From: an uncultured Bacilli bacterium
GTDB taxonomy: Bacteria; Bacillota_I; Bacilli_A; RF39; UBA660
Assembly: GCA_944329385.1 (NCBI GenBank)
Contig: CALVIE010000001.1
Location: 2,168-66,167 of the forward strand
Direction: 5' to 3'
Length of the DNA stretch: 64,000 nt
Part shown: piece after piece, positions 1 to 64,000 of the stretch
How the letters are laid out: the number at the start of each line of letters is the position of its first letter
Position numbering within the stretch: position 1 is the first letter of the stretch
Position numbers and translations under genes: made by a program
The notes under the pieces: generated by a model
Told to the model about the DNA's origin: nothing
What the model saw: the letters and a program-made list of their open reading frames with translations, nothing else
The model's database searches: none

Positions 1-345
1 TTTAAATAGAAAATCGCCAGTAAACATGACATTTTCATGTGGAAAATAATAAGTTACACTATCTTGTGTATGTCCTTTTGTTTGAATAACTTCAAAGGTA
101 AATGGACCAATATTATATGTTTTTTCTTGCGGCGCTAAAATTAAATCTTGATTAAAATATTTTAAGGCTCCAATGTGATCTTCGTGATGATGAGTAATTA
201 ATATTTTTAATATTTCTTTTCCATTTATGTTTTCTTTTATTTTTTCATATTCATCGCCAGGATCGATAATTAAGAGTTTATTTTCTTTTTCTAATATGTA
301 ACAGTTAGCGTTTAGGAGGCCAACTGGTATTTTTATAATGTTCAT
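1..345 (-). CDS. MBL-fold metallo-hydrolase, partial (C-terminus lies beyond the window start)
   Basis: Reverse-strand translation from the ATG at 345-343 gives MNIIKIPVGLLNANCYILEKENKLLIIDPGDEYEK...ILITHHHEDHIGA with the HxHxDH metallo-beta-lactamase motif. It is absent from the ORF track because it is truncated by the window edge. A 4-nt ATGA overlap with the upstream small ORF suggests translational coupling. Confidence 0.6.
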   Translation of the reverse strand, partial: MNIIKIPVGLLNANCYILEKENKLLIIDPGDEYEKIKENINGKEILKILITHHHEDHIGALKYFNQDLILAPQEKTYNIGPFTFEVIQTKGHTQDSVTYYFPHENVMFTGDFLFK

Positions 346-539
346 TTTAAATTCCTTAATTTGTTTAATGTTTCTCTGAGGTTTTTTTGGGTATCTTCTA
401 CTTTTACTATTTGTTTTTCCTCAGTTTTTTCATGAGTAGAATTGTAAAGTTTTTCTCTTAATTCATTTGGGTCTTGGTTAAATCCTCTTTTTACTATACC
501 TTTCAGAATAGTATTTTTATTATTTTCGTTTATAATCAT
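342..539 (-). CDS. hypothetical small charged protein (65 aa)
   Basis: ORF tightly packed between rnhB and the MBL gene with stop/start overlaps. No recognisable domain. Confidence 0.3.
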   Translation of the reverse strand: MIINENNKNTILKGIVKRGFNQDPNELREKLYNSTHEKTEEKQIVKVEDTQKNLRETLNKLRNLK

Positions 540-540
540 A

Positions 541-1170
541 TCAATTTCCTTTCTTACAGCATCCTTTTTCTAAATAGTTTTTGATTGGTCCGTAGGTTTT
601 TCTATATCCTTTTATAAGACCATATTTTTCTATAGCTTCTATGTGTTTTTTTGTTGGATAACCTTTGTGTGATTTGAAATCATAATTAGGATATTTTTTA
701 TCTATTTCATACATAATATTATCCCTTGTTACTTTGGCGATGACACTAGCAGCCGCAATGGAAATACTTTTGGCATCTCCTTTAATTATAGGCATGACTG
801 GTATTTCAATATCGATTGGCATAGCATCTGATAGAACATACTGTAATTTAATTTTTTTTTGGACTTCTTTTATGGCTTTAATCATAGCTTTTCTACTGGC
901 TTCATATATATTTATTTTATCAATTTCTTCTGGAGAGATTATACCTATACCATAAGTAGTATTTTGAATTAGATAATTATAGAAAAGATTTCTCTTTTTT
1001 TCGCTTAGTTTTTTTGAATCATTTAATCCTTCTAATTTAAAATTTTTGGGTAAGACGACGCATGCGGCGACGACGGGACCATAAAGAGGTCCTCTACCGG
1101 CTTCGTCCGTGCCACCGATAATTTCTATACCTTGTTTAAAAAGTTCATTTTCATACTCCCACAAGTTCAT
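541..1170 (-). CDS. rnhB: ribonuclease HII
   Basis: Motifs GTDEAGRGPLYGPVVAACV and DSKKLS, and a length of about 209 aa, are typical of RNase HII. Confidence 0.9.
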   Translation of the reverse strand: MNLWEYENELFKQGIEIIGGTDEAGRGPLYGPVVAACVVLPKNFKLEGLNDSKKLSEKKRNLFYNYLIQNTTYGIGIISPEEIDKINIYEASRKAMIKAIKEVQKKIKLQYVLSDAMPIDIEIPVMPIIKGDAKSISIAAASVIAKVTRDNIMYEIDKKYPNYDFKSHKGYPTKKHIEAIEKYGLIKGYRKTYGPIKNYLEKGCCKKGN

Positions 1171-1209
1171 ATTTTCCCTACTTCCTTTGATTTATGAGGT
1201 TATAATTTT

Positions 1210-1797
1210 TTAATTATAATATTTTCCTTGTTTAAAAAGATGTTTTTTAGTTAATTTTTTTTCTATACGAAGGCCTAATTTTTGAGCCATTTTGGTTTTT
1301 ACGTTGTTTTTGCTTGAAAGCTGATCAACTAAAATAGCTTTAATACCATATTTTTTTGCGCCAACAATATCAGATAAAATTTGATCACCGATAGCAACAG
1401 TGTTTTCTTTTTTTGAGTTTAATATTTTTAAAGCTTTTTGATAAGCTGTTTTTTGGGGTTTGTTTGCTTCATATAAGGCTTTTGTTTTTAATTTTTTTGA
1501 TACGGGTAGAACTCTTTTTGAATGATTATTTGAAAAAAGTAAGATTTTAAAGTTTTGACTTTTTAAATTTTTAAATAGTGTTTCGGTTTTTTCTGGTATG
1601 TTTAAATCATCTACTTTAGCTACTGTATTATCAATATCAAATAAAATGGTGTTTATGTTTTGCTTTTTTAGTTTACTATAATCTATTTCATAAATATTTT
1701 TATAATAACTATCAGGAAGTGCGAATTTAATTTCTTTTTTAAAACCCAGCATTATTTTTATGAAGGTTTTTATCATTAGAAAATGTTTATATTTCAT
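1210..1797 (-). CDS. yqeG: YqeG-family HAD-IIIA phosphatase
   Basis: DxD motif LFDIDNTV plus FSNN...KP...GDQILSDI; the overall pattern matches the B. subtilis YqeG family. Confidence 0.75.
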   Translation of the reverse strand: MKYKHFLMIKTFIKIMLGFKKEIKFALPDSYYKNIYEIDYSKLKKQNINTILFDIDNTVAKVDDLNIPEKTETLFKNLKSQNFKILLFSNNHSKRVLPVSKKLKTKALYEANKPQKTAYQKALKILNSKKENTVAIGDQILSDIVGAKKYGIKAILVDQLSSKNNVKTKMAQKLGLRIEKKLTKKHLFKQGKYYN

Positions 1798-1821
1798 AGT
1801 AAAAAATAATCACCAAAGTGA

Positions 1822-2331
1822 CTATTTTGTTTCCTTTTCTAATTTTTCAGTTACGTTTTTAGAAACTTCGATTACTTTGCTTTTAATAGCGTTAGCTGAT
1901 TTTTCAATTGCTGGTGTACCTTTTTCAATGGCGTAATTAACTAATTCTTCAGCTGCATCTTTGAGTTTTTTTGCTTGTTTTTTGGCTTCTGCAAGAACGG
2001 TTTCTTTATCTAAATCAGCAATTCCTTGTTTAATCTCTTCAATTTTTAATTCTACTGTTTCTCTAACATCATCCATATCAAGATTTTTAACTTTGTTTAA
2101 TAAATCATCAAACATTTTTTTTAGATCTTCTCTAGTTTCTGATCCTTTTTTAGGTGCGAATAATAGTCCAAGGGCTGCCCCTACTCCCGCACCTAAAACA
2201 AATTTCCCAATTCCATTATTTTTCTTTGTCATGAACATTTTCCTTTCTATTAAATAATTTACCAATGGCATTTGATAAAAAGTTAATGATTGTATCACTA
2301 AAACCAACAACGGCGTCAGTGGTGTTATCAA
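1822..2331 (-). CDS. YtxH-like general stress protein (true start probably at the internal Met near 2236)
   Basis: Core GKFVLGAGVGAALGLLFAPKKGSETREDLKK followed by a K/E-rich coiled coil resembles YtxH. The hydrophobic N-terminal extension looks like out-of-context read-through of the ORF caller. Confidence 0.6.
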   Translation of the reverse strand: MITPLTPLLVLVIQSLTFYQMPLVNYLIERKMFMTKKNNGIGKFVLGAGVGAALGLLFAPKKGSETREDLKKMFDDLLNKVKNLDMDDVRETVELKIEEIKQGIADLDKETVLAEAKKQAKKLKDAAEELVNYAIEKGTPAIEKSANAIKSKVIEVSKNVTEKLEKETK

Positions 2332-2506
2332 TTATATTAAATAAACCGTTTAGTTGGCTTGATTTTTGACTGACATCATCAACTAATTTATCAATTTTAT
2401 CTAAAGTTTTTATGGCATTGATAACTAAGATTATTAAAGCAACTACTAGTACAGTTAATAATATGTAGAAAAATACAGATAATACATCAGCTAAGCTTAT
2501 CATCAT
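2216..2506 (-). CDS. DUF948 / YtxG-like membrane protein
   Basis: N-terminal TM helix followed by a coiled-coil region, located immediately upstream of the ytxH-like gene as in the B. subtilis ytxGHJ arrangement. Confidence 0.5.
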   Translation of the reverse strand: MMISLADVLSVFFYILLTVLVVALIILVINAIKTLDKIDKLVDDVSQKSSQLNGLFNIIDNTTDAVVGFSDTIINFLSNAIGKLFNRKENVHDKEK

Positions 2507-3258
2507 TATTTATTCTCCTTTTCATAGAATGAGTCAATCATACTAAATAACTCTTGGTCACTTATTTTTCTTGGCTCTTTTTTTGGTTTTTCTTCGTGTT
2601 TATCCATTTCTTCTTCTAATAAATCTGTTAAATCATCTTCTGTTTTCGTGCTATGTCTTGGTTTTTCTTTTTTTGAATTATCATAGTCGATTTTTTCTTC
2701 TTTTTTTAATTTTTTTTCATCACCAAATAGTACTCTACTACCACCAAATAAGGTTGTTTCAATATCGGCTTCTAACCCTCCATAAGCTTTATTTCTAATA
2801 GCATCGACATTTGCCTCTTTGGAACTATAATAAGATGATCTTCCTTCTGGTTTAGAAGTGTATTCATCTTTTTGATATTCCTTATCTAAAATACCATAGA
2901 CTGGTGATATTATTGGCGATGGCCTAAAGACTTTTTTTTCTTCTTTTGGTGGATTATATACTTCTGTTTTTGTTTGCTGTCTTGTACGTTTTGGTTCTCT
3001 TGGTTCTGGTTTAACATCAACTACATCAAAGTCATTGTCATCAAAAAATGGAAATTTGTATTCATTTTTTGGCTGTTCTATGACTGGTTCTTCCTTCTTT
3101 TCTTCTGGCTGTTCATATTTCTCTAAGCGAGATTTTTTAGGAGAAGGAATTTCTACTTGAATTACTTCTTTTTGAACGCCTTCGTTTTTTTGTGGTTCTG
3201 GCTGTTCTACTTCGACTTCTTCGGTAAATAAATTTTTAAATTTATCAATTAGTCCCAT
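2506..3258 (-). CDS. hypothetical K/E/P-rich low-complexity protein; the N-terminal amphipathic segment resembles SepF-like membrane-binding helices
   Basis: MGLIDKFKNLF N-terminus followed by about 200 aa of charged low-complexity sequence. No catalytic motif. Confidence 0.35.
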   Translation of the reverse strand: MGLIDKFKNLFTEEVEVEQPEPQKNEGVQKEVIQVEIPSPKKSRLEKYEQPEEKKEEPVIEQPKNEYKFPFFDDNDFDVVDVKPEPREPKRTRQQTKTEVYNPPKEEKKVFRPSPIISPVYGILDKEYQKDEYTSKPEGRSSYYSSKEANVDAIRNKAYGGLEADIETTLFGGSRVLFGDEKKLKKEEKIDYDNSKKEKPRHSTKTEDDLTDLLEEEMDKHEEKPKKEPRKISDQELFSMIDSFYEKENK

Positions 3259-3270
3259 TTAAATACACCT

Positions 3271-3870
3271 CTACTTTTCTTCATAACGTAAGAAGTTATC
3301 ATCATTATTTCCTTTTGAACTAAATACGTCATATTCTTCTTCTTTGTTTTTTAAAAAGTCATCTTCTAATGATAATTTTATTATATTACTACTATATTTT
3401 ATTGTCGATAAAATGTATGAACAATTTAAAACTGTATCATTGATGTCTTCTTTTTGTACTAAGGCTTCAATTTTCGCATAGTTATAGACAAATTCAATTA
3501 AGTATAAATCGTTTTTTTTGGTTATTTCTAAATAACCTTTTTTATCACCATTTTTAATTTTTTTGGAATAATATTTACTATTATCGACTTTATAATTATT
3601 TGTTTTTTTATAATAATAACTTATTTCATCTAAGTATAGATAATAGTATACTCCATTTGAATATAATTTATCATTAGTCCCACTACTATCGATATAAGTT
3701 ACTCCTCTTGGCACATAATACTTATATCCTCTTCCCACACGGTTATACAAAGTATTTTCTTTGGACAATATAACATTAATAATATTATCAATGCTTGTTG
3801 TATCAATTCTAACAACGGTACAACCAGTTAAAATTAAGGTTAATAGTCCTAAAAAGATTATTTTCTTCAT
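3271..3870 (-). CDS. lipoprotein (LTGC lipobox), Tyr/Lys-rich
   Basis: MKKIIFLGLLTLILTGC signal peptidase II lipobox; function unknown. Confidence 0.5.
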   Translation of the reverse strand: MKKIIFLGLLTLILTGCTVVRIDTTSIDNIINVILSKENTLYNRVGRGYKYYVPRGVTYIDSSGTNDKLYSNGVYYYLYLDEISYYYKKTNNYKVDNSKYYSKKIKNGDKKGYLEITKKNDLYLIEFVYNYAKIEALVQKEDINDTVLNCSYILSTIKYSSNIIKLSLEDDFLKNKEEEYDVFSSKGNNDDNFLRYEEK

Positions 3871-3952
3871 ATATACACCTGCTTACTATAGATTATATCA
3901 AATTTTGCTTAATTTTCCTAATAAAGGCTTGGGTTTACATGTAAAATTATGT

Positions 3953-4591
3953 CTACTTTTCTACTTCAACCATATAGATCGGCAAACCTTGAGCAACAAA
4001 TTTTTTTTCATATTCTGTTTGAACGTTTTCAATATCATCTTGATGAAGATTCAAAGAAATTGTTTTTATTTTATATTCGTAATCAGTAAATGTTTTTAAG
4101 GAGTATTCAAAAAGATGACGGTTGTCTGTTTTTTGAATGATATGAGGATTATTTTTAAATATATTATCATATCTTTTTAAAAATTTTATACTAGTTAATC
4201 TTCTATCTTCATGGCGGTTTTTAGGCCATGGGTCTGAAAAATTTAAATAAAGGCTTGTTATTTCTTTATCAAAGATGTTTTCAATTTCGGTGGCATCGAA
4301 TCTAATTAATTTTAAATTTGGTAAATTTAATTTTTCTAATTTTTGAGTGGCTCTTAGTATTACACTGTCAAATTTTTCAATGCCAATAAAGTTAATTTCA
4401 GGGTATTTGATGGCCATGTTTATGATGAAATCTCCTTTACCCATTCCTATTTCTAAGTGTATGGGATTATTTTTTTTAAATAATGTTTTGAATTTTCCTT
4501 TATATTCTTCGGGATTTTGAATTATATAAGGAGATAAATTTATTTGTTCTTTAGCTCCTTTAATGTTTTTTAATCTCATGTTTATCACCAT
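3953..4591 (-). CDS. trmB: tRNA (guanine46-N7)-methyltransferase
   Basis: EIGMGKGDF SAM-binding motif and FSDPWPK motif; likely start is MRLKN, five codons in from the listed start. Confidence 0.85.
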   Translation of the reverse strand: MVINMRLKNIKGAKEQINLSPYIIQNPEEYKGKFKTLFKKNNPIHLEIGMGKGDFIINMAIKYPEINFIGIEKFDSVILRATQKLEKLNLPNLKLIRFDATEIENIFDKEITSLYLNFSDPWPKNRHEDRRLTSIKFLKRYDNIFKNNPHIIQKTDNRHLFEYSLKTFTDYEYKIKTISLNLHQDDIENVQTEYEKKFVAQGLPIYMVEVEK

Positions 4592-4667
4592 TTAGTATTA
4601 TAACATAAACGCACACCAAAAATAAACAAACGCATATAATTAATTAGAGTATGAAAGGAGTTATAAG

Positions 4668-4940
4668 ATGAAAAAGAACCGTGATTGTGGAATGGGGTAT
4701 CCTGTTTATCCTGGAATGATGCCTAATTATGGGGGAATGGTTATGCCTGGTCAATTTATACCTATGCCAAATAATATGGGGTTTAGTAATGTACCTTTGG
4801 GAAGTGTTCAAAGTACGATTAACAGTGATGAGTTAAGTACACTTTCTAATCAAGTTAATAATTTAGAAAAAAGAGTTACAAGATTAGAAAATATGATTAA
4901 TCAAAATAATTATAATGCTTCAAATTATCAAATGATGTAA
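4668..4940 (+). CDS. hypothetical small Met/Gly/Pro/Tyr-rich protein with a C-terminal coiled coil
   Basis: Good SD (GAAAGGAG) upstream and a strong terminator immediately downstream; the composition is reminiscent of spore-coat-type proteins. Confidence 0.4.
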   Translation: MKKNRDCGMGYPVYPGMMPNYGGMVMPGQFIPMPNNMGFSNVPLGSVQSTINSDELSTLSNQVNNLEKRVTRLENMINQNNYNASNYQMM

Positions 4941-4942
4941 AA

Positions 4943-4968
4943 GACTCGAAAAAAATCGAGTCTTTTTT
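4943..4968 (+). terminator. rho-independent terminator
   Basis: Hairpin AGACTCGA-AAAAA-TCGAGTC followed by TTTTTT. It sits between the convergent 4668..4940 (+) gene and trpS (-) and overlaps the trpS stop codon. Confidence 0.7.
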
Positions 4969-5947
4969 ATCTTCCTAAGCCTATTTTTGTTTTCATCAAT
5001 TCATATTTAGTTTTAGCTTCTTTTCTAGCTATTTTAATTCCATTATCTAAAATTTCATTTAACTGTTTGGAATTAATTAATTGTTGATATTTTTCTTGAA
5101 TACTAGTTAATTCATTTACTACTAAATCGGCTGTAGCTTTTTTAAATTCAGCATATGAGGAATTTAAAAATTTTTGTTCTACTTCTTTGATAGTTAATTG
5201 TGTTAAAGCGGAATATATATTTATTAAGTTAGAAATTCCTGGTTTATTTTCTACATCAAATTTAATTTGATTATCACTATCAGTGGTAGCTTTCATTATT
5301 TTATTTCTAATTTCTTTTTCGGAGTCTAATATTCTAATAACACCGTTTTGATTTTCACTAGATTTACTCATTTTTTTTGTTGGGTTTACTAGGTCCATTA
5401 TTTTAGTGCCTGTTTCAGTAATTAAAGGTTTTGGAATTTTAAATGTTTCTCCATAGACTTTGTTAAAATTAATGGCTATATCTCTAGCTAATTCGACGTG
5501 CTGTTTCTGATCTATTCCAACTGGTACATAATCTACGTCATAAGTTAATATATCAGCTGCCATTAAAACTGGATAAGTTAATAGACCTGATGTGAATTTT
5601 TCATTTTTTTTACTTTTATCTTTGAACTGTGTCATTCTTGTTAAAACGCCAAATGAGGTATTGCATTCTAAAAACCATGATATATTTGCATGATATTCAT
5701 TTTCTGATTGTATAAAAATGGTGTTTTTTTGTGGATCAATGCCACAAGCTAAATAAATAGCAAGCAAATTTTTTATATTTTGATGTAATGTTTTAGGGTC
5801 CTGTTTTACTGTAATGGCATGCATATCAGCAATAAATAAATATGAATTATATTTATCTTGATTATTAACCATTTGTTTTATGGCTCCTATATAATTTCCT
5901 AGTGTAATTGTTCCTGTTGGTTGTAATCCAGTTAATATTTTTTTCAT
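4967..5947 (-). CDS. trpS: tryptophan--tRNA ligase
   Basis: Class I aaRS with TGTITLGNYIGA (HIGH-like) and KMSKS motifs; 326 aa. Confidence 0.9.
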   Translation of the reverse strand: MKKILTGLQPTGTITLGNYIGAIKQMVNNQDKYNSYLFIADMHAITVKQDPKTLHQNIKNLLAIYLACGIDPQKNTIFIQSENEYHANISWFLECNTSFGVLTRMTQFKDKSKKNEKFTSGLLTYPVLMAADILTYDVDYVPVGIDQKQHVELARDIAINFNKVYGETFKIPKPLITETGTKIMDLVNPTKKMSKSSENQNGVIRILDSEKEIRNKIMKATTDSDNQIKFDVENKPGISNLINIYSALTQLTIKEVEQKFLNSSYAEFKKATADLVVNELTSIQEKYQQLINSKQLNEILDNGIKIARKEAKTKYELMKTKIGLGR

Positions 5948-6005
5948 ATGTATTCAGTCCTTTCAATATGTTTGAAATTTTTTATATAAAATAGGCTCTT
6001 TGAGC

Positions 6006-6905
6006 CTATTTGTTTTTAGAAATGCTTTTATAGATTTTATTCATGATTTCTGCCGTTTTTGCAAGTTTCGTTTCTAATTTATTATTTATTTCTTGCAATT
6101 TTTTATTATCAGCACAATATTTTTCATTTTCTTCTTTAAGATTTTTAATTTCGTTTTCTAAATTTTCTTTTTCATTTGTGATTTCATGATTTAGTTGATC
6201 TAGTTTTTCAATTTCTAATTGTAATTTTCTCACTTTTTCTTCTTTGGCGTCTATTTCATCTTGCATATTTTCATATTTATCCACAAAACTAGATACAGCT
6301 GATGTCATATCATCAAAATCAGTGTCTACTTTTTCTTCTTTTGATTCTGCTTTTTTAGGTGAAGTTTTTTCTGGTTTTAAAAGTTCTGGTTTTATTTCTT
6401 TTGGAGTTTGATTTAAATCTAAATCTTCCATAACATCTGAAAGATTATCGATTTCATCTAATAGACTTTCGGCTTCTTTTGGAGAAATTTTAACCATTTC
6501 ATCTACAAAGTCAGCTTCAAGTTCTTCTTTTGGCTCTTCTTTAATATCTTCTAAATATCTACCATAAACGTTTAATTCAGTGATTTTACTCATAACATCT
6601 TCAATACCAACGGCATATTTATTCATAAGATTACGAATATTTTTATCTTCAGTATAGGTATTTAAAAATTCATTATCGTCTGGTATTAAAATGTTAGCTC
6701 TGAACATTTGTTTTTCTTCTCTACCTTGCTCTCCATCACTAAAAGCAATATTCATATTATCGATGACTGCTTGAATGAACTCATTTTTCTTTTTTACAGC
6801 TTCATCGATTGGTAATTTTTTGAATGATTTGAATATTTTTTTGTTATCTTCTCTAATATCTTGTGCTAATTTCTTAATAGCTAAAAATCTTTCTTTTTCT
6901 AACAT
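6006..6905 (-). CDS. hypothetical coiled-coil protein
   Basis: Globular N-terminal roughly 120 aa, then an acidic linker, then a heptad-repeat C-terminus (EKENLENEIKNLKEENEKY). Terminator-like hairpin AAATAGGCTC/GAGCCTATTT at 5989-6011. Confidence 0.4.
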   Translation of the reverse strand: MLEKERFLAIKKLAQDIREDNKKIFKSFKKLPIDEAVKKKNEFIQAVIDNMNIAFSDGEQGREEKQMFRANILIPDDNEFLNTYTEDKNIRNLMNKYAVGIEDVMSKITELNVYGRYLEDIKEEPKEELEADFVDEMVKISPKEAESLLDEIDNLSDVMEDLDLNQTPKEIKPELLKPEKTSPKKAESKEEKVDTDFDDMTSAVSSFVDKYENMQDEIDAKEEKVRKLQLEIEKLDQLNHEITNEKENLENEIKNLKEENEKYCADNKKLQEINNKLETKLAKTAEIMNKIYKSISKNK

Positions 6906-6934
6906 ATTTCCACCTCTTTATTCTTTTACAATCT

Positions 6935-7492
6935 TTAAGCTCTTGAGTCATATTTGCCATCTTTAGTTGAAACAATGATTTTTTCGTTATCACTTATGAA
7001 TAGTGGTACTTTTACGGTAAGTCCATTTTCTAAGACAGCTTCTTTTGTAGCATTGGTTGCTGTATTTCCTTTGACAGCTGGTTCAGTTTGAGTTACTTGA
7101 TATTCGATTTTTTCTGGTAAGTTAATACCTAATACTTCACCTTTATAGAAAGACACTTCTACTTCTAAGCCCTCTTTTAAAAATTTTGCATTATCTCCTA
7201 AACTTTCTTTAGGTAGATCTATTTGTTCATAGGTTTCCATATTCATAAAATTATACATGTCACCATTACTATATAAAAATTGCATTGTTTTTTTCTCAAT
7301 TATAGCTTTTTCAAATTTAATATTTGTGTTGAATGTTTGTTCAATTGTTGAACCAGTTCTTAAATTTTTAAGTTTAATGCGGACAAAGGCAGGTCCTTTT
7401 CCTGGCTTAACGTGTAAGAATTCTAAAATTAAATAGATATTCCCATCAATTACAACTGTCATTCCATTTTTTATATCATTAATGTTTATCAT
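6935..7492 (-). CDS. efp: elongation factor P
   Basis: HVKPGKGPAFVRIKLKNLRTG and the overall EF-P pattern; 185 aa. Confidence 0.9.
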   Translation of the reverse strand: MININDIKNGMTVVIDGNIYLILEFLHVKPGKGPAFVRIKLKNLRTGSTIEQTFNTNIKFEKAIIEKKTMQFLYSNGDMYNFMNMETYEQIDLPKESLGDNAKFLKEGLEVEVSFYKGEVLGINLPEKIEYQVTQTEPAVKGNTATNATKEAVLENGLTVKVPLFISDNEKIIVSTKDGKYDSRA

Positions 7493-7507
7493 ACTTTACC
7501 TCCACGA

Positions 7508-7676
7508 ATTATTTTTTCTCATTGTGCTCTGTATGTTTCTGACACTTAGGGCAATATTTGTTTAACTTTAATCTTTCAGGCGTATTTCTTTTATTTTTTT
7601 CTACGCGGTAGTTTTCACTTTTACATACACTGCATACTAAAGTTATATTATCTCTAGCTTCGCCTTTTTTTGCCAT
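7508..7676 (-). CDS. rpmG: 50S ribosomal protein L33
   Basis: Not in the ORF track (55 aa). Reverse-strand translation gives MAKKGEARDNITLVCSVCKSENYRVEKNKRNTPERLKLNKYCPKCQKHTEHNEKK, with the two CxxC pairs and the KNKRNTPERL signature of L33. SD AAAGGAGGG lies 8 nt upstream. Confidence 0.8.
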
Positions 7677-7717
7677 AATATCCCTCCTTTTCGCATTTCT
7701 TATAATATTATATCAAA

Positions 7718-9808
7718 TTATGGGTAAATTTCAAAGTATTTTTTTGAAACTCGGTTAGTTAACCTTTTATTTATGGCTGATTGATGGTTTGAACGACCGT
7801 TTGGTACCGAAATGTTTGGCGAAACAACTGTGAATGTGACTTCTGGGTTATCATAAGGAGCATAAGCCACAAAAGTTGTACTGATAGTTTCAGTGTCTAT
7901 TTTTCCATCTTTGTTGGTATCAACAAAACTTTGGCTGGTTCCTGTTTTTCCGGCTGGTTTATAAGTCTTATCAATATATCCAACGCCTAAGCCATAGCTT
8001 GTAACTGCTTCAAATCCTTCTTTTACTCTATCGATATATTTTGCTTCAGTATCAACTTTATTTAATTCTTTTTTGTTTTGGTCATATGTCGTTTTATCGT
8101 TATAAAGGCCTTTATAGAGATATGGCCTCATTCTAGTGCCGTTATTAGCAATAGTACTAATATATTGTGATAGTTGGATTGGGGTATAATTATCATACTG
8201 ACCTATTGAAAAATCTAATAATAATCCTGAGGTGGTGTTTGTTCCTTTTAAGCCAGTTGTTTCATTTGGAAGATCAATGCCAGTTTTGACACCTAAGCCA
8301 AACTGGGCGAAGGTATTTCTATATATGTTAAAGGCTTCTTTATCAATAACTAATGGTTTATTATATTTATAATTTCCTTTACCAACTTTAATTGCAGTAT
8401 AGTACTGATAGGTGTTTGAAGATTGAGCTAAAGCTGTGATGTCATTTAATCTACCAAGATATTTCCATGAACATTTTTCTGGAGTAGCAGCTATTTTGAC
8501 ACAATTATCGTATCTTACTTCGCCTATTTTTAAAGCACCGGTATTATATCCAACAATATGGCTAGCACCTTTGACGACTGATCCCATAACTGCTGTTGAC
8601 TGGGTAATTCCAGCGGTAAAATCTATGGTACTATAAGAACCATCATCATTTTGTTTTAATTGTTTTCCAGCCATAGCCAATATTTCACCTGTTTTAGGGT
8701 TAGTAACTACGACGAATGAGCCATTATAATATTCTGTGTTAGCTTCTTTTTTGGCATTTATAACTTCTTCGGTTAATATTTCTTCTAAGGCTTTTTGAAG
8801 TTCAATGTCAATTGTTAGGACAATGTCATTACCTCTTTTACCTTCTTCTAGGAGTTTATATGAGCCATCGTTCATGACTTGGTACTTATTTTTTTTACCT
8901 TTTAAAATATCTTCATACATATATTCTAGGTTACTAGTTCCTACTCTATCATCTAGACTATAACCTTTTTTTAAATATTCATCTTTGAGTTCGGCAGGGA
9001 TTCCACTTTTACTTGATGAAACGTTGCCCAAGATACTTTTAAAAACATTACCATAAGGATAGGTTCTTTCCCAGTCTAATTTAGTATTTATTCCTTTTAA
9101 TTCACTTAAGTTTTCTGAAACTAAAGCATATTCTTCGTCGGTGACGTTTTCATTTTTGATGGTTTTTTCGTCATATGAATAACCGGTATTCATAAGGGTA
9201 TATATATAAGCTGCTTTTTTGTCTAGTTCATTATATATTGCTAGTTCTTCTTCAGTTACTCTTTCAATTTTCAAATTATAAATTTCATCACTTGTGAGTT
9301 TTCTTTCATCTAATTTTTGCCATTCTTCATCAGTTATCTTTTTATTTGCTTCTTTTGGATGATTTTTTATCCAAAAGTTTTTGAAATCATAGTCATTTAA
9401 TTTTATTTCAAGGTTTATCATATTTGCAAGTTTATAGGCTGTTTTGATTTCTTCTTCGGTGGTTATGCCTGATGGCTTTTTATAGTATATTACTTTAGAG
9501 GGAATATTATCGACAATGAGTTTACCATTTCTATCATAAATTCTTCCTCTTGGAGCAGTTTCACCATAGATTACTGTTTTGGTAAGGTTTTCTAATTTTT
9601 TACTATATTTTTCTTTTCCAACCACTTGAATTAAAAATAGTGATGTGACTAGTATTAAAAGAGCTAAAACAATTAAAAATGTTAATATGTTATAACGTTT
9701 TTCTATTTCAATTTTAATGTCTTTATTTTCTTTATAAGAATTGAAATTATAGTTTGGTTTTCTTTGTTTTTTAGAAACTTTTAATGCTTTTGGTTTTTTC
9801 TTTTTCAA
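7718..9808 (-). CDS. class B penicillin-binding protein (PBP2B/SpoVD-like transpeptidase)
   Basis: N-terminal TM anchor, a PBP dimerisation region and a transpeptidase domain with the KTGT motif (PAGKTGTSQ); 696 aa. Confidence 0.8.
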   Translation of the reverse strand: MKKKKPKALKVSKKQRKPNYNFNSYKENKDIKIEIEKRYNILTFLIVLALLILVTSLFLIQVVGKEKYSKKLENLTKTVIYGETAPRGRIYDRNGKLIVDNIPSKVIYYKKPSGITTEEEIKTAYKLANMINLEIKLNDYDFKNFWIKNHPKEANKKITDEEWQKLDERKLTSDEIYNLKIERVTEEELAIYNELDKKAAYIYTLMNTGYSYDEKTIKNENVTDEEYALVSENLSELKGINTKLDWERTYPYGNVFKSILGNVSSSKSGIPAELKDEYLKKGYSLDDRVGTSNLEYMYEDILKGKKNKYQVMNDGSYKLLEEGKRGNDIVLTIDIELQKALEEILTEEVINAKKEANTEYYNGSFVVVTNPKTGEILAMAGKQLKQNDDGSYSTIDFTAGITQSTAVMGSVVKGASHIVGYNTGALKIGEVRYDNCVKIAATPEKCSWKYLGRLNDITALAQSSNTYQYYTAIKVGKGNYKYNKPLVIDKEAFNIYRNTFAQFGLGVKTGIDLPNETTGLKGTNTTSGLLLDFSIGQYDNYTPIQLSQYISTIANNGTRMRPYLYKGLYNDKTTYDQNKKELNKVDTEAKYIDRVKEGFEAVTSYGLGVGYIDKTYKPAGKTGTSQSFVDTNKDGKIDTETISTTFVAYAPYDNPEVTFTVVSPNISVPNGRSNHQSAINKRLTNRVSKKYFEIYP

Positions 9809-9859
9809 TTTTTGTCACCTCACTTTGTTTTAAAACATATTTTATTATAGGGGGAATTT

Positions 9860-10123
9860 ATGCATAAATTATTTATTGAAAGATATATTAAACAAATTAA
9901 GAAGGATGATATTTTAAAGTTTGGAATTCAAAATGATATTTATTTATCAAATAATCAGCTTGATATATTATACCACTATTTAAATGAGTTTTGGGAAGAT
10001 ATTTTGTATGGAGATAGGGAAAAAGTTTTTTTGGATATGAAAAAAAGGTTTGATGAAGATACTTTTTTTAAGATGAAAAATTTATTTGATGAGTATTTCG
10101 AGCGTTATAGAGATATTTTATAG
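9860..10123 (+). CDS. hypothetical small protein (87 aa)
   Basis: Open reading frame with an RBS (GGGGGAATTT ATG); no recognisable motif. Its 3' end overlaps the convergent nfo stop. Confidence 0.3.
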   Translation: MHKLFIERYIKQIKKDDILKFGIQNDIYLSNNQLDILYHYLNEFWEDILYGDREKVFLDMKKRFDEDTFFKMKNLFDEYFERYRDIL

Positions 10124-11028
10124 TAATTTTGAATATCTTTGATGAGGTTTTGATTAATTTTTTTATTTTTTATCATTTCTATTTCAAATTTATATGGTGG
10201 ATATGTTCTATCTTGACCATTATTTATACTTACGTAAGGAGTTTCTAATATTTTAGGGACTTTTTTTAATTTTTCGTTATATATTATTTTAATAAGATTT
10301 TCAAAGCCAATTGTTCCAAGGCCAATATTCTCATGGCGGTCTTTATGCGATGATTTAATGTTTTTACTATCGTTTATATGAATGCAGGCAATTTTATTTA
10401 TTCCAATTATTTGATCAAAGCTATCTAATAGTTCGTCAAAATTTGTTAGGTCATATCCGGCATCGTTTAGATGACAAGTGTCCAAACATACTTTTACTCT
10501 TTCTTTATTATTTATGCCGTTTATGATAGTTTTAATTTCTTCAAAGTTTTTTCCTAGTTCACTACCTTTTCCAGCCATAGTTTCTAAACAGATGATGGGG
10601 CCTTTTTTGTTTTCTAAAATAATATTTAAAGCGTTTATAATATTATTTAAACCTTTTTCAGTACCTAAGCCAACATGACTTCCTGGATGAAGGACAATTT
10701 TATTTATGCCTAGAATTTGAGCTCTTTGGAGTTCTTGTTTTAAAAAATTTATGGAGAAGTTATATTTGTTTTCATCTTTATTATTAGCTAAGTTTATAAT
10801 ATAAGGAGCGTGAATGATGACATTATTTATATCAATATTGTTTTCTTGCATAAGTTTTTTAGCTAAAGCTGTTTTTTCTTCATCGATTTTTGATCTTTTA
10901 GTGTTTTGAGGAGCACCAGTATAAAACATAAATGTGTTTGCATTATAGCTTAATGCTTCTTTAACACTTTTTAGTAAACCATCATTTTTGGTATAAGATA
11001 CATGTGAACCGATTATTAATTTTTCCAT
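10105..11028 (-). CDS. nfo: endonuclease IV (deoxyribonuclease IV)
   Basis: Motifs HAPYIINLA, HPGSH and CLDTCH, the metal-binding residues of the TIM-barrel Nfo family. Confidence 0.9.
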   Translation of the reverse strand: MEKLIIGSHVSYTKNDGLLKSVKEALSYNANTFMFYTGAPQNTKRSKIDEEKTALAKKLMQENNIDINNVIIHAPYIINLANNKDENKYNFSINFLKQELQRAQILGINKIVLHPGSHVGLGTEKGLNNIINALNIILENKKGPIICLETMAGKGSELGKNFEEIKTIINGINNKERVKVCLDTCHLNDAGYDLTNFDELLDSFDQIIGINKIACIHINDSKNIKSSHKDRHENIGLGTIGFENLIKIIYNEKLKKVPKILETPYVSINNGQDRTYPPYKFEIEMIKNKKINQNLIKDIQNYYKISL

Positions 11029-11065
11029 ATGAAATCACCTAGAAATATAATACCACATTTCTAGG

Positions 11066-11398
11066 TTACTCGCCTACTAAATCACTTAAAACTTTAAAAC
11101 TTCCGTTAATTAGTTTTTGAATGACTTTTTCTGCTGCGTTAGATATTGTAAGTCCGGTTTTGGAAACAGTGTTTTGGTAGTTTTGGTTATTGGTGTCAAT
11201 GTAATCTTCGATGTCAATGTTTTTACCGGCTTTGACATCTTTTTCAAATTTTTCTATTTGACTATTGGTTAGAGCCACTTTTTTACTATTACGATATTCA
11301 AAGTAACCTGTACTTTGTGAAAGATATAGGGCAAAAAAAGTAACGAAGCTTATAAAAATGGCATATCTAAATATTTTATTTAGTTTTTTATGTTTCAT
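11066..11398 (-). CDS. small membrane protein, YqxA-like (follows spoIIP as in B. subtilis)
   Basis: N-terminal TM helix, 110 aa, overlaps the spoIIP stop. The call is by synteny only. Confidence 0.35.
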   Translation of the reverse strand: MKHKKLNKIFRYAIFISFVTFFALYLSQSTGYFEYRNSKKVALTNSQIEKFEKDVKAGKNIDIEDYIDTNNQNYQNTVSKTGLTISNAAEKVIQKLINGSFKVLSDLVGE

Positions 11399-12353
11399 TT
11401 ACATAGCTTGCGAATATAGGGGCGATTAATTCAATGGTGTTTAAAACCTCGTCAATGGTGTTTTCTTCGCCACCTATTTCAATTAAAATAATATTTGGAT
11501 TTAAATCTTGGTTATATATGCCATTTGAACCTTCTCCTTTTTTGGTTATGACTCCTCTTGTTAAAGTAGGATATTTTTGTTTTATTTGATTATTGATATT
11601 ATTTGTTACGTTTAAGTTATAATTATAATTTTTATGTTCTAAACCTACAACAAAGGATATTTTGGCACACGATTTATTATTAATGATAACTGTTGATTTA
11701 TCTTTGGATAGTGCATCTCTGTGTAGGTCAATAATCAATTTATAATTTTGATAATTATTCAAAGCGTTTTGTAGAAATGTTCTGCTTGCTTGATAACTTT
11801 TACTATATTTCATATTATTTAGATTCAAATAATCGGTTATATTATCTTCCATGACATCGGCTTTGATATTATTTTCGGCTAATTTATCTTGCAAGATATA
11901 GGATGCCATCATTACACCTGGGGTTATATTATAACCTTCTAAGGCTTTACCTTGATAGGCTTCAGTTTGATGAGTATTATAGATATAGACTGATGGTTTA
12001 AGGTTAAGGCTTTTGACATTTTCTATATTAGGGTTATTTACAAAAGTCATATTTTTTTTGCTAGTTTTGAAGTGTATGGTGTTTTCTAAGATAGAAATAG
12101 GTTCATTAACATCTAATATTTTAGAAAATAATTTGGTAAAAATATCACTAGATTTTTTTTCATATAAAAGATGATAGTTAGAGTCAGCCATTAAGGCTTT
12201 TAGAAATTCTTCATTTGAATCAACTAATTTTATATTCATGATGACATTAAAGGATAATTCATAGCCTAAAAACATGATAAAGGCATAAAAAATTAATCTA
12301 AATTTGAATTTTCTTTTTTTCTTTAGTTTGACTTTTTTCATTTTATCCCTCAC
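11388..12353 (-). CDS. spoIIP: stage II sporulation protein P (SpoIIP-family amidase-like)
   Basis: N-terminal TM, then YIYNTHQTEAY and IIDLHRDA motifs characteristic of SpoIIP, and its position directly after gpr. Confidence 0.75.
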   Translation of the reverse strand: MRDKMKKVKLKKKRKFKFRLIFYAFIMFLGYELSFNVIMNIKLVDSNEEFLKALMADSNYHLLYEKKSSDIFTKLFSKILDVNEPISILENTIHFKTSKKNMTFVNNPNIENVKSLNLKPSVYIYNTHQTEAYQGKALEGYNITPGVMMASYILQDKLAENNIKADVMEDNITDYLNLNNMKYSKSYQASRTFLQNALNNYQNYKLIIDLHRDALSKDKSTVIINNKSCAKISFVVGLEHKNYNYNLNVTNNINNQIKQKYPTLTRGVITKKGEGSNGIYNQDLNPNIILIEIGGEENTIDEVLNTIELIAPIFASYVNET

Positions 12354-12411
12354 TTTTATTTAATTATATGTAAGGGTTTATAAATAAAATGTAGAAAAAA
12401 ACAAAGCTCGG

Positions 12412-13425
12412 TTACTTTGCTTGAATATTTTTATGAAGGGCTATGTCAAGTCCTTTAGATATTGTTTTAGCTAGTTTTTCGATAATGAAATCTTCTTCTT
12501 TGGGGCTTACTGTTAAGTTATAGCCTATTGGGTTTAATATTTCATATATTAAGTTTTTTGTTTCTTCTTCTGATAATGTCCCGACCATACCCAAGATTTT
12601 TTGTTTATCTTCTTTTTTTATTTTGAATTTTTTACTTAAGTTTAGATAATTGACATTGGCAGTTAATTTAGTAGCTGGGTTATTTATATTGGCTACTTGA
12701 TATGCAAAATGTTCATAAAGATATTTGATTGTATCACTGACAATTGAAGCTGCGTCAACAACGGTAGGAACGCCAATAGCAATTGTTGGTATTCCAAGTA
12801 TTTCCTTAGATATTTCTTTTCTTTTATTTCCTACTCCACTACCTGGGTTTATGCCGGCATCAGTCATTTGAATAGTTTTGTTTACTCTTTCAACTGATGA
12901 GGCAGCTAAAGCGTCGATGGTAATAACAAAGTTTGGTTTAACCATTTGAACTATACTTTTTAAAAGATCACTTGTTTCAATGCCGGTTTCTCCCATGACG
13001 CCGGGGGAAATTGCGCATACTCTTCTAAAACCTTCTTCTAAATTATTATATAGATAGATATGATTTGTGACTAATGTTTTGGATACGGTTAAAGGTCCTA
13101 GAGAATCTGGAGTGGATTTTTCGTTTCCAAGACCAATTATTAGACATAAATCATTATCTTTAATATTTTGTAATTCTAGAAGTTTTTTTAATTCTTCGGC
13201 AAATATTTTTTGAATTTTTACTTGGTTTTGATTGTCAGTTACATCTATAAATTCAATTGTTGTATAATTACCTGCTTTTTTTCCAATTTTATTTGCATCT
13301 TCTTCTTTTAGTGTAATATTGGTTATTTTTATGTCATCTATTTGTTTAGTGGGACTAGTTTTTATTAGTTCAATGGCTAGGTCGGTTCTTAAAATATTAT
13401 TTTTTAAATCTACTTCATGTTTCAT
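12412..13425 (-). CDS. gpr: germination protease (spore endopeptidase)
   Basis: N-terminus LRTDLAIEL and the overall similarity pattern to Bacillus GPR; its position between rpsT and spoIIP mirrors B. subtilis. Confidence 0.85.
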   Translation of the reverse strand: MKHEVDLKNNILRTDLAIELIKTSPTKQIDDIKITNITLKEEDANKIGKKAGNYTTIEFIDVTDNQNQVKIQKIFAEELKKLLELQNIKDNDLCLIIGLGNEKSTPDSLGPLTVSKTLVTNHIYLYNNLEEGFRRVCAISPGVMGETGIETSDLLKSIVQMVKPNFVITIDALAASSVERVNKTIQMTDAGINPGSGVGNKRKEISKEILGIPTIAIGVPTVVDAASIVSDTIKYLYEHFAYQVANINNPATKLTANVNYLNLSKKFKIKKEDKQKILGMVGTLSEEETKNLIYEILNPIGYNLTVSPKEEDFIIEKLAKTISKGLDIALHKNIQAK

Positions 13426-13597
13426 TTTTTCACCTCAGTTTTATTTTTTACAAAAGGTGAAAATTCATACAATATTTAATATTTTTTTAATTTTAATATT
13501 TAAATTATGATTTTTATCTTTGTTTTGAAACAAAAATGTTGCTTTTTATTTGTTTTTTTGTTAAAATGGTTGTACATGTGGCTTGGAGGTGAAATTT

Positions 13598-13861
13598 ATG
13601 GCCAATTTAAAGAATGCGAAAAAAAGAGTTTCTGTTAATATTAAAAAAGAAAAAAGAAACAATGAATATTCTGCTAGTGCGAAAACTGCTATTAAAAATA
13701 CTTTAAGAGCTATTGCTAAAAAAGATAAAGAAGCAGCTACTACTAATTTAAAAACTGCCATTAAAAGAATCGACAAGGCAGCTGGAGCTGGAGTAATCGC
13801 TAAAAATACTAGTGCTCGTAAAAAATCAAGATTAACAAAGAAAGTAAATGCGATGGAGTAA
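13598..13861 (+). CDS. rpsT: 30S ribosomal protein S20
   Basis: MANLKNAKKRVSVNIKKEKRNNEYSASAKTAIKN... matches S20. The listed ORF starts five codons early (MEVKF). Confidence 0.9.
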   Translation: MANLKNAKKRVSVNIKKEKRNNEYSASAKTAIKNTLRAIAKKDKEAATTNLKTAIKRIDKAAGAGVIAKNTSARKKSRLTKKVNAME

Positions 13862-13892
13862 TTTACTTTTTTATTTTATTAGGGGTGATTAA

Positions 13893-14828
13893 ATGAAAAA
13901 GATTACTAGCGTTTTATCGGTTTTGATTGTTTTTGGTGTTTTTGTTTTAGGTTTTACTTATCGTGAGGATATTGCAAACTATGTAATGAAATCTGTGATT
14001 CAAAGCAAAGAGGTTACTTTGCCTAACGAAAGGTCTAATTTTAATAATTATGAGTTTTCTTTTGTTAGTGAAACAGAAAATTTTCATGTTAAAAATAAGC
14101 AAGAAATTTTAAATGCTCTTTATACTATTTTAAATCATGGAATGAATAATTTTACTTTTTACTGTGATTCTAGTTATGATTCATGTATAGATGATTTAAA
14201 TTTAGTATCACAAGATCAAGTACTATTATCAACTGTCAATAATTTTGTATCTCCTTTTAACAGTTATGAGAAAATTTATTTTAAAATTTCTTCTTATGGA
14301 GAAATAAATATTGATGTAGATAAGTTATATACGGATAATGAGATTATAGAAGTTAATAAAAAAATTAGCGAATTTGAAAGTTCTAATATTAAAGCTGATA
14401 TGAGTGTGAGAGATAAGATTAAGGCTTTTCACGATTATTTAATTAATAATAGTGTTTATGATAAGGTAAGAGCTGAGGCGATTGAAAAAGGCACTGATAG
14501 TGGCGGAGAATATTCTCACAAGGCAACTGGACCTTTACTTCATGGAATTGCACTATGTAGTGGTTATAGTGATGCGATGAAGGTTTATTTAGATAAGTTA
14601 GGAGTTCCTAATTATAAAATATCTAATAACAATCATATTTGGAATTTGGTTTATATAGATGGAAAGTGGCTTCATTTAGATTTAACTTGGGATGATCCTG
14701 TTACTTCTGATGGTTCGAATATTTTACTTGATAAATTTTTCTTAATTACAAATGATGAACTTCAAAAAATAGATTCTACCGGTCATAAATTTGATGTGAA
14801 ATATTACCCTGAAGCAATAAACAGTTAA
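13893..14828 (+). CDS. membrane-anchored transglutaminase-like (Cys-His-Asp) domain protein
   Basis: N-terminal TM helix; catalytic-triad context GIALCSGYSDAM (Cys) ... HIWNLVYIDGKWLHLDLTWDD (His, Asp), typical of the transglutaminase-like superfamily. Confidence 0.6.
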   Translation: MKKITSVLSVLIVFGVFVLGFTYREDIANYVMKSVIQSKEVTLPNERSNFNNYEFSFVSETENFHVKNKQEILNALYTILNHGMNNFTFYCDSSYDSCIDDLNLVSQDQVLLSTVNNFVSPFNSYEKIYFKISSYGEINIDVDKLYTDNEIIEVNKKISEFESSNIKADMSVRDKIKAFHDYLINNSVYDKVRAEAIEKGTDSGGEYSHKATGPLLHGIALCSGYSDAMKVYLDKLGVPNYKISNNNHIWNLVYIDGKWLHLDLTWDDPVTSDGSNILLDKFFLITNDELQKIDSTGHKFDVKYYPEAINS

Positions 14829-14852
14829 GTTTTTAGACTTAACTGTTTTTTA
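14826..14852. terminator. bidirectional rho-independent terminator
   Basis: AGTTAAGT-TTTTAG-ACTTAACT followed by GTTTTTT, between convergent genes. Confidence 0.65.
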
Positions 14853-14863
14853 TACAAAAGTAT

Positions 14864-15808
14864 TTATGATTCAATGATAAATGGATTTGTTTTACTACCA
14901 TATCCACTTAACTGTAATCCTGATTTTATGTGAACTACTGGGAAAGATGTTTCATAGGGATTATTACTCATCCTTACAGTTGTTAATGATCCTAAGTAAA
15001 AAACCCAATGATAATCATTGTTATCTTTATAATGATTTAGCAGCCATCCAAGACTGGGAATACCCCAACCTTTATTTGACACATAATTTATCCAAGTAGT
15101 ACCACCACAATTTGAACCGTAATAACTTACATTATTTGGAAAATTAGCGCAGGCTAATCTGGTATTTGTTCTAAGGAATTCTGTAACAGTGAGTATCGCT
15201 ACTTTTCCGTTCCATTTACTTGTTTTTTCGCTTTGAACAGCCAATTGCAAATTTGTTTCTGTTTTAGTACCTAAATTACCTACATTGAAATTTCTAGCAA
15301 CTATTAAATTTTTTGCTGTAGTAGAAAGATTATTATAATATGTTCCATTTAAATATGTATTTACGTTTGAGTTAGTCCAAGTGGTGTTTCCCCAAGAAGT
15401 AGTATTAGTACTACTTGATGCTCCAGTTTCAGTTAAATTTATAATTTTCATTGTTCCGTCTTTTTCTATTGATAGTATTCGCCATTCTTCATTGTTAAAT
15501 GTAATATAATTATCTACATAATTGCCTCTATAAATATATCTACCTTCTTCATATTCATCCGCATATAGTCCAGATCCAGTTGTAACTACTAAATCTTTTA
15601 ACTTAGAAGAAGTTATAGTTGAACTATCAGCTTTTTTGTAAAGTTCATCTATAGCATCTTGAACATTGGTTGCATTAAGTCCACTTGCTTTATTATCATA
15701 TGTTGTTTGATTTGACGGAAAATATGTTACAGCCGATATGCTTACTGTTCCAACAATTATTGCTGTTAATAGGCATAAAAAGCATCTATTTTTTAAAATT
15801 TTTTTCAT
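14864..15808 (-). CDS. secreted paralog-family protein P1 (divergent member; DUF6273-like core?)
   Basis: Signal peptide/TM, then the conserved block VTYFPSNQTTYDNKASGLNATNVQDAIDELY shared with 39399..40328, 44795..45741, 59484..60437 and the remnant at 30304..30606. The middle is N/T/S/W/Y-rich, and the C-terminus GSKTNPFIIES is related to the GDGSxNPY end of the other copies. Confidence 0.6.
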   Translation of the reverse strand: MKKILKNRCFLCLLTAIIVGTVSISAVTYFPSNQTTYDNKASGLNATNVQDAIDELYKKADSSTITSSKLKDLVVTTGSGLYADEYEEGRYIYRGNYVDNYITFNNEEWRILSIEKDGTMKIINLTETGASSSTNTTSWGNTTWTNSNVNTYLNGTYYNNLSTTAKNLIVARNFNVGNLGTKTETNLQLAVQSEKTSKWNGKVAILTVTEFLRTNTRLACANFPNNVSYYGSNCGGTTWINYVSNKGWGIPSLGWLLNHYKDNNDYHWVFYLGSLTTVRMSNNPYETSFPVVHIKSGLQLSGYGSKTNPFIIES

Positions 15809-15907
15809 GACTACCCTCCTATTTTATTTTTTTGTTATTTTTTGTAACTTATTTTAAGTTATAAAACAATAACCTGTTTTAAGTTATTGTAAAATCAAAT
15901 CGGAGGT

Positions 15908-16129
15908 TTGCTTATGAATAGACTTAGAGATTTAAGGGAGGACCACGATTTATTACAAAAGGATATTGCCAAAATACTTGGGATGTCACAGACTGGATAT
16001 TCACAGTATGAAACTGAAACTAATGATATTCCAACGGCTATTTTAAAAAAACTAGCAATTTATTATAATACAAGTATTGATTATATTTTATGTATGACTA
16101 ATGAGAAAAAACCTTATCCAAAAAAATAA
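15908..16129 (+). CDS. XRE-family helix-turn-helix transcriptional regulator
   Basis: LLQKDIAKILGMSQTGYSQYETETNDIPTAILKKLAIYYNTSIDYIL is a canonical XRE HTH; it is divergent from P1. Confidence 0.6.
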   Translation: MLMNRLRDLREDHDLLQKDIAKILGMSQTGYSQYETETNDIPTAILKKLAIYYNTSIDYILCMTNEKKPYPKK

Positions 16130-16142
16130 ATTATAATGAAAA

Positions 16143-16177
16143 AAGAATTGTTTTTTAATTTGCAATTCTTTTTTTAT
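16143..16177. terminator. bidirectional terminator
   Basis: AAGAATTG-TTTTTTAATTTG-CAATTCTT followed by TTTTTT, between the HTH gene (+) and the argH (-) stops. Confidence 0.55.
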
Positions 16178-16178
16178 A

Positions 16179-17555
16179 TTAAATAGTTTCTAAAAACTTT
16201 TTAATTTCTTCTACATGTTTTTTTACAGTTTCTGGAGCTGGACCACCAACTACGGTTCTATCACAAACGGCTTTTTTTAAGTCAATATATTCATATATAT
16301 CTTCATCTATAAGGTCAGAGAATTGTTTATATTCATCTATGGTAATTGTATCTAAAGTTTTATCATTATCAATTGCGTATGCGACTATTGAACCAACGAT
16401 TTTATATGCGGTTCTAAAAGGTATACCTTTTTTTACTAAATAGTCTGCAGCATCTGTTGCATTAATAAATCCTTTTTTAGCAGCTTTGAGCATATTGTCT
16501 TTTAAAAATGTTGTAGTGTTAAACATTGGAATAAATGTATATAAACACATTTTTACATTATCAGTGGCATCAAATATAGCTTCTTTATCTTCTTGCATAT
16601 CTTTATCATAAGCGAGTGGTAAAGATTTCATTACTACAAGTAAACTAATTAAATCACCATATACTCGGCCACTTTTTCCTCTAATAAGTTCTGTAATGTC
16701 TGGGTTTTTCTTCTGAGGCATAATTGATGAACCTGTTGAAAAAGCATCATCAAGTTCAATAAATTTAAATTCATGACTACACCACATAATAAATTCTTCA
16801 CTAATTCTTGATAAGTGCATCATAATAATTGATAAGTCTGATGTTATTTCAATGGCATAATCTCTGTCTGAAACGCCATCTAAGCTATTTAGACAAGGGC
16901 CATCAAACCCAAGTAATTTACTTGTCATATATCTATCTGTATTATATGTTGTTCCAGCCAAGGCACAACTTCCAAGTGGATTGATATTCATTCTTTTATA
17001 AGCATCTTTAAGTCTTAAAATATCTCTTTTAAACATTTCTACATAAGCCATAAAATAATGTGCGAGTGTGATAGGTTGAGCTCTTTGTAAATGAGTATAT
17101 CCTGGCATAATGGTTTCATAATGTTTTTCAGCTTGATTAATAAGCTCTGAGATAAGTTGTTTTAACAATTTAATGATTTCTGAAATTTCATTTTTCATAT
17201 AAAGTCTTAGATCTAGTGCGACTTGATCATTACGGCTCCTAGCTGTATGTAATCTTTTTCCAGAATCACCTATTCTTTTAGTAAGTTCTCCTTCTATGAA
17301 CATATGAATATCTTCTGAGGTCATATCAAATTCAAGCTCCCCATTTTCTAAATCTTTTAGAATGGTTTTTAATCCATTAATGATCTTTTCACTTTCTTGT
17401 TCACTAATAATACCACATTTGCCAAGCATGGTGGCGTGGGCAATACTGCCAGTAATATCTTCTTTATACATTCTTTTATCAAATCTAATTGATGAATTGA
17501 AATCGTTTGTTCTTTTATCTATTTCTTTTTTAAATCTACCTTCCCACATTACCAT
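16179..17555 (-). CDS. argH: argininosuccinate lyase
   Basis: MWEGRF start; fumarase/lyase class II signature region GSSIMPQKKNPD; 458 aa. Confidence 0.9.
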   Translation of the reverse strand: MVMWEGRFKKEIDKRTNDFNSSIRFDKRMYKEDITGSIAHATMLGKCGIISEQESEKIINGLKTILKDLENGELEFDMTSEDIHMFIEGELTKRIGDSGKRLHTARSRNDQVALDLRLYMKNEISEIIKLLKQLISELINQAEKHYETIMPGYTHLQRAQPITLAHYFMAYVEMFKRDILRLKDAYKRMNINPLGSCALAGTTYNTDRYMTSKLLGFDGPCLNSLDGVSDRDYAIEITSDLSIIMMHLSRISEEFIMWCSHEFKFIELDDAFSTGSSIMPQKKNPDITELIRGKSGRVYGDLISLLVVMKSLPLAYDKDMQEDKEAIFDATDNVKMCLYTFIPMFNTTTFLKDNMLKAAKKGFINATDAADYLVKKGIPFRTAYKIVGSIVAYAIDNDKTLDTITIDEYKQFSDLIDEDIYEYIDLKKAVCDRTVVGGPAPETVKKHVEEIKKFLETI

Positions 17556-17628
17556 ATTATATTCCTCCTAATTTTTTTAAAATCTATTATTTATTTTTAT
17601 CATAAAATACCATAATTTGTCAATGTTT

Positions 17629-18879
17629 TTAAATTTGACTTAAAGGCAAAGTAATGGTTACTTTAGTATATTTTTCTTCTTCTGATTCATAATTTAATGT
17701 ACCATTATGGGCTTTGATAATTTCTTCAGAAAGAGAAACTCCAAGCCCTGTTCCTTTAGGTTTTGTTGTATAAAATGGTTCTTTTATTTTTTTTAATATA
17801 TCTTTATTTATACCTTTGCCGTTGTCTTTAATTGTGATTGTCAAAGTATTGTTATGGATATTTTCTGTTAATTCAATACATCCTTTTTTATTTTTAGGTA
17901 TGGCTTCAATGCTATTTTTGAAAATATTAATGAATACTTGAGTTAATCTATTATAATCAGCATTAATATAAATGTCATCATCAATTGTTTTTATTTTTAA
18001 ATTAATATTATTTTTATGGCAAAGCATTTTTATATTTTTAATTACTTCTTCAATTAACATATTTATATCAATAATATCTTTATTTATTTTTACTTTATTC
18101 ATGGCTAAGAAATCTTCTAGAAGTAAAAGTGTTCTATTTATTTCATCTTTTAATATAGGAATATATTTTTTAAAGTGATTTTGATTATTTTCATCAAACA
18201 TATCTAAATATCCTTTACACACTGCGATAGGATTTTTGATTTCATGTGTTATTCTAAATAATGATGTTTTTATCTGTTTATTATTTTCTATTTCTTTAAC
18301 ATTCATATGAAGTTTTAAAATATCTTCTGTTTTATTTGATAAATTAATTATTAAAATAGAAATAATATATAAAAATAAGTTTGATAATAATATTTCTTTT
18401 ATATAAATTGGAAAGCTATAATTTGTGTAACTTATTAAAATTATGGTAAAAATCGTTTTTAATATGGCAAAGGTTAAAATAAATTGATTTAAATTTAATT
18501 TTTTTGATAGTTTTAAATAAAATAAGTAATAGATAACATATTCTAATATTATAATTATTAGATAATTTTGATAAAAGCTATAATAATAACTAATCATAAT
18601 AAGCGAGGTTATAGTAATTGATAGATTTGATTTTTTTACATAAGAAAGAATTAAGGATATGTTGATTATTATGAAAGGAATATGTGGATATAATGGATGG
18701 GCATATTTTAAAATCAAATAAAGTATGGAAAAAACAGTTACCACATATAAAAGATCATTTTCTTTTTTATTGAATGTTTTTGTGTATGCGAGATATAAAA
18801 GATAGACCATTAATGGAAGTGCGACTAAGACAATGTCTAAAATTAAGAAATCAAATATTTTCATTTTTATCACCGACAT
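17629..18879 (-). CDS. orphan sensor histidine kinase with a multi-TM N-terminal domain (sporulation-kinase-like)
   Basis: About 6 TM helices, then H-box ITHEIKNPIAV, N-box and G-boxes (IKDNGKGI, GTGLGVSLS). No response regulator is adjacent. Confidence 0.75.
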   Translation of the reverse strand: MSVIKMKIFDFLILDIVLVALPLMVYLLYLAYTKTFNKKENDLLYVVTVFSILYLILKYAHPLYPHIPFIIINISLILSYVKKSNLSITITSLIMISYYYSFYQNYLIIIILEYVIYYLFYLKLSKKLNLNQFILTFAILKTIFTIILISYTNYSFPIYIKEILLSNLFLYIISILIINLSNKTEDILKLHMNVKEIENNKQIKTSLFRITHEIKNPIAVCKGYLDMFDENNQNHFKKYIPILKDEINRTLLLLEDFLAMNKVKINKDIIDINMLIEEVIKNIKMLCHKNNINLKIKTIDDDIYINADYNRLTQVFINIFKNSIEAIPKNKKGCIELTENIHNNTLTITIKDNGKGINKDILKKIKEPFYTTKPKGTGLGVSLSEEIIKAHNGTLNYESEEEKYTKVTITLPLSQI

Positions 18880-18897
18880 TATTTTACAAAATTCCTA

Positions 18898-18914
18898 TGT
18901 CGAAGTTTGTCGAA
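18898..18914 (+). promoter_or_regulatory. tandem Spo0A-box-like repeats (TGTCGAA x2, 10-bp phasing) in the kinase promoter region
   Basis: TGTCGAAgttTGTCGAA, plus an inverted TGTCG in the CCGACAT...ATGTCG palindrome at 18873-18900. The 0A-box consensus is TGNCGAA. Confidence 0.35.
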
Positions 18915-18969
18915 TAATGATAAAATTGATGTTTTTTTGTTTAATAAAGAAAAAAAGCTTTAAATTAAG

Positions 18970-19344
18970 CTAATTACATTTAACACTACATGTTTTTTCA
19001 TAAGAATAATTATATTGATTATTATCTTTATCATAACTAACTCTTACACAGCCAGTCATTGTTTCACCGGTAGTTGGATCAATAACATCTTTACTACTTT
19101 CTAAGTAACCTTCTTTTTTTAAAAATTCTATGTCAATATCACAGGATGTTTCGGGTAATTTACGCCAATTATCTGTCCCCCATCTTTCGGCGGCATCGGT
19201 AACGGTTTTTATTTGACTTTCTAAGCTATCTTCTTTAGAATTATCAATTAGGCCAACGATAGTTGGAACAGCGATTGTAGCTAATATACCTAAAATCACA
19301 ATGACTGCGAGCAATTCTATAAGTGTAAAGGCTTTATTTTTCAT
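18970..19344 (-). CDS. type IV prepilin-like (ComGC/pseudopilin-like) protein, orphan
   Basis: MKNKAFTLIELLAVIVILGILATIAVP is a class III (prepilin peptidase) signal with the G/FTLIE motif; 4 Cys in the C-terminal domain. No other comG genes nearby. Confidence 0.7.
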   Translation of the reverse strand: MKNKAFTLIELLAVIVILGILATIAVPTIVGLIDNSKEDSLESQIKTVTDAAERWGTDNWRKLPETSCDIDIEFLKKEGYLESSKDVIDPTTGETMTGCVRVSYDKDNNQYNYSYEKTCSVKCN

Positions 19345-19361
19345 GGTATCACCTATTTTTA

Positions 19362-19390
19362 ATTATACGTTCTTTGATTTGTCATGTCAA
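19362..19390 (-). promoter_or_regulatory. consensus sigma-A promoter for the pilin gene
   Basis: On the minus strand: TTGACA, 17 nt, TATAAT (perfect -35 and -10), about 20 nt upstream of the SD/ATG. Confidence 0.5.
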
Positions 19391-19589
19391 TAATGTAAGG
19401 TCACATTCTACATAGACTTTCATTTTTTTTGAGGGTGTAAAGTGGGATTAAATAAATTGATTTAAATTTAATTTTATGTTATTATGTGTGTGAAAAATTA
19501 ATGGTTAAATAGGAATATTTAATATAGTTTTAGCTACTACGCCTAGTTAGGCGTTTTGCTTTATTTAATATTTTAATGGATGTGATGGT

Positions 19590-20696
19590 ATGAAAAGCGT
19601 AGGACTTATTTGTGAATATAATCCATTTCATTATGGGCATTTGTATCATATTAATAAAGTTAAAAAGATGTTTCCCGGATATGTTATAATTGCTATTATT
19701 AATGGTGATTTCACTCAAAGAGGAGATGTTAGTATAATTGACAAATGGGAAAAGACGAAGATAGCTTTGAATTATGTCGATTTAGTTATTGAACTTCCTT
19801 TTGTTTTTGGAACGCAATCTGCAGATATATTTACTAAAGGTGGTGCGGATATTTTAAAAGCTTTAGATGTTAATGCTTTTGTGTTCGGTAGTGAAAGTAA
19901 TGATATAGAAAAGCTTAAAAAAATTGTTCAAATACAAAAAAGTAATAAGTATAATAGAAAAATCAAGGATTATATGAAAAAAGGTTTTAACTATCCTACT
20001 AGTTTAGCTAAGGCATTAAATGATTTTGATATTGTTTTAGAAAATAATCCTAATGATTTACTTGGGATTGGCTATATTAGAAATTTAGAGGGAATAGATA
20101 TTAGATGTATTAAAAGAACTAATGATTATCACAGTTTAAAGTTAAATAAAATATCTAGTGCGACTAGTATTAGAGAGGCTTTAAGAAAAGGTGAAGATGT
20201 TAAGGATTTTGTTCCTAGTTTTAGTTATGACAGTTTAAATGATTTACACTTCTTTGATGATTATTTTGATTTACTTAAATATAAAATATTATCTTCTGAT
20301 GATTTAAGTATATATCAAACTGTTGATGAGGGGATTGAAAATAGGATTAAAAAGGTTATTTTGAAAGCTCATAATATAGAAGAGTTAATTAATTTGGTTA
20401 AGACTAAGAGGTATACTTATAATAAGCTTAAAAGAATGTTTTTGCACATACTTTGTTCATTTACTAAGGAAGAGGCTAAAAGATGTATTGATATAGAATA
20501 CATTAGAGTTTTAGGTTTTAATGCTTTGGGTAAACAGTATTTAAATTATATTAAAAAGGAGTGTAAATTACCTATTTTAGCTAATTATAATAATAGCTTT
20601 GAAATGATGAGAATTGAAAATAGAGTTAGTAACATTTATAATATTAAAAAAGATGACTTTTTGGAAGAATATAAGCATAAGCCTATAATTTTCTAG
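19590..20696 (+). CDS. tmcAL: tRNA(Met) cytidine acetate ligase (YlbM/TmcAL, nucleotidyltransferase fold)
   Basis: LICEYNPFHYGHLYHI (HxGH) and the overall pattern matching B. subtilis YlbM. Confidence 0.75.
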   Translation: MKSVGLICEYNPFHYGHLYHINKVKKMFPGYVIIAIINGDFTQRGDVSIIDKWEKTKIALNYVDLVIELPFVFGTQSADIFTKGGADILKALDVNAFVFGSESNDIEKLKKIVQIQKSNKYNRKIKDYMKKGFNYPTSLAKALNDFDIVLENNPNDLLGIGYIRNLEGIDIRCIKRTNDYHSLKLNKISSATSIREALRKGEDVKDFVPSFSYDSLNDLHFFDDYFDLLKYKILSSDDLSIYQTVDEGIENRIKKVILKAHNIEELINLVKTKRYTYNKLKRMFLHILCSFTKEEAKRCIDIEYIRVLGFNALGKQYLNYIKKECKLPILANYNNSFEMMRIENRVSNIYNIKKDDFLEEYKHKPIIF

Positions 20697-20703
20697 TCAT
20701 CTT

Positions 20704-22134
20704 TTATATTATATCAATTTTTAAGAAGTTGGTTGTTTTAACTTGATGCATTCTTGGGAACCCACCGGTTATAATTACATTATCACCTTTATTTAAGCTC
20801 ATTATTTTTGTGGTTTCATTTTTACAGTAGTCAATTAGTTCTTCTAGTGTGTTATAGTATTTTACAATAGCAGAATATACTCCATAGTTGAGTGCTAATG
20901 ATTTTGCTACTTTGCTATTTGGGCAAGCAGCAACAATTTGTGATTTTGGTTTTAGGGTACTGATTAATTTGGCACTATATCCACTTGTAGTTGCGGCAAT
21001 TATTACTTTGACGTCTAGTAAATTGGCACTTTCAACAACGTTATGAGCAATGGCAGATGGTATATTATTTTCTTTGACATATTGTTTTTGGTTGACATAG
21101 TCATAATAGGTTTCAGCTTCTTCACAAGTTTCAGCCATGTATTTAACGGCATCAGCTGGATGTTTACCGATAGTAGTTTCTCCAGATAACATTACGGCAT
21201 CGGTTCCATCTAAAACAGCGTTGGCAACATCTGAAATTTCAGCTCTAGTTGGCCTTGCAGATGTATACATTGAAGCAAGCATTTCTGTAGCAACAATGAC
21301 TGTACGTCCTTTTTTACGGCATTTTTCAATTATTTCTTTTTGTAAGATTGGTAATTCTTTCATTGGCATTTCAACGCCCAAATCACCACGGGCTACCATT
21401 ATTCCATCACTTACTTCAATAATTTCATCAATATTTTGAATGGCTGTATGGCTTTCAATTTTAGAAATTATTTGCATGTCTTCTTTTCCATTTTCTTTTA
21501 GTATTTTTCTAACAGCTAAAACATCTTCTTTAGAGCTTACAAAAGAAAGGGCAAGAAAATCTCCATCATGTTTACAAGCGTAAATAATATCTTCTTTATC
21601 TTGATCGCTAATAAAATCTAGGTTTAAGTGAACTCCTGGTACATTGACACTTTTTCTACTACCTAATACTCCCCCATCAATTATTTTACATTCTATTCCA
21701 TTGTCTAATTTTTTAATTACTTCTAGTTTCATTAGGCCATCTTCTAGTAATACTGTATGTCCTATTTGAATACTGTCAAGGGCACTTTTATAGTTGACTG
21801 TGAAAGCTTCTTCTGTACCTAAGATATCATCTTTGATAATTTTTATAGTTTTACCTTCTTCTAAGTTTATTTTATCATCTGTCATATTTCCAGTACGGAA
21901 ATCTGGTCCTTTGGTATCAAATAATACTGCTATGTATGAATCTAATTCTTTGTTGGCTTTTTTTACTAAATTTAAAACATTATTTTTTTCTTCTTCAGTG
22001 GCATGGGAAAAATTGATTCTAGCAACATTCATACCATTTAAGACCATTTGTTTAAATGTTTCATATTTGGCACTGCTTGGACCAATTGAACAAATTATTT
22101 TTGTTTTTTTCATGTTTACATCTCCTTTTGACAA
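20704..22134 (-). CDS. pyk: pyruvate kinase
   Basis: MKKTKIICSIGP start (the internal Met at 22113 is the likely true start), GVHLNLDFISDQDKEDI, MVARGDLGVE; 470 aa class. Confidence 0.9.
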   Translation of the reverse strand: MSKGDVNMKKTKIICSIGPSSAKYETFKQMVLNGMNVARINFSHATEEEKNNVLNLVKKANKELDSYIAVLFDTKGPDFRTGNMTDDKINLEEGKTIKIIKDDILGTEEAFTVNYKSALDSIQIGHTVLLEDGLMKLEVIKKLDNGIECKIIDGGVLGSRKSVNVPGVHLNLDFISDQDKEDIIYACKHDGDFLALSFVSSKEDVLAVRKILKENGKEDMQIISKIESHTAIQNIDEIIEVSDGIMVARGDLGVEMPMKELPILQKEIIEKCRKKGRTVIVATEMLASMYTSARPTRAEISDVANAVLDGTDAVMLSGETTIGKHPADAVKYMAETCEEAETYYDYVNQKQYVKENNIPSAIAHNVVESANLLDVKVIIAATTSGYSAKLISTLKPKSQIVAACPNSKVAKSLALNYGVYSAIVKYYNTLEELIDYCKNETTKIMSLNKGDNVIITGGFPRMHQVKTTNFLKIDII

Positions 22135-22931
22135 TTTTTACAATAATAAGTTCCACGTCCGCCAACGGTTATTTTAGTGACTTTACTATGGCAAATGGGA
22201 CACTCCGTTTTTGTGTGGATAAGTAAATGGTTTTGAAATCTACCGTGAACTCCTTCACTAGATTGATAACTTTTTACTGTTGTTCCACCATATTTTATGG
22301 CTTTTTCTAGAACTATTTTTGTAAACTTAATAATGTTTTGATAATCTTTATTATTTAAGTTTGTAGCTAAAGTTTTAGGATTTATTTTAGATAAAAATAA
22401 TATTTCATCGGCATAAATATTTCCAATACCAACTATTATTGTTTGGTCTAAAAGCTCGGTTTTTATGGGTTTTTTATGAAATTTACTTTTTAAATATTTG
22501 GGTGTGAGTGTGCTATCCCAAGGTTCTAATCCCAAATCAGATAATGGTTTTTCGTTAAAGGCATTTTGCTTTTTTAGAAGGTACATTTTTCCAAATTTTC
22601 TGGTATCATGATATCTAAGGTCAGTTCCATCGGATAGATGAAAGATGACGTGCTGGTGTTTTTCTTTTGGGGCGGATGTTTTTTTTATGAAATATTTACC
22701 TTCCATTCTTAGATGGCTTAATAAATAATAGTCATCTAAGTGAAATACAAGCCATTTACCTCTTCTTGTTATGTCTTTGATATTTTGATTTTTTATTTGT
22801 TTTTGAAATTCTTTAATACTAGGACAGGCAATAATATTTTCCCAATATATTGTTGCAGATATTATTTTTTTGTTTTTTACTTCTTTTAGTAAAACGTTTT
22901 TGACTGTTTCAACTTCAGGTAATTCTGGCAT
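22116..22931 (-). CDS. mutM: formamidopyrimidine-DNA glycosylase
   Basis: MPELPEVETV N-terminus (catalytic Pro2/Glu3), C-terminal zinc finger CPICHSKV...CKNC. Confidence 0.85.
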   Translation of the reverse strand: MPELPEVETVKNVLLKEVKNKKIISATIYWENIIACPSIKEFQKQIKNQNIKDITRRGKWLVFHLDDYYLLSHLRMEGKYFIKKTSAPKEKHQHVIFHLSDGTDLRYHDTRKFGKMYLLKKQNAFNEKPLSDLGLEPWDSTLTPKYLKSKFHKKPIKTELLDQTIIVGIGNIYADEILFLSKINPKTLATNLNNKDYQNIIKFTKIVLEKAIKYGGTTVKSYQSSEGVHGRFQNHLLIHTKTECPICHSKVTKITVGGRGTYYCKNCQKEM

Positions 22932-22942
22932 AATATACCCAC

Positions 22943-23200
22943 CTACTTCTCTTTGTATTTTGCTTCTAATATTATTTTTTTATTTTTTTGTTTCTTTTTT
23001 ATATTTTTAAAATATGGTTTTATGAATTTGTATACTTTATATAAGAAATAACATACTAAAGCAAATAAAACTATATAAATAAAAATATGGGCGAGAAAAA
23101 ATAAAATAGTTACTCCTAAAATAAATAATAAAACTTGCTTTAAATTAATGTTCAAAAAAATCACCTCAACAATTATAACATGGTTTACCTTTATTTTCAA
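22943..23200 (-). CDS. hypothetical small membrane protein
   Basis: Two predicted TM helices and a K-rich tail; support is weak. Confidence 0.3.
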   Translation of the reverse strand: MKIKVNHVIIVEVIFLNINLKQVLLFILGVTILFFLAHIFIYIVLFALVCYFLYKVYKFIKPYFKNIKKKQKNKKIILEAKYKEK

Positions 23201-23235
23201 TTGAATTTGAAGCGATTTATGTTTCTTTTCAGTCC

Positions 23236-23468
23236 TTGACTAATCTTAAAAAAAATGTTAATATTAGGTTAGTAAATCGATGACAAAGAATAGTAATTTA
23301 AGTTTTATTTTTTAGAGAATCAGTGGTATGGTGAAAACTGATAATAAACTTATATGAATCTACTTTGGAGAGAAGTTAAAAACTTCCGGGATGACCGTTA
23401 TCATAATTAAGACAGCCGTATAGGATGGTACCGTATTACATATACTCCTAACAATAGGCTGTTTTTGC
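23236..23468 (+). promoter_or_regulatory. promoter plus T-box riboswitch leader (probable Ser specifier) controlling the 23487..25282 operon
   Basis: Promoter TTGACT-17-TAATAT at 23236-23264. Leader elements are AGAGA, a distal stem I hairpin ATCAGT...ACTGAT, GAA-UCU-A (candidate Ser specifier), F-box CCGTTA and T-box GGATGGTACCGT at 23423-23434. A terminator hairpin CAGCC..TAGGA/TCCTA..GGCTG followed by TTTTT ends at 23468. Confidence 0.7.
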
Positions 23469-23486
23469 TTTAAAAGGAGGTCTAAT

Positions 23487-23999
23487 ATGGATAATTGGTT
23501 AAAATATTTTAATAAAGAAGAGATTGCGGGGTTTATGGATGCAGAAAATCTTTATGGAAAGGCTTATTTGATTTGCGAGCGTGTTTTTTATGGGAAAAAA
23601 AGAAAATCTGGTATGCCCTATTTGACTTATTTAAAATCGGTGGCAGATAAATTTTCGGATGACAAAGCAAAGGCTACTTCGCTTTTACACAATATTATGA
23701 AAGAAACTAATATTACAGCTAATGATTTAAGTGAGATTGGTTTTCCAAGTGATGTGGTGAAAACTGTAGTTTTAATGACAAGAAAGCAAGGGGAATCTTA
23801 TGATGAATTTATAAACCGTATTATTGACAGTAAAAATAATATTGCTGTGCAAATTAAGAAAGCTGATATTGAGCAAAGTATGAATTTAGATGATATTGTA
23901 GTTACTGATGATTATTTAAACAGAATTGAAGTTAAATATAAACCACAATATGAAAAAATTATGGGATATTTGACTGACTTGGAAGGAGAAATTAGATGA
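23487..23999 (+). CDS. HD-domain protein related to (p)ppGpp hydrolase (RelA/SpoT/Mesh1-like) with all catalytic residues substituted; a pseudo-hydrolase
   Basis: YGKKRKSGMPYLTYLKSVA aligns with AHxGQxRKSGEPYIxHPLxVA (HP -> TY). LLHNIMKET aligns with LHDVVEDT (HD -> HN). KKADIEQSMNL aligns with KLADRLHNMRT. Its stop overlaps the serS start (ATGA). Confidence 0.55.
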   Translation: MDNWLKYFNKEEIAGFMDAENLYGKAYLICERVFYGKKRKSGMPYLTYLKSVADKFSDDKAKATSLLHNIMKETNITANDLSEIGFPSDVVKTVVLMTRKQGESYDEFINRIIDSKNNIAVQIKKADIEQSMNLDDIVVTDDYLNRIEVKYKPQYEKIMGYLTDLEGEIR

Positions 24000-25282
24000 T
24001 TGATATTAAATTAATACGTGAAAATAGAGATTTAGTTAAGGAAAATATTAAAAAGAAGTTTCAAGATAAGAAACTTCCTTTAGTTGATGAGGTATATGAA
24101 CTTGATATTAAATGCCGTGAAGCTAAGTTAAAAGGTGATGAATTAAGGGCTTTAAAAAATGAAAAAAGTGCTTTAATTGGAGCTTTAATGAGGGATGGAA
24201 AAAAAGAGGAAGCAGAAAAGGTAAAAAAAGAAATTAGTTCATATAGTGATGAAATTTTATATTTAGAGAAAAAAGAAGAAGAATATAGGGGTAAAATTCA
24301 TGAAGATATGATGGTAATTCCAAATATTATGGATCCATCTGTTCCTATAGGTGAAGATGATAGTAAAAATGTGGAGTTAGAAAAATTTGGAGATCCTATT
24401 ATTCCAATATTTGAAATTCCACATCATGCGGATATTTGTGCGAAGTTTAATGGATTAGATAAGGAAAGTGCTGGGAGAACTAGTGGAAATGGTTTTTATT
24501 ATTTGATGGGCGATATTGCAAGACTGCATTCTGCTATGATTAGTTATGCTCGCGATTTTATGATTGATAAAGGTTTTACATATTGCATTCCCCCATTTAT
24601 GATTAGAAGTGATGTTGTAAATGGAGTTATGAGTTTTGAGGAAATGGATGCAATGATGTATAAAATTGAAGAAGAGGATTTATATTTGATTGGAACATCT
24701 GAACATTCTATGATAGGAAAATTTCAAGGAGAAATTATTAAAGAGGAAGAACTTCCTATTACTTTGACTAGTTATTCACCATGTTTTAGAAAAGAAGTAG
24801 GAGCTCACGGTATTGAAGAAAGAGGTTTATATAGAGTTCATCAATTTGAAAAACAAGAAATGGTGGTTTTATGTAAAAAAGAAGATGGTATGAAGTTTTA
24901 TGATAAAATGTGGAAATATACTGTGGAATTTTTCAGGAGTTTAGATATTCCAGTAAGAACATTAGAATGTTGCAGCGGAGATTTAGCTGATTTAAAGGTT
25001 AAATCATGTGATGTTGAAGCTTTTAGTCCTAGACAAAACAAGTATTTTGAGGTTGGTTCTTGCTCTATTTTAGGTGATGCACAAGCTAGAAGGCTCGGAA
25101 TACGTATGAAAACTAAAAATGGTAATGAATATGTTACTACTTTAAATAATACTGTTTTAGCTACTCCTAGAGGTTTAATCGCATTTTTAGAAAATAATGT
25201 AAATGAAGATGGTTCTGTTAATATTCCAAAAGTTTTAAGACCTTATATGGGTGGTAAAGAAAAACTAATTCCTAAAAACTAG
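23996..25282 (+). CDS. serS: serine--tRNA ligase
   Basis: N-terminal coiled-coil arm and class II core (motif 2/3 regions around FRKEVGAHGIEERGLYRVHQFEK and GSCS); 428 aa. Confidence 0.9.
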   Translation: MIDIKLIRENRDLVKENIKKKFQDKKLPLVDEVYELDIKCREAKLKGDELRALKNEKSALIGALMRDGKKEEAEKVKKEISSYSDEILYLEKKEEEYRGKIHEDMMVIPNIMDPSVPIGEDDSKNVELEKFGDPIIPIFEIPHHADICAKFNGLDKESAGRTSGNGFYYLMGDIARLHSAMISYARDFMIDKGFTYCIPPFMIRSDVVNGVMSFEEMDAMMYKIEEEDLYLIGTSEHSMIGKFQGEIIKEEELPITLTSYSPCFRKEVGAHGIEERGLYRVHQFEKQEMVVLCKKEDGMKFYDKMWKYTVEFFRSLDIPVRTLECCSGDLADLKVKSCDVEAFSPRQNKYFEVGSCSILGDAQARRLGIRMKTKNGNEYVTTLNNTVLATPRGLIAFLENNVNEDGSVNIPKVLRPYMGGKEKLIPKN

Positions 25283-25430
25283 ATTTTATCTAGTTTTTTT
25301 GTTAAAAAAAAGGAAATTTCCAACTTTCGCCGTATGTTAATATATGAAAGGAGGAATTTCCATGTTTAATTATATAACTGAACAAATTAAGTTTATTATT
25401 TATGTTATTTGGGAATATTTTGATTATAAA

Positions 25431-26156
25431 TCAAGATAGATGACTATCACCATTTGTATAATCTATAGTTATACCATCTTGAACATTATAAATATAAACA
25501 TTAAAGCAAATATCTTTACATTTATCTTCTACTGAGCTTGCTTCTATTTGAACAGCACTTGCAAGTAGATTTTTATCTTTGTAAATTGGAGTTACTCTAT
25601 ATAAAACATGATTATTTGTTTGTTTTATATAATCGGCAACTTTATTTTCAAAATCAAGCATTGCTCCGGTGTTCATCTGTCTTGTACAGGTAATTAAATT
25701 TTTTTCATTAGCGTTTTCGCCAGTTAATTGATAACCTATTAAATGACATCTATTATACAAATATTTACCACTTACAATATCATATTTAATAGTGTGCCAT
25801 CCTGATGGTTTTATCATACCGATTGATGTTCTTTCTTCTTTTGGCATAGTTTCTATGCCGACTTTGGCATATGCTACTCCTGCTCTATTTAAATAATCAA
25901 GGTCACTATAGGATTCAAATGTTTTTTTATTATAATCATTATCAGTAAAATTTGGTTTATTATTGTTTACTTCAACATATGCTTTTTGATTATATTCTGG
26001 AATGTTTTCTAAAGTATATGTATGATTTTCTAGTAATGGCTCAGTCATGAATGATTTTATTTCATTTTGATAAGCTACTGTTAAAAATATAGTAATGGTT
26101 AAAATTGATATGATTATGTTTTTATTTTTTATTTTTGATTTACTTCTTCTTTTCAT
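25431..26156 (-). CDS. membrane-anchored DNA/RNA non-specific (DNA-entry, EndA/NucA-like) nuclease
   Basis: N-terminal TM; NRCHLIGYQLTGENANEKNLITCTRQMN matches the DRGHL..NL.P.T signature (RCH variant); C-terminal block SAVQIEASS...FNVYIYNVQDGITIDYTNG as in EndA. Confidence 0.75.
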   Translation of the reverse strand: MKRRSKSKIKNKNIIISILTITIFLTVAYQNEIKSFMTEPLLENHTYTLENIPEYNQKAYVEVNNNKPNFTDNDYNKKTFESYSDLDYLNRAGVAYAKVGIETMPKEERTSIGMIKPSGWHTIKYDIVSGKYLYNRCHLIGYQLTGENANEKNLITCTRQMNTGAMLDFENKVADYIKQTNNHVLYRVTPIYKDKNLLASAVQIEASSVEDKCKDICFNVYIYNVQDGITIDYTNGDSHLS

Positions 26157-28741
26157 TATTTTGCCTCAGCCCAATTTTTACCATAATTAATATCGATGTC
26201 TAATGGGACACTTAATTTAGTTACATTATCCATTATTTCTGTAATAATTTGTTTAAGTTTTTCTAATTCGTTTTTTGGAACATCAAATATTAATTCATCG
26301 TGCACTTGAATTGTCATTTTAGTTTTTAGATTATTTTCTTTTAGAGCTTGATGAACTTTGACCATAGCTAGTTTAATTATATCGGCGGCGGTTCCTTGAA
26401 TAGGTGTATTTAAAGCTATTCTTTCACCACTTTGTCTTATTGTATATACAGTGTTTTTTAGTTCAGGTATATTTCTTTTTCTATTAAATAAGGTGGTTAC
26501 ATAACCTTGTTCTTTAGCTTTGGTTATGGAATTATCCATATATTCTTTGATACCTGGATATGTATCTAGATAAGTATCAATAAATTTTTTTGCTTCAGCC
26601 GGTCTAATTCCAATATTTTCAGCTAGTCCAAAACTACTTATACCATAAATTATTCCAAAATTAACAGCTTTGGCTACTCTACGCATTTGACTTGTTACTA
26701 AGCTTAATGGTACTTTGAAAATATCACTTGCTGTTTTTGCATGAATGTCCAATTTATTTTGAAAGGCCTCTTTTAGGGCATGGACGTCTGCCATATGAGC
26801 AAGAATTCGAAGTTCTATTTGTGAATAATCAGCACTTAAAATATAGTCATATTTTGGAACAAAAGCTTTTCTAATTAGTTTTCCATAATCATCTCTAACG
26901 GGAATATTTTGAAGGTTTGGTTCTACTGATGAGAGTCTACCAGTCCTAGTTAGATTTTGGGTATAAATGGTATGAATTTTACCATCGTTAATGGTATTTA
27001 TTAATCCTTCGACATATGTTCCATAAATTTTAGCTAGTTTTCTATATTCAATAATTTGATTTATAATGGGATGTTTATCTTTTAGTTTTTTTAAAACATC
27101 AATGGCGGTTGAATAACCACTAGCAGTTTTCTTTTTATGAGGAAGATTTAGTTTTTCAAATAATACTTCACTTAATTGAGATGGTGATGAAATATTGAAC
27201 TCGCATCCAGCGTTATTATATATATCTTTAGTTAAAAGTTCTAATTTTATTTTTATATCTTCTCCCATGTTTCTTAGTACATTAGCATCAACTTTAACAC
27301 CATTAAATTCCATATCGGCTAGAACTGATGCGAGTGGGAATTCTATTTCATTATAAAGATATTCTATGTTATCTTCTTTTATTTTATTTTGAAAAAATGA
27401 TTTTGTTTCATATATAAATCTAGCACGATTTACACATTCTTTAGCAATTATATTTTCTTCTGGCTTCTTTAATGTAGAGTTTTTACCATATATTTTTTCA
27501 TAAAATTCTAAATTATAATCTACTTGATTGGCTAGGTATGCAATATCTTCTTTCATATTATAGTCAAGTAGTGCGCCGGAAATCATTGTGTCAAATGTTA
27601 CATTATCAATATTTATATTTTGCCATTTTAAAGCAACAATGGTCTTTTTTAAATCATATGTATATTTTTGATTTTCTTTTAGAAATTTTGGATTTTGTTT
27701 TAATATTTCTAAAGGAATAAAATAAGATATTTGATCATTATATACTCCCATACCAAGGATTTCTGCTTTATGATAGTTTTGACCTAGAGTTTCTAGATAA
27801 ATAGCAATATCGCCATCAATTTTTATATCATTTACATCTTTTATTATTTGAACGTTTATTTCTTTTTTGGAAGGTTCTTTAATGTTTAGCTTTTTTAAAA
27901 ACGAGTAAAATTCTAAATCTTCATACAATTCGGTCAGTTTTTCTTTGTTTTCTCCTTGATATTTAGTATCTTCAACTGATATTTCAAGTGGGACATCTTT
28001 GATAATGGTGGCAAGATTGTATGATTTATAAGCGTTTTCTTTATCTTGAACTAATTTTTCTTTTAATTTTCCTTTGATTGATTCTATATTATTATAAATA
28101 CCATCTAAAGTTTTATATTCATGAAGTAATTTTAAAGCGGTTTTTTCACCCACACCTTTAACACCTGGAATGTTATCTGAAGGGTCACCCATTAAGGCTT
28201 TTAAGTCAATGACATTTATTGGATTAATTCCATAGTCTTTTTTAAATGTTTTTTCGTTATATCTAATATAATCTTTTTGTTTTAAAAGTTTTATATCAAC
28301 ATCGTTAGAAATTAGTTGTAGTAAGTCTTTATCACTACTAACAATGGTTCCAATAAAGTCAGGGTCATCATCACAAAATTTGGCGAATGTACCAATAATG
28401 TCATCAGCTTCATAATTGTCTATTTCATAGTATTTTATACCCATAGCAGTTAATAATTCTTTGGCTTTTGGAAACTGTTTTTTTAATTCATCTGGAGTTT
28501 CTACTCTACCGTCTTTATAATTTTCATACTGTTCATGTCTAAAGGTTTTCCCTTTATCAAAAGCAACTAAAATATATTCTGGTTTTTCTTCGCTAATTAT
28601 TTTATATATCATGTTTACAAATCCAAATAAGGCATTAGTTGGAAAACCTTTACTATTATTCATAAAGTTGCCATTATAAGCGGTGGCATAATAGCTTCTA
28701 AACATAAGATTATTTCCATCTATCATTGTTATTTTTTTCAT
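26156..28741 (-). CDS. polA: DNA polymerase I
   Basis: 5'-3' exonuclease N-terminus, Klenow-like polymerase domain with the RRVAKAVNFGIIYG O-helix and the VHDELIFD motif C; 861 aa. Confidence 0.9.
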   Translation of the reverse strand: MKKITMIDGNNLMFRSYYATAYNGNFMNNSKGFPTNALFGFVNMIYKIISEEKPEYILVAFDKGKTFRHEQYENYKDGRVETPDELKKQFPKAKELLTAMGIKYYEIDNYEADDIIGTFAKFCDDDPDFIGTIVSSDKDLLQLISNDVDIKLLKQKDYIRYNEKTFKKDYGINPINVIDLKALMGDPSDNIPGVKGVGEKTALKLLHEYKTLDGIYNNIESIKGKLKEKLVQDKENAYKSYNLATIIKDVPLEISVEDTKYQGENKEKLTELYEDLEFYSFLKKLNIKEPSKKEINVQIIKDVNDIKIDGDIAIYLETLGQNYHKAEILGMGVYNDQISYFIPLEILKQNPKFLKENQKYTYDLKKTIVALKWQNINIDNVTFDTMISGALLDYNMKEDIAYLANQVDYNLEFYEKIYGKNSTLKKPEENIIAKECVNRARFIYETKSFFQNKIKEDNIEYLYNEIEFPLASVLADMEFNGVKVDANVLRNMGEDIKIKLELLTKDIYNNAGCEFNISSPSQLSEVLFEKLNLPHKKKTASGYSTAIDVLKKLKDKHPIINQIIEYRKLAKIYGTYVEGLINTINDGKIHTIYTQNLTRTGRLSSVEPNLQNIPVRDDYGKLIRKAFVPKYDYILSADYSQIELRILAHMADVHALKEAFQNKLDIHAKTASDIFKVPLSLVTSQMRRVAKAVNFGIIYGISSFGLAENIGIRPAEAKKFIDTYLDTYPGIKEYMDNSITKAKEQGYVTTLFNRKRNIPELKNTVYTIRQSGERIALNTPIQGTAADIIKLAMVKVHQALKENNLKTKMTIQVHDELIFDVPKNELEKLKQIITEIMDNVTKLSVPLDIDINYGKNWAEAK

Positions 28742-28816
28742 TTTTTATCACCAATATTATTTTAGCATTAATAATTCCTTTATAACAAGAAAAAAGTTCT
28801 TATTTTGAACTTTTCT

Positions 28817-29767
28817 TTATGATTTTATATTTTGAATTGTTTTTTCATCTAAACCTGTTAATCTAGAAATATCAGATATTTTCATTTTTTCTTTTAACAT
28901 ATTTTTAGCAATTTCTAATGCTTTTACTTTTGATCCTTGTTCAATTCCCTGTTCAATTCCAAGTTCTCTTCCTTGTTCAATTCCAAGTTCTCTTCCTTGT
29001 TCTAGGCCTTCTTTTACTGCTTCATCATGATCAATTTTTTTCATCCATTCATCCATTTTTTCTTTGTCATATAAACCTATAATGTGTTCATCTTCATTTA
29101 AATCTTCAATTATTTTCGCCATATTTTCTAAGTCTTCATCTCCTTTAGATATTTCTTTTAACTGTTTTTTACTTGTTAATTGAAACATTACTAATACTTT
29201 CTCAATTTTTGAAAGTTCATTATTATTATAATACTTATCTAAAGGATTTGCCATATTTATATGGATTCTTTTAAAATTTTCTTCATCCGTAAATTTTCCT
29301 GTATCATCTTTCATACTAAATTCAATGAATAGTCGGTCATCAAATCTATTTATAACATTAAAGTTTAACTGTAATATTTCACTTTTATCCATTTTATTTC
29401 CTGATAAATATCTATCGTAGGCAATTTTATGATGATATACATTATTTTTGGCAATCATACTTGCTTTTGCAGTTTTATTGGCTTCAATATTTATTATTGT
29501 TCCTTCTACTTTTACTATAATATCAGTTATCTTTTTTCTTTCTTTATAATTTTCAAGTGGTAATTCTGTATTAGCAAACACTAGATTTTCAAAAATATAT
29601 CCTGGTGAATAAACAGTGACATGACTTATGATCAAAGATAGTAATTTTCTAAATTTTGGATTTTGAACAATGGATTTAAATATTGGATCAAACATTGATG
29701 TTATGAGTGTATCTGGATTTTTCTTTGTTTCAGGTTTAATACTTGTTTTTGTCATATACTCCTCCAT
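28817..29767 (-). CDS. Rpn-family recombination-promoting nuclease / putative transposase (PD-(D/E)XK, Transposase_31/YhgA-like), copy 1
   Basis: N-terminal DPIFKSIVQNP...DIIVKVEGTIINIEANK core plus C-terminal EQG repeats (LEQGRELGIEQGRELGIEQGIEQG) and the tail IAKNMLKEKMKISDISRLTGL. The tail is nearly identical to that of 43657..44556. Confidence 0.7.
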   Translation of the reverse strand: MEEYMTKTSIKPETKKNPDTLITSMFDPIFKSIVQNPKFRKLLSLIISHVTVYSPGYIFENLVFANTELPLENYKERKKITDIIVKVEGTIINIEANKTAKASMIAKNNVYHHKIAYDRYLSGNKMDKSEILQLNFNVINRFDDRLFIEFSMKDDTGKFTDEENFKRIHINMANPLDKYYNNNELSKIEKVLVMFQLTSKKQLKEISKGDEDLENMAKIIEDLNEDEHIIGLYDKEKMDEWMKKIDHDEAVKEGLEQGRELGIEQGRELGIEQGIEQGSKVKALEIAKNMLKEKMKISDISRLTGLDEKTIQNIKS

Positions 29768-29866
29768 TCTAAAAAGGTAGAAAAACTACCTTCTATATAA
29801 AATATACGACAAAAATAACGAATTTCCTTTTTTTGATGAATATTTTTTAACAATGAACAAAATAAT

Positions 29867-30185
29867 TTAATCAAAATTTTTATTAATTAAATCATCTATT
29901 TGTACTTCATAAATTTTAGATAAAATTATTAATTTTTCTAAAGTAATATTTTTTGAGGTGTAATTAGGGTTTTCTAATCTATTATAATGTCTTCTTGATA
30001 TACCTAATAGTGAGGATATATTATCTAAACTATAGGGATTATCTATTTTATTATTTAGATTTTTATATTCATTATAATGGTTTAACCTTATTTTTTTTTA
30101 GATTAGATGCGAGTATTTTTTCAAAATTACTGTTTTTTACATTTTCAGCTATTTCTTCCATTTGATATGCTTGTTTGATATGCAT
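29867..30185 (-). pseudogene. HTH (XRE-like) DNA-binding gene interrupted by a frameshift at an A9 homopolymer (possible phase-variable or sequencing-error site)
   Basis: ATG with SD AAAGAGGTG; frame 1 stops shortly after the A9 run (T9 on + at 30091-30099). With A8 the frame continues as ...NLKKIRLNHYNEYKNLNNKIDNPYSLDNISSLLGISRRHYNRLENPNYTSKNITLEKLIILSKIYEVQIDDLINKNFD, an HTH. Confidence 0.5.
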
Positions 30186-30303
30186 ATAAACACCTCTTTT
30201 TATAATTATCACATTTGAATTGTCAAAACGTGAGACATTTTGGGTGCTTTTTTTAGAAAATTATGATATACGAAAATGTAATAAAATAACGAAAGGAAGG
30301 AAA

Positions 30304-30606
30304 ATGGATATTTAGAAAAGTGGTTAGTTTTTTAAAAAGAATATTTTAGGTATTATTATTGGTGGAGTAATATTTGGAAGTTTAGGTGTTTGTGCGGCCA
30401 CCTATTTTCCTAGTAATAATGTAACATACGAAAACAAAAATAGTGGTTTAAAAAGTACTGATGTCCAAGGGGCGATAGATGAACTTTATACAGCTTGCTC
30501 AGAGCTAGCGACTCCGCCAACTCTAGGTGATACAATACTAGAAGATGTGCCAATAGTATCGTCAGGCGATGGTTCTCAAGAGAATCCATTTAATATTTCT
30601 TTATGA
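30304..30606 (+). pseudogene. degenerate remnant of the secreted paralog family, with N- and C-terminal conserved blocks fused and in-frame stops near the start
   Basis: ATG GAT ATT TAG ... then GIIIGGVIFGSLGVCAATYFPSNNVTYENKNSGLKSTDVQGAIDELYTACSELATPPTLGDTILEDVPIVSSGDGSQENPFNISL*. A 67-nt block at 30424-30489 is about 99% identical to P2 at 40151-40217. Confidence 0.5.
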
Positions 30607-30636
30607 TATGCAAAAACAAGTCTAAATTGACTTGTT

Positions 30637-33600
30637 TTAAAATAAAGATAACTGACTGGATTCATCCATCCCCTCTAATATGCCCATGGTTCTTAATTTT
30701 TCAATTAAGGTTGAGGAAAGTTTTGCTCTTTTTTGTAAATCTTCGATGCTTATGAAAGATTTCTTTTCTCTTTCTTCGACGATGTTTTTAGCAACTACTT
30801 CTCCAAGACCATCAATAGCTCTAAATGGAGGAATTAAGTTACCATCATCATCAATTACAAAATCATGATAATGACTTTTATATAAATCAATTGGTTTAAA
30901 TTTAATGTTTCTAGCTAAGGCTTCTAAGGCAACTTTTAAACATTCTAATACTGAAGATTCTTTGTTTGTTGCATCATATCCTTTTTCGTTAATTTCAATA
31001 ATTCTTTGTTTAACGGCTTCATAACCTTTGATCATAGATTCAATATCAAAGTCATCATATTCTGCTGAAAACTGAGCTGCATAATAAACTGCAGGTTTAT
31101 GTACTTTATAATAAGCTAGTCTAAAAGCATTAATTACATAAGCTACGGCATGAGCTTTTGGGAACATGTATTTTATTTTTCTACATGATTCAATGAACCA
31201 AGGTTCAATACCAGCAGATTTTAAAATTTCTGTATATTCAGCCCACTGTTCTGGTTCTTTTGTCGCTTTTCCTTTACGGACAAATTCCATGATTTTAAAA
31301 GCTTTGATAGGTTCTACTCCATGGTACATTAGATAAACCATAATATCATCACGACATCCTATTACTTCACTGAATGGGACAATTCCTTGATCAATTAGGT
31401 CTTTGGCATTGCCATTCCATACATCGGTACCATGTGATAAACCTGAAATTTTGACAAGTTCAGCAAAGGTTTTTGGTTTAGTTTCTTTGACCATTTGTAA
31501 AGTAAATGGGGTTCCAAATTCTGGAATTCCTAAGGTACCTGTTTCATTCATAATTTGTTCTTTAGTGACTCCTAAAGGTTTTGGGGATAAAAATATGCCC
31601 ATGGTTTCTTTATCGTCTAAAGGTACTTTGGTAACGTCATCGCCAGTTATATTTTGAATTAGTCTAAGTTTTGTTGGTCCAGAGTGACCTAAAATATCTA
31701 ATTTTAAAACATCTTGATCAATAGCGTGATAATCAAAATGAGTGGTACGCCATGCGGAGGTTATATCATCAGCCGGATACTGAAATGGTGTAAAGTCAAA
31801 GACATCCATATATCCTGGTATTACTACTATGCCACCTGGGTGCTGGCCTGTGGTTCTTTTAACACCAGTGCAGCCTTTAGCTAGTCTTTCTATTTCAGCA
31901 GTTCTCATGGTTATTCCTTTATCTTCACAGTAACCTTTGACATAACCAAAGGCTGTTTTATCAGCAACTGTACCTATTGTTCCTGCTCTATATACATTAT
32001 CTACTCCAAATAATACTTTGGTATATTCATGGGCAGCAGCTTGGTTTAAATCTGAGAAATTTAGGTCAATATCTGGAACTTTATCAGCATGAAATCCTAA
32101 GAAAGTGGCAAATGGCATATCTTGCCCCTCTTTATTTAATTTGGCTTTGCATTTTGGGCAGTTCATATCGGGAAGATCATATCCACTTCCATAATCTTCA
32201 CCGAGTGGTTTACCATTTAATTCAAAGATAGAATGTTTACAATTTGGACATACATAGTGTGGTGGTAAGGCGTTTACTTCGGTAATTCCCATCATTGTTG
32301 CCACTAGTGATGAGCCAACTGATCCTCTACTACCAACTAAATATCCATCATCGTTTGATTTTTTTACTAATTTTTGTGCAATTAAATATATAACATCGAA
32401 ATTTGCTCCTATTATACCAGTCATTTTATTTTTTATTTCATTATCTGTAATGTTAGGATTTTCTTCTTTAAATAAGTTAATTACTCCTTCTTTATAGCTT
32501 TTCATGACATCATTTAGTTTTTTATGAATTTTTGTTTGATATTCTTCTTCGCTTAAATTATCTTTAGATATTAATTTTTTTATAGTATTAAATGGTTCAT
32601 CACCATATAATTCTGAAGCTAATCTTTCTTCAATGTTATAAGGTAATGGGTAGCCATATATAGATTCGGCTTTACTATAAACCATATCTGTGGTGGTTTC
32701 TGTACAGTTTGGAATTTTTGGAGCGAAAGGAATACCTCCCGTATCAATAATGACTTCGATAATATCAATCATATCAGCTATTTTATTAGGGTTATCAATA
32801 ACTATTTCTTTTGCGAGTTCTTTTGGTAAAAACTCAAACTCTTGCATCATTTCGTCAGTTGTTCTTAGATATTGATTAGGTATTTTTGTAATATTTTTTT
32901 TAGCTAGTGGATGTCTACCACCACCTGGAACTTTTTGATTTACGATAATTTCTCTATAAATTCGGTCTTCTGGTTCAATTTGGTGAACGTCCCCTGTAGC
33001 AACAATTAGTTTTCCTGATTCTTTGGTGACTCTAATTATTTTTTTTATGTGTTCTATAAGCTCTGCTTTGTTTGCAAAATCGCCCATTTGAAGCAAATGG
33101 TCATAGACAGCTGGGGGCTGAACTTCTACGTAATCATAAAAATTTATTAGATTTGATAGTTCTTCATCGTTTTTACTTCTTGCTTGAATAAAAATTTCAC
33201 TTTCATAACAGCCACTACCAATCAATAATCCTTCTCTATGGTTTTCTATTTCACTTCTAAGAATTCTTGGTGTTTTGTATAGATATTTTGTGTTGGCTAA
33301 GGATATTATTTTAAATAAGTTTTTTAGACCTTTTTTATTTTTAGCTAATATATTCACATGGAAGCTGGCACCATATTTATGAATTTCATCTTTTGAAACT
33401 AATTTATCTAAATCTTTTATAGTTTCAAAATTTCTAGATACTAGTTTTTTTAGCATTTTATGAAATACTAAAGCAGTTCCTTCGGCATCATAATCACCTC
33501 TATGGTGGGCAGATTCATCCCATGGAACATCATATCTTTTAACTAAAGCGGACAGGCTATGTCTTGCATATCCTGTATCTAAGGTTCTTGATAATTCTAG

Positions 33601-35130
33601 AGTATCAATGACGGTATTGGTAAATGAACCTAGGTTATATTTACTATGAGCCATAGCGATGAATGAAACATCAAATTTTGCATTGTGGGCAACCATTGGA
33701 AGATCTCCCACCCACTTTTTAAATCTTTTTATAGCGTTTTCTTCGGTATCTTTATCTTGAAGCATATCATCAGTGATGTTAGTTAATTCGATGATTTTTG
33801 CTGGCAATTTTCTTCCAGGATTGATTAGTTCATCAAATCTATCAATTATTTCACCATTATTAATTTTTACAGCACCAATTTCGATAATTGAGTCGGTACC
33901 ACCGGCATTAAATCCTGTTGTTTCTAGGTCAAATACAACATAGGTTGTTTCTAATAGTTTTAAGTCTGATGGTCTTAAGACTATATTGACACTATCATCG
34001 ATTAAGGTTAATTCTGTTCCGTAAAGGGCTTTGAATTTATCTTTTTCATCTTTTCCTTTGTTATATTTTGTAACTAAATTAAAGACATGTGGGAAGGCTT
34101 GGCATCCATTATGGTCGGTAATAGCTATAGCTTTATGGCCAAATTTCATAGCTGCTTCAACTAATTTTACTTCATCGGCGACTCCATCCATTTGACTCAT
34201 TTTAGTGTGAGCATGAAGTTCTACTCGTTTTTTTTCTGATTCATCTTTTCTTATAACATCTTCTTTTTGAGATATATTAATATCTCTGGCATTTAAAACT
34301 ATTTCGCCTGAATATTTATCATTTTTAGTATATCCTCTAATAATATAATATTTGCCTTCTTTTAAAGCTTTTTTGTATTTATTATACTCTTCATCTTCTC
34401 TTGAAAATATTTTACAGTACATACTGTCAGTACCATCGGTTATTTTTAAGGTGATTATTTTAAAGTTACTTTTAGATGATTCAAAAAAATCGATACCAAA
34501 TATTTTAGCGTCAACAGTGACGTTATCCATTTCAAAGGTTATTAGGTTAATTGGTGTTGGTTCTGATGTAATTTCTTTTCCCATAATAAATGGGCTTTCT
34601 TTTTTTTCAGTTATTTTAGGAGTGATTTTTGTTTTTTCTTTTTCTATTTCTTCTCTTAATTCTTGGGCTTTAAGTTCATCTATTTTAGTAATGATATTAG
34701 TATTAAAGCCTGCTTTATTTAAATCTTCTTTGAGTATTTTTTTAATGCTTTGAAATTTCATTTCTTCGGCTTTATTTGTTAGGTTAACAATTAAATTGTC
34801 ATCATCTAAGGTAATGTTAATATTTATAAACATTTTTAGTAAAGGTGCCTCTTTACTATAGTTTTCCAAAAAATGATTATAATATTCTTTTAGGTCTTTT
34901 TCAGTATAATTTTTGGCACTGATTTTAGCACTTACGTTTACTTGGTTAAAATGTTTTTTTAAGTTATGAATAAATTTTATATATATTTTTAAAGGTAAAA
35001 TATTATTTAATGTTAAGCAAAAAAGGTATTTGTCTTTATTTTTGTTACAAATAATTTTATCTAATTTTCCATTTTCAAAATATTTATTTTCAATATTTAT
35101 TTGATTTAATAATAAGGAAAGTTTGTCCAT
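30637..35130 (-). CDS. polC: DNA polymerase III PolC-type (alpha subunit, Gram-positive)
   Basis: 1497 aa with an OB domain, PHP domain, the inserted DEDDh 3'-5' exonuclease (VVFDLETTGF...) and the polymerase core; the architecture is unique to PolC. Confidence 0.95.
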   Translation of the reverse strand: MDKLSLLLNQINIENKYFENGKLDKIICNKNKDKYLFCLTLNNILPLKIYIKFIHNLKKHFNQVNVSAKISAKNYTEKDLKEYYNHFLENYSKEAPLLKMFININITLDDDNLIVNLTNKAEEMKFQSIKKILKEDLNKAGFNTNIITKIDELKAQELREEIEKEKTKITPKITEKKESPFIMGKEITSEPTPINLITFEMDNVTVDAKIFGIDFFESSKSNFKIITLKITDGTDSMYCKIFSREDEEYNKYKKALKEGKYYIIRGYTKNDKYSGEIVLNARDINISQKEDVIRKDESEKKRVELHAHTKMSQMDGVADEVKLVEAAMKFGHKAIAITDHNGCQAFPHVFNLVTKYNKGKDEKDKFKALYGTELTLIDDSVNIVLRPSDLKLLETTYVVFDLETTGFNAGGTDSIIEIGAVKINNGEIIDRFDELINPGRKLPAKIIELTNITDDMLQDKDTEENAIKRFKKWVGDLPMVAHNAKFDVSFIAMAHSKYNLGSFTNTVIDTLELSRTLDTGYARHSLSALVKRYDVPWDESAHHRGDYDAEGTALVFHKMLKKLVSRNFETIKDLDKLVSKDEIHKYGASFHVNILAKNKKGLKNLFKIISLANTKYLYKTPRILRSEIENHREGLLIGSGCYESEIFIQARSKNDEELSNLINFYDYVEVQPPAVYDHLLQMGDFANKAELIEHIKKIIRVTKESGKLIVATGDVHQIEPEDRIYREIIVNQKVPGGGRHPLAKKNITKIPNQYLRTTDEMMQEFEFLPKELAKEIVIDNPNKIADMIDIIEVIIDTGGIPFAPKIPNCTETTTDMVYSKAESIYGYPLPYNIEERLASELYGDEPFNTIKKLISKDNLSEEEYQTKIHKKLNDVMKSYKEGVINLFKEENPNITDNEIKNKMTGIIGANFDVIYLIAQKLVKKSNDDGYLVGSRGSVGSSLVATMMGITEVNALPPHYVCPNCKHSIFELNGKPLGEDYGSGYDLPDMNCPKCKAKLNKEGQDMPFATFLGFHADKVPDIDLNFSDLNQAAAHEYTKVLFGVDNVYRAGTIGTVADKTAFGYVKGYCEDKGITMRTAEIERLAKGCTGVKRTTGQHPGGIVVIPGYMDVFDFTPFQYPADDITSAWRTTHFDYHAIDQDVLKLDILGHSGPTKLRLIQNITGDDVTKVPLDDKETMGIFLSPKPLGVTKEQIMNETGTLGIPEFGTPFTLQMVKETKPKTFAELVKISGLSHGTDVWNGNAKDLIDQGIVPFSEVIGCRDDIMVYLMYHGVEPIKAFKIMEFVRKGKATKEPEQWAEYTEILKSAGIEPWFIESCRKIKYMFPKAHAVAYVINAFRLAYYKVHKPAVYYAAQFSAEYDDFDIESMIKGYEAVKQRIIEINEKGYDATNKESSVLECLKVALEALARNIKFKPIDLYKSHYHDFVIDDDGNLIPPFRAIDGLGEVVAKNIVEEREKKSFISIEDLQKRAKLSSTLIEKLRTMGILEGMDESSQLSLF

Positions 35131-35308
35131 TTAAATCACCTTTTTTTATTATAGCACAGCCCTTTACATTTTGGTATGAATCTAGTTTAATTTTTTAATT
35201 TACACTTTCTTTAAAAGTGTTTTTTACATGTAATAATTTTAAAATTACTTTTGAAGGAGTATGTTTAGTGTCTTATTTAAAAAGATGTATATAAACGTAA
35301 AAAAAGAA

Positions 35309-37531
35309 CTATTCTTTTATCTTTTGTTTTGCTTTAGATAGTTCTTTATAGTTTAAATTAAAATAAATTATACGATGTTGGATTGATACTTCTTTAATTA
35401 AAACATAGACTTTTTGACCTAATTTTAATTTCTGATTATGTCCGATTGCTTTGGCGTGAGCTAGATCTTGGGGGGTTACATGACCAATAATGTTATTATC
35501 AAGTCTAATTTCTGTATCGTAAGGAGTCATATTTATGATACGTCCTTGATAAATTGTTGTGTGGTCATTTTCAAACTGTCTTTGCATATATTCAGCCATT
35601 TTTAAATCTAAGGTTTCTTTTTCAGCTTTATCAGCTTCTCTTTCCATTTTTGAGTCATGTTCGCAAATTTCTGGTAAGGTATTATAGTATGGTAATAATT
35701 CAGAAGGTGTATAATTTTCATAAGGATTTGTAAATCTATGAACTATTAAATCTGGGTGTCTTCTAATTGGCGATGTAAAATGGGTATAGTAATTTAATCC
35801 CAAACCATAATGGCCATCGCAAGTGCTGGAATATTTAGCTTTGCTCATACTTTTTAATATAATTTTAGAAATTAGCAAGTAATTTTCATTTTCTTTAAAG
35901 TTTTCTAAGAAATTATTTAAATCTTTTGAGCTATAGTGACCATTTTTTATTTTGTTTATGAGGGAATCAACCTTTTCTTTTGGGCATAGTCCTTCTATTT
36001 TTAAAGTTTTTAAGGCTTCTATTAAATTATCGTCATTTGGATCTCCGTGGATTCTAAAAATTTCTGGTGTTTCTAGCCATTTATGGTATTCAGCTACACA
36101 ACTGTTGGCAGCAATCATAAAGTTTTCAATTATTTTTTCTGCGGTGTGTTGGGATCTTGATTCAAAGGAAATTGGTTCACCAGTTGGTGAGGTTATGGCT
36201 TTTATTTCATCAGTTCCAAAGTCGACTTTTCCTTTATCTTGGGATTTTTTTGTTAATAATTCAGAAAGTTCTTTCATGATAAGTAAATCTTCTTTGAATA
36301 ATGCATAATCTTTTGGAATAATGTTTTTTTCAAGTATTTTATTAACATCATCATAGTTCATTTTCTTTTTGGAGTTAATAACACTATTATAAATTAAATA
36401 ATCTAATATTTCTCCCTCAGGTGATATATACATGTCAACTGTTTTGGTTAATCTATCTACTCCTTCATTTAATGAGCAAATGCCATTAGATATTTGATGT
36501 GGAAACATTGGAATGACTGAACCGGCTAAGTAAGCTGAGGTTCCTCTTTTTTTTGCTTCGATGTCTAATGGTGATCCTTCTTTTATATAGTGAGTAACAT
36601 CGGCAATGTGGACACTTAAGATATAATGATTATCATTTGTTTTGATAATACTGATGGCGTCATCCATATCTTTGGTATCTTTTCCGTCAATGGTAAAAAT
36701 GATTTTATCTCTTAAATCTTTACGGTCTTTTAAATCTTCTTCGGTAACTTTATCTGGGATTTTTTTCAACTGTTTTATGACATCTTTTGGAAATTCTTTC
36801 AAAAAACCGTGTTCTGCAGCAATGGTTGAAACTTCAATATCTGGATCATCTTTATGACCCACTACTTTTTCTATTTTAGCTTCAAAAACGGCTTTATTTT
36901 CGATTGTGGCAATACACTCTTTGTCCATGGTTACTAATACTCTATCGCCAGTAACAATTTTTCTGAGTTGATCTTTTGGACATATTACAGTGACATTCCC
37001 ATGGATAGTATATGGAATAAATTCACCATTTCCATTATATTCAAAAATGGTTTTTCCTGTATGTCTTTTAATGATTTTTTCTACTTTAGCATCGGCGTAG
37101 TTGGTTTTACCATGGTGAATATTTGTTAATACGACAACGTCATTTTCTAATGCACCATTTAAATCTTCTTCTTTAATTAAGTATTTTATTTTATTTCCTT
37201 TATATTCGATAAAGACAAAGCCTTGTCCTGTTTTATTTATATGAATAATTCCTTGTACTTTTCCTAATTGCTTACTATCAAATTTTTTATAATATCCTTC
37301 TTCATCTAAGTAAATTTTTCCTTCTTCTTCTAATTCATTTATGGCATTAATAAAAGAAGCTTGCATGGTTTCCCCTTTGATGTGCATATTTTTACGCACT
37401 TGGTCCAATGTAAGCTTCTTAAATTCAATATTTTTCATAATTTCATTTTTTATTTCTTCAAAGTTTAAATTTTCTTTTGACATGTTTCCCCCACCTATAT
37501 TTTTATTATAACGGGTTTTTAAATAATTCAC
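35309..37531 (-). CDS. rnr: ribonuclease R
   Basis: RNB catalytic domain (DDAISI...; YTHFTSPIRRHPDLIVHR), a cold-shock-like N-terminus and a C-terminal S1 region; 740 aa. Confidence 0.9.
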   Translation of the reverse strand: MNYLKTRYNKNIGGGNMSKENLNFEEIKNEIMKNIEFKKLTLDQVRKNMHIKGETMQASFINAINELEEEGKIYLDEEGYYKKFDSKQLGKVQGIIHINKTGQGFVFIEYKGNKIKYLIKEEDLNGALENDVVVLTNIHHGKTNYADAKVEKIIKRHTGKTIFEYNGNGEFIPYTIHGNVTVICPKDQLRKIVTGDRVLVTMDKECIATIENKAVFEAKIEKVVGHKDDPDIEVSTIAAEHGFLKEFPKDVIKQLKKIPDKVTEEDLKDRKDLRDKIIFTIDGKDTKDMDDAISIIKTNDNHYILSVHIADVTHYIKEGSPLDIEAKKRGTSAYLAGSVIPMFPHQISNGICSLNEGVDRLTKTVDMYISPEGEILDYLIYNSVINSKKKMNYDDVNKILEKNIIPKDYALFKEDLLIMKELSELLTKKSQDKGKVDFGTDEIKAITSPTGEPISFESRSQHTAEKIIENFMIAANSCVAEYHKWLETPEIFRIHGDPNDDNLIEALKTLKIEGLCPKEKVDSLINKIKNGHYSSKDLNNFLENFKENENYLLISKIILKSMSKAKYSSTCDGHYGLGLNYYTHFTSPIRRHPDLIVHRFTNPYENYTPSELLPYYNTLPEICEHDSKMEREADKAEKETLDLKMAEYMQRQFENDHTTIYQGRIINMTPYDTEIRLDNNIIGHVTPQDLAHAKAIGHNQKLKLGQKVYVLIKEVSIQHRIIYFNLNYKELSKAKQKIKE

Positions 37532-37550
37532 AACTGTTTGTTTGAAATTT

Positions 37551-38264
37551 CTAAAAATTGTTAAAGATAAAAATATATCTATCTTTTCCAGTTAAATCTT
37601 TTTCGGTGATGATTTTTGATTTTGGAAAATAAGTTTTAGCTATGTTTGTTATTTGTTTACTTTGAGTCATACCTATTTCAAAAGCAATAATACTTTTTTC
37701 TTTTAAAAATGGGTTTATTTTTTCTAAAATTTTTTTATAAAAATATAGGCCGTTTTCATTTGCATAAAGAGCAAGATGTGGTTCGTTATTATGTACTAAA
37801 GGATCTATAGTTTCACTTTTAGATATATATGGCGGATTACTTATAATAATATCAAATTGCCCTTCGACGTTTTTTAAAATGTCACTATGTTTAAAAATTA
37901 TATTTACATTATTTCTTATAGCATTTTGTTTGGCTATTTCTAAGGCTTCATTTGATATGTCGGTAGCGATAACTTTACTATTTAAATGTTTAGCTAAAGT
38001 TATAGCGATGGCTCCACTACCGGTACCTATATCTAAAATGTCTAATGGTTCTTTTAATTTTTTAGCATACTTTATGGTTTTTTCTACTAAATATTCTGTT
38101 TCAAATCTAGGAATTAAAACATTTTTATTTACGATCAAATTAACATCATAAAAGTCAACGTTGCCTATAATATATTGAACTGGAATACCTTGATTTAGTT
38201 TTTTTAATCCTTTTTCTAATTTATCTTTTGGAAGATATTTTTTTAGATATTCTTTTTCTTTCAT
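37551..38264 (-). CDS. prmC: release factor glutamine N5-methyltransferase (HemK/PrmC)
   Basis: [14 protein letters not shown] motif, NPPY catalytic motif, and a 4-nt overlap with the prfA stop. Confidence 0.85.
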
Positions 38265-39325
38265 GCTTCTTTTAATTTTCTATTTTGATCTTCAGTGATT
38301 AAAGCTTCGATAATATCTTCTAGGTTACCTTCCATTACTCTATCTAAGTTTTTAGTAGTGTAGCCTATTCTATGATCAGTTACTCTATTTTGTGGATAGT
38401 TATAGGTCCTTATTTTTTCTGATCTATCACCAGTTCCAATTTTACTTCTTCTTTCACTTCCAAGTTTTTCTTCTTGCTCTCTTAGTTTTGCTTCATAAAG
38501 TCTTGTTCTTAGCATTTGCATAGCTTTTTCTTTATTTTGGATTTGACTTCTTTCATTTTGGCAAGTTACGACTGTATTTGTTGGAAGATGGGTAATTCTT
38601 ACGGCGCTGTCAGTAGTATTTACACACTGTCCACCAGCTCCGGTACTTCTATAAACATCTATTCTTAAATCGTTTGGATTTATTTCAATATCTACTTCTT
38701 CAGCTTCTGGCATTACTAGTACAGTTGCGGTTGAAGTATGTACTCGCCCCTGCGTTTCTGTTACTGGTACTCTTTGAACACGGTGAGCCCCTGATTCATA
38801 TTTTAATTTTGAGTAAACATTATCTCCTTTAACCATAAACTCGACTAATGGATAACCTCCAGCATCTGAATGTTCTTCAGAGATAACTTCTATTTTCCAA
38901 CCTTCTTTTTCGGCATATTTTGTATACATTCTATATAAATCTCCAGCAAATATATTGGCTTCATCACCACCAGCAGCACCTCTTATTTCAACAATAACAT
39001 TTTTTCCATCATTAGGATCTTTTGGAAGTAAAATAATTTCTATTTGTTTTTCTAACTGTTCTTTTTCTTTATTTAATCTTGTGATTTCTTCTTTGGCAAA
39101 TTCCCCTAATTCTTCATCTTTAGTCATTTCTTTAGCTTCATTTAGGTCATTTTCTATTTTTTTATAATTTTGGTAAGCATCATAAGCTTCTTTTAAGGAG
39201 GCCTGTTCTTTGGTTAATTTTAATGTTTCTTTAATATCGCTTAGTATTTCTGGTCTACTTAATTTTTCAGTTAATTCATTATATTTTTCTTCGATTGCTT
39301 TTAATCTTTCTAACATTTTCATCAC
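38261..39325 (-). CDS. prfA: peptide chain release factor 1
   Basis: GGQ motif ([23 protein letters not shown]) and PxT-type decoding region; 354 aa. Confidence 0.9.
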
Positions 39326-39398
39326 CTTTTTCTAAGTAATTATACTATATTTTATTCTTTTTATCAAACATTAAAACAAGATAGAAATTCTATCTTGT

Positions 39399-40328
39399 TT
39401 ATTCAATGCGATAAGGATTATTTTGCGAGCCATCGCCCCCAGTGATTTTAATTTTACTAGACAAATATACGGATGGACGGACTGCAACCGTTTCATTATT
39501 GAGAACATAAGTGCCGCCACCAGCAGAAGTAATAATGAACCCGTTGTAATTGATACCACGACGAGGTGATAACGTCCACCAGCTACTAATATTATTACTT
39601 TGCATCCATGTTGTATTCATACAATTCCTATTTTCTTCATTTGATGCAAATGTTCTACAGCTGCTATTACTATTACTTCTTATATATTCACTCATTGTTA
39701 TTAAGGCAACTTTTCCGTTCCACTTACTACTATTTTCATATGTTATTTGTGAACTCATACTTGATTCAGCATAATTAATAGCTCCTATACTCCAATTTTT
39801 TGAAACAATCTGTCCTTGGGCTGTCTGATTCAAAGTTTCTGTTAAGTAACTTCCATTTAAATACGTGTTCAAATCGGATGGGCGTGCCCAGTTATTTGAG
39901 CCATTGGCTCCTCCTCCTTCATCCCACGCCATATTTCCTATACTTGCTTCTCTCATTATTTTTATGGTTTTATCATTTTCAATAGATACTATTCTCCATA
40001 TCTCATTATTAAATATTATATAATTATTTGGGTTTGTTCCTCTATAAAAATATCTATCTTCATATTCATCTTTATATAAACCATCACCAGATGACACTAT
40101 ATCCACTTTGTCAAGTATTGCTTCTCCTCCTGTTTTAGGTAAACATACATTATAAAGTTCATCTATCGCGCCTTGGACATCAGTACTTTTTAAACCACTA
40201 TTTTTGTTTTCGTATGTTACTAAATTACTATCAAAATATGTTACTGCTGATACTACTGATATACATATTAAAAAACTAAGTGTTAGTCCTATCATATATT
40301 TTTTTATAAATTCTTTTATTTTTTTCAT
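39399..40328 (-). CDS. secreted paralog-family protein P2 (best intact copy)
   Basis: MKKIKEFIKKYMIGLTLSFLICISVVSA signal, then VTYFDSNLVTYENKNSGLKSTDVQGAIDELY; core with FYRGTNPNNYIIFNNEIWRIVSIENDKTIKIM, KWNGKVALITMSEYIRSNSN and SWWTLSPRRG; C-terminus VRPSVYLSSKIKITGGDGSQNNPYRIE. Confidence 0.6.
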   Translation of the reverse strand: MKKIKEFIKKYMIGLTLSFLICISVVSAVTYFDSNLVTYENKNSGLKSTDVQGAIDELYNVCLPKTGGEAILDKVDIVSSGDGLYKDEYEDRYFYRGTNPNNYIIFNNEIWRIVSIENDKTIKIMREASIGNMAWDEGGGANGSNNWARPSDLNTYLNGSYLTETLNQTAQGQIVSKNWSIGAINYAESSMSSQITYENSSKWNGKVALITMSEYIRSNSNSSCRTFASNEENRNCMNTTWMQSNNISSWWTLSPRRGINYNGFIITSAGGGTYVLNNETVAVRPSVYLSSKIKITGGDGSQNNPYRIE

Positions 40329-40447
40329 ATCATCCCTACTTTCTATTTTAAGTTTATTATATCACAAAAATTATGTTTTGTATTACATTTTGTGTAACTT
40401 ACTAATAGTATTACAAAAATTTATAATTTGAATAGTGAGGTGATATA

Positions 40448-40630
40448 ATGAAGGAGTTTAAACTACCTAAGGTTGAAGATGAACAATCAGTTTTAAAAAC
40501 TATTAGAATTAAATTTACAACTTTAAAAAAGATAGAAGATTTATCTAAGGAAAGTCATTTATCGGTTAATAGAATTATTAATGAATGTATTGAGTTTGCA
40601 CTTAATAATTTAGACATAAAAAAGGATTAA
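40448..40630 (+). CDS. small ribbon-helix-helix (CopG/Arc-like) DNA-binding protein
   Basis: 60 aa; a beta-strand-like KTIRIKF followed by two helices (LKKIEDLSKESHLSVNRIINECIEFAL). It is divergent from P2, with AT-rich repeats (GTATTACA x2) in the intergenic region. Confidence 0.4.
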   Translation: MKEFKLPKVEDEQSVLKTIRIKFTTLKKIEDLSKESHLSVNRIINECIEFALNNLDIKKD

Positions 40631-40676
40631 AAAAATTAATTTAACAAAAAAACAGGCTAAATTCATAGCCTATTTT

Positions 40677-41150
40677 TTAATCAAGTTCATCTTCACCAAT
40701 AATAGTTAAATCATCATCTACATCTACCGCATCATCTAAATCTGGATCATCTAACTGTGAATCATCATCCATATCATGCATATCTTCAGAAGCCATATCG
40801 TCTAATTCATCATCTAATTCTTCTTCGGTTTCCGTTAAGTCTTCTTCATCTTCTGTATCATCTTCGAGATCTAATTTAACTGAATGTCTATCTCTTAAGT
40901 CCCAGGTTGCATCATCTAGCAAAATAAATGTTTTATCAGTTGTTAGTGATGTATAAAAATCCCCTATTTTATTTGCATAATCTTCTTCTGATAATTCTAG
41001 TAAGTTACATATTTTTTTAAATATTTCTGGAGTGTTTAAACTCTTTTTTTCTTCTTTTAAAATCATAGCAGCTAAATCGGTGTAGGAATATAGTTCTAAT
41101 TCATCTTTAGACATTTTTGATAATTTCATATTATACCTCCTAATTAACAT
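40677..41150 (-). CDS. rpoE: DNA-directed RNA polymerase subunit delta
   Basis: HARE-HTH N-terminal domain (LELYSYTDLAAMIL...FYTSLTTDKTFILLDDATWDLRD) plus a long poly-acidic C-terminal tail. The likely start is MKLSK. Confidence 0.8.
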   Translation of the reverse strand: MLIRRYNMKLSKMSKDELELYSYTDLAAMILKEEKKSLNTPEIFKKICNLLELSEEDYANKIGDFYTSLTTDKTFILLDDATWDLRDRHSVKLDLEDDTEDEEDLTETEEELDDELDDMASEDMHDMDDDSQLDDPDLDDAVDVDDDLTIIGEDELD

Positions 41151-41185
41151 CTGATTTAATCTTAGAACATTGTACCATATTCTAT

Positions 41186-41563
41186 CTATGTGTCAAGGGT
41201 AAATTTTAAATTATATGTAAAGGTGTCAATATAGCTTTCATTTATCTTTAATTTATAAGTTATTTCTAATTCATTATTTTTTTGAATTAATTTGAGCGTT
41301 TTGGTTTCTACATTTAAAGTTCCATATTTAGTTATATATAATCCTTTTTGTTTTATACCTTCTTTTAATTTTATTTTTAAATTATAGTCTGAATTTCTTT
41401 CAATGATAATCACATTATCTAAGGTTATTTTTGTTTGGATATTTTTATCATTATAAATAATTTGATTATTTCTTTTAATTCCTTTACCTTTAAATTTATG
41501 AACACTATTTTTAGTTTTTAAAACAGCTTCTATGTTTATTTTACTCATTTTTTTACCTCGCAC
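41186..41563 (-). CDS. DUF1934-like small beta-rich protein (commonly adjacent to rpoE)
   Basis: 125 aa; the call rests on its position upstream of rpoE and general composition. Confidence 0.45.
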   Translation of the reverse strand: MRGKKMSKINIEAVLKTKNSVHKFKGKGIKRNNQIIYNDKNIQTKITLDNVIIIERNSDYNLKIKLKEGIKQKGLYITKYGTLNVETKTLKLIQKNNELEITYKLKINESYIDTFTYNLKFTLDT

Positions 41564-41646
41564 AAAGATTATAACACATATACTGAATTTTTACTTATAT
41601 TTTTGAAAATTTTTCCAATAATAATTTTAGAAAGTGACGTGGTCTA

Positions 41647-43611
41647 ATGAAAAAGAAAAGGTCTAGAAAATGGATAATTATTATTTTAGGAATTATTTTC
41701 TTTTTTATTGCTATTTACTTTGGTATATATTTATATGCGAAAGTTCAGCCAAAATTACCAATTAGTGGAGCAAATGGTTATCATTTATATGACATTAATG
41801 GTGAGATTTATACAGCTGGTTCTAATGAAAATGTAGATTTAAAAGATATTTCTCGGCATTTAATTAATGCGACTATTGCGGTAGAGGATAAAAATTTTTA
41901 TAAACATCACGGTTTTGATTTTTTTAGAATTATTAAGGCAATGATGATTAATTTAAAATCTGGAGAAAATTTACAAGGGGCATCCACTATTACTCAACAA
42001 TATTCTAAAAATTTATTTTTAGATTTTGATAAGACTTGGGATAGAAAAATCAAAGAGGCTTGGATTACAATTAGGTTAGAAGCACATTACAGTAAGGATG
42101 ATATTTTAGAAGGATATTTAAATACAATTAATTATGGTGGAATATTTGGAATCGAAAATGCTTCTAAGTATTATTTTAATAAAAGTTCAAAAAAATTAAC
42201 TTTAGCTGAGGCAAGTATGCTTGCAGGAATTCCTAAAAACCCGAGTAAATATTCTCCTTTAACTAATGAAAAAGAAGCTAAAAAAAGGCAAAAAATTATT
42301 TTGGATGCGATGGTTAAAAATGGATATATTAGTCAAAGTGAAGCTGATGGTGCATATAATACTAAGCTTAATTATGAAAAAGGTACGGATGAGGAAAATT
42401 TAAAAATGATGATGTATTACCAAGATGCTGTAATGGACGAACTTTCAATGATTGATACTATTCCTTCTTCATTTTTGGAAACTGGTGGTCTTAAAATTTA
42501 TACTAATTTGGATATGAATGCTCAAAAAGCTCTAGAAGATAGTGCGAATAAAAATATAACTAATGAAGAAATTCAAATGGCAGGAGTGGTCATGGATCCT
42601 AAAAATGGGAAAGTTTTAGCTTTAGCTGGTGGCAGGGATTATAATAAAAGTCAATACAATAGAGCAACCAAAGCTAAAAGACAAGTTGGTTCAACAATTA
42701 AACCATTTTTGTACTATTCAGCTTTAGAAAATGGTTTTACTCCGTCTACAACTTTTACTAGTGAAAAAACAACTTTTAGTTTTTCAGGAAATAAAACTTA
42801 TACTCCTAAAAATTATAATGATGAGTATGCGAATGGTCCGATTAGTTTAGCGGCTGCTATTAGCTATTCAGATAATATTTATGCGGTTAAGACACATCTG
42901 TTTTTAGGTGATGATGCCTTACCAGATATTTTAAAGCGAGTTGGAATTAACGAAAATGTTAATACGTTGCCTTCACTTGCTTTAGGAGCCGAAGAAATTA
43001 ATATGATGGACATGATGGCCGCATATAGTGCTTTAGCAAATGAAGGTTATAAAGTTGAGCCTTATTTTATAAGTAAAGTTACAGATATGGATGATAATAT
43101 TTTATATGAATATAAACCTAAATTAGAAAATGTTTTAAATAAAAATACAGTTTATGTTTTAAATGAGCTTTTAACGACTACTTATGCGAAAGAGTTTCAA
43201 AGTTATAATACTCCTACTTGTCTTAGTATTGCTCCTAAAATGACACATAAATATGCATTAAAATCTGGAACCACTAATACTGATAATTTGATTTTTGGAT
43301 ATAATAAAGATGTAGTTGTGGGCATGTGGACAGGATATGATGATAATAAGGATGTATCTAGTAAAGACAGTTCTAATTTAAAAAATGCTTGGGTGGATGT
43401 GATGGAAACTTATTTGAAAGATAAGGATGATTCTAAACTTTGGTATGAAACACCTAAAAATGTTGTTGGAGTAGCTATAGATCCGGTAAGTGGTAAAATT
43501 GCCGATAATAATTCTAAAGCAAAGATTTTATATTATATTAAGGGAACTGAACCAACCGATAATAAAAGTTCTTTAGACGATAGTATTCCTACTGTCAAAT
43601 TAGAGGAATAA
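41647..43611 (+). CDS. class A penicillin-binding protein (bifunctional glycosyltransferase/transpeptidase, PBP1A-like)
   Basis: GT51 motifs EDKNFYKHHGFD and STITQQ; transpeptidase motifs STIKP, SYSDN and KSGTT. Confidence 0.85.
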   Translation: MKKKRSRKWIIIILGIIFFFIAIYFGIYLYAKVQPKLPISGANGYHLYDINGEIYTAGSNENVDLKDISRHLINATIAVEDKNFYKHHGFDFFRIIKAMMINLKSGENLQGASTITQQYSKNLFLDFDKTWDRKIKEAWITIRLEAHYSKDDILEGYLNTINYGGIFGIENASKYYFNKSSKKLTLAEASMLAGIPKNPSKYSPLTNEKEAKKRQKIILDAMVKNGYISQSEADGAYNTKLNYEKGTDEENLKMMMYYQDAVMDELSMIDTIPSSFLETGGLKIYTNLDMNAQKALEDSANKNITNEEIQMAGVVMDPKNGKVLALAGGRDYNKSQYNRATKAKRQVGSTIKPFLYYSALENGFTPSTTFTSEKTTFSFSGNKTYTPKNYNDEYANGPISLAAAISYSDNIYAVKTHLFLGDDALPDILKRVGINENVNTLPSLALGAEEINMMDMMAAYSALANEGYKVEPYFISKVTDMDDNILYEYKPKLENVLNKNTVYVLNELLTTTYAKEFQSYNTPTCLSIAPKMTHKYALKSGTTNTDNLIFGYNKDVVVGMWTGYDDNKDVSSKDSSNLKNAWVDVMETYLKDKDDSKLWYETPKNVVGVAIDPVSGKIADNNSKAKILYYIKGTEPTDNKSSLDDSIPTVKLEE

Positions 43612-43656
43612 AAATTGATTTTTTATTTCAAATGTTTATTAACAAAAAAACTACTT

Positions 43657-44556
43657 TTAATCAGTAGTTTTTAATTTTTGAATATCTGTTTCAGTTAGAT
43701 TTGTTAATCTAGAAATAGTTTTAATATCCATTTTCTCTTTAAGCATGTTTTTAGCTATTTGAATATTTCTTTCATTGATACCTTGCTTAACTCCTTGTTC
43801 AAAACCTTCTTGTTTGGCACCTTCCATTTCATTTTGTTTAACTAAAGCGTCCATCTTATCCTTTTGCCATTCATGTAATATAAATTCATCATTATTCATC
43901 TTTATCATAGTCTCCATTAATCTATTAACCTCTTTTTCATCAAGTATCTGCCTAGATAACTCATATAGTTCACTAAATGTTTGTGCTATAAGCATCGTAT
44001 ACCATATAATTTCTTTTGTTTTAACACCTTCATTATAATATAGTTTACTATAAAGTTCAAGGCTCTTTAAAAATATCCTTTTATTACTAGGATAGACTTT
44101 TTGAGTGAGTAATCCATATGGGACAATGATGTCTTCTAGATCTTCTTCAAATGGACTTATATTAAGATTAAGCTGAATATTGTTTATTTCTTTTATACTT
44201 TTTCCTTTTTCAAATATTATGGTCGCTATTTTATCTAAATAATTAAAATTTCTTTCCATTACATACTCAAATTTACTTCTATTCATCTCTATATCAATAA
44301 AGATTTTATCATTAATAGATACAATAATATCCACCATTTTTTTACGTTCATTTTTATTAGTTATAGGATGTTCACTATCCAAAATTCTAATTTTATCATC
44401 TTTAGATATTTCCATTTTTAAACTGGCATTTAATAAATCTACAAGTAAGTTTAAATTTAATTTAAAAACGTTTTTAAAAACAAGGTCATAAGATAAAGGT
44501 ATCATATCTAATTTTTCATCTAACTTTAATAAATATTCTTTAGTTATTGTTTCCAT
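43657..44556 (-). CDS. Rpn-family recombination-promoting nuclease / putative transposase (PD-(D/E)XK), copy 2
   Basis: DLVFKNVFKLNLNLL...DIIVSINDKIFIDIEMNRSKF core; C-terminal EGAKQEGFEQGVKQG repeats and the tail IAKNMLKEKMDIKTISRLTNL, nearly identical to copy 1. Confidence 0.7.
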   Translation of the reverse strand: METITKEYLLKLDEKLDMIPLSYDLVFKNVFKLNLNLLVDLLNASLKMEISKDDKIRILDSEHPITNKNERKKMVDIIVSINDKIFIDIEMNRSKFEYVMERNFNYLDKIATIIFEKGKSIKEINNIQLNLNISPFEEDLEDIIVPYGLLTQKVYPSNKRIFLKSLELYSKLYYNEGVKTKEIIWYTMLIAQTFSELYELSRQILDEKEVNRLMETMIKMNNDEFILHEWQKDKMDALVKQNEMEGAKQEGFEQGVKQGINERNIQIAKNMLKEKMDIKTISRLTNLTETDIQKLKTTD

Positions 44557-44717
44557 ATATCTCCTTTCTTTGCCCCTTTATATATAAACATACGGCGAAA
44601 ATAATGATTTTCCTTTTTTTATATGAAAAAAATTTAAAAATCTAGTATGTTTTTAATTTACACACTAGATTTTATACACCCTCGAATCGGTATTCTATAT
44701 TGTGGAAAAAGCGACCC

Positions 44718-44752
44718 CACACCTCTAAATGAGGTGTGAGGGCTTTTACAAA
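44718..44752 (-). terminator. rho-independent terminator downstream of P3
   Basis: 10-bp stem CCCACACCTC/GAGGTGTGGG with loop TAAAT. On the minus-strand RNA it is followed by CGCUUUUUCC. Confidence 0.55.
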
Positions 44753-44794
44753 AACCTATTTTTATTTGCACATTACTCTTATCTTATTTCATCA

Positions 44795-45741
44795 TTATCC
44801 TAAAGTATATGGGCTTGATGAACTTCCATTTCCTCCTGTAATTTGGACACTAGACGATAGATAGACGGCCGGACGGACCGCACCGGTCGTATTGTTAGCG
44901 TAGACGTAGTTGACGTAGCCGTACGAAAGCACGCCGAACACGTAGTTAGAGTCACCGGCAAGAGGCGACAAAGTCCACCAATAGTCATTTATATACATCC
45001 AGCTGCTATTTTGACATGTACTATAATTATCATTTATTTTACTAAATGTTCCACAGCTACTTTGATTACTATTACTTCTTAGATATTCACTCATTGTTAT
45101 TAGGGCTACTTTTCCATTCCATGTTGTTGCTTTCTCATCATCTATTTGATCTCCCAAGTTATTATTATCCCATGTTGCTGAACCTATATTCCAATTTTTT
45201 GCAACAATTTGGCTTTGGGCTGTCGCATTTAATGTTCCTGTCAAATAACTTCCATTTAAATATGTATTCAAATCGGCTGGACGTTTCCAGTTATTGGAAC
45301 CATAGGTTCCTCCTCCTGCATCCCATGCTATATCCCCTATACTTGCATTCCTCATTATTTTGATTGTTTTATCTGGCTCTATTGACACTATTCTCCATAC
45401 CTCATTATTAAATGTTATATACTTATTTACATTGGCTCCTCTATAAAAATATCTTCCTTCTTCATAAGTATCTTCGTATAATCCGTCACCTGATGTTACT
45501 ATATCTACACTGTCTAAGATAGTATCCCCAGGAGCTGGGACTTTTGTACATTCTTCGTATAGTTCATCTATGGCTTCTTGGACATTTTTTGAAGCAAGAC
45601 CACTTGATTTATTTTCATAACTAACATCTTTTGAATTAAATGTTACTGTGGCATATACGCCTATGCTGCCAAATAGTATTAGTCCTATGACAAAACTTAT
45701 TAGATTTTTTTCACATAATATTTCATTTTTTCTTTCTTCAT
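44795..45741 (-). pseudogene. secreted paralog-family protein P3, interrupted by a frameshift in an A7 tract within the signal-peptide region (candidate phase-variable OFF state)
   Basis: ATG AAG AAA GAA AAA ATG AAA TAT TAT GTG AAA AAA ATC TAA. With A8 the frame continues as MKKEKMKYYVKKNLISFVIGLILFGSIGVYATVTFNSKDVSYENKSSGLASKNVQEAIDELYEE...FYRGANVNKYITFNNEVWRIVSIEPDKTIKIM... into the listed 44795..45388 ORF, which ends with YWWTLSPLAGD...VRPAVYLSSSVQITGGNGSSSSPYTLG. Confidence 0.5.
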
Positions 45742-45851
45742 TGTACTTTCTCCTATTTTTAATTTTTTCTTAGTTTTATTATATCATATTTTTGTCCTAA
45801 TAGGACAAAAATATTCATTTTAATTAAGCTATCATTTAATTAGGTGATAAC

Positions 45852-46088
45852 ATGGATGATAATTTAAGCAATTATTACTGCAATTTAGTTAAGAAAAATT
45901 TAAAGAGATTAAAAAATGAAAGAAATTGGAGCATTACTAAAATGGCTTTAGTTTTAGGACTTAGTGAAAGTTATTTAGGACATTTACTTAGTTTAAAATC
46001 GCCTAAAACTCCATCTATTCAATTACTTGGGGCAATTTGTGGAAGAGCAAATGTTCAAATTACTTATTTTTTTGAAAACGAAAAATAG
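45852..46088 (+). CDS. HTH (XRE-like) DNA-binding protein
   Basis: WSITKMALVLGLSESYLGHLLSLKSP is a helix-turn-helix; the gene is divergent from P3 across an intergenic region containing a 29-bp perfect palindrome. Confidence 0.5.
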   Translation: MDDNLSNYYCNLVKKNLKRLKNERNWSITKMALVLGLSESYLGHLLSLKSPKTPSIQLLGAICGRANVQITYFFENEK

Positions 46089-46100
46089 ACCATTTGGGGT

Positions 46101-46811
46101 CTATTTTATTTTAAGAACAAGTTTTTTTACATCTTCATCTTTGACTGATTCGGTTAAGGACATTCCTTTTAAACTTTTATAAAATCCACACATAGTGTTT
46201 GTTTCAATGTTTGAACGCTGTTTTAAAAATTCGGCAAAGCTGTCATAGTCTTGTGAGTTAATAAAATCATAGTATTCATCAGTATCTTCTTTAGTAATAA
46301 TTACTGGAGCTAGTCCTTCTTTCCAAAGATTAGCTGTTAAAATTAGTTTCGCACTTCTTTTATTACCATCTTCTAGCGGATGAATACGCATATATTTAAT
46401 GTTAAACATGGCTTCTCTTAGGAATGGATCTATTTCGTTCCAAGTATGATAATATTGATAAAACAACATATTTAAGGCGTTTGGTATTTGGTTTGGAGCA
46501 ATTGGATCAAATGTGGCTTTAGTACCAGCTGTGACACCAATACGTCTTAAGCCTTTTGGCACTTCATAACTTTCGTTAATAATATTGCCTACTGTTTTAA
46601 TATTTCCTAAGTTTAAATAATCAGTGTCACAAATCAGATAAGAAAGTGCTTCTAGGATATTTAACATTAAATGAGTACGTTGTTCTGGGTTTAAATCTTC
46701 TAATTCAGCTACACTATAGACAAAACGTTCTACAAAGAAATTAGTATATCTTTCTACTATAGATTGATCTGTTATTTGTGGATTTTCATTTATGATTAGT
46801 TCTTCTGACAT
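46101..46811 (-). CDS. Fic/Doc (Fido) family protein
   Basis: HPLEDGNKRSAKL matches the Fic active-site motif HPFx(D/E)GNGR (HPxxDGNxR). Confidence 0.8.
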   Translation of the reverse strand: MSEELIINENPQITDQSIVERYTNFFVERFVYSVAELEDLNPEQRTHLMLNILEALSYLICDTDYLNLGNIKTVGNIINESYEVPKGLRRIGVTAGTKATFDPIAPNQIPNALNMLFYQYYHTWNEIDPFLREAMFNIKYMRIHPLEDGNKRSAKLILTANLWKEGLAPVIITKEDTDEYYDFINSQDYDSFAEFLKQRSNIETNTMCGFYKSLKGMSLTESVKDEDVKKLVLKIK

Positions 46812-46887
46812 GTAATCACGCCTTTCTTGGTGGTTTATTATAGGTTAATTTTTATATTATGTCAAGAAAAAAACCACTTCGTGTGGT

Positions 46888-47658
46888 TTATACACCCATA
46901 GTCATGGTTTCAGGTAAAGTTGAGCCTCCATCTATTATGATACCTTGAGCAGTTATATAGCTAGATTCGTCAGAAGCTAAGAAGGCGGCTAAATTTCCTA
47001 ATTCTTCAATAGTACCTAATCTTTTCATTGGAATGCCTTTAGCAATACCGTCAACGACGCTTTGTGGATCATTAGGATTTGTTTCTTTCGACATATTTTC
47101 AACCATTGGAGTCATGATATAACCTGGCATTATAGCATTAACTCGGATATTTTTTTGAGCCAGTTCAGCAGCTAATCCTTTGGTAAAGCCAATTAAGGCA
47201 GCTTTGGTTGTGGCGTAAGCAACTTCGCCACTATCAGCTACTAATGGTCCGGTGACACTTGATAAGTTTATTATAGAGCCTTTGATCATATAAGGCAATG
47301 TGGCTTTAGTGACATTCCAAGTACCTTTGATGTTTATATCAAAGTGAAAATCTCTTAGAGCATCTTCCATTTCCATGAATGGTTTTAATTTACATACTCC
47401 AGCATTATTAACTAGAATATCAATATTACCTAATTTTTCATAAATGTCTTTAATTGCACTATTTACTGATTTAACATCTCTTATATCTACTTTATAGGCT
47501 AAGACTTTATCGTCTATTGTTTTTAAAGTTTCATCTAATTTTTCTGAATAGTCTAATATGGCTACTTTAGCTCCTTCTTTTAGAAAAACTTTGACAATTC
47601 CTAGACCATTTCCCATGGCACCTCCAGTGATAATGGCTACTTTGTTTTTTAGTTTCAT
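46888..47658 (-). CDS. SDR-family NAD(P)-dependent oxidoreductase
   Basis: TGGAMGNGLG Rossmann motif, NNAG, and catalytic YATTKAAL (YxxxK). Confidence 0.8.
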   Translation of the reverse strand: MKLKNKVAIITGGAMGNGLGIVKVFLKEGAKVAILDYSEKLDETLKTIDDKVLAYKVDIRDVKSVNSAIKDIYEKLGNIDILVNNAGVCKLKPFMEMEDALRDFHFDINIKGTWNVTKATLPYMIKGSIINLSSVTGPLVADSGEVAYATTKAALIGFTKGLAAELAQKNIRVNAIMPGYIMTPMVENMSKETNPNDPQSVVDGIAKGIPMKRLGTIEELGNLAAFLASDESSYITAQGIIIDGGSTLPETMTMGV

Positions 47659-48243
47659 TTATTCATCCCTTTCTAATTCAATTATTTCTAATTCATCGCC
47701 TGTTTTAACATTAAAGGCATTGCCTTCGTCGGTATCAATATGCATTTCAAGTAACGATGGATCTAATACTTTTAAATGAACATTATTTAATATACCGCCT
47801 TTTTCTCCTTCAATTTTAACTTTAACTTTTTTTACACCTTCTAAGTTATATTTTTTTACTTCTTCTTTACTAATATGAATATGTCTATTGGCAAGTATAC
47901 AACCTTGATTTAGATGTAATTCACCTTTTGGGCCAATTATAGTAATAGGACTTGAACCTTCTATGTCACCAGAGGTTCTTACTGGTGGGTCTAGTTTTAA
48001 TGTATAAGCGTCAGTTTTAGAAATTTCTACTTGGGTATAATTTCTAAATGGTCCAAGTATTCTAACGTGATTAATAATTTTATCACCATTTTTTATGCTT
48101 ACGAATTTATCTGAGGCAAATTGACCTGGCTGGCGTAAGTCTTTTACTTTATTCATAGGTTCATCAAATAAGGTTTGATAGTCTTTCTGTGTTAAATGTA
48201 CGTGTCGGTTAGATACACCTAAAATTACTTTCATTTTGCTCAC
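47659..48243 (-). CDS. pduL: phosphate propanoyl/acetyl-transferase PduL/EutD-like
   Basis: Two repeats of the GxxNRHxH motif (GVSNRHVHLT; ILANRHIHIS), about 194 aa, abutting the SDR gene. Confidence 0.7.
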   Translation of the reverse strand: MSKMKVILGVSNRHVHLTQKDYQTLFDEPMNKVKDLRQPGQFASDKFVSIKNGDKIINHVRILGPFRNYTQVEISKTDAYTLKLDPPVRTSGDIEGSSPITIIGPKGELHLNQGCILANRHIHISKEEVKKYNLEGVKKVKVKIEGEKGGILNNVHLKVLDPSLLEMHIDTDEGNAFNVKTGDELEIIELERDE

Positions 48244-48309
48244 CCTTTCTTTTTTAGTATAACATATTTTAATGAATTATGAATATATTTATATGGAAAG
48301 GATGATAAA

Positions 48310-48669
48310 ATGAATAATAATTTTGTAAACCAAAATGGATTTCCAGGTAATCCTATTTACAGTGGTAGTGGGAATATACCCAATCAGCAAGTTCAAATGA
48401 ATTATAATGTACCTTTAGAACAATCATATATTGAGAATATTTTAAGATTAAATAGAGGTAAAAAGGTTGAAGTCTATGCTTCTTATCCAGATTCTAATGA
48501 ATGGCGCGACAAAGTTTTTTCTGGCATTATTGAACAATCAGGAAGAGATCATATTATTTTAAGTGATCCAAATACGGGTGATTGGTATTTAATTTTAATT
48601 ATATATGTAAATTATATTAAATTTGATGAAAGAATTATTTCTGATCCAGAGTTTTATCCGAATAATTGA
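48310..48669 (+). CDS. gerQ: spore coat protein GerQ-like
   Basis: Q/N/P-rich N-terminus, then QSYIENILRLNRGKKVEVYASYPDSNEWRDKVFSGIIEQSGRDHIILSDPNTGDWYLILIIYVNYIKFDE, matching the conserved GerQ/YwdL C-terminal domain. Confidence 0.6.
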   Translation: MNNNFVNQNGFPGNPIYSGSGNIPNQQVQMNYNVPLEQSYIENILRLNRGKKVEVYASYPDSNEWRDKVFSGIIEQSGRDHIILSDPNTGDWYLILIIYVNYIKFDERIISDPEFYPNN

Positions 48670-48711
48670 AATACCTATAAATATTTGTTATAATATTTTT
48701 AAGGTGATGGT

Positions 48712-49257
48712 ATGGGAACATTTATAGTTTTAACATCTATTTTGCTTGCTACTTCTTTATTTATTATTTGGGTAGCTAGTAGTTATAATCATTTTCAGGT
48801 TTTAATAATTAGAATTAATGAAGCGGAAGCAAATATTGATGCGGTTTTAAGAAAGCGTTTTGATTTACTTAATAAGTCTATTGATGTAATTAAAGCTAAT
48901 ACAAAAACTGAGGATGATGTTTTAGAACAAATTGTAAAGTTGCGTTCACGCAAGATTAGTAATTTTGATTTAGATAGAAAGTTATACGATGCAATTAAGG
49001 AGTTTGAAAAATATAAGGAAGAATATCCAAAGCTTAAAAGTACGGAGTCATTTATGAAAATAGATATTGCTTTAAATGAATCTGAAGCTGAGATTGTTGC
49101 TTTTAGAAAATATTATAATGATATTATTACAGATTATAACAAACTAGTTAAGGCTTTTCCAACAAATATTATTGCATTATTTTTTAAGTTTAAAAGTAAA
49201 CTATATTTTGATGGTAAAGATATGAATGATGAAATTGTCGATGATTTCAAATTATAA
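48712..49257 (+). CDS. lemA: LemA family protein
   Basis: N-terminal TM, then the LemA pattern (ANIDAVLRKRFDL...YPKLKSTESF...AEIVAFRKYYND). Confidence 0.8.
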   Translation: MGTFIVLTSILLATSLFIIWVASSYNHFQVLIIRINEAEANIDAVLRKRFDLLNKSIDVIKANTKTEDDVLEQIVKLRSRKISNFDLDRKLYDAIKEFEKYKEEYPKLKSTESFMKIDIALNESEAEIVAFRKYYNDIITDYNKLVKAFPTNIIALFFKFKSKLYFDGKDMNDEIVDDFKL

Positions 49258-49258
49258 A

Positions 49259-49292
49259 AAGTTCCACTATTTGGAACTTTTCTTTTTTTTGT
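49259..49292. terminator. bidirectional rho-independent terminator
   Basis: AAGTTCC-ACTATT-TGGAACTT followed by TTCTTTTTTTT, between lemA (+) and divIC (-). Confidence 0.65.
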
Positions 49293-49689
49293 GTTTTATT
49301 ATAATAAATAAAATTATGATAAATGTAGTAATAGCACATGCATAGATAATGTAAGTTTCATCTTTTTTTATTTGTTTTTTTTCTTTTTCCTTTTTTTCTT
49401 CTGTTTTGATTACATATTCACCATTTTTCGTATATAAATAATTTTCTCTGGCATATCTTGCGACATAATCTTTATCCTGAAGTTTGGTTATTTCTGTTTT
49501 GAGATCACTAGCATTTGTTTTAAGATTTTCTAATTTATTATTAAGGTTAGTTTCTTCCATTTTTAAAGAATATAAATCAGTAACTGTTGTGACTAAGGTG
49601 AAGGCACAATAAATTATAACAAAGATAGCAATTGGTCCAAAGACTAAAAGACGTCTTTTGGCTTTTTTGGGTACTTTTTTCTTGGCCAT
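49267..49689 (-). CDS. divIC: septum formation initiator (DivIC/FtsB-like)
   Basis: Short cytoplasmic K-rich N-terminus, single TM, coiled coil (LNNKLENLKTNASDLKTEITKLQDKDYVARYARENY); it follows yabP-yabQ as in Bacillus. Confidence 0.6.
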   Translation of the reverse strand: MAKKKVPKKAKRRLLVFGPIAIFVIIYCAFTLVTTVTDLYSLKMEETNLNNKLENLKTNASDLKTEITKLQDKDYVARYARENYLYTKNGEYVIKTEEKKEKEKKQIKKDETYIIYACAITTFIIILFIIIKHKKKKSSK

Positions 49690-49765
49690 TTTCTCACCTT
49701 ACTTTCTAGTAAAAGTATAGCATTTTTCCTTTGTTTTTACAATGTAGGTTTTAATTTTAGACAAT

Positions 49766-50044
49766 TTATTTACGGGATGGTAGTTTGTTTTTTATGAAAT
49801 TTTCTAATAGGAATCCTAGTATTATCATGATTAGTTCATAAGGATGAAATGTGGCATTATTTATTTTTAAAAGCATTATGAAGTAAAGTATAACACTTAA
49901 AAAAACTATTAAAAAAGTTCCTATTAATTTTATAATAGTTTTGGCATTATAGATTATTTTATGATTTATATCTATGAATAAAGCAAAAAAAATACCAAAG
50001 GCGAAGGAAAATAGTAGTGAGTTTATTTGAGTATTTAAGTTCAT
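49766..50044 (-). CDS. yabQ: spore cortex biosynthesis protein YabQ
   Basis: Small polytopic membrane protein immediately downstream of yabP; synteny-based call. Confidence 0.6.
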   Translation of the reverse strand: MNLNTQINSLLFSFAFGIFFALFIDINHKIIYNAKTIIKLIGTFLIVFLSVILYFIMLLKINNATFHPYELIMIILGFLLENFIKNKLPSRK

Positions 50045-50334
50045 TATTTAAATAGTTTACCCAATAGTCCGCCTTCTTTTTCTTTGCTTGTTTCTTCTGT
50101 ATAAGCGATACTATCAACTTTTCCTTTGATGGATACATTTCCTTGATAGGTATCTAGTTTTATAATCTCTAATCCCTCGCCTTTTAAGGTTAGGTTTCCC
50201 ATGCTTGTTTCCATGAAAAATTCATTTTCATCAAAGCTTTCTATTTTTTTTACTCCGGTAATGATAATGTTTTTCCTTTCGTTTATTGTTATACTATGAT
50301 TTAAGGAGGTTATAACGCTATCTATTTTATCCAT
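50044..50334 (-). CDS. yabP: sporulation protein YabP
   Basis: About 96 aa with the YabP pattern (ITINERKNIIITGVKKIESFDENEF...LTLKGEGLEI). Confidence 0.7.
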   Translation of the reverse strand: MDKIDSVITSLNHSITINERKNIIITGVKKIESFDENEFFMETSMGNLTLKGEGLEIIKLDTYQGNVSIKGKVDSIAYTEETSKEKEGGLLGKLFK

Positions 50335-50377
50335 TTAGCTCACCCTTTCTAGAAAATTATATGTAAAAAAAGACGAA

Positions 50378-50647
50378 TTATTCGCCTTTTTCTTCTTTAA
50401 CTTTATTATACTCTTCGAGGATTGCATCTTCGAACATTTTACGGCACTCAGGTGTGATAGGATGTGCGACATCATGATAAGTACCGTCGCTGTTCTTACG
50501 ACTTGGCATGGCAACAAATAAGCCATTATCACCCTCGATAATTCTAATTCCGTGAATTGCGAAGCAGTCATCTACTACTACTGATACGATACCACGCATA
50601 CGGTTTTCACTGTCGACTTTACGAACGTTGACTGATGTGATTTTCAA
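50378..50647 (-). CDS. spoVG: septation protein SpoVG
   Basis: MKITSVNVRKVDSENRMRGIVSVVVDDCFAIHGIRIIEGDNGLFVAMPSRK is highly conserved SpoVG. Confidence 0.85.
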   Translation of the reverse strand: MKITSVNVRKVDSENRMRGIVSVVVDDCFAIHGIRIIEGDNGLFVAMPSRKNSDGTYHDVAHPITPECRKMFEDAILEEYNKVKEEKGE

Positions 50648-50724
50648 GCTAACCTCTCCCTTCTAGCATGATTTCATTTTCATTGTACAATATTTTATTA
50701 TAAAAATCAAGTAAAATGGAGGGG

Positions 50725-50967
50725 TTATTCATATATTTTGATAGTTTTTGTGATAATATCGGCATAAGAAAAAGATTTAACTGTTTTATTTTCGGTTAAT
50801 TCTATTAGAAAAACACAATTATACAGTTTGATTATTTTAGCTTCAAATGTTTCCAATTTATTTCTTCCTAAATTATATTTGATTTTGACTATTTTGTTTA
50901 GAAGTGGCATCATATCTTTTTTTATAGTTTTTAAGTTATAAAGTTTTTTATCGGGGATAACCAACAT
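50725..50967 (-). CDS. veg: Veg protein
   Basis: SFSYADIITKTIKIY C-terminus and overall similarity to B. subtilis Veg; it neighbours yabG and spoVG as in Bacillus. Confidence 0.7.
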   Translation of the reverse strand: MLVIPDKKLYNLKTIKKDMMPLLNKIVKIKYNLGRNKLETFEAKIIKLYNCVFLIELTENKTVKSFSYADIITKTIKIYE

Positions 50968-51742
50968 ACATTGTACCTTTCGTGATTATTCCACCCATGC
51001 CATCTTTGCCATATTTGGTTTTGTCTAGTATATCTTTGATGTTTATATCTTTATTAATATCTGACAAACTCATTTTGGCAGCGACAATAGCAGGATCTAA
51101 GGCATGGATGTTTATTCTTTTTGGACTTGATGCGAAGTTTGCACCAGCTCTTATTAATTCTTCATAATATGATGAACATCCTCCAGCAATGATTATTAAT
51201 TTTTCATGACTATTTTCATATTTTCTGGCTTCTTTAATAGCTTCTGAGAAATATTTACTATTTTTATAGGCTTCTATGGTACTTTTATCTCCTTTTCTTT
51301 TATAGTATGCGTCATGGCCAGTTATTACTACGATGTTTGGTTTATATTTATTTAACCACTCTCGCATGTTCTTGGACATATTTTTTTCTTCTTCATTTAT
51401 TCCCATGGCCCATATATTTATATCTTTGTAATAGTCTAAACACCTTTTTAAAAAATCTTTATCACTATCAATATGGAGAATTTTACCTGGGAGGTAGAAA
51501 AAATCGTTTCTATCTAATTGTTCTTTATTTTGAATTCTTTCTAAAAACGGTTTTTCTCCTTCAATGTCCCCGCCTTCATGTTTTTTTAAATCAGAAAGTT
51601 TACTATCAACAAGGAGTCTAACGTTAATTCCTTTTAACTGGCAAGTGTCATTTTCAATACTTAAAACCACAAATATGATGTCATTATTATGTGAATTTCT
51701 AGTGACTAAGTCGCCTACTTTAAAATCCATATTATCACCCAA
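50948..51742 (-). CDS. yabG: sporulation-specific protease YabG
   Basis: Peptidase U57 pattern (VVITGHDAY...IIAGGCSSYYEELIRAGANFASSP). Confidence 0.75.
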   Translation of the reverse strand: MGDNMDFKVGDLVTRNSHNNDIIFVVLSIENDTCQLKGINVRLLVDSKLSDLKKHEGGDIEGEKPFLERIQNKEQLDRNDFFYLPGKILHIDSDKDFLKRCLDYYKDINIWAMGINEEEKNMSKNMREWLNKYKPNIVVITGHDAYYKRKGDKSTIEAYKNSKYFSEAIKEARKYENSHEKLIIIAGGCSSYYEELIRAGANFASSPKRINIHALDPAIVAAKMSLSDINKDINIKDILDKTKYGKDGMGGIITKGTMYVGYPR

Positions 51743-51794
51743 ATAAGTATATGCTTTGAATGTTTTTTTATAACAAAAAAGTTCCGGGGCGGAA

Positions 51795-54299
51795 CTATTT
51801 ATTTAATATGGCATCTATTGGTTTAATTCTATTTACTCTACTAATTGAAATAAAGGTTATTACTAAAGCTATTATAATTGTAAAGATAAACATACCAAAT
51901 GGAACTAATGGACTTTTTATTATTCCGTTTAAGGTATAATACATGTTTCCAAACATACTTTTATTTAATAAATTACAAGCATATATCCAACCCATGACTG
52001 ATAATATCCATGATATGAAACCAATTATTAATGATTCATAGGTAAATATTTTTAAGGTATCTTTATTTCTAGCTCCTAGGGCTCTTAATATACCGATTTC
52101 TTTTTTGGCATATGATATTGATGTTCCTATGAAGTTTGAAAATAGTAAAATAGCAAATAAAACAAAGATCAAACTTACTACTAATATGTATTTATATAGT
52201 GCTTTATATGTACCAATGACCGTAGATATATCTGATTCATGAGGTATACTATAGGTATAATATGTTCCATTTTTAAAATCTCTTATTTGACTAAATTTAT
52301 ATTTGTTAAAAAATTCTTTTAGATTTTTAATGTCATCATCATAAATATATACTTCTTCTAATGTTTTTGTCTTTGGGGTATATTCTTCTACATATTCGTT
52401 ACTGACATATGAATTATCTTCTATAGTTACGCCTATAGTATTTATAACAATATTATCGGTTTTATTTGTTTTTTGATTATATTTTTTTAGTTTTATTTTT
52501 AAGGAATTAAAATTATTACTATTTAAATAACTTTGAGTATATGTTTCTACAATTTCGTTATATGAGAGCGTGCTGTTATTTTTTGAATATTCTTCTAATC
52601 CTTGGTTATAATTTGGATCTAGCTTTTTTAAATCGTTTATAGATAGTATTACTTCATTTTTGTTTAATTTGTTTACTTCTTTTAATCCTTCTTTGGTAAT
52701 TATAGTTTTATTTTTGGTTAAACTATTTAAATTATATGTGGATATTTCTTCTGGATTAATATTTTCATTATCTACTATATTGGTAATAGACATTTTAGTT
52801 AATATTTCTCTTTTATCACTATTTAATTTAGCTACATTTGTAAAACCTTTTACGTAAACGGTGCATGATGGTTCAATATAATCATTTTGTATGTAATTTC
52901 TTAGGTCATAATTATTAATCGGATTTCCATTTTTATATTCTTCAAACTGACTATTATCGTCATCTACTACTCCACTTATGGTTACTTTATTATCGCCTAA
53001 TTTTAATTCATGTTTTGAATTTACAAGCTCTTCGATATTTTTTGGTTTATATAGATTATTTTCACTATCGATAACACCATATTTAATTATGTATTCGGCT
53101 AAATATTTATGAATGACTAATTCTTGATTTGTTTCTGGAAGTTTACCGATTAATTTACCTACTACTTTGTCATCTGTTATTTCAACGAATCTGATAATAG
53201 CTGGTTCATTCATATAATAATCTGGTTTTTCTATTTCTGATGCACCTAATTCAAAGGTTAAAATTGAGTTATTATCATATAACATATAGGCTTTGTTTAA
53301 AGTACTTTTGGTATCTTTTTCTATTTGTTTTATGTCCTCTTCTTTTAATTCGTGTGTTTTTTGATCATATTGTCCATAATATTCTGTTTTAGTTACGGTA
53401 TAGACATATTGGTTATTTTCCTTCATGGTGTTGGTCATTAAATCTACTTTATCAAATATTAAACAGTTTACGGTAAAGCCCATAAAGATTAAAGCCATAG
53501 CTGTTAATATACAAGTCATTAAAAGTTTTAATGGTTTTATGGTAAGGGATTTTAAAGCTAATTTAATGCTGTAAGAAAATGGTAGTTTTGATTTTGTTAA
53601 ATGAAAATCTTCAATTTTTATTTCTGTTTTGGGGTTAGTGTCATGAATGATGTTGCCATCTTTTAGTTCAATTATTCTATCGGCATAAGTTGCGGCAGAT
53701 TCCATATCATGTGATACGACTATTACTAATTTTTCTTTGGATATTTCTTTTAATAGTTCGAAGATTTGTTTACTTGAGGTTTGGTCTAGGTTGCCGGTTG
53801 GTTCATCGGCTAAAATTATTTTAGGGTTTTTGATTAAGGCTCTAGCAATGGCAACTCTTTGTTTTTGTCCACCTGATAATTCATTTGGTTTTCTTTGCTC
53901 TAAATCTTTTAATCCTAAGCGATTTAATAAATTTTCTACTTCATCTTTTTGGGGTTTTTTATTTTGCAATCTTAAAGCTAGCTCTATGTTTTCATAGACG
54001 TTATACTCTTCTAGAATATTGAATTCTTGGAAGATAAAGCCGATATATGTATTTCTATATGAGTCATACTGTTTATTTTTAAAGTTACTGATGTTTTGAT
54101 TGTTGATTAGAAGTTCTCCGCTAGTAATATTATCTAAGCCACCTAGTAAGTTTAACATAGTTGATTTTCCACTACCTGATTTACCAGTGATGAAAACCAT
54201 ACCCTTATTTCCTATTTTTAAGTTTATATTATTTAAGGCTTTTGTTTCGACTCCTTTTTTAGTTTTATAAATTTTATTTACATTTTTAAATTCTATCAT
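51795..54299 (-). CDS. fused ABC transporter ATP-binding domain plus FtsX/MacB-like permease with a large extracytoplasmic domain
   Basis: N-terminal Walker A GKSGSGKST, signature LSGGQKQRVAIARAL, Walker B ILADEPT; then TM, about 400-aa extracellular region and a C-terminal FtsX-type 3-TM bundle. SD AGGGGG. Confidence 0.75.
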   Translation of the reverse strand: MIEFKNVNKIYKTKKGVETKALNNINLKIGNKGMVFITGKSGSGKSTMLNLLGGLDNITSGELLINNQNISNFKNKQYDSYRNTYIGFIFQEFNILEEYNVYENIELALRLQNKKPQKDEVENLLNRLGLKDLEQRKPNELSGGQKQRVAIARALIKNPKIILADEPTGNLDQTSSKQIFELLKEISKEKLVIVVSHDMESAATYADRIIELKDGNIIHDTNPKTEIKIEDFHLTKSKLPFSYSIKLALKSLTIKPLKLLMTCILTAMALIFMGFTVNCLIFDKVDLMTNTMKENNQYVYTVTKTEYYGQYDQKTHELKEEDIKQIEKDTKSTLNKAYMLYDNNSILTFELGASEIEKPDYYMNEPAIIRFVEITDDKVVGKLIGKLPETNQELVIHKYLAEYIIKYGVIDSENNLYKPKNIEELVNSKHELKLGDNKVTISGVVDDDNSQFEEYKNGNPINNYDLRNYIQNDYIEPSCTVYVKGFTNVAKLNSDKREILTKMSITNIVDNENINPEEISTYNLNSLTKNKTIITKEGLKEVNKLNKNEVILSINDLKKLDPNYNQGLEEYSKNNSTLSYNEIVETYTQSYLNSNNFNSLKIKLKKYNQKTNKTDNIVINTIGVTIEDNSYVSNEYVEEYTPKTKTLEEVYIYDDDIKNLKEFFNKYKFSQIRDFKNGTYYTYSIPHESDISTVIGTYKALYKYILVVSLIFVLFAILLFSNFIGTSISYAKKEIGILRALGARNKDTLKIFTYESLIIGFISWILSVMGWIYACNLLNKSMFGNMYYTLNGIIKSPLVPFGMFIFTIIIALVITFISISRVNRIKPIDAILNK

Positions 54300-54464
54300 A
54301 TTAGCCCCCTACTTTCTAATATCATTTTATCACACTTTTACAAAGTTTTGAGGTTTGATATGATATTTTTTGTTTTTTATTATGTAATGAATAGTTATAT
54401 TGTTTAATTTATATAAGGAATATCTTAACAGTTTGAGTGCTTGCCTCCAAAAGGAGGTGGTGAT

Positions 54465-54539
54465 ATGACTAAGAAAGATTTTTTAATTTTTTCTTTAATT
54501 ATTATCATCTTTTTACTTATAATTTTATTATTTAGATAA
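54465..54539 (+). CDS. candidate small hydrophobic peptide (24 aa), type-I-toxin-like
   Basis: Strong SD AAAGGAGGTG 6 nt before ATG; MTKKDFLIFSLIIIIFLLIILLFR (charged N-terminus plus TM helix). The SD is embedded in a CCTCC-AAAA-GGAGG hairpin. 10-bp perfect inverted repeats at 54433-54442 and 54557-54566 bracket the ORF. Confidence 0.3.
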   Translation: MTKKDFLIFSLIIIIFLLIILLFR

Positions 54540-54711
54540 TGATTTATAAATAGCAAAAGCACTCAATTTACATTCTGTAGATTAAGTGCTTTAACCATAA
54601 ATTTTAGGTAAGTACTCAACATTGGAGTGTTAAGTATTCCTTTTTTATTTTATGAGAATAATCTCATCTATATACATGGTAACATAAATTCTTGCTGTTT
54701 TCAAGCTTGGT

Positions 54712-55632
54712 TTATATTTTCAAATATTTTTTAACAGCTCTCCATGAGCCAAACATACCAACGGCAATACCAATGCCTAATAATATTAATGATGTTGTGT
54801 AGACAAATGGGACTGGTTCAATTAGTTTAATGAATGGCGAGAATAGATGACCGTCAAAGTTTCTATATAGGGCATTATAACCATAGATTGTTGTTAATAT
54901 TGGAATGATAGAGCCTAAGGCACCAAGTAATAATCCTTCGATGATGAATGGAATTCTGATATTTAAGTTAGAGGCACCAATTAATCTCATAATACCAATT
55001 TCTCTTTGTCTTGAATTAATAGTGATTTTAATTGTGTTAGAAATTAGGAAGGCAGTAACTAAGATTAGGGCTACTACGGCACCTAGGCATATTTTATGAA
55101 CAAAGTCAAATGTTTGAATTAGTTGTTCAACCATGCCTTCACCATATTTAACTAAGGTTATACCATCTATTTTTTCAATTTGATTAGCGGTATTTTTAAT
55201 TTTTTCAATATCTTTAACTTTTACTTGGAATGTATTTTGAATTGGATTTTCTTCATCGGTCCAATTTTTCATAATACTATCAAAGACGTCTGATGACTCA
55301 CGCATTTCTTTAGTAATATTTTGTTTTGATCTGAATTCGTAAGTATCAACGTTATCTATGATGCTTATTTCATCTTTTATTTCGTCAATTTTTTCATCTT
55401 TGGCATCATTATCGATGAAAGCGACAATGGTGACATCTCTTTCAACTAGTTTTGTGAAGTTATCAACATTATTTGAAAGAACCATTGATACGGCAACAAC
55501 GATTAGAGTTATAGTTATACAAGAGATTGAGGCAAATGAGAGTGAAAAGTTTCTAAATACACCTTTAAAGGCATCTCTAAAGTTTCTTCCGATAATTCTA
55601 AATGTTTTCATTACTGTATGTTCCTTTCTCAT
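54712..55632 (-). CDS. ftsX: cell division permease FtsX
   Basis: 4-TM FtsX topology with a periplasmic loop; directly downstream of and overlapping ftsE. Confidence 0.85.
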   Translation of the reverse strand: MRKEHTVMKTFRIIGRNFRDAFKGVFRNFSLSFASISCITITLIVVAVSMVLSNNVDNFTKLVERDVTIVAFIDNDAKDEKIDEIKDEISIIDNVDTYEFRSKQNITKEMRESSDVFDSIMKNWTDEENPIQNTFQVKVKDIEKIKNTANQIEKIDGITLVKYGEGMVEQLIQTFDFVHKICLGAVVALILVTAFLISNTIKITINSRQREIGIMRLIGASNLNIRIPFIIEGLLLGALGSIIPILTTIYGYNALYRNFDGHLFSPFIKLIEPVPFVYTTSLILLGIGIAVGMFGSWRAVKKYLKI

Positions 55633-56293
55633 AATCTTTTAGTACTCTACCTGAATCTAAAACGATAACTCTTTTATTCATTTTTTTGACGATATTTATA
55701 TCATGAGTAACCATGATAATTGTGGTTCCTAATTTATTGATTTCTTCTAAGACTTCCATTATTTCCATACCAGTGGTTGGGTCTAGGTTTCCAGTTGGTT
55801 CATCACAAATTAAAAGTTTTGGTCCATTGACAATGGCTCTTGCGATGGCGACACGTTGTTGCTCTCCACCTGATAACTGTGATGGATAGTTTTTTATTTT
55901 ATTTTTTAGTCCAACTAATTCTAGAACTTTTAAAACCTTGGCGTGGATTTCATCTTTGGGAAGGCCAAATATTTCTAGGGCAAAGGCGACATTTTCATAA
56001 ACTGTTGATTTTGGAAGTAATTTAAAGTCTTGGAAAACGACGCCTATTTTTCTTCTTATTTTATATACTTTACCGTTTCTTAGTTTACCAACGTCAATGC
56101 CGCCGACTATTATTTGTCCAGATGTTGGTTTTTCTTCTCTATAGAGCATTTTGATTAGGGTTGATTTTCCACATCCGGTTGAACCGATGATAAAAACAAA
56201 ATCGCCTTTTGATATGGTTAGATTTAAATTTTGAATGGCGGTGACGCCAGTTTTATATGTTTTTTTGACATTGGTCATTTTTATTAAATCCAT
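55598..56293 (-). CDS. ftsE: cell division ATP-binding protein FtsE
   Basis: Walker A GSTGCGKST, LSGGEQQRVAIARA, LLICDEPTGNLD; 231 aa. Confidence 0.9.
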   Translation of the reverse strand: MDLIKMTNVKKTYKTGVTAIQNLNLTISKGDFVFIIGSTGCGKSTLIKMLYREEKPTSGQIIVGGIDVGKLRNGKVYKIRRKIGVVFQDFKLLPKSTVYENVAFALEIFGLPKDEIHAKVLKVLELVGLKNKIKNYPSQLSGGEQQRVAIARAIVNGPKLLICDEPTGNLDPTTGMEIMEVLEEINKLGTTIIMVTHDINIVKKMNKRVIVLDSGRVLKDYEKGTYSNENI

Positions 56294-56313
56294 AAGTTTT
56301 CACTTCTTTCTTT

Positions 56314-57201
56314 TTATGATTTATGTCCCATTATTTCATAGGTGTCAATAACAATGACAAAGGCTTCTTTATCTATTTTTTTTATAGCTTCAGTAGCTAT
56401 AAAATATTCTCTTGTTGGAAGAGCACATAGCAAAACTGTTTTCTTTTTATTTGTATATCCGCCTTCGGCTTCAATTTTAGTGACACCATGGTTTAAGCTT
56501 TCCATGATGAATTTTTTGATTGCTTCTTCTTCGGTGGTTATAATTTCTAGGGTTTTATATTCTGAGATACCTAGTATAACTCTATCACTGATAATACCTG
56601 ATGAATACAAGGTTATGATTGAATATATGAATGATTGCCAACCAAAGAAGATACCACCGGCAAACATTATTAAGCCTTCAGAGTAGATATTTGCTTTACT
56701 ATATGGCATTTTACCATAATGAGAAAGTATTTGTTTTAAAACATCAGTTCCGCCAGTTGTAAAGTTATTTTTGAAAACTAAGCCTGTTCCGATACCACTT
56801 ATAAGTGCGCCACAAAGGGCACTTACAATCATTTCGGTATCGCCCAAATCAATATAGTTTGGTAAAAACTCTGTGGCTTTGATTAATAGTGGGTATAATA
56901 TTGAGCCGATGATAGTTGGTTTGGTTTTTTCGGTGCCTAAAAATACAAAGCTTGCGATTAATAGAATAATGTTTCCTAATAGAATTATTAATGATGGATC
57001 TATTTTGAATATTTTTTCAGTAATGATTGAAAGGCCACTTAAGCCAAAGATTAGGTTACATGGTTTTAAGAAAATATTAAAGGCAGCAGCGGAAAGTAAA
57101 ACACCGATAAAAAACATGACATAACGTTTTAATTTTTTACTACTGGTTATTTCTTTTAATAGATTAGAAGTATCTATTTGCTTTTTTTTAGCAAATATCA
57201 T
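56314..57201 (-). CDS. YitT-family membrane protein (DUF161 + DUF2179)
   Basis: Polytopic N-terminus and a C-terminal DUF2179-like soluble domain (KIEAEGGYTNKKKTVLLCALPTREY). Confidence 0.75.
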   Translation of the reverse strand: MIFAKKKQIDTSNLLKEITSSKKLKRYVMFFIGVLLSAAAFNIFLKPCNLIFGLSGLSIITEKIFKIDPSLIILLGNIILLIASFVFLGTEKTKPTIIGSILYPLLIKATEFLPNYIDLGDTEMIVSALCGALISGIGTGLVFKNNFTTGGTDVLKQILSHYGKMPYSKANIYSEGLIMFAGGIFFGWQSFIYSIITLYSSGIISDRVILGISEYKTLEIITTEEEAIKKFIMESLNHGVTKIEAEGGYTNKKKTVLLCALPTREYFIATEAIKKIDKEAFVIVIDTYEIMGHKS

Positions 57202-58296
57202 CCAGCATTCCTCCTTAAATTAGCGTTTATGAATTTATCTAAGTCACCATCCATAACTTTAGCAACGTTTGTTTCTTCACAGTTTGTCCTATGATCTTTG
57301 ACTAAGGAATATGGATGCATAACATAACTTCTAATTTGGGAGCCAAAGTTTATGTCTTTTTGCTCACCTTTGAGGTTTTGTAGTTCTTGTCTTTTATTTT
57401 CTTCTTCGATTTCATACAGTTTACTTTTTAGTATTTGCATGGCTTTAGCTTTGTTTTGAACTTGACTTCTTTCGTTTTGGCATGTTACTACGATACCAGT
57501 TGGAAGATGGGTTATTCTTACGGCACTATCTGTTGTGTTTACACTTTGTCCACCAGCTCCTGAACTATGGAAAACATCTATTTTTAAGTCTTTTTCGTTA
57601 ATATCGACTTTTACAGTATCATCAATGACAGGAGTTACTGATACTGAGGCAAATGAGGTATGTCTTCTAGCGCCTGAGTCAAAAGGAGATATTCTGACTA
57701 ATCTATGGATACCTTTTTCGTTTTTTAAATATCCATAGGCATATAATCCTTTGACAATGATTGTTATACTTTTTATTCCGGCTTCTAGTCCGTCTTCTTT
57801 GTCGATGATTTCTATTTTGTAGTTTTTCTTTTCGGCATATCTAGTATACATTCTATAGAGCATATTAGCCCAATCACAAGCTTCGGTTCCACCAGCTCCT
57901 GAGTGTATTTCTAAGACGGCATCGTTTTTATCATATTCATCTTTTAAAAGTATCATTGTTTCAATATTGTCAATTTGTTTAGTTAAAGTATTATTTTCTT
58001 CTTCCAGCCAGTTTAAGCTTTCTAAGTCATCTTTATCTAAAGCTTTAGCCATTTCTAGGTAGTCTTTAGTTTCTTCTAATAGGTTTTTAACATCTTCTAG
58101 GACTTTTTTTTCACTATTTAATTCCTTTATAATTTCTTCACTATGTTTTTTGTCATCCCAAAAATTTGGGGATAGCATTTCTGTTTCTAATTTTTTTATT
58201 TTATTTTGCTTTTCTTCTGGGTCAAAGTGACCTCCATAGTTGATTTAATTTATCTAAGTGTTTTTCATAAGTATTGATGGTTTCTTTTAGTTCCAT
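57198..58296 (-). CDS. prfB: peptide chain release factor 2, requiring a programmed +1 ribosomal frameshift
   Basis: ORF0 MELKETINTYEKHLDKLNQLWRSL ends at the canonical CTT TGA C shift site (58221-58227), preceded by the internal SD GGAGG. The +1 frame continues DPEEKQNKIKKLETEMLSPNFWDD... into the listed 57198..58178 ORF, which carries the GGQ and SPF motifs. Confidence 0.85.
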
Positions 58297-58378
58297 TGAT
58301 GTTCCTCCTATCATTAATTAATTATATCAAAATATTTGTAAATTTACTAGAGAATTTGAATGGAAAAAACAGACAATT

Positions 58379-58699
58379 TTAGTTGTCTATTTTTTTTAAT
58401 ATGAAATATTTACAGTCGTAGGCACCGTTATTTTTTATATATTGGTCTATATTTTCTATGTTATTTATTTCTTTGAATTTTGAATTTTCTTTATTACAAA
58501 ATCCTTTTAATCTAAGTTTTCCATAAGACCAGTCACCTAATATATAATCATAATCTTCAAAGTACTCAGTATATCTTTCTTTGATGGCTTCTAAGTCAAA
58601 GGCATTTTTATAATCTTTTATTAATTCATAGGTATTATTTTCTATTTTATATGTTTTCATTTTTCCCTCCGTTTTTATTATAGCACATATTTTATTCAT
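58379..58699 (-). CDS. yutD: YutD-family protein (DUF1027)
   Basis: EDYDYILGDWSYGKLRLKGF matches the conserved YutD core. Confidence 0.65.
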   Translation of the reverse strand: MNKICAIIKTEGKMKTYKIENNTYELIKDYKNAFDLEAIKERYTEYFEDYDYILGDWSYGKLRLKGFCNKENSKFKEINNIENIDQYIKNNGAYDCKYFILKKIDN

Positions 58700-59438
58700 T
58701 TGGCAGTGTTATAGAAGGGGTGGTTGTATTTAGATTTCCATAATAGTTTGGAACGGTGCCATTGACAATTTTTAAGGCAATTGGAACTTTTGTTTCTAAT
58801 TCGATATTTTTATTATAAAATGGTAAGATTAGGTTTTCGGTAATTTTTATATTGGCGTATACTTTTATTAAAGCATTATTGATTCCATAGTTAGTTAAGT
58901 CTGTAGAAATATTACTAATAACATCACCAGTTAAAGAAATTTTTATAGGAATTTGTTTTCCGAAATTAGCAAATATAGGATTATTAAAAATAAAACCACT
59001 ATTTAGATAATATATTACTCCATTTTTTAAAGCTTTTTCATCATAGGTGTCTAAAAGGCTAGCTTTGTATTCAACTTTTTGAAGGTCGCCTTTTTCGATA
59101 TATTTTAAATTTTTTTGAATACTTTTAGTAGCATTTGTTAGATATTTATTTATAAGTGATGTGTTAAAATCTACAGATTTAATTTCACCGTTATTGTCAT
59201 TTGTTATGATAAACAAATTATCAACATTTATTTCATCGGTCATATATTTTTCCACAGCATCATTTATTATTATACTAGAAAATTTTTTTGCTTCTAGGGA
59301 ACCATATTTAAATAAAGATGGCATTATTCTTGTTTTTATATAGTTAAAAACTAAAAAAGTACATATTATAAAAATAATTAGAAATAATGCGATAAAATTA
59401 ATGGGTTTTATTTTTCTTTTTAATTTAATTTTATTCAT
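58692..59438 (-). CDS. yunB: sporulation protein YunB
   Basis: N-terminal TM, about 248 aa, YunB-like pattern; it follows yutD as in Bacillus. Confidence 0.6.
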   Translation of the reverse strand: MNKIKLKRKIKPINFIALFLIIFIICTFLVFNYIKTRIMPSLFKYGSLEAKKFSSIIINDAVEKYMTDEINVDNLFIITNDNNGEIKSVDFNTSLINKYLTNATKSIQKNLKYIEKGDLQKVEYKASLLDTYDEKALKNGVIYYLNSGFIFNNPIFANFGKQIPIKISLTGDVISNISTDLTNYGINNALIKVYANIKITENLILPFYNKNIELETKVPIALKIVNGTVPNYYGNLNTTTPSITLPNE

Positions 59439-59454
59439 ATTTAATTATATTCAA

Positions 59455-59480
59455 AAAAAGGCTTTTTTAGCCTTTAAATT
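59455..59480 (-). terminator. rho-independent terminator downstream of P4
   Basis: AAAGGCT-TTTTT-AGCCTTT; on the minus-strand RNA it is followed by UUUUUUU. Confidence 0.6.
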
Positions 59481-59483
59481 CCT

Positions 59484-60437
59484 TTATTTAGAACTTAATT
59501 GATACGGATTATCCTGGCTTCCATCTCCTCCGGTAATTTGGACTGATGATGAAAGTGTTACTACAGGTCGAACACCATAGCTACTTGAATAATTAGAATT
59601 AATGTGTCCGGAACTATCCACACGGTATGCATAACTTCCACTCATGATTGACAGTGTCCACCATGAATCATTTATATACATCCAACTAGTACTTTGACAC
59701 TTAGTATAATTATTATTATTTATATAAAAGGTTCCACAGTTACTTTTATCACTATTACTTCTTATATATTCCGAAACTGTTGCTAAAGCAACTTTCCCAT
59801 TCCACTTTTTATTGTTTTCAACATTTATTTGATTTTCTAAATCTGTATTAAAATTTCCTACAGGTCCTATACTATAATCGCTTGTAATTATTTGATTTTG
59901 GGCTACGCTAGTTAAATTATTATAATATGTTCCATTTAAATATGTATTTAATGTGGCTGGGCGAGTCCAATTATTATTATTTGATGAATCCCATTCCATG
60001 TTTTCTATACTTTCATATTTCATTATCTTGATACTTCCATCTGAATTTATAGATATAATTCTCCAACCAGCAATTTCTCCATTAAAGGTTACATAATTAT
60101 TTGGATTTGCTCCTTTATATGTATATTTTCCATTTTCATATTCATCTTCATATAAGCCATTTCCTTCTGTTACTATATCTATCTCGTCTAATATTGCATC
60201 TCCACCTGTTTTAGGCGGAAAACATACATTATAAAGTTCATCTATGGCTGTTTGAATATTATTTGATGTCATTCCTGTTGTTTCATTACTATATGTTACA
60301 TTTTTACTATCAAAATATGTTATAGCTGATACTGCTGATATACATATTAAGAAACTAAATGGTGTAGGATAAAGGGAATTAAAGTTACAATGGAAAAGAA
60401 AAAAAGTTAGAAATAGATGTTCATTATGGAACATCAA
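59484..60437 (-). CDS. secreted paralog-family protein P4 (altered N-terminus, in an operon with upstream membrane proteins)
   Basis: ...SFLICISAVSAITYFDSKNVTYSNETTGMTSNNIQTAIDELY; core with KYTYKGANPNNYVTFNGEIAGWRIISINSDGSIKIM, KWNGKVALATVSEYIRSNSD and SWWTLSIMSGS; C-terminus VRPVVTLSSSVQITGGDGSQDNPYQL. The N-terminus lacks the MKK n-region of P2 despite near-identical DNA from TTAATATGTATATCAG onward. Confidence 0.6.
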   Translation of the reverse strand: MMFHNEHLFLTFFLFHCNFNSLYPTPFSFLICISAVSAITYFDSKNVTYSNETTGMTSNNIQTAIDELYNVCFPPKTGGDAILDEIDIVTEGNGLYEDEYENGKYTYKGANPNNYVTFNGEIAGWRIISINSDGSIKIMKYESIENMEWDSSNNNNWTRPATLNTYLNGTYYNNLTSVAQNQIITSDYSIGPVGNFNTDLENQINVENNKKWNGKVALATVSEYIRSNSDKSNCGTFYINNNNYTKCQSTSWMYINDSWWTLSIMSGSYAYRVDSSGHINSNYSSSYGVRPVVTLSSSVQITGGDGSQDNPYQLSSK

Positions 60438-60442
60438 AATAC

Positions 60443-61822
60443 CTAACTTTTTTTATACTTAAATTTATAGGTTACGTCTAATTTATAGTTTTCATTTGAT
60501 GCGAATTCTGGAATAGACATTTTTACTTCTTCTTCAAATTCTTTTCTAGTTAAAGGATTTTTTAAGACTTTTAATGATATCATTTCATATTGTGTTCGAA
60601 ATCTAGTCATTATTTTTCTTTCTTCTAGACGATATTCTTGGTTTGCTGCATTAACATCGCTTTCTGGTTCCCAGTTTGTTGGATTGCCTAGAACTTCAGT
60701 TTCTCTATCTTTATATGGTTGGTTTTTTGGAGCTGTTGATTTTTCACTGCTATATTTTCTTTTTGTTCCATTATACCAGCGCCACTGTTTATCTTTATAA
60801 CGATATAGTGTTGCAGTATCTTCATCTTTTTGATCATATTTATCAGTGTTTACTTCTTCTCTTGCACTATATTTTCCACTATTATAATATATTTTTTCGC
60901 CTTTTTCATTTAAATAATAAAATTTATATCCTGTCGTTTGGGTTATGGTTCTATAATCTTTTTCGGCTGGATAATTTAATGAATATTCTGACCAGTTGGT
61001 TTCTATTTCACTATTTTCATCTTTATTTGCATAACCAGCAGGTTGCTCTGATGAAAAATCTGAATAATCACCTTTAATATCATACCATTTCCAACGGCGG
61101 TCGCGATAACGATAGTAGTATGTACTGTCACTTTCAATATTAATTATTTTAGCTTCGGTTGGTATTTTTGGAATATCTTCCATATCCATTGGTAATCTAA
61201 TACCATATTCAGATATTTCATCTTGCAGTTCGCTATCATCAAAATAATCTGACCACTTTGTTGTACTTACTTCACGATCATAATAATTATAATATGGTAT
61301 AACATCAATTATAGCTTTACCAGACGGATATGATGATTGTTCACTACTCCAAGAGCCATATTTTACATTTACAGAACATTGTCCGCAGTTTCTAGCATTT
61401 ACAGTATATATGTAATCTTTTTTATATTTGGTAATTTTAATATCTCCTGAACATACTTGATTATCAGTTTTTCCAGTATTTATATAACCGTCATCATACA
61501 TATCATTTAATTGTATTGTGACACTTTCTCCTTCTAAATTTGGAACGGTTCCTTCATCTTTAGCATAGTTTAAGCTAGCAGATTTTAAATTATTATAGAT
61601 TTTTAAGCAGCCATTATTTTTAAAAGCGGTAACAACAATTATAATAATTATTACTATTGGTAAAATAGTTCCAAAGACAAAGAAAAAGTTTAATATAGGC
61701 TTTTTGCTTTCGAAGCTTCTATCAACGATATTTCCTTCTTTATCGACGTAAGTCTGTCGTTTCATGATATCACCCCTTGTATAATATAATTTTAGCACAT
61801 TTAAGTATATTTTCAAATACAA
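60443..61822 (-). CDS. hypothetical single-pass membrane protein with repeated YRY(R/K)D(R/K)xW(K/R)WY motifs
   Basis: Probable start MKRQTYVD; TM at about aa 45-66; two copies of YRYRDRRWKWY / YRYKDKQWRWY; 6-nt gap to the P4 start. Confidence 0.5.
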   Translation of the reverse strand: MYLKIYLNVLKLYYTRGDIMKRQTYVDKEGNIVDRSFESKKPILNFFFVFGTILPIVIIIIIVVTAFKNNGCLKIYNNLKSASLNYAKDEGTVPNLEGESVTIQLNDMYDDGYINTGKTDNQVCSGDIKITKYKKDYIYTVNARNCGQCSVNVKYGSWSSEQSSYPSGKAIIDVIPYYNYYDREVSTTKWSDYFDDSELQDEISEYGIRLPMDMEDIPKIPTEAKIINIESDSTYYYRYRDRRWKWYDIKGDYSDFSSEQPAGYANKDENSEIETNWSEYSLNYPAEKDYRTITQTTGYKFYYLNEKGEKIYYNSGKYSAREEVNTDKYDQKDEDTATLYRYKDKQWRWYNGTKRKYSSEKSTAPKNQPYKDRETEVLGNPTNWEPESDVNAANQEYRLEERKIMTRFRTQYEMISLKVLKNPLTRKEFEEEVKMSIPEFASNENYKLDVTYKFKYKKS

Positions 61823-61856
61823 AAAAGAAAAAAGTCTTAAAGACTTTTCGCAATGT

Positions 61857-63260
61857 TTAATTTATACCCGTTTTATCATCTGGTGATGTATTAAATATTG
61901 AGTCTTGGTTTACATCCAAAGTTTCAACTTTTGTTTCTGGTGATGTAGTTTGGCTAGGTGTGAGTGTTTCGACGTTTGGTGTAGTAGTAGATTCTATTGG
62001 ATTAGAATTTATATTATTATCTAATGTTTCTACTTGCGACTTATCATAAATTTGATTAATGCTATTAGTTAAATCAGTATTTAATGTTTCTACAGTATTT
62101 GGGTTATTTTCTATTGGTGCGATATTTAATGTTTCCACAGAATTTGAATTGTTTTCTGGTGATGTGGTATTTGTCATTAAATCGCTGTTTAAAGTCATAG
62201 CTGTAGATGGAGTTTCTGTTTGATTTTGCACCTGCGAAACAACATTTTGAGAGAATGTGTTATTTGCGGGATTTATCTCTTCTGTATTTGATGTTACTAA
62301 AGTAGAATTTATTTGTGTATTGTTTTGACTTACTTCAGGTTCAACTTGTTTCATTGGTGTTTGAGGCATAGGAATATTATTTAAAGGTGTGTCATTGACT
62401 GGTGTATTGTTTTCTTTTGGTGTTTTTTTCTTTCTTATTTTATTTATAACAATAACAGCAATAATTATAATAATAGCAGCAGCTATTCCTATAGCTAAAT
62501 AAATATTAGTCATATTATATAATTCAAAGGTAGCATTTATATTTTCAAGATTTTGGTCTAATAAATTCCATTTCAAATTTTTTCCATTATTATCGGTTGA
62601 TGTGGCATTACTGCTTATGGCCTTATAAGGCAAATTGATGTTGAAAGTTATATCCATACTAGAAGTCATTGCTTCTAGTCCTATAGCACTTCCTTGGGCT
62701 GCAGTGTTATCTGTTGTTGGACTCACCGTATTTGAAGTATCTTGTGTGTCATTTGGTGTAGTAACAGTATCATCGATACTAGTTATATCATCAGTTTCAG
62801 TAAGTGCATCTTGGGAACCAAAACTATCCATTTCGTTTTGAAGTTCATCAGAAGTTTCATTATCAATTTTGAATGTATATGTGTTTTTAAATAAACCTTT
62901 TTTTATGATAAACATTTTAGGATTTTTTTCAGTCATAGTTTGTTCAAGATTATATTTCACTTCTTTTTCACTACTTACATTATCAATATTTGCAATTTTT
63001 TTTGTAAATGTATATCCTGTCATCGTACCATCTGAGTAATCTTTTACTGTAAAGCCAGCATCTTTTATAGATTGAACTTCTTCGTTATCTACCATTTCAT
63101 CAGTGTCCGCTTGTTGCATCATGCTTGCTGGTAAGGCAACTATTATTTCATAATTCATTGACTTATCTTTATTTATGGACATTTTCCATTCATATTTTAC
63201 ACAACCTGTCATCATTAAACTAGCCAATATTAAGCATAAAATTTTATAACTTTTTTTCAT
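61857..63260 (-). CDS. lipoprotein with an extracytoplasmic domain, one TM helix and a cytoplasmic low-complexity tail carrying six VETL repeats
   Basis: Lipobox LMMTGC; TM IYLAIGIAAAIIIIIAVIVI; tail repeats NSVETLNIA, NTVETLNTD, SQVETLDNN, PNVETLTPS, TKVETLDVN. Confidence 0.5.
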   Translation of the reverse strand: MKKSYKILCLILASLMMTGCVKYEWKMSINKDKSMNYEIIVALPASMMQQADTDEMVDNEEVQSIKDAGFTVKDYSDGTMTGYTFTKKIANIDNVSSEKEVKYNLEQTMTEKNPKMFIIKKGLFKNTYTFKIDNETSDELQNEMDSFGSQDALTETDDITSIDDTVTTPNDTQDTSNTVSPTTDNTAAQGSAIGLEAMTSSMDITFNINLPYKAISSNATSTDNNGKNLKWNLLDQNLENINATFELYNMTNIYLAIGIAAAIIIIIAVIVINKIRKKKTPKENNTPVNDTPLNNIPMPQTPMKQVEPEVSQNNTQINSTLVTSNTEEINPANNTFSQNVVSQVQNQTETPSTAMTLNSDLMTNTTSPENNSNSVETLNIAPIENNPNTVETLNTDLTNSINQIYDKSQVETLDNNINSNPIESTTTPNVETLTPSQTTSPETKVETLDVNQDSIFNTSPDDKTGIN

Positions 63261-63444
63261 TTTTATCTCCCCTACTCTTTTATTTTAGAATATCAAAAAA
63301 TAAAGGTATTTGTCAATCTATTTTTTTAATGCGAAGGCTTTTTATGATTAATTTATGAAAATGTTTCAACAATATTATGGTGCTTAAATGGCATGAATGA
63401 GAATAACTAAATTAAGAATGAGTGGACAGTTATTTATATTTTTC

Positions 63445-63996
63445 TTAAATATATATATGTTTTTTTCTTGGAACTTCTATTTTATGATTTCTTTCTTTCA
63501 TGAAATTTTGTTTTAAAACGACTTTATTTTCATTAAGGCTTCTTTGAACATCGATTATTCTTTGGTTTTTTGAGCCTCTAAAATCAATGTTTAAACTGAA
63601 GTTTTCTATTTCGAATTTTCCATCGACAAGGACATCAATATATTTTAAAAATTCTTTCATTTCATTATTTTTTAATACTTCTTCATAAGTGAAACCAGTA
63701 TAACACCACACATCTAAACCAATGGCTTTAGCATGTTTAGCAATTTCTGTGCATGCTTTGGCTTGAAACATGGGATCACCACCTGAGAAGGTTATACCGT
63801 GCTGGGCTTTTAGTTTATCTAATTCATTATTTATATCTGCTATATTGACAGAAAAGCCGCCTTTAAAATCATGGGTGGAAGGGTTATGACAACCCTTACA
63901 ATTATGTGAGCACCCTTGAGTCCAAATGACGGTTCTTATTCCTGGTCCATCGACTATACTATCTGGCTGTAAGTTACTAGCTAAACGTATTTGCAT
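63445..63996 (-). CDS. nrdG: anaerobic ribonucleoside-triphosphate reductase activating protein (radical SAM)
   Basis: GCSHNCKGCHN (CxxxCxxC radical-SAM cluster motif in the NrdG context) and the glycine-rich SGGDP motif; nrdD is expected just beyond the window end. Confidence 0.8.
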   Translation of the reverse strand: MQIRLASNLQPDSIVDGPGIRTVIWTQGCSHNCKGCHNPSTHDFKGGFSVNIADINNELDKLKAQHGITFSGGDPMFQAKACTEIAKHAKAIGLDVWCYTGFTYEEVLKNNEMKEFLKYIDVLVDGKFEIENFSLNIDFRGSKNQRIIDVQRSLNENKVVLKQNFMKERNHKIEVPRKKHIYI

Positions 63997-64000
63997 TATT

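Follow-up and report, generated by a model that had tools for sequence, protein, structure and literature searches.

Rpn-family nuclease genes and their association with DUF6273-family modules in an uncultured lineage of Bacilli

Results

Genes at the two Rpn loci

We analysed a window of 64,000 nucleotides (the whole stretch of DNA considered here) from an uncultured Bacilli bacterium, with a G+C content of about 28%. Housekeeping and sporulation genes make up its backbone (polA, polC, RNase R, prmC, prfA, PBP1, serS and SpoIIP), and the nearest public relatives are metagenome-assembled genomes of 1.3-1.5 Mb labelled 'uncultured Bacilli bacterium', together with Candidatus Coprosoma and Firmicutes CAG:822. 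Genomes of this lineage, at 1.3-1.5 Mb, carry at least four to seven Rpn loci each. About 5/6 of the accessory islets in the window hold a gene of the DUF6273 family, and a search of positions 24000-47000 against Rfam gave no match at the gathering threshold. Two genes of the Rpn family, Rpn1 and Rpn2, are found in the window. The islet at Rpn2 comprises the following features:

43657..44556, minus strand: Rpn2, an Rpn-family nuclease gene of 299 aa with an N-terminal PD-(D/E)XK domain
43660..43854, minus strand: RpnS-like C-terminal region of Rpn2 (residues 235-299)
44587..44616, minus strand: promoter-like 30-nt motif (AAAGGAAA..TTTCGCCGTATGTT) 5' of Rpn2
44715..44741, minus strand: intrinsic-terminator-like hairpin after P3, separating P3 from the Rpn2 unit
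44795..45741, minus strand: P3, a DUF6273-family gene next to Rpn2 on its upstream side, in the same orientation
45852..46088, plus strand: XRE-type HTH gene transcribed away from P3, of the kind that usually accompanies a family gene
46101..46811, minus strand: Fic-domain gene (Pfam Fic), which completes the accessory islet

Rpn2 passes the Pfam model PF12784 PDDEXK_2 (37.4 bits; cut-off 27.4) and lies barely above the cut-off of the NCBIfam model TIGR01784 (52.8 against 52.1 bits), which is entitled 'Rpn family recombination-promoting nuclease/putative transposase' and is covered over its full length, with residues 24-295 aligned to model positions 3-273. The AlphaFold (AF2) model of the protein (pLDDT 74, pTM 0.64) has a helix, three strands, a helix and a strand in the order expected, and dN/dS values of 0.26-0.37 against homologues indicate purifying selection. 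The C-terminal region combines a degenerate four-residue repeat zone at about 43777-43824 with a three-helix HTH_Rpn_C domain, and we infer M235, with AAAGGA in front of it, as a candidate internal start for a short RpnS-like product. From the stop codon to about 80 nt 5' of the start, the Rpn2 unit is 87-92% identical to copies in unrelated contexts; Rpn2 is a member of a multi-copy subfamily. The 30-nt motif marks the upstream edge of this repeated unit, and the similarity of the region to other copies and to a 99.5%-identical contig (L001) stops at about 44632-44640.

The second locus lies between polA and polC, with Rpn1 and a DUF6273-family module beside it:

28817..29767, minus strand: Rpn1, a divergent Rpn-family gene, 316 aa as listed
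28934..29002, minus strand: dodecamer (four-residue) tandem repeat in Rpn1, encoding (G-I/L-E-Q)n
29801..29830, minus strand: 30-nt promoter-like motif 5' of Rpn1, the same as at Rpn2
29867..30212, minus strand: XRE-type HTH gene, part of the family module inserted beside Rpn1
30304..30606, plus strand: family remnant, matching family residues 26-89
30400..30490, plus strand: conversion patch within the remnant, 92% identical over 91 nt to 40151-40241 of the family gene F2

From its alignment with orthologues, the true start of Rpn1 is likely to be the ATG at 29755, after GGAGGAG, which would give a protein of 312 aa. Rpn1 shares 32% identity with Rpn2 in an alignment of 259 aa (E=2e-22), remains under the TIGR01784 cut-off of 52.1 although aligned over its full length (31.7 bits), and was matched by none of the Pfam nuclease models. 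Its dN/dS of 0.12-0.23 points to purifying selection, and its position between polA and polC is kept in related genomes, with a truncated copy in the closest relative (L075). The tandem array at 28934-29002 can be read as 5.8 copies of 12 nt or 2.4 copies of 24 nt (97% matches), and orthologues of Rpn1 carry from 0 to about 10 copies of GLEQ.

Catalytic residues, repeats and unit structure

The original prediction described the two ORFs as PD-(D/E)XK Rpn-like paralogs, and the family models, the identity between the paralogs and the aligned catalytic residues bear this out. It had also pointed to PF04754 (Transposase_31) and DUF4351, neither of which matched either protein at E<=0.1 in an HMM search; by Pfam the family is PF12784, a sister of PF04754, and the homologues carry precomputed assignments to PF12784 and to PF27070 HTH_Rpn_C. 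Catalytic residues were mapped in a MAFFT alignment of 20 homologues with E. coli RpnA, in which D11, D63, E82, Q84 and R94 are required for activity (PMC5350276). In this alignment they correspond to D24, D76, E90, N92 and R102 of Rpn2 and to D27, D82, E95, N97 and K107 of Rpn1. The acidic catalytic columns are invariant in the 20 homologues, the R94 column varies only in Rpn1 (K), and the position of Q84 is occupied by N in all homologues (ExN; not Q or K). The catalytic residues, whose absence would have spoken against the prediction, are thus present in register with those of RpnA. Since hhalign, run with the family profile against the single E. coli RpnA sequence, aligned the C-terminus alone, the mapping of these residues rests on the MAFFT alignment. 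In addition, sequence searches found the C-terminal domain to be homologous to E. coli RpnA-S.

EQG-repeat C-termini and a nearly identical block in the last 25 residues (IAKNMLKEKM..ISRLT.L) had been put forward as ties between the two copies. Both features are real, but neither is peculiar to this pair. The terminal block is conserved in 20/20 aligned homologues, and the repeats are a known family-wide feature of Rpn proteins, their number differing among Rpn2 homologues too. A recent exchange between Rpn1 and Rpn2 was rejected as the origin of the alike C-termini, since the block is family-wide and the genes are only 32% identical overall. In Rpn proteins the hypervariable four-residue repeat is part of the long helix in the C-terminal RpnS domain, and it tunes the pairing of short antitoxin forms with the long toxic forms that they neutralise (PMC10400941); the repeat of Rpn1 is exactly this element. 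For an internal RpnS start or promoter the Rpn genes offer only weak SD-like and -10-like matches. The -10-like TATAAT hexamers in both genes are formed by conserved Y-N codons, and promoter scans, which gave fewer matches than in shuffled sequence, carry no weight.

The Rpn unit is a single-gene cassette, alike among copies from the stop codon to about 80 nt 5' of the start, and its edges are defined solely by the loss of similarity between copies. No inverted or direct repeats, whether terminal repeats or a target-site duplication, flank Rpn1 or Rpn2, as they would an insertion sequence. Tandem Rpn arrays occur in two loci (L012 and L029), and contig ends frequently fall inside Rpn. Exact-sequence look-ups of Rpn1, Rpn2 and the 100%-identical P0001 returned no contig on record. 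By these characters we assign Rpn1 and Rpn2 to the known Rpn kind as new members.

The DUF6273 family and its partner genes

The variable family beside the Rpn genes consists of proteins of about 310 aa with an N-terminal membrane anchor, a conserved motif (Y-x-N-x-x-S-G-L...V-Q-x-A-I-D-E-L-Y) and a DUF6273 domain. This domain is C-type-lectin-like, and in gut phages diversity-generating retroelements often target it (PMC10743442; bioRxiv 10.1101/2024.10.15.618418). Five family loci lie in the window, two of which adjoin an Rpn gene; the others are:

14864-15808: family locus
39399-40328: family locus F2
59484-60437: family locus F4

A small divergent partner gene is found upstream at no fewer than four of the five loci. 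Three of the partners match XRE-type HTH models, and the partner of F2 (40448-40630) had no Pfam match. P3 was said to be frameshifted and to lie next to Rpn2, and Rpn1 to have an HTH pseudogene and a family remnant beside it; frameshifts in A7 and A9 tracts and the family match confirm these neighbours. P3 starts at the ATG at 45741 and loses its frame after an A7 tract (45705-45711), which A8 would restore. The HTH gene at 29867-30212 (HTH_3, 22.7 bits, E=1e-4) has its frameshift within an A9 tract, read as T9 on the plus strand (30091-30099). In the remnant, the N-terminal anchor and the C-terminal tail are retained together with the conserved motif; its start region is disrupted and the whole lectin domain is deleted between two short repeats coding for GDG.

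Histories of the insertion sites

In three related genomes (L053, L054 and L056) the order polA-Rpn1-polC is collinear at about 80% nucleotide identity, with a polC-Rpn1 spacer of about 170-190 bp. In the window, about 790 bp containing the HTH pseudogene and the remnant stand in place of part of this spacer. At a second conserved site, next to whiA, Rpn is present in 9/9 loci and is followed downstream by nothing (L029), by a family module (L012, L047 and L055) or by an IS605 TnpB (L025). Because Rpn is constant and the additions variable at both sites, Rpn is taken to be the long-term resident and the family modules to be later additions. The repeated co-location behind the suggestion that the modules move together is borne out, but the suggestion itself fails at the polA-polC and whiA sites, where the family module accompanies the constant Rpn only sometimes; movement of Rpn and family as one unit was rejected for these sites.

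A different kind of change was found in contig L001, whose 99.5% identity to window positions 40677-44632 ends about 76 nt 5' of the start of Rpn2, where the contig passes into a pnp gene of unrelated sequence. Divergence in the common stretch is roughly six-fold higher for the Rpn gene than for the sequence flanking it. The break fits a role of dispersed Rpn copies as recombination substrates, and it could also be an assembly chimera through the Rpn repeat. L001 also has one more family gene, at the equivalent of window positions 40630-40677, a family indel with no Rpn neighbour.

Co-location of Rpn and DUF6273-family genes

An alignment scan for Rpn in one genome per species gave 72 loci, and exact look-ups of homologues added three distinct loci; enrichment statistics were calculated over 74 non-redundant Rpn loci from related uncultured Bacilli. 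Across these 74 loci, the density of family genes was 0.156/kb within 1 kb of Rpn and 0.022/kb at 1-10 kb, a difference of about 7-fold, and 19 family genes were observed within 1 kb where 2.7 were expected. Rpn loci with an adjacent family gene number 18/74 and fall into nine independent genomic contexts; a family neighbour is missing from the remainder, about 75% of the Rpn loci. The raw Poisson p of 1e-10 rises to about 0.002 when the nine contexts are counted, with de-duplication of the numerator only. When all immediate neighbours were clustered, the family (11) and its HTH partner (8) formed the commonest type of Rpn neighbour, taking 19 of the 122 slots, and the IS605-type TnpB was the neighbour in four loci. 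The two kinds of gene are therefore not randomly placed with respect to each other in related genomes, as the original prediction required, and their co-location in this lineage is statistically real. Among 80 metagenomic loci with distant relatives of the family (25-48% identity), one Rpn-like ORF was found, and in none of the 80 was an Rpn gene adjacent to the family gene.

The arrangement of the 19 neighbouring family genes follows three geometries. In 14/19 the family gene follows Rpn closely on the downstream side in the same orientation, directly or with the HTH gene in between; in 3/19 it is upstream and co-oriented, as with P3 and Rpn2; and in the remaining 2/19 it is upstream and divergent with the HTH gene in between, as at Rpn1. 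Family genes thus occur on both sides of Rpn, and at the junctions a terminator of Rpn precedes a family promoter that is independent of it. N-terminal family fragments also adjoin Rpn in L009, L047, L050 and L062. Defective family copies make up 6/18 of those proximal to Rpn and 5/18 of the distal ones, on which grounds a preferential decay of the proximal copies was rejected. The fixed linkage expected of a dedicated cassette-shuffling or antigenic-variation locus is not seen, with three geometries and most Rpn loci devoid of the family; nor is a traffic of donor cassettes to an expression site, as only one conversion patch involves the remnant.

Gene conversion within the DUF6273 family

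That patch has a core identical in 71/72 nt to F2, which lies in inverted orientation 9.66 kb away. The patch falls in the 5' part of F2, and F2 resembles F4 on both sides of it. We read the patch as the signature of short-tract gene conversion. A comparison of F2 with P3 gave long blocks of 81-93% identity alternating with segments of about 50%, from which the family paralogs are seen to be mosaics and gene conversion within the family is judged to be real. Rpn had been proposed to drive cassette shuffling or gene conversion; the conversion itself is visible, but nothing directly supports Rpn as its driver. Nothing ties the events to Rpn, and the mosaic partners F2 and F4 are not adjacent to it. 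A diversity-generating retroelement as the source of the family's variation was rejected for the window, in which no reverse transcriptase was found among the 19 ORFs scanned and no duplicate resembling a template repeat.

Discussion

The role of Rpn proteins is debated between recombination promoters and toxin-antitoxin defence. In E. coli (RpnA-E) and C. difficile they comprise an RpnL toxin with an intragenic RpnS antitoxin (PMC10400941, PMC5350276), and they are now read as toxins with an intragenic antitoxin and a role in phage defence, the four-residue repeat being the determinant of specificity (PMC10400941). Rpn1 and Rpn2 share with these proteins the PD-(D/E)XK nuclease, the long helix with variable four-residue repeats and the three-helix C-terminal domain, as well as their occurrence as single-gene units without terminal repeats, in tandem arrays and in many copies per genome. 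The D, D, E and R of the catalytic core in E. coli RpnA are kept at their positions (with K at R94 in Rpn1). On the other hand, the N-terminal domain is PF12784 (PDDEXK_2), not PF04754 (Transposase_31), the third motif residue is N where RpnA has Q, and the host is an uncultured lineage of gut Bacilli with small genomes. Compared with the TIGR01784/PF12784 proteins of Firmicutes and spirochaetes, called 'PD-(D/E)XK nuclease family transposase', Rpn2 scores above both cut-offs and Rpn1 under both. The multi-copy, transposase-like distribution is shared with those proteins, and inverted repeats and target duplications are missing here.

The rather probable explanation, in our view, is that ordinary Rpn toxin/antitoxin genes and separate family modules share insertion-tolerant hot spots, with no diversification machine run by Rpn. 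Rpn1 and Rpn2 would most likely be self-contained units of toxin and intragenic antitoxin with a phage-defence or selfish role, a reading that draws on the homologous proteins of E. coli and C. difficile. Both are predicted to be functional PD-(D/E)XK DNA endonucleases fused to an RpnS-type helical domain with a hypervariable repeat. The long form would be the one that cuts DNA, an internal start would yield a short C-terminal product able to neutralise only the long form cognate to it, and the number of repeats would set this specificity. Rpn1 would be a long-standing occupant of the polA-polC spacer, passed on vertically. The DUF6273 modules, each a gene with its divergent HTH regulator, would be separate cassettes with their own promoters and terminators that landed secondarily in the same insertion-tolerant spacers, as IS605 elements did, and dispersed Rpn repeats may possibly have helped as recombination substrates. 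Because about 5/6 of the islets hold a family gene, adjacency is to be expected once Rpn is confined to islets.

Potentially, the nuclease could act on its own surroundings. Breaks made by Rpn near its own gene, followed by RecA-independent or homologous repair, would recruit family genes and promote conversion or cassette exchange, with remnants as donors. Overexpression of E. coli Rpn does raise RecA-independent recombination (PMC5350276), and the roughly 7-fold enrichment of the family beside Rpn over nine contexts, the DNA gained directly beside a resident Rpn at two conserved sites and the strain-level break in synteny, which coincides exactly with the upstream limit of the Rpn2 unit, all agree with such an activity. 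So do the 71/72-nt patch common to the Rpn1-side remnant and the intact F2 and the N-terminal fragments beside Rpn at the four loci named above. However, the mosaics link F2, F4 and P3, two of which are away from Rpn, and the extra family gene of L001 is an indel without Rpn. Copies close to Rpn are defective no more often than distant ones, three quarters of Rpn loci lack a family neighbour, and IS605 at the same spots indicates that the effect is not specific to the family. Moreover, ordinary homologous recombination would suffice for the conversion, and the break in L001 may be chimeric. We consider this explanation unlikely. That Rpn acts in cis, its flanks being landing pads or exchange points for phase-variable lectin-like modules and the truncated copies being conversion donors, is a quite doubtful proposition; were it true, it would amount to a new nuclease-driven system of surface variation and give a physiological role to the 'recombination-promoting' activity of Rpn.

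Two further accounts would leave Rpn passive with respect to recombination. As an addiction module, Rpn would penalise its own deletion, so that under a strong deletion bias nearby non-essential DNA, decayed family copies included, would persist longer. Rpn is known to behave as a toxin-antitoxin unit (PMC10400941), its genes persist for long at fixed sites, and the two family copies that adjoin Rpn in the window have been kept although defective. Against this stand the equal fractions of defective copies near and far (6/18 vs 5/18), the truncation of Rpn1 in the closest relative, which implies that the locus is unprotected, and the particular relative protein stabilities that the process would require, and we think it very improbable. 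Alternatively, the adjacency might follow from the high copy number of the family alone. With five family loci within its 64 kb, spread over almost all of the accessory islets, and only two of the five adjoining Rpn, the window by itself would suit such a coincidence, but the 19 family genes within 1 kb against 2.7 expected, still significant over nine contexts (p about 0.002), leave it a very slim chance.

Truncated copies among the members of a surface-protein family resemble the basis of antigenic variation from pseudogene donors, as in Neisseria pilE/pilS, Borrelia vlsE and Mycoplasma MgPar. The likeness to these systems extends to a multi-copy surface-protein family with truncated copies and to short-tract conversion, seen at least once, between a remnant and an intact member. 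In contrast to them, the present lineage shows no array of silent cassettes around one expression locus, promoters and regulators are individual to most copies, a single conversion patch is clearly linked to a remnant, and a dedicated recombinase is putative at most. The family also shares its domain with the retroelement-targeted DUF6273 receptor-binding proteins of gut phages (PMC10743442; bioRxiv 10.1101/2024.10.15.618418). Unlike those, its members are chromosomal, membrane-anchored paralogs paired with HTH regulators, and the window showed neither a reverse transcriptase among the 19 ORFs scanned nor a duplicate like a template repeat.

The main yield of this analysis is a correct annotation and a statistically real association. 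With several Rpn loci per genome, some of them long fixed, and accessory DNA gathering repeatedly beside Rpn, the lineage provides a natural data set on whether Rpn genes create recombination hot spots or mark them. Should the link between Rpn and the family be causal, it would reveal a concrete cellular function for Rpn and a mechanism of surface variation in poorly known gut bacteria.

Some observations stand apart from these readings. The strength of the enrichment within 1 kb, and the rank of the family with its HTH partner as the most common neighbour, run counter to the hot-spot reading. Counter to the toxin and nuclease reading are the N at the third position of the catalytic motif, the weakness of the internal-start matches and the blank result of PADLOC 2.0, which had no match for Rpn1 or Rpn2. 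The PADLOC matches of the Fic gene at 46101..46811 were to PDC-S04 (E=4.6e-20) and SoFic (E=3.6e-11).

Homopolymer tracts and cassette variation

Both gene disruptions that adjoin the two Rpn-family nuclease genes of the window, Rpn1 and Rpn2, are single-base frameshifts within homopolymer tracts (2 of 2). One lies in P3, a DUF6273 surface-protein gene of the lectin-like family, and the other in a helix-turn-helix (HTH) pseudogene beside Rpn1:

45705-45711, A7 tract in P3, single-base frameshift site
30091-30099, T9 tract (+ strand) of the HTH pseudogene, single-base frameshift site

In related loci from uncultured Bacilli (L009 at about 11000, L011 at about 10960, L018 at about 2010, L039, L059 and L073), the ATTACTTG and GTGATATCTT elements of the conserved family promoter are separated by a poly-T run of 7 to 17 T. 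The tracts may act as switches of phase variation in the lectin-like family, or may be homopolymer sequencing errors.

A 91-nt inverted repeat of 92% identity (30400-30490 and 40151-40241, spacing 9.66 kb) is shared by the truncated family copy beside Rpn1 and the family gene F2, and it marks short-tract gene conversion between them. Its two arms enclose polC, RNase R, prmC and prfA, and inversion of this essential-gene block through the repeat could occur. In the related contig L001, which is 96.7-99.5% identical to the window across the shared stretch, an additional family gene of 304 aa (6350-7264) has no counterpart at the equivalent window position. It has the small partner gene of F2 (window 40448-40630) on one side and the 40677-41150 gene on the other, which shows that a family cassette was gained or lost at strain level with no Rpn gene nearby.

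Rpn paralogs, truncated copies and start sites

Two Rpn paralogs are carried on one chromosome, OZ007022.1 (L009 9992-10894 and L011 9992-10882). By-eye comparison of the translations found almost identical nuclease domains and sharply different repeat numbers and C-terminal helical domains, as would be expected if paralogs need to escape antitoxin cross-talk. Truncated Rpn copies were found in four loci:

about 9740-10141 in L075
10001-10498 in L039
5736-5918 in L066
10001-10326 in L067

All four retain the C-terminal part only and are internal to their contigs rather than at contig ends, and the one in L075, the closest relative, occupies the polA-polC site. Stand-alone short Rpn genes described in E. 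coli look similar. In Rpn2 (44032-44037) and Rpn1 (29225-29230), the conserved Tyr-Asn codons (TAT AAT) of the Rpn family's Y-Y-N motif spell a perfect TATAAT hexamer on the coding (-) strand. Its position corresponds in the two genes, and -35-like hexamers stand 17-18 nt 5' of it in both. These elements may form a promoter within the gene that yields a short C-terminal Rpn product, or the hexamer may reflect no more than AT-rich codon usage.

The 30-nt promoter-like motif found 5' of Rpn1 and Rpn2 had no matches in 100 shuffled sequences, and the window holds a third, orphan copy:

25309-25338, + strand, 3' of serS

This copy is followed by a ribosome-binding site and a 27-codon ORF, and at the equivalent point L054 (14827-15975) and L075 have an insert with an IS605-type TnpB. 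The N-terminal extension MFIYKGGKERRYM in the gene calls of several database Rpn homologues (L002 10001-10927, P0011, P0016, P0017 and P0061) is the promoter motif translated, and their true start is the ATG behind AGGAGA.

Neighbouring genes

A Fic-domain protein (46101-46811, - strand) adjoins the P3/HTH module. It hits two candidate defence families in PADLOC, PDC-S04 (E=4.6e-20) and SoFic, and the islet around Rpn2 therefore resembles a small defence islet. Elsewhere, proteins adjoining Rpn-family pairs (L009 8082-9860 and L011 8217-8660) have prepilin-type (type IV pilin-like) N-termini. One such neighbour, of 592 aa, has internally repeated segments and ends in a Y-D-N-x-x-x-G-L...A-I-D motif common to the lectin family.

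Follow-up and report, generated by a model that had tools for sequence, protein, structure and literature searches.

DUF6273 has been described as C-type-lectin-like, and in targets of diversity-generating retroelements (DGRs) the variable region (VR) lies at its C-terminal end, as in the targets of Faecalibacterium prophages and the phage 'tentaclins' (PMC11792537, PMC10743442). The gene described here, P3, resembles these phage proteins in that it also encodes a DUF6273 protein with the VR at the C-terminal end, its variation is adenine-specific and falls almost entirely on codon positions 1 and 2, its inferred template is rich in AAC/AAT, and its modelled structure is similar to phage DUF6273 proteins. 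In contrast to the phage targets, P3 is chromosomal, belongs to a scattered family and has its own Sec-type signal peptide, and it has neither a phage sequence match nor a template (TR), Avd or reverse transcriptase (RT) nearby; unlike the tail or receptor-binding targets of phages, its family is present in at least 4–5 copies per 64 kb. Among solved structures, the closest to P3 is the N-terminal DUF6273 domain of the IgA peptidase of Thomasclavelia ramosa (PDB 9qa6), likewise a secreted protein of a gut Bacilli member (PMC12402451). It shares 18% identity with P3, from which it differs by being joined to an M64 peptidase and beta domains, and it is not reported to have a variable region or DGR.

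P3 lies in the window (the whole 64-kb stretch of DNA that was analysed, with a GC content of 28.4%) and is interrupted near its start by a 1-nt frameshift in a poly(A) tract, a situation that recalls a second group of described systems. Contingency loci built on poly-G, poly-C or poly-A are known from surface-protein genes of Neisseria, Haemophilus, Campylobacter, Helicobacter and Mycoplasma, and their tracts typically exceed the genomic background, are conserved among strains and are length-polymorphic within populations. As in these loci, the frame of P3 is toggled by a 1-nt change in a 5′ homopolymer, whereas the P3 tract itself is background-like and not conserved. The features of the locus are collected in Table 1.

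Table 1. Features of P3 and its surroundings, of its paralogs in the window, and of homologous copies on other contigs (L-numbers). Positions without an L-number refer to the window.
Feature	Position	Strand	Details
Intrinsic-terminator-like hairpin and T-run	44715..44741	-	11 pairs, 7 GC; 54 nt past P3 stop
P3 body in shifted frame	44795..45706	-	303 open codons and stop
DGR VR block	44855..44980	-	codons 255-296; scaffold common to five homologs
VR 3′ end GCGGTCCGTCCGGCC	44867..44881	-	GC-rich, IMH-like
Variable codons of VR	44882-44962	-	
Truncated P3 frame	45700..45741	-	13 codons, MKKEKMKYYVKKI; start ATG 45741-45739, stop TAA 45702-45700; ATG ... GTG AAA AAA ATC TAA
A7 tract	45705..45711	-	Lys-Lys codons, signal-peptide n-region; T7 on plus strand, bordered by A and C; A8 would restore frame
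Shine-Dalgarno AGGAGAAAG	45746..45754	-	4 nt upstream of ATG, spacer TACA; strong; read from sequence
Extended -10-like TGATATAAT	45778..45786	-	putative, inferred from sequence
Palindrome ATATTTTTGTCCTAATAGGACAAAAATAT	45786..45814	.	perfect, 13-bp arms; overlaps putative -35
-35-like TTGTCC hexamer	45803-45808	-	putative; 19-nt spacer to -10-like
XRE/HTH_3 regulator gene	45852..46088	+	78 aa; divergent from P3
PD-(D/E)XK_2 (Rpn-like transposase/nuclease) gene	43657-44556	-	downstream of P3
Fic-domain gene	46101-46811	-	upstream of P3
Paralog	14864-15808		36% identity to P3
Remnant	30304-30610	+	adjoins polC; N-terminal module fused to last 13 codons
Paralog	39399-40328		58% identity to P3
Paralog	59484-60437	-	52% identity to P3; normal Lys-rich n-region and start lost
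Broken copy	L006:1898-2823		GG->G frameshift
Broken copy	L015 328-1258		10-bp tandem duplication (CAATGTCCAA x2)
Broken copy P0088			out-of-frame internal deletion
Broken copy	L001:10959-11153		64-aa N-terminal-only ORF
Tract site, intact copies	L001:10001, L008		AAA AAA AAT (A8)
Tract site, intact copies	L005, L006:976		AAG AAA AAT (A5)
Tract site, intact copy	L001:11166		AAA AAG AAC (A6)
Tract site, intact copies	L006:4889, L007, L009		AGA AAA AAT (A6)

Re-reading of the DNA returned the A7 tract at 45705–45711 and the codons GTG AAA AAA ATC TAA just as the initial annotation had given them, within the short frame ATG AAG AAA GAA AAA ATG AAA TAT TAT GTG AAA AAA ATC TAA. As that annotation had claimed, insertion of one A into the tract restored a 315-aa ORF (MKKEKMKYYVKKNLISFVIGLILFGSIGVYATVTFNSKD...), which ends at 44795, while deletion of one A (A6) left the frame broken. 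Downstream of the tract the gene continues in the -1 frame relative to the ATG, and no canonical start codon was found in that frame upstream of GTG 45388, which opens the 197-aa ORF (P0016) called by the source assemblies; the single base is therefore the sole visible lesion of P3. The remainder of the gene, comprising promoter-like elements, ribosome binding site, ATG, 303 codons and terminator, was found intact, in agreement with the claim that a 1-nt difference in poly(A) length alone disables it. Its body takes in the h-region of the signal peptide, a helical module at the N-terminal end and the DUF6273 (C-type-lectin-like) domain. To describe the tract as lying inside the signal peptide is fair, given that the N-terminal n-region of the protein is rich in Lys and gives way to a hydrophobic stretch (Kyte–Doolittle approximately 2.1, residues 14–32). 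The pristine state of the rest of P3 is equally expected from a reversible switch or from a base-calling error. While the 1-nt poly(A) lesion was thus borne out, its interpretation as slipped-strand phase variation gained no support from the comparisons described below.

The nature of the gene can be read from the VR block close to its 3′ end, which has a GC content of approximately 55% compared to 28% in its surroundings. Relative to the homologous copy in L001, the window shows 20 nt differences within the block, distributed 11/9/0 over the three codon positions, and the differences in the rest of the gene are distributed 32/18/50. Across six homologous VRs (window, L001, L006:4889, L007, L008 and L009) the variable sites fell 16/14/3 by codon position (n = 33), and the 54 invariant positions comprised 16 T, 15 G, 23 C and no A at all, as against 44% A at the invariant positions upstream. 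The complete lack of invariant adenines, together with the codon positions of the variable sites, indicates that every template adenine has been randomised, and almost nothing else. By this indirect test, P3 has a 3′ VR whose variable positions correspond to template adenines only; it also has the DUF6273/C-type-lectin-like fold with the VR near the C-terminus. The pattern is the hallmark of DGR mutagenic retrohoming, and the identity of P3 as a DGR target is well supported. No other family copy in the window has the GC-rich VR scaffold that P3 shares with the retroelement-diversified homologs.

Placing A at the variable positions of the VR scaffold gave an inferred cognate template of about TTGTCGCCTAATGCCAGTAACTCTAACAACGTGTTCAACGTGAATTCGAACGGCAACGTCAACAACAACAACGCTAACAATACGAACAATGCGGTCCGTCCGG, with the translation ...SNNVFNVNSNGNVNNNNANNTNNAVRP..., and a peptide search with this translation returned short ORFs of exactly that sequence; real homologous templates read NSNNVFNVNSNGNVNNNNANNTNNAV. 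No second VR copy or template repeat was found in the 64-kb window or in L001–L009, no ORF with a YxDD-motif RT was present in the window, and neither template, Avd nor RVT_1 was detected in the window or at a distance of up to 10 kb from eight homologous loci. Since no template or RT lies nearby, the cassette acting on P3 would have to sit elsewhere in the genome, with P3 as a remote target, or else P3 would be a recent relic. The VR-scaffold pattern gave no matches in viral_contigs or metagenome_contigs, an alignment search with the P3 family found nothing in viral_contigs, and blastn and tblastn against phage genomes yielded no matches.

Cassettes with a DUF6273-like target, a TR, a 126-aa ORF, bAvd and an RVT_1 reverse transcriptase are present in L010–L013, from related gut 'Bacilli'. 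In L010, from gut-metagenome contigs, a complete chromosomal cassette spans 6297–10051, with the TR called as a 62-aa ORF and an RVT_1 protein of 353 aa. The L010 TR differs from its own VR at 20 of 34 adenines and at none of the 75 other bases, and the first 13 nt of GCGGTCCGTCCGGCC are identical in its TR and VR. This cassette belongs to the same TR/VR class as P3 and has the same 3′ boundary (GCGGTCCGTCCGG), whereas organism and genomic context are different. The L010 template was tried as the cognate of P3 and rejected on account of non-adenine differences and a one-codon length difference. In L014 (1–800), the 3′ end of a target gene reappears in part, as a second copy, approximately 120 nt further on. 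This copy is Asn-rich and template-like but has non-adenine differences and indels; no RT was found in the 6 kb downstream, and the copy may represent a template that has degenerated or been displaced.

In protein terms, P3 matches PF19789 (DUF6273) with an E-value of 3e-7 over residues 147–296, above the gathering score, and the Pfam match recurs in all three full-length paralogs of the window. The confident AlphaFold2 model (pLDDT 87.8, 64 homologs) combines a globular domain with a small helical module and an N-terminal helix, the last being the signal peptide or membrane anchor. Among solved structures the model matched 9qa6 best (Foldseek E 2.3e-8, probability 1.00, 284 aligned columns), and its best viral matches were gut-phage DUF6273 proteins (E 1.8e-10). 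A search of 5.8 billion proteins with the repaired P3 protein returned 1042 homologs, the closest intact one being that of L001 (83% amino acid identity), with no homolog at or above 90% identity except the truncated ORF itself; a scan of genome_contigs retrieved relatives at only 50–58% identity, in 'uncultured Bacilli' MAGs. In one such MAG, a complete 1.54-Mb assembly (L004), a 1260-aa ORF (7859–11641) holds three tandem DUF6273-like segments matching P3 residues 64–314, 88–314 and 81–314, a putative multi-domain architecture of the P3 family.

We consider it somewhat more probable than all other outcomes taken together, at roughly 55%, that P3 has suffered a recent, unprogrammed A8→A7 slippage lesion in a redundant DGR-target paralog. 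P3 is one of a multi-copy set of secreted or membrane-anchored DUF6273 proteins, and its C-terminal approximately 30 codons are a variable region written by a DGR. Replication slippage in AAA AAA AAT (Lys-Lys-Asn, in the signal-peptide n-region) would have deleted one A, translation would stop after 13 codons, and the P3 protein would not be made. The gene would then be a young pseudogene, at most stochastically revertible, in a redundant family that often loses copies, and its tract would be no dedicated phase-variation switch. The direction of the change is given by L001, whose A8 tract has flanks identical to those of P3; measured against this intact state, the window allele has lost 1 nt. 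We infer, moreover, that the A7 base call is real, that the slippage event was recent and that it was not selected.

That the closest homolog has A8 would also be seen if the genome truly read A8, with P3 intact and the A7 introduced during assembly or consensus calling. The source is apparently a metagenome-assembled contig, homopolymer length being the commonest consensus error, and the truncated 197-aa ORF is known from a single 72.5-kb contig (NCBI and ENA); single odd lesions in family copies from low-coverage metagenome scaffolds could be artefacts in the same way. The neighbouring protein P0131 has a 100% identical counterpart in Logan and ENA contigs, so that the strain occurs elsewhere as well. 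Set against this, none of the 107 other coding runs of at least seven A in the window disrupts its ORF. PolC (1497 aa), RNase R, RF1, PrmC, pyruvate kinase, Fpg, FtsE and FtsX all matched their Pfam profiles over most or all of their length, and a scan in which every homopolymer of the window was lengthened or shortened by one base brought up no long gene interrupted at such a run. With these eight housekeeping genes not visibly frameshifted and no long ORF split, the assembly is evidently not riddled with homopolymer errors, and together with the undisrupted 107 runs this places the per-tract error rate well under 1%. The absence of other frameshifted housekeeping genes, on which the initial annotation had relied, therefore holds as tested; its corollary that a random assembly error is less likely agrees with the eight genes and the clean scan, though an artefact keeps some of the probability, and we regard it as unlikely.

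One further run, the A7 at 60448–60454, was considered as a second frameshift, as one additional A would fuse 60443–61822 to the paralog at 59484–60437 (792 codons). It was rejected: of the 202 homologs found for the upstream protein, the 120 listed are approximately 440 aa long, a few shorter partial matches aside, and none of them carries DUF6273. The possible fusion is a coincidence.

Evolved slipped-strand phase variation, in which the tract would toggle P3 between ON (A8) and OFF (A7) at high frequency on top of DGR hypervariation, would explain several features of the locus. The lesion is located where contingency tracts classically occur, at the 5′ end of a gene for a hypervariable surface protein, and a single-base homopolymer change there toggles the frame; the ON length is present in L001 and the OFF length in the window; and P3 is otherwise intact and the sole window copy with a DGR-type VR scaffold. 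The properties of the tract itself argue otherwise. The window contains 133 A7/T7, 31 A8/T8 and 2 A9/T9 runs (166 of at least 7 nt), and the coding strands of its 49 intact ORFs of at least 150 aa contain 83 A7, 23 A8 and 1 A9. The P3 tract is thereby one of 108 coding runs of seven or more A, the other 107 being located in intact ORFs, and is no more than chance gives in the window; a tract of 7–8 nt is indistinguishable from more than 100 coding runs in 64 kb. AAA accounts for 1727 of 1869 Lys codons (92%) and AAG for 7.6%, and since both Asn codons start with AA, the default spelling of Lys-Lys-Asn is A8. In the intact ORFs of at least 150 aa, however, this tripeptide is spelled AAG-AAA-AAY in 5 of 11 cases, compared to the 7.6% AAG background. 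This suggests that the source genome, through selection against coding A8 runs, tends to avoid them in Lys-Lys-Asn contexts and does not recruit them. Signal-peptide n-regions are Lys-rich by nature, and every family copy examined has one or two A5–A8 runs within its first 70 nt.

The homologous copies point in the same direction. Comparison of the DNA of eight intact copies having the ...(K/R)KN(L/I) site showed that a G (AAG or AGA) interrupts the tract in six of them, and the homopolymer at this position is not conserved. Gain or loss of one unit does change the frame (A7, stop after 13 codons; A8, 315 aa), as in a contingency locus, while the tract is not distinct from the repeat background of the genome and the repeat is not conserved in orthologs or paralogs (A8 in two of the eight intact copies). 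Neither an ON allele nor a second OFF allele of P3 was found among the 5.8 billion proteins and in the contig scans, the tract-allele pattern ATGAAATATTATNTNANAAAAN{0,4}TCTAATAAG had no matches in metagenome_contigs, and the searched databases contained no allele series. In addition, the other broken copies of the family are not broken at repeats, and the candidate second tract at 60448–60454 is not a frameshift. The comparative evidence, as far as these sequences go, leans against phase variation, which we judge to be distinctly unlikely.

The P3 protein might also be produced from the A7 allele by recoding, either with ribosomes slipping into the -1 frame on G AAA AAA A or with transcriptional slippage adding an A to the mRNA. 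As read from the sequence, the downstream frame is indeed -1 and AAA AAA would permit re-pairing of the Lys-tRNA. In AT-rich bacteria, moreover, both RNA polymerase and ribosomes are known to slip on poly(A) runs; for efficient transcriptional slippage, though, seven A's are too few. At the tract site every intact homolog is in frame, so the frameshift is not conserved, and the elements that stimulate recoding were missing around P3: no stimulatory RNA structure was found near the tract (folding z = -0.02) and no internal SD-like element upstream of it. With homologs in frame and no RNA structure near the tract, recoding was rejected as the main explanation and is highly improbable.

The preferred reading, that of an unprogrammed lesion, is consistent with the fate of other family members (Table 1), which have been broken by a frameshift, a tandem duplication, deletions and the loss of an N-terminus. 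In the remnant adjoining polC, the N-terminal module is retained through 'SSGDG' and joined to 'GSQENPFNISL*', the whole DUF6273 domain being deleted, and in-frame TAG stops and a frame change are present near the start. The paralog with 52% identity to P3 begins directly after the stop of the upstream gene and is probably N-terminally damaged. Among the broken copies, P3 alone has its lesion within a homopolymer of 7 nt or more. This variety of lesions is apparently that of a birth-and-death paralog family, and not of regulation through a common repeat.

The frameshift itself is a minor matter: in AT-rich genomes no kind of lesion, or of error, is commoner, and the gene affected is redundant. 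The DGR-target identity of P3 is more informative than the frameshift, although the system is of a known type. What is gained is a re-annotation, from a truncated 197-aa hypothetical protein to a DGR-diversified, secreted lectin-like protein, and the description of a large, scattered family whose copies are repeatedly gained and lost in uncultured gut Bacilli. The results suggest that, in an uncultured gut Bacilli lineage, binding proteins of the cell surface are acted on by a chromosomal multi-target DGR. Were P3 a true contingency gene, which is very unlikely, its short poly(A) would give stochastic ON/OFF expression of the one DGR-diversifiable lectin-like surface protein of the region, and this lineage would layer phase variation over retroelement hypervariation of a single protein. 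A mixture of A7 and A8, if ever shown, would make P3 a rare case of on/off switching combined with DGR hypervariation.

Upstream of P3, the putative -35/-10 pair was omitted by a consensus promoter scan since its spacer exceeds 18 nt. The palindrome overlapping the putative -35 element and the divergent HTH_3 gene look like a candidate operator–repressor pair for P3. HTH_3 genes also border the family copy in L005. The PD-(D/E)XK_2 and Fic-domain genes flank P3 on its downstream and upstream sides, respectively, and in L005 and L010, too, Fic genes lie near family copies or the DGR cassette.

What the first reader, a model, noticed from the sequence alone, without database searches (positions are those of the whole stretch)
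45786..45814. Perfect 29-bp palindrome between divergent P3 and its HTH gene (operator candidate)
ATATTTTTGTCCTA-A-TAGGACAAAAATAT has 14-bp perfect arms around a single central base. It sits in the 110-bp intergenic region between the P3 start (45741) and the HTH start (45852). This is an ideal dimeric HTH operator positioned to control one or both divergent promoters.
Basis: seen in the sequence. Interest (0 to 1): 0.55.

Follow-up and report, generated by a model that had tools for sequence, protein, structure and literature searches.

The report
Conserved operator of a small repressor
The 29-bp palindrome is real and is almost certainly the DNA site where the small helix-turn-helix protein encoded next to it binds to control its own gene and a divergent surface-protein gene; this is an ordinary kind of bacterial switch, seen here in an uncultured gut-type Bacilli lineage.

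Summary
ATATTTTTGTCCTA-A-TAGGACAAAAATAT lies at 45786-45814. It is the longest perfect inverted repeat in the window and sits in the 110-bp gap between a DUF6273 gene (-) and a 78-aa XRE/HTH_3 gene (+).

The operator reading is supported by comparison:
- In 31 related loci from uncultured Bacilli, every homologue of the HTH gene has the motif TTGYYCTA-N-TAGRRCAA. Its centre is 52±1 bp before the ATG (32 bp in one lineage).
- The motif occurs nowhere else in 207 kb.
- The 21-bp core is 97% conserved where synonymous sites (dS 0.4-1.1) and the neighbouring 5'UTR (62%) have drifted.
- Only the inner ~11 bp of each arm are conserved. The outer ATAT is specific to this lineage.
- Distant HTH relatives keep the same layout with different symmetric half-sites (TTGCTGTA-T-TACGGCAA; TGCTTCTC-T-GAGAAGCA).
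- Clades with a longer intergenic region carry two copies, one near each gene.
- A conserved extended -10 (TGnTATAAT) for the divergent gene abuts the palindrome.

The terminator or RNA-hairpin reading is not supported.

The likely mechanism is that an HTH dimer occludes back-to-back promoters. Binding itself is untested.

This is a new member of a known kind, of modest interest. One side observation: the divergent gene is frameshifted in an A7 run in this window.

The parts
45786..45814 (.). Perfect 29-bp palindrome ATATTTTTGTCCTA-A-TAGGACAAAAATAT (14+1+14)
   Evidence: It is the longest perfect inverted repeat in the window.
45789..45811 (.). Conserved operator core TTTTTGTCCTA-A-TAGGACAAAAA. 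The half-sites are TTGTCCTA, and the GTCC and GGAC centres lie 9-10 bp apart.
   Evidence: Mean majority identity is 0.97 in 12 clade-A sequences, against 0.62 for the P3 5'UTR. The invariant columns are listed. The motif is found only here in the window and in 31 loci.
45778..45786 (-). Extended -10 promoter element TGATATAAT for the divergent DUF6273 gene. Its TG overlaps the first base of the palindrome.
   Evidence: Read directly from the sequence. TGnTATAAT is conserved in all clade-A loci, and also in L018, L056 and L058. Block identity is 0.94. The promoter scan tool did not call it because no -35 hexamer matches.
45749..45754 (-). Shine-Dalgarno AGGAGA of the DUF6273 gene, 7 nt before the ATG at 45741
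   Evidence: Sequence.
44795..45741 (-). DUF6273 membrane-anchored protein gene ('P3'), the presumed regulated target. In this window it is frameshifted at the A7 run (45705-45711).
   Evidence: Frames are shown. A8 in L001 restores the frame. A homologue sits divergent from the HTH gene in L001, L002, L006, L007/8, L011-13, L015, L021/23, L024-27 and L030.
45852..46088 (+). 78-aa XRE/HTH_3 protein gene, the presumed cognate DNA-binding protein. Its SD AGGTGA is at 45842-45847.
45819..45835 (+). Two candidate -10 hexamers for the HTH gene: TTTAAT at 45819-45824 (TATAAT in L021, TCTAAT in L011) and TATCAT at 45830-45835 (TATTAT or TAAAAT in relatives). The transcription start is not known.
   Evidence: Alignment A2. 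Block identities are both 0.94. Neither was called by the consensus scan.
45821..45842 (+). Second, weaker inverted repeat TAATTAA-N8-TTAATTA that abuts the SD. It could be a 5'UTR hairpin or an auxiliary site. Its role is unresolved.
   Evidence: -5 kcal/mol, z -1.5 in the window. Hairpins of different sequence at the same position in L056, L058 and L059 give z -3 to -4.
46082..46107 (.). Terminator-like hairpin shared by the convergent HTH and Fic genes. It marks the 3' end of the HTH transcription unit.

Best explanation
The palindrome is the operator of the 78-aa XRE-family helix-turn-helix protein encoded 38 bp downstream of it. A dimer of that protein most likely binds the two TTGTCCTA half-sites. 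Their recognition cores lie about one helical turn apart, so both face the same side of the DNA. The site lies between the -10 elements of two back-to-back promoters, centred about 30 bp upstream of the inferred start of the divergent DUF6273 gene and over the -35 position of the HTH gene's own promoter. Occupancy should therefore shut off the DUF6273 surface-protein gene and also limit synthesis of the regulator (negative autoregulation). What is shown: the palindrome, its conservation, its exclusive association with this gene family, the symmetric change of half-sites with protein divergence, and the conserved extended -10. What is inferred: physical binding, dimer stoichiometry, transcription start sites, the sign of regulation, and the signal that relieves it (the protein has no sensor domain).
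For: (1) The palindrome is perfect and statistically unusual. (2) The adjacent ORF matches HTH_3 above Pfam's cut-off. It is under purifying selection with dN/dS 0.08-0.33 at dS 0.4-1.1. Its model has pLDDT 90 and a five-helix XRE fold, and the closest structures (CapH N-terminal domain, SinR bound to DNA, DdrO, C.BclI/C.AhdI/C.Esp1396I, ClgR) are dimeric proteins that bind palindromes. (3) In the window plus 31 loci (207 kb), TTGYYCTANTAGRRCAA with up to 2 mismatches occurs only upstream of the HTH gene. Its centre is 51-53 bp before the ATG (32 bp in L018). Second copies occur in the same intergenic region in the L015/L020/L031 clade. (4) The HTH gene and its palindrome appear in at least four unrelated genomic neighbourhoods, so the association is not just synteny. 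(5) Core identity is 0.97, against 0.62 for the adjacent 5'UTR at the same divergence. (6) The half-site co-varies with the protein while dyad symmetry and layout are kept. Examples are GTCC/GGAC in clade A; GCTC/GAGC and GTTC/GAAC in P0014/P0015 loci; a GTCC/GAGC hybrid in L018; TTGCTGTA-T-TACGGCAA in L056; TGCTTCTC-T-GAGAAGCA in L058; and a 13-bp-arm palindrome in L059. (7) Where the intergenic region is 250-290 bp rather than 110 bp, there are two operators, one near each gene. (8) TGnTATAAT on the minus strand directly abuts the palindrome in all lineages. (9) The half-site TTTGTYCT resembles the SinR inverted-repeat duplex TTTGTTCTCTAAAGAGAACTTA (PMC3163267), and SinR is among the best sequence and structure matches.
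Against: No binding data exist. No transcription start is known, and the consensus promoter scan called no promoter in the gap. The -35 regions match consensus poorly, so the occlusion geometry rests on the -10 elements alone. The whole HTH-proximal half of the intergenic region is conserved in clade A (0.81-0.99), so within that clade the conservation is not unique to the palindrome. The argument for specificity depends on the more distant clades, which are few (about 6 independent operator variants). Only 64 kb of the source genome was available, so additional sites, which would indicate a regulon or a different regulator, cannot be excluded. In this window the presumed target gene is out of frame.
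Confidence: 0.72

Rival explanations
1. The palindrome is a protein-binding site, but for a different regulator encoded elsewhere, such as a global factor, and not for the adjacent HTH protein.
For: Co-inheritance of a promoter region with its gene would also produce the observed linkage. Only 64 kb of the genome could be scanned for other copies.
Against: The half-site sequence changes together with the adjacent protein's sequence, across lineages and across genomic contexts. No other copy occurs in 207 kb of related DNA. A global regulator would be expected to have many sites and a stable motif.
Confidence: 0.1
2. The adjacent HTH protein does bind the palindrome, but it acts as an activator, or as a concentration-dependent activator and repressor like the restriction-modification controller proteins, rather than as a plain repressor.
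For: C-proteins are among the structural matches. The -35 regions of both candidate promoters are poor, which is typical of promoters that depend on an activator. The L015 and L031 clades have two sites.
Against: The site is centred near -30 relative to the conserved extended -10. It overlaps the spacer and the -35 region, which is a position for occlusion. Extended -10 promoters (TGnTATAAT) usually do not need activation (established knowledge of sigma-70/SigA promoters).
Confidence: 0.1
3. The palindrome works as an RNA hairpin, either an intrinsic terminator or attenuator, or a 5'-terminal stabilising stem, and not as a DNA operator.
For: The terminator pattern scan flags it, with 13 pairs, a 3-nt loop and the tail TCATTTTAAT. 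The RNA fold is -18.1 kcal/mol with z = -7.3.
Against: It lies upstream of both start codons, and no co-directional gene ends there. The stem has only 3 G-C pairs. The T-rich tail is not conserved (GCGACATTATAAT in L021, TAACATTCTAAT in L011). Departures from symmetry give C·A mismatches on the + strand in some loci (L015 proximal, L018) and on the - strand in others (L007, L012), so no single transcript keeps pairing. The outer four pairs are not conserved. No Rfam family matches.
Confidence: 0.05
4. The palindrome is a chance sequence, or an AT-rich structural element (cruciform) with no sequence-specific function.
For: The genome is 28% G+C, and 2 of 100 Markov shuffles of the window give an arm of 14 or more somewhere.
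Against: The core is conserved at 0.97 where dS is 0.4-1.1. Its position is fixed relative to the HTH ATG in 31 loci. Second copies are present in some lineages.
Confidence: 0.02

Closest known systems
SinR of Bacillus subtilis (N-terminal XRE domain bound to an inverted repeat of GTTCTYT; PDB 3ZKC, 3QQ6)
   Same: SinR is among the best PDB sequence hits (E about 1e-4) and structural hits (TM about 0.7-0.8). It shares the motifs SYL...PSIQ(L/F)L. It binds preferentially to an inverted repeat, TTTGTTCTCTAAAGAGAACTTA, whose half-site TTTGTTCT closely resembles this family's TTTGTYCT (PMC3163267).
   Different: The protein here has 78 aa and lacks SinR's C-terminal tetramerisation/SinI-binding domain. 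No SinI-like antagonist gene lies nearby. The half-sites are 3 bp closer together (GTCC..GGAC spans 13 bp, against 16 bp in the SinR duplex). It has a single local target rather than a biofilm regulon.
Restriction-modification controller (C) proteins: C.AhdI, C.BclI, C.Esp1396I and their C-box operators
   Same: They are stand-alone XRE dimers of about 75-80 aa. They bind palindromic operators immediately upstream of their own gene, overlapping the promoter, and are autoregulatory. They appear as structural matches.
   Different: No restriction or methylase genes occur in any of the contexts examined. The operator sequence is unrelated to C-boxes. There is one dyad here rather than the usual paired OL/OR, except in the L015 and L031 clades. 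Sequence similarity is weak (E 0.5-0.8).
CylR2 of Enterococcus faecalis (66-aa XRE dimer that binds a 22-bp inverted repeat in the cytolysin promoter region)
   Same: It is a minimal XRE dimer without a sensor domain that represses a neighbouring promoter through an inverted repeat of about 20 bp (own knowledge). It appears as a weak PDB sequence hit.
   Different: The sequence relationship is only marginal (E about 0.7-0.8). CylR2 works with the membrane protein CylR1, and no such partner is evident here. The regulated gene is a DUF6273 protein rather than a lantibiotic-type cytolysin.
Phage 434 Cro/cI-type repressor-operator pairs
   Same: They share the five-helix HTH_3 fold. A dimer binds a dyad-symmetric operator that overlaps divergent promoters.
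   Different: There is no phage context: tblastn against phage and plasmid collections and the viral contig scan found nothing. There is a single operator rather than a tripartite one. There is no cI/Cro pair.

Membership tests
XRE / Cro-C1 (Pfam HTH_3) DNA-binding proteins (the adjacent protein) | Significant match to the HTH_3 profile | tested here: met
   PF01381 scores 24.1 bits against a cut-off of 23, E=3.8e-5, over residues 17-73.
XRE / Cro-C1 (Pfam HTH_3) DNA-binding proteins (the adjacent protein) | Five-helix bundle with helix 2-turn-helix 3 | tested here: met
   The AF2 model has pLDDT 90.4 with helices at 2-23, 28-35, 39-46, 56-66 and 70-74. Foldseek top hits are all XRE domains with TM 0.6-0.8.
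XRE / Cro-C1 (Pfam HTH_3) DNA-binding proteins (the adjacent protein) | Dimerises on, and specifically binds, dyad-symmetric DNA | not testable with these tools
   This needs EMSA, footprinting or a structure of the complex.
Operator of a dimeric HTH regulator (the palindrome) | Dyad symmetry with half-site cores about one helical turn apart | tested here: met
   The arms are perfect, 14+1+14. The GTCC and GGAC centres are 9-10 bp apart.
Operator of a dimeric HTH regulator (the palindrome) | Conserved above the neutral expectation in orthologous regions | tested here: met
   Core identity is 0.97, against 0.62 for the adjacent 5'UTR, with dS of the HTH gene at 0.4-1.1. The motif is found in all 31 loci at a fixed offset.
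Operator of a dimeric HTH regulator (the palindrome) | Site sequence co-varies with the cognate regulator while symmetry is kept | tested here: met
   About six half-site variants were found across protein clades. The number of independent lineages is small.
Operator of a dimeric HTH regulator (the palindrome) | Overlaps core promoter elements of the regulated gene(s) | tested here: inconclusive
   A conserved TGnTATAAT abuts the left arm. However, no start site is mapped, and the consensus scan called no promoter for lack of a -35 match.
Operator of a dimeric HTH regulator (the palindrome) | Bound by the regulator, with an effect on transcription | not testable with these tools
   This can only be shown by experiment.
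Rho-independent terminator | G+C-rich hairpin followed by a conserved U tract at the 3' end of a transcription unit | tested here: not met
   The pattern is matched in the window only. There are 3 G-C pairs in 13. The tail is not conserved. The element lies 5' of both genes. Mismatches are inconsistent between strands.
R-M controller protein / C-box system | Linked restriction endonuclease and methyltransferase genes | tested here: not met
   None is present in the window neighbourhood or in any of the related contexts.
SinR/SinI system | C-terminal oligomerisation domain and a SinI-type antagonist | tested here: not met
   The protein ends at residue 78. The alignment to SinR covers only SinR residues 3-73. 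No small SinI-like gene is adjacent.
Known RNA families (Rfam 15) | Covariance-model match | tested here: not met
   No match at E<=1 in 45300-46300.

The most novel reading that the evidence does not exclude
The palindrome is one of several private repressor-operator pairs, each gating one member of a multi-copy family of membrane-anchored DUF6273 surface proteins in small-genome uncultured Bacilli. In the window these are an HTH for P3, a different HTH with tandem palindromes for the copy at 14864-15808, and a small RHH-like ORF for the copy at 39399-40328. A slippage-prone A-run in the 5' coding region and neighbouring Rpn-type recombination nucleases would add to this. Together they would form a system for switching or varying which surface protein is displayed.
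Probability: 0.12. Interest if true: 0.55.

Novelty: new member of a known kind. Interest (0 to 1): 0.3.

Why it matters
The result gives a concrete, testable regulator-operator pair (protein 45852-46088; site TTTTTGTCCTA-N-TAGGACAAAAA) for a DUF6273 gene. DUF6273 is a domain of unknown function, found here in membrane-anchored proteins and mentioned in the literature mainly in connection with phage receptor-binding and hypervariable proteins (titles found). The regulator family is very small: about 3 clusters at 50% identity below E=1e-20 among 1.8 billion representatives. It comes with a natural series of operator variants, which could serve as a compact model of how XRE recognition helices and half-sites co-evolve. 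Otherwise this is a textbook arrangement and changes no general view.

Tried and rejected
(1) Terminator or RNA hairpin. This was rejected on position, weak G-C content, a non-conserved tail and strand-inconsistent mismatches.

(2) Further copies of the motif. There are none in the window with up to 3 mismatches and none outside the HTH upstream region in 207 kb.

(3) Scan of JGI metagenome contigs with TTTTGYYCTANTAGRRCAAAA. It gave 21 hits of mixed G+C, none next to an HTH or DUF6273 homologue, so these are chance matches. That collection evidently does not contain this lineage. The viral contig scan gave 0 hits.

(4) Phage or plasmid origin of the HTH gene. There was no tblastn match in either collection.

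(5) Functional pairing of the HTH with the convergent Fic gene, as a toxin-antitoxin or defence module. Fic matches the PADLOC candidate PDC-S04. It is a neighbour only in the window/L007 type of context and is absent in L011, L015 and L021, so it is not the conserved partner.

(6) Literature search for the motif string found nothing.

(7) Placing the HTH promoter. Two conserved -10-like hexamers are candidates, and neither has a convincing -35. This is left open.

(8) A MerR-like reading, with the dyad inside a 19-bp spacer between TTGTCC and TATAAT on the minus strand. It was considered only as a matter of geometry. The protein is XRE-type and not MerR-type, so this was not pursued.

Full report
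**Observation**

The window reads ATATTTTTGTCCTA-A-TAGGACAAAAATAT at 45786-45814. The arms are 14 nt, perfectly complementary, around one central base.

- It is the longest perfect inverted repeat in the 64-kb window.
- The other long inverted repeats are AAAA...TTTT-flanked hairpins at gene ends.
- Only 2 of 100 Markov shuffles of the window produced an arm of 14 or more anywhere.
- The 17-mer TTGTCCTANTAGGACAA occurs once in the window, even with 3 mismatches allowed.
- The window has 28% G+C.

**Surroundings**

- On the + strand, an ORF at 45852-46088 encodes 78 aa. It has an AGGTGA Shine-Dalgarno at 45842-45847 and a terminator-like hairpin at 46082-46107.
- On the - strand, an ATG at 45741 is preceded by AGGAGA (45749-45754) and opens a DUF6273 gene with an N-terminal membrane anchor.
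- In this window that frame stops after 13 codons and continues in another frame. The near-identical contig L001 has A8 where the window has A7 (45705-45711), which restores a 315-aa protein. L002 and L006 have the run interrupted by G.

**The adjacent protein**

- It matches Pfam HTH_3 above the gathering threshold.
- Its database relatives are few. There are 20 clusters at 90% identity in 5.8 billion proteins. In an exhaustive profile search of 1.8 billion representatives, only about three 50%-identity clusters fall below E=1e-20.
- dN/dS against seven homologues is 0.08-0.33, at dS 0.4-1.1, so it is a real, constrained gene.
- An AlphaFold2 model (pLDDT 90.4) has the five helices of an XRE domain.
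- The best PDB matches by fold are CapH-NTD, an HTH_3 regulator from Vibrio, SinR bound to DNA, DdrO, C.BclI, C.AhdI, C.Esp1396I and ClgR.
- The best PDB matches by sequence are 9sf2 (a phage repressor), 7t5u (CapH) and SinR.
- All of these are proteins that bind dyad-symmetric DNA as dimers.
- There is no second domain, and so no evident sensor.

**Comparative evidence**

Contigs that encode the same or related HTH proteins were fetched. The genome-collection hits are all MAGs labelled 'uncultured Bacilli bacterium'.

The HTH gene occurs in at least four different neighbourhoods:
- PBP1A-[Rpn]-DUF6273-HTH-Fic-SDR-PTAC (the window, L007)
- FemAB-DUF6273-HTH-YebC-RNase III (L011-14)
- integrase-DUF6273(717 aa)-HTH-HTH-MgsA (L015-17)
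- transposase-DUF6273(460 aa)-HTH-Rpn_C (L021-23)

In all of them it lies divergent from a DUF6273 homologue. The DUF6273 proteins are only 35-51% identical to P3, while the HTH proteins are 78-88% identical.

A scan of the window plus 31 loci (207 kb) for TTGYYCTANTAGRRCAA, with up to 2 mismatches, finds the motif in every locus.
- It is always upstream of the HTH gene, with its centre 51-53 bp before the ATG (32 bp in L018, which has a 20-bp deletion).
- It is found nowhere else, except as a second copy in the same intergenic region in the L015/L020/L031 clade.

An alignment of 15 distinct intergenic regions shows invariant columns concentrated in TTTTG..CTA.T.G..A and in the ribosome-binding site.

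Mean majority identity in the 12 clade-A sequences:

| Region | Identity |
|---|---|
| 21-bp palindrome core | 0.97 |
| Outer four positions of each arm | 0.67-0.69 |
| DUF6273 5'UTR | 0.62 |

So the functional unit is TTTTTGTCCTA-N-TAGGACAAAAA. The perfect 14-bp arms are a local accident.

**Co-variation with the protein**

| Protein / locus | Recognition helix | Site |
|---|---|---|
| Clade A | SESYLGHLLS | TTGTCCTA-W-TAGGACAA (occasionally TGGGACAA) |
| P0014/P0015 | SEGYLGHLLS | TTGCTCTA-A-TAGAACAA, TTGCTCTA-A-TGGAGCAA, TTGTTCTA-A-TAGGACA, TTGCTCTA-C-AAGAACAA |
| P0016 | not noted | hybrid TTGTCCTA-T-TAGAGCAA |
| P0022 | SESHVSSLLS | TTGCTGTA-T-TACGGCAA |
| P0021 | SEGYLNSLLS | CTGCTTCTC-T-GAGAAGCAA |
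| P0143 | not noted | TTAATCTTCGC-TAT-AAGCGAAGATTAA |

- In L056 and L058 the dyad again directly follows a minus-strand TGnTATAAT and lies 52-56 bp before the HTH ATG.
- One high-G+C relative (P0140, Ruminococcaceae) has lost this layout and follows DegV by 22 bp.

Pair counting on 17 site instances gives 81% symmetric cells, against 46-54% for slid controls. Double changes occur at half-site positions 4 and 5.

Asymmetric instances give C·A mismatches on the + strand in some loci and on the - strand in others. A dsDNA site read by a protein tolerant of Y at those positions would behave this way. An RNA stem would not.

**Promoter geometry**

- The minus-strand sequence TGATATAAT (45786-45778) is a perfect extended -10. 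TGnTATAAT is conserved in every lineage.
- With a start about 7 nt downstream (about 45771), the palindrome centre (45800) lies near -29. The dyad then covers the spacer and the -35 position.
- For the HTH gene, two conserved -10-like hexamers are candidates: T(T/A/C)TAAT at 45819-45824 and TAT(C/T)AT at 45830-45835.
- With the first candidate, the dyad centre is near -31, which mirrors the other promoter.
- Neither promoter has a good -35, and the consensus scan called none. These placements are therefore inferences.
- In clades with 250-290-bp intergenic regions there are two operators, one 60-80 bp upstream of the DUF6273 start and one at the usual distance from the HTH start. This fits control of both genes.

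**Mechanism proposed**

A dimer of the 78-aa protein binds the dyad and occludes RNA polymerase at the back-to-back promoters. This represses the DUF6273 gene and autoregulates the HTH gene. My confidence that this is the cognate operator and that it is repressive is about 0.7.

**Rivals**

- The same binding but activation, or biphasic control as in C-proteins: 0.1.
- A site for another regulator: 0.1.
- An RNA hairpin or terminator: 0.05. The scan flags it and it folds at -18 kcal/mol. But it lies 5' of both genes, has 3 G-C pairs, has no conserved U tract and has no Rfam match.
- Chance: 0.02.

**Comparison with known systems**

- It works like the minimal XRE dimers: the SinR N-terminal domain, 434 Cro, CylR2 and the R-M controller proteins.
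- The half-site TTTGTYCT is close to the SinR inverted-repeat duplex TTTGTTCTCTAAAGAGAACTTA (PMC3163267), but the half-sites are 3 bp closer together.
- It is not a member of the SinR/SinI system, because it has no oligomerisation domain and no SinI-like gene nearby.
- It is not a C-protein system, because there are no R-M genes.
- It is not phage-derived as far as the collections show.

**Verdict**

This is a new member of a known kind, of modest interest (0.3).

The more interesting possibility is weakly supported. Several DUF6273 paralogues in the window each have their own divergent small regulator and repeats. One copy carries a homopolymer frameshift. Rpn-type nuclease genes flank two copies. 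Together these hint at a regulated, perhaps variable, repertoire of surface proteins.

Noticed in passing
window 45705-45711 (within the DUF6273 gene 44795-45741, - strand): The DUF6273 gene is out of frame after codon 13 because of an A7 run on the coding strand. Contig L001 has A8 and an intact frame, and L002 and L006 have the run interrupted by G. This could be an assembly error, a pseudogene or slipped-strand switching.
   Followed up: partly
window 14864-15808 (-), 15908-16129 (+), intergenic 15840-15890: A second DUF6273 paralogue (36% identical to P3) is also divergent from a small HTH_3 gene (E=2.5e-12). The gap holds two palindromic 18-nt units, TAACTTATTTTAAGTTAT, spaced 25 bp apart. 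This is the same design with a different regulator and operator.
   Followed up: partly
window 39399-40328 (-), 40448-40630 (+), intergenic 40329-40447: A third DUF6273 paralogue (58% identical to P3) is divergent from a 60-aa ORF. That ORF has no Pfam hit, a weak sub-threshold NCBIfam match to the BfmA N-terminal domain, and looks like a ribbon-helix-helix protein. The gap starts with the same TTTATTATATCA (extended -10) as the P3 gap and contains GTATTACA twice plus an 18-nt imperfect inverted repeat.
   Followed up: partly
window 59484-60437 (-) and 30328-30591 (+): There are two further DUF6273 copies. One has an aberrant N-terminus (TTG start, no MKK...anchor start) and abuts the 459-aa gene at 60443-61822. 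The other is a non-ORF remnant of the N-terminal 85 residues.
   Followed up: no
window 43657-44556 (-) and 28817-29767 (-): PD-(D/E)XK_2 / Rpn-like 'recombination-promoting nuclease' genes lie next to P3 and next to the DUF6273 remnant. An HTH_Rpn_C fragment also lies next to the HTH gene in L021-L023. The syntenic locus L007 lacks the Rpn gene between PBP1A and the DUF6273 gene.
   Followed up: no
window 46101-46811 (-): The Fic-domain gene convergent with the HTH gene matches the PADLOC candidate defence family PDC-S04 (E=4.6e-20) and SoFic. In L007 the homologous position holds a 414-aa Fic protein that overlaps the HTH stop codon. Fic is absent from the other contexts.
   Followed up: partly
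window 45821-45842; L056 2965-2995; L058 142-163; L059 2969-2999: A second inverted repeat lies immediately upstream of, or overlapping, the HTH gene's Shine-Dalgarno. It is weak in the window clade (TAATTAA-N8-TTAATTA, -5 kcal/mol). In distant relatives it is clear and has a different sequence (z -3 to -4). It may be an SD-masking 5'UTR hairpin or an auxiliary operator.
   Followed up: partly
L029 2600-3240 (MAG CALVRA010000007.1): In this 95%-identical relative, the DUF6273 gene is reduced to short remnants and the HTH gene is frameshifted in A-runs, yet the palindrome and the extended -10 are intact. Either the module is decaying or the assembly has homopolymer errors.
   Followed up: no

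Follow-up and report, generated by a model that had tools for sequence, protein, structure and literature searches.

The 412-nt gap between two minus-strand genes, ftsX and a gene for an ABC ATPase/FtsX-type permease fusion, raises the question of what is encoded there in the genome of an uncultured Bacilli bacterium. In the window, by which we mean the whole 64-kb stretch of DNA that was analysed, a first-pass annotation had placed a small ORF between the 3' end of ftsX and the promoter of the ABC transporter gene and had read it as part of a type I toxin-antitoxin-like locus. Both flanking genes were found as described. Comparative computation revealed a conserved peptide gene, a covarying RNA fold, a conserved antisense promoter with hairpins and a cassette-like distribution, and the type I-like reading is supported by the conserved peptide, the SD sequestration, the 5'/3' helix and the predicted antisense RNA. 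The segment 54380-54705 is probably a complete RNA module of the type I toxin-antitoxin class that comprises two genes, with the toxicity of the peptide inferred.

The G+C content of the window is 28%, and the MAGs that match it best, with ~1.5-Mb chromosomes, carry the labels uncultured Bacilli or Candidatus Coprosoma. An Rfam scan of the whole 64-kb window returned zero families at gathering score, and an exact-sequence look-up of the window ftsX returned no record. Elsewhere in the window, prfB (58222-58245, minus strand) contains the sequence GGAGG TCA CTT TGA C, which resembles the classic programmed +1 frameshift site and is flanked by a 30-aa leader ORF (58222-58314) on one side and the main RF2 frame (57198-58178) on the other. 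The features of the cassette and its flanks are as follows.

51795-54299, minus strand: ABC ATPase/FtsX-type permease fusion gene, 834 aa, flanking the cassette
~54380-54705, both strands: whole cassette
54380-54408, plus strand: putative promoter of the peptide mRNA, TTATGT-17 nt-TTTAAT, from the alignment of full copies and L045
54415-54651, plus strand: predicted peptide (toxin) mRNA of ~237 nt, from the folds of full copies
54415-54446, plus strand: 5' arm of the long-range helix, containing word W1, TTGAGTGCTT (54433-42), from folds and covariation
54444-54457, plus strand: SD-sequestering hairpin CCUCC-AAAA-GGAGG, from sequence and folds
54465-54539, plus strand: peptide gene, 24 aa, MTKKDFLIFSLIIIIFLLIILLFR, from the ORF list, its translation and homologues
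54502-54514, plus strand: alternative in-ORF anti-SD, UUAUCAUCUUUUU, whose predicted partner is 54451-54463 including the SD, from the MFE and RNAalifold consensus folds
54545-54669, minus strand: predicted antisense (antitoxin) RNA of ~125 nt, from its fold, both ends being predicted positions
54556-54592, both strands: hairpin H2, formed by words W2 (54557-66) and W3 (54582-91), a 3'-UTR hairpin on the plus strand, from repeats and folds
54606-54642, plus strand: 3' arm of the long-range helix, containing word W4 (54610-19), with an alternative local hairpin before the U-run, from folds
54641-54651, plus strand: U-run TTTTTTATTTT, likely the intrinsic terminator tail of the mRNA, kept in all copies
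54652-54667, both strands: hairpin H1, ATGAGA-ATAA-TCTCAT, predicted 5' hairpin of the antisense RNA, from its fold
54676-54704, minus strand: putative antisense-RNA promoter, TTGAAA-17 nt-TG-n-TACCAT, from a promoter scan
54712-55632, minus strand: ftsX, flanking the cassette

The mini-ORF with a strong SD claimed by the first-pass annotation is present on the plus strand and encodes a peptide in which an 18-residue hydrophobic helix follows a KKD head and precedes a basic C-terminus. It has no long charged C-terminal tail, a feature that several Gram-positive type I toxins carry, which counts against the type I reading. In the window, 7 nt separate GGAGG from the downstream ATG. Both main subtypes, A (the window) and B (L006), have a strong SD 7-8 nt from the ATG despite their differing flanks, and L045 has a weaker SD (GAAGG). 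Comparison of the peptide ORF between the window and L006 gave a dN of 0.16 and a dS of 0.84 (dN/dS ~0.19), with 5, 2 and 8 substitutions at codon positions 1, 2 and 3, respectively. The L045 ORF, MTKKDFLIFSLIIIIILLIILLFK, differs from that of the window by eight synonymous and two conservative changes in a direct codon comparison. At the nucleotide level, the peptide ORF has diverged more than the structural RNA arms; nevertheless, the peptide has been kept. The peptide gene is real, conserved and under purifying selection.

To find homologues, an artefactual 32-aa, TTG-extended ORF in the same frame as the 24-aa peptide was searched against 1.8 billion representatives, which yielded six short proteins with ~80% identity, and a profile search from the peptide alignment added ~50 further proteins. 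After trimming, these represent at least 49 distinct peptide variants, none of which is named or contains a Pfam domain. In all 49 variants, the terminal part consists of M-x-K-K-D-F-L-I and an Ile/Leu/Phe helix, in most cases with a basic residue after it, the invariance of KKDFL being partly due to ascertainment, because retrieval depends on common 5-residue words. The length is 21-28 aa in 38 of the 49, most commonly 27 aa. The ORFs called for this family are spurious N-terminal extensions that translate the SD ('KGGD.M') and the 5' arm ('GNILTVECLPPKGG', 'GTFNSWV' and similar), which indicates that both RNA elements accompany the peptide across the family. An exact-sequence look-up of the 32-aa extended ORF returned no record, Pfam and NCBIfam searches with three versions of the peptide gave only meaningless matches to unrelated families (E >= 1.6), and a literature search for the motif KKDFLI found no paper. 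A 45-aa ORF is also open opposite the peptide gene (54425-54562, minus strand), as it is in L001 and L006. This ORF was rejected as a true gene, because it lacks an SD and its ends are not conserved, and it is probably a mirror effect of AT-rich hydrophobic codons.

The putative promoter of the peptide mRNA fell below the threshold of a consensus promoter scan, promoter and terminator calls being in any case weak evidence in a genome of 28% G+C. Its position relative to the 5' arm is conserved, and other subtypes have TTGTGT-17-TATAAT where the window has TTATGT-17-TTTAAT. From this promoter, the mRNA is predicted to start near 54415. At the other end, the U-run was not called in a strict terminator scan of the window, because its stem contains too few G-C pairs. 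Two better-scoring plus-strand promoter-like sites, TTTACA-16-TATGAT with TG directly upstream of the -10 and TTGATA-17-TATTAT, are present at 54337-54383. The left flank that contains them is common to the 5'-truncated copies of L003 and L033 and is not found in the full copies of subtype B. These sites could give a longer 5' UTR or form part of the divergent ABC promoter region.

The repeats reported in the first-pass annotation proved to be accurately described as far as they went. The SD does lie in the CCTCC-AAAA-GGAGG hairpin at 54444-54457, a perfect 10-nt inverted repeat is formed by TTGAGTGCTT (54433-42) and AAGCACTCAA (54557-66), and the further copies of the word (54582-91 and 54610-19) and the T-run (54641-54651) are in place. 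The motif AAGYACTYAA occurs four times in the 64-kb window, all within one 190-nt stretch, with 1.13 occurrences expected window-wide. Structure prediction, which had been suggested as a check, gave a plus-strand RNA fold of -77 kcal/mol (z = -7.1) that none of 200 shuffles equalled. Its terminal helix consists of 29 pairs between 54415-54446 and 54606-54642 and reaches the first bases of the T-run. In both the MFE and consensus folds, 54433-42 pairs with 54610-19, and a local hairpin is formed by 54557-66 and 54582-91. Thus, of the hok-like fold-back proposed earlier, the pairing of the 5' and 3' ends stands, whereas the 10-bp repeat is not the main fold-back, the 32-nt terminal helix being dominant. 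Pairing of W1 with W2 (54433-42 with 54557-66) was obtained only in folds of the nascent transcript, in both subtypes when folded up to W2. When W3 and then the 3' arm were added, H2 and the terminal helix took over. W1, W2 and W3 are altered jointly between the subtypes (G/C/G to A/U/A), and this joint change and the nascent folds are consistent with sequential folding like that of aapA1, which we offer as a conjecture.

The fold is conserved among copies. The terminal helix recurred in all five full copies folded separately, including that of the window, and L045 shares it in the consensus. In an RNAalifold analysis of six copies, 97.3% of the 74 consensus pairs are formed, as compared with 40-49% when the 3' partners were slid by 1 to 3 columns. 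Seven pairs have changed on both sides in the consensus versus 0-4 in the slid controls, and the covariation score was reached by none of 500 shuffles. Because these six sequences represent about three lineages, this small sample provides good support for the fold, short of proof. The pairs of the terminal helix are 99-100% formed in the six copies and include three compensatory pairs; H2 (consensus helix 6) contains one compensatory pair (CG to UA or the reverse), and the in-ORF anti-SD helix (helix 3; 12 pairs), seen in all six copies, is 95.8% formed with one-sided changes only. Several helix positions have a G.U pair in part of the copies and a Watson-Crick pair in the rest, the equivalent of G.U on the minus strand being a C.A mismatch, which suggests selection on the plus-strand RNA. 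Furthermore, the anti-SD pairs differ between subtypes A (CCUCC/GGAGG) and B (GCC..CUUC/GAAG..GGC), and the SD is sequestered in every copy. These distinct solutions suggest that SD occlusion itself is under selection.

The first-pass annotation had also suggested that the opposite strand could supply an antisense RNA. Such an RNA is indeed predicted: opposite the mRNA 3' UTR, the minus strand has a conserved promoter and three hairpins, together with a tail that resembles a terminator. The -35 box, the 17-nt spacing and the extended -10 of the antisense promoter are kept in all full copies, two truncated copies and L045 (as TTGATA-17-TGT-TATAAT), and the spacer sequence varies. The predicted RNA folds into three hairpins (-37.9 kcal/mol, z = -7.3), the last of which is H2, followed by UUUUGCUAUUUAU; on the minus strand, H2 and this tail are likely the terminator of the antisense RNA. 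The loop of H1 varies between copies, and in L045 its stem has changed from GAGA/TCTC to GCAAG/CTTGC with pairing kept. The predicted RNA is fully complementary to the mRNA 3' UTR, and its end at ~54545 lies just downstream of the ORF stop (54539). As a separate observation, ftsX of the window has no terminator hairpin of its own at 54668-54711 (minus strand), where relatives L002, L004 and L010 have AAAAACTCTGAAATTAATCAGAGTTT. Therefore, ftsEX read-through probably enters the antisense side of the cassette and stops at its hairpins, and it would probably enlarge the antisense RNA pool.

Related loci were fetched with the ABC protein of the window as an anchor, and their comparison indicated a patchily distributed, discrete element. 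It is present in L001, whose ABC protein is 98% identical to that of the window, and in L006, L033 and L042 (62-68%), where it again lies between ftsX and the ABC gene. It is absent from L002, L004, L009 and L010, whose ABC proteins are 90-93% identical to that of the window, and is also missing in L032, L039 and L043. The gap in L002, L004, L009 and L010 is ~100 nt long and, apart from the ABC -10 region that the window has too, contains only a compact terminator hairpin of ftsX (AAAAACTCTGAAATTAATCAGAGTTT). A second, truncated copy is present beside the full one in L033, L006 and L042, and a truncated copy lies between tandem ABC paralogues in L033 and L003. Several truncated copies have a common 112-bp deletion between two T-runs, equivalent to 54379-54490 of the window. 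These copies have thereby lost the plus-strand promoter, 5' arm and SD as well as the start of the ORF, with the ATG and the codons right after it.

A further full copy has the same architecture in an unrelated context, beside a tRNA-Thr gene. This full copy is on L045, a 721-bp contig without an ftsX or ABC gene. Its module has an SD hairpin, the ORF and a 5' arm that begins 7 nt after the promoter (TTGTGT-17-TATAAT), and further keeps a shortened H2, the 3' arm, the U-run, the antisense 5' hairpin and the antisense promoter. Neither a six-frame motif scan nor a search with an nhmmer profile revealed copies beyond those named in the window, which contains one, or in ~440 kb of related loci. 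A blastn search of the element against plasmids and phages gave no match, and DNA pattern scans of metagenome and viral contigs gave only chance matches in phage genes (one gene, the same in L030 and L044, and an unrelated ORF in L046). Comparison with element-free relatives revealed no target-site duplication and no clean insertion edge at the element boundaries.

The surroundings of the cassette are themselves variable. Tandem duplicates of the ABC ATPase/FtsX-permease fusion gene are present in L033 (10001-15312), L039 (7476-12514), L005, L007 and L011. The truncated cassette between the L033 paralogues suggests that the duplication unit carried part of the cassette. The gene that follows the ABC genes has weak or clear HipA_C kinase matches in L033 (15361-16518), L039 (12583-13749) and L042 (4146-5303); no HipA_C-type gene is present at the equivalent site of the window, where yabG follows directly. 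In L001, the closest relative, the cassette is followed by a 650-aa ORF and not by ftsX (1607-3590), suggesting rearrangement or insertion at the antisense-promoter end.

In the mechanism that we propose, in which the transcript ends, the RNA-RNA interaction, the involvement of an RNase and the toxicity of the peptide are all inferred, the plus strand would give an mRNA of ~237 nt for a 24-aa single-helix membrane peptide. This mRNA would be translationally inert, its 5' end being paired with the 3' end just before the terminator U-run and its SD being hidden by pairing, within the upstream CCUCC/GGAGG hairpin or else with the in-ORF anti-SD. The convergent minus-strand promoter would give an antisense RNA of ~125 nt with three hairpins, a perfect complement of the mRNA 3' UTR including the 3' arm, and the two could form a duplex of ~105 bp. 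By analogy with bsrG/SR4 and related Gram-positive systems, the duplex would be cleaved, leading to mRNA decay and reinforcing the translation block. If the antisense RNA were lost or the mRNA processed, the peptide would be made and inserted into the membrane. The four related, interchangeable 10-nt words (W1-W4) may permit alternative pairings, and the W1-W2 fold-back in the nascent transcript could hold the SD closed during transcription.

The strongest competing explanation is that the cassette is a true gene for a small, non-toxic membrane protein whose structured mRNA is regulated by an antisense RNA, the protein being, for example, a regulatory or accessory subunit of a membrane complex like the adjacent ABC/FtsX-type transporter. 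The best argument for it is the position of the element directly upstream of, and divergent from, ABC/FtsX-fusion genes in four lineages; truncated copies also accompany duplicated ABC paralogues, the peptide is a plain transmembrane helix, and all of the evidence for conservation fits a harmless protein equally well. Against a subunit, however, orthologous ABC genes at 90-93% identity manage without the element, and the 721-bp contig L045 has a full copy by a tRNA gene and no transporter. In addition, inactivating deletions, tandem copies and patchy presence typify selfish or accessory modules, and double SD sequestration combined with a 5'/3' lock would be unusual for an ordinary small-protein gene. 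We therefore regard this explanation as rather unlikely, although it deserves to be kept in mind.

Far less probable is a non-coding repeat element of the miniature inverted-repeat or REP-like type, in which the terminal repeats produce the fold and the ORF is incidental in AT-rich DNA. Terminal inverted repeats of ~32 nt around a core of ~240 bp, presence/absence polymorphism and partial copies are all expected of such an element, and the 45-aa ORF shows that the opposite strand can be open too. This ORF, however, has neither an SD nor conserved ends, whereas the peptide ORF has a dN/dS of ~0.19 with third-position changes dominant and has kept its length and sequence in 49 variants. Every copy retains an SD-like sequence at a conserved distance from the ATG, most strongly in subtypes A and B, while the surroundings diverge, and the G.U pairs indicate selection on one RNA strand. 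Moreover, neither a target-site duplication nor a clean boundary was seen, and the window contains a single copy, with none beyond those named in ~440 kb of related loci.

That the repeats are merely the ftsEX terminator and promoter or leader elements of the ABC transporter, the outcome that the first-pass annotation had named as its refutation, is scarcely credible and already largely refuted by the comparative data: the ftsX of the window does lack its own terminator, so that the minus-strand hairpins of the element probably end ftsEX read-through, but element-free relatives keep both a compact ftsX terminator and the ABC -10 region in their ~100-nt gap, the element also occurs beside a tRNA gene and between tandem ABC genes, and the coding conservation would be left unexplained. 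We also rejected a leader or riboswitch of the ABC gene, since the -10 region of that gene is situated beyond the element and persists in element-free relatives.

Annotation of type I systems is poor, because the peptides are shorter than gene callers accept and the RNAs are specific to each family. The database copies of this peptide are all hidden in nameless, spurious, N-terminally extended ORFs. The peptide signature (MxKKDFLI plus a helix) and the covarying mRNA fold would provide a ready model for annotation in uncultured Bacilli. As a type I module, the cassette would offer a Gram-positive example in which a toxin mRNA is locked 5'-3', as well as a compact RNA switch from nature for study. 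The gain for the field would be incremental and would involve no new principle.

Type I loci are described by an mRNA of 150-400 nt, a peptide of 20-60 aa, an SD/anti-SD pair and a 5'-3' long-distance interaction, and in Gram-positive families the asRNA is on the 3' side (PMC8594479). The cassette has a 24-aa hydrophobic peptide on a predicted mRNA of ~237 nt, a predicted and covarying mRNA fold that sequesters the SD and includes a 5'-3' long-distance interaction, and, by sequence comparison, a conserved minus-strand promoter, three hairpins and a U-rich tail. Rfam holds 13 type I antitoxin RNA families (PMC8594479). No match to the Rfam antitoxin RNA families or to Pfam/NCBIfam toxin models was found, and a permissive Rfam scan of 54250-54760 gave only chance-level matches (E up to 10); this lack of homology to known toxins and antitoxins weighs against the type I reading. 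Since the features of the class that computation could address are present, or in the case of the antisense RNA predicted, and no match was obtained by sequence or covariance model, the cassette was filed as a new family of a known kind, in no named family.

Among the systems of B. subtilis, bsrG/SR4, txpA/RatA, bsrE/SR5 and yonT/SR6 resemble the cassette in their Gram-positive host and small hydrophobic peptide. In these 3'-overlap systems, a convergent cis-antisense RNA of ~100-180 nt covers the 3' part of the toxin mRNA (PMC3834814, PMC8594479). The bsrG/SR4 group and the cassette both have a convergent 3'-side antisense RNA, predicted in the latter, and an SD in a double-stranded region (PMC3834814, PMC8594479). 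In TxpA/RatA, BsrG/E/H and YonT, however, the asRNA overlaps the ORF, whereas the predicted asRNA of the cassette is limited to the 3' UTR (PMC8594479). The cassette also differs from the bsrG/SR4 group in the ~30-bp helix that joins the 5' and 3' ends of its mRNA and in its shorter peptide (24-27 aa), and it has no sequence similarity to this group and no Rfam/Pfam match.

The 5'-3' lock instead recalls hok/Sok and AapA/IsoA, in which the full-length mRNA is locked by a 5'-3' interaction combined with SD sequestration, as predicted for the cassette. Successive, metastable co-transcriptional pairings like those suggested for the four words are documented for aapA1 (PMC6733600). These systems are Gram-negative, and their antisense RNA lies within the mRNA, on the 5' side or over the ORF, unlike the 3'-side antisense RNA of the cassette (PMC8594479). 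Activation of hok and AapA by 3' trimming leaves the antisense target intact, whereas trimming in the cassette would remove the target. Their peptides have no homology to that of the cassette.

Fst/RNAII (par) and SprA1/SprA1as consist of convergent genes that overlap only beyond the ORF and have words common to both RNAs, and the same arrangement is predicted for the cassette (PMC8594479). Its peptide lacks the charged tail, and it has no Pfam toxin or Rfam antitoxin match. The predicted antisense RNA of the cassette carries AAGCACUUAA, which could conceivably pair with W1 beside the SD, a purely speculative parallel to the Fst/SprA1 interaction outside the overlap (PMC8594479). A more ambitious proposal, which we place at about an even chance, is that the cassette is the founding, unannotated member of a widespread type I family in uncultured gut Bacilli with small genomes (~1.5 Mb), one that would combine the 5'-3' lock of hok/AapA with the 3'-UTR antitoxin of Gram-positive systems, operate a four-word co-transcriptional switch and leave, in its 5'-deleted copies, orphan antitoxin genes.
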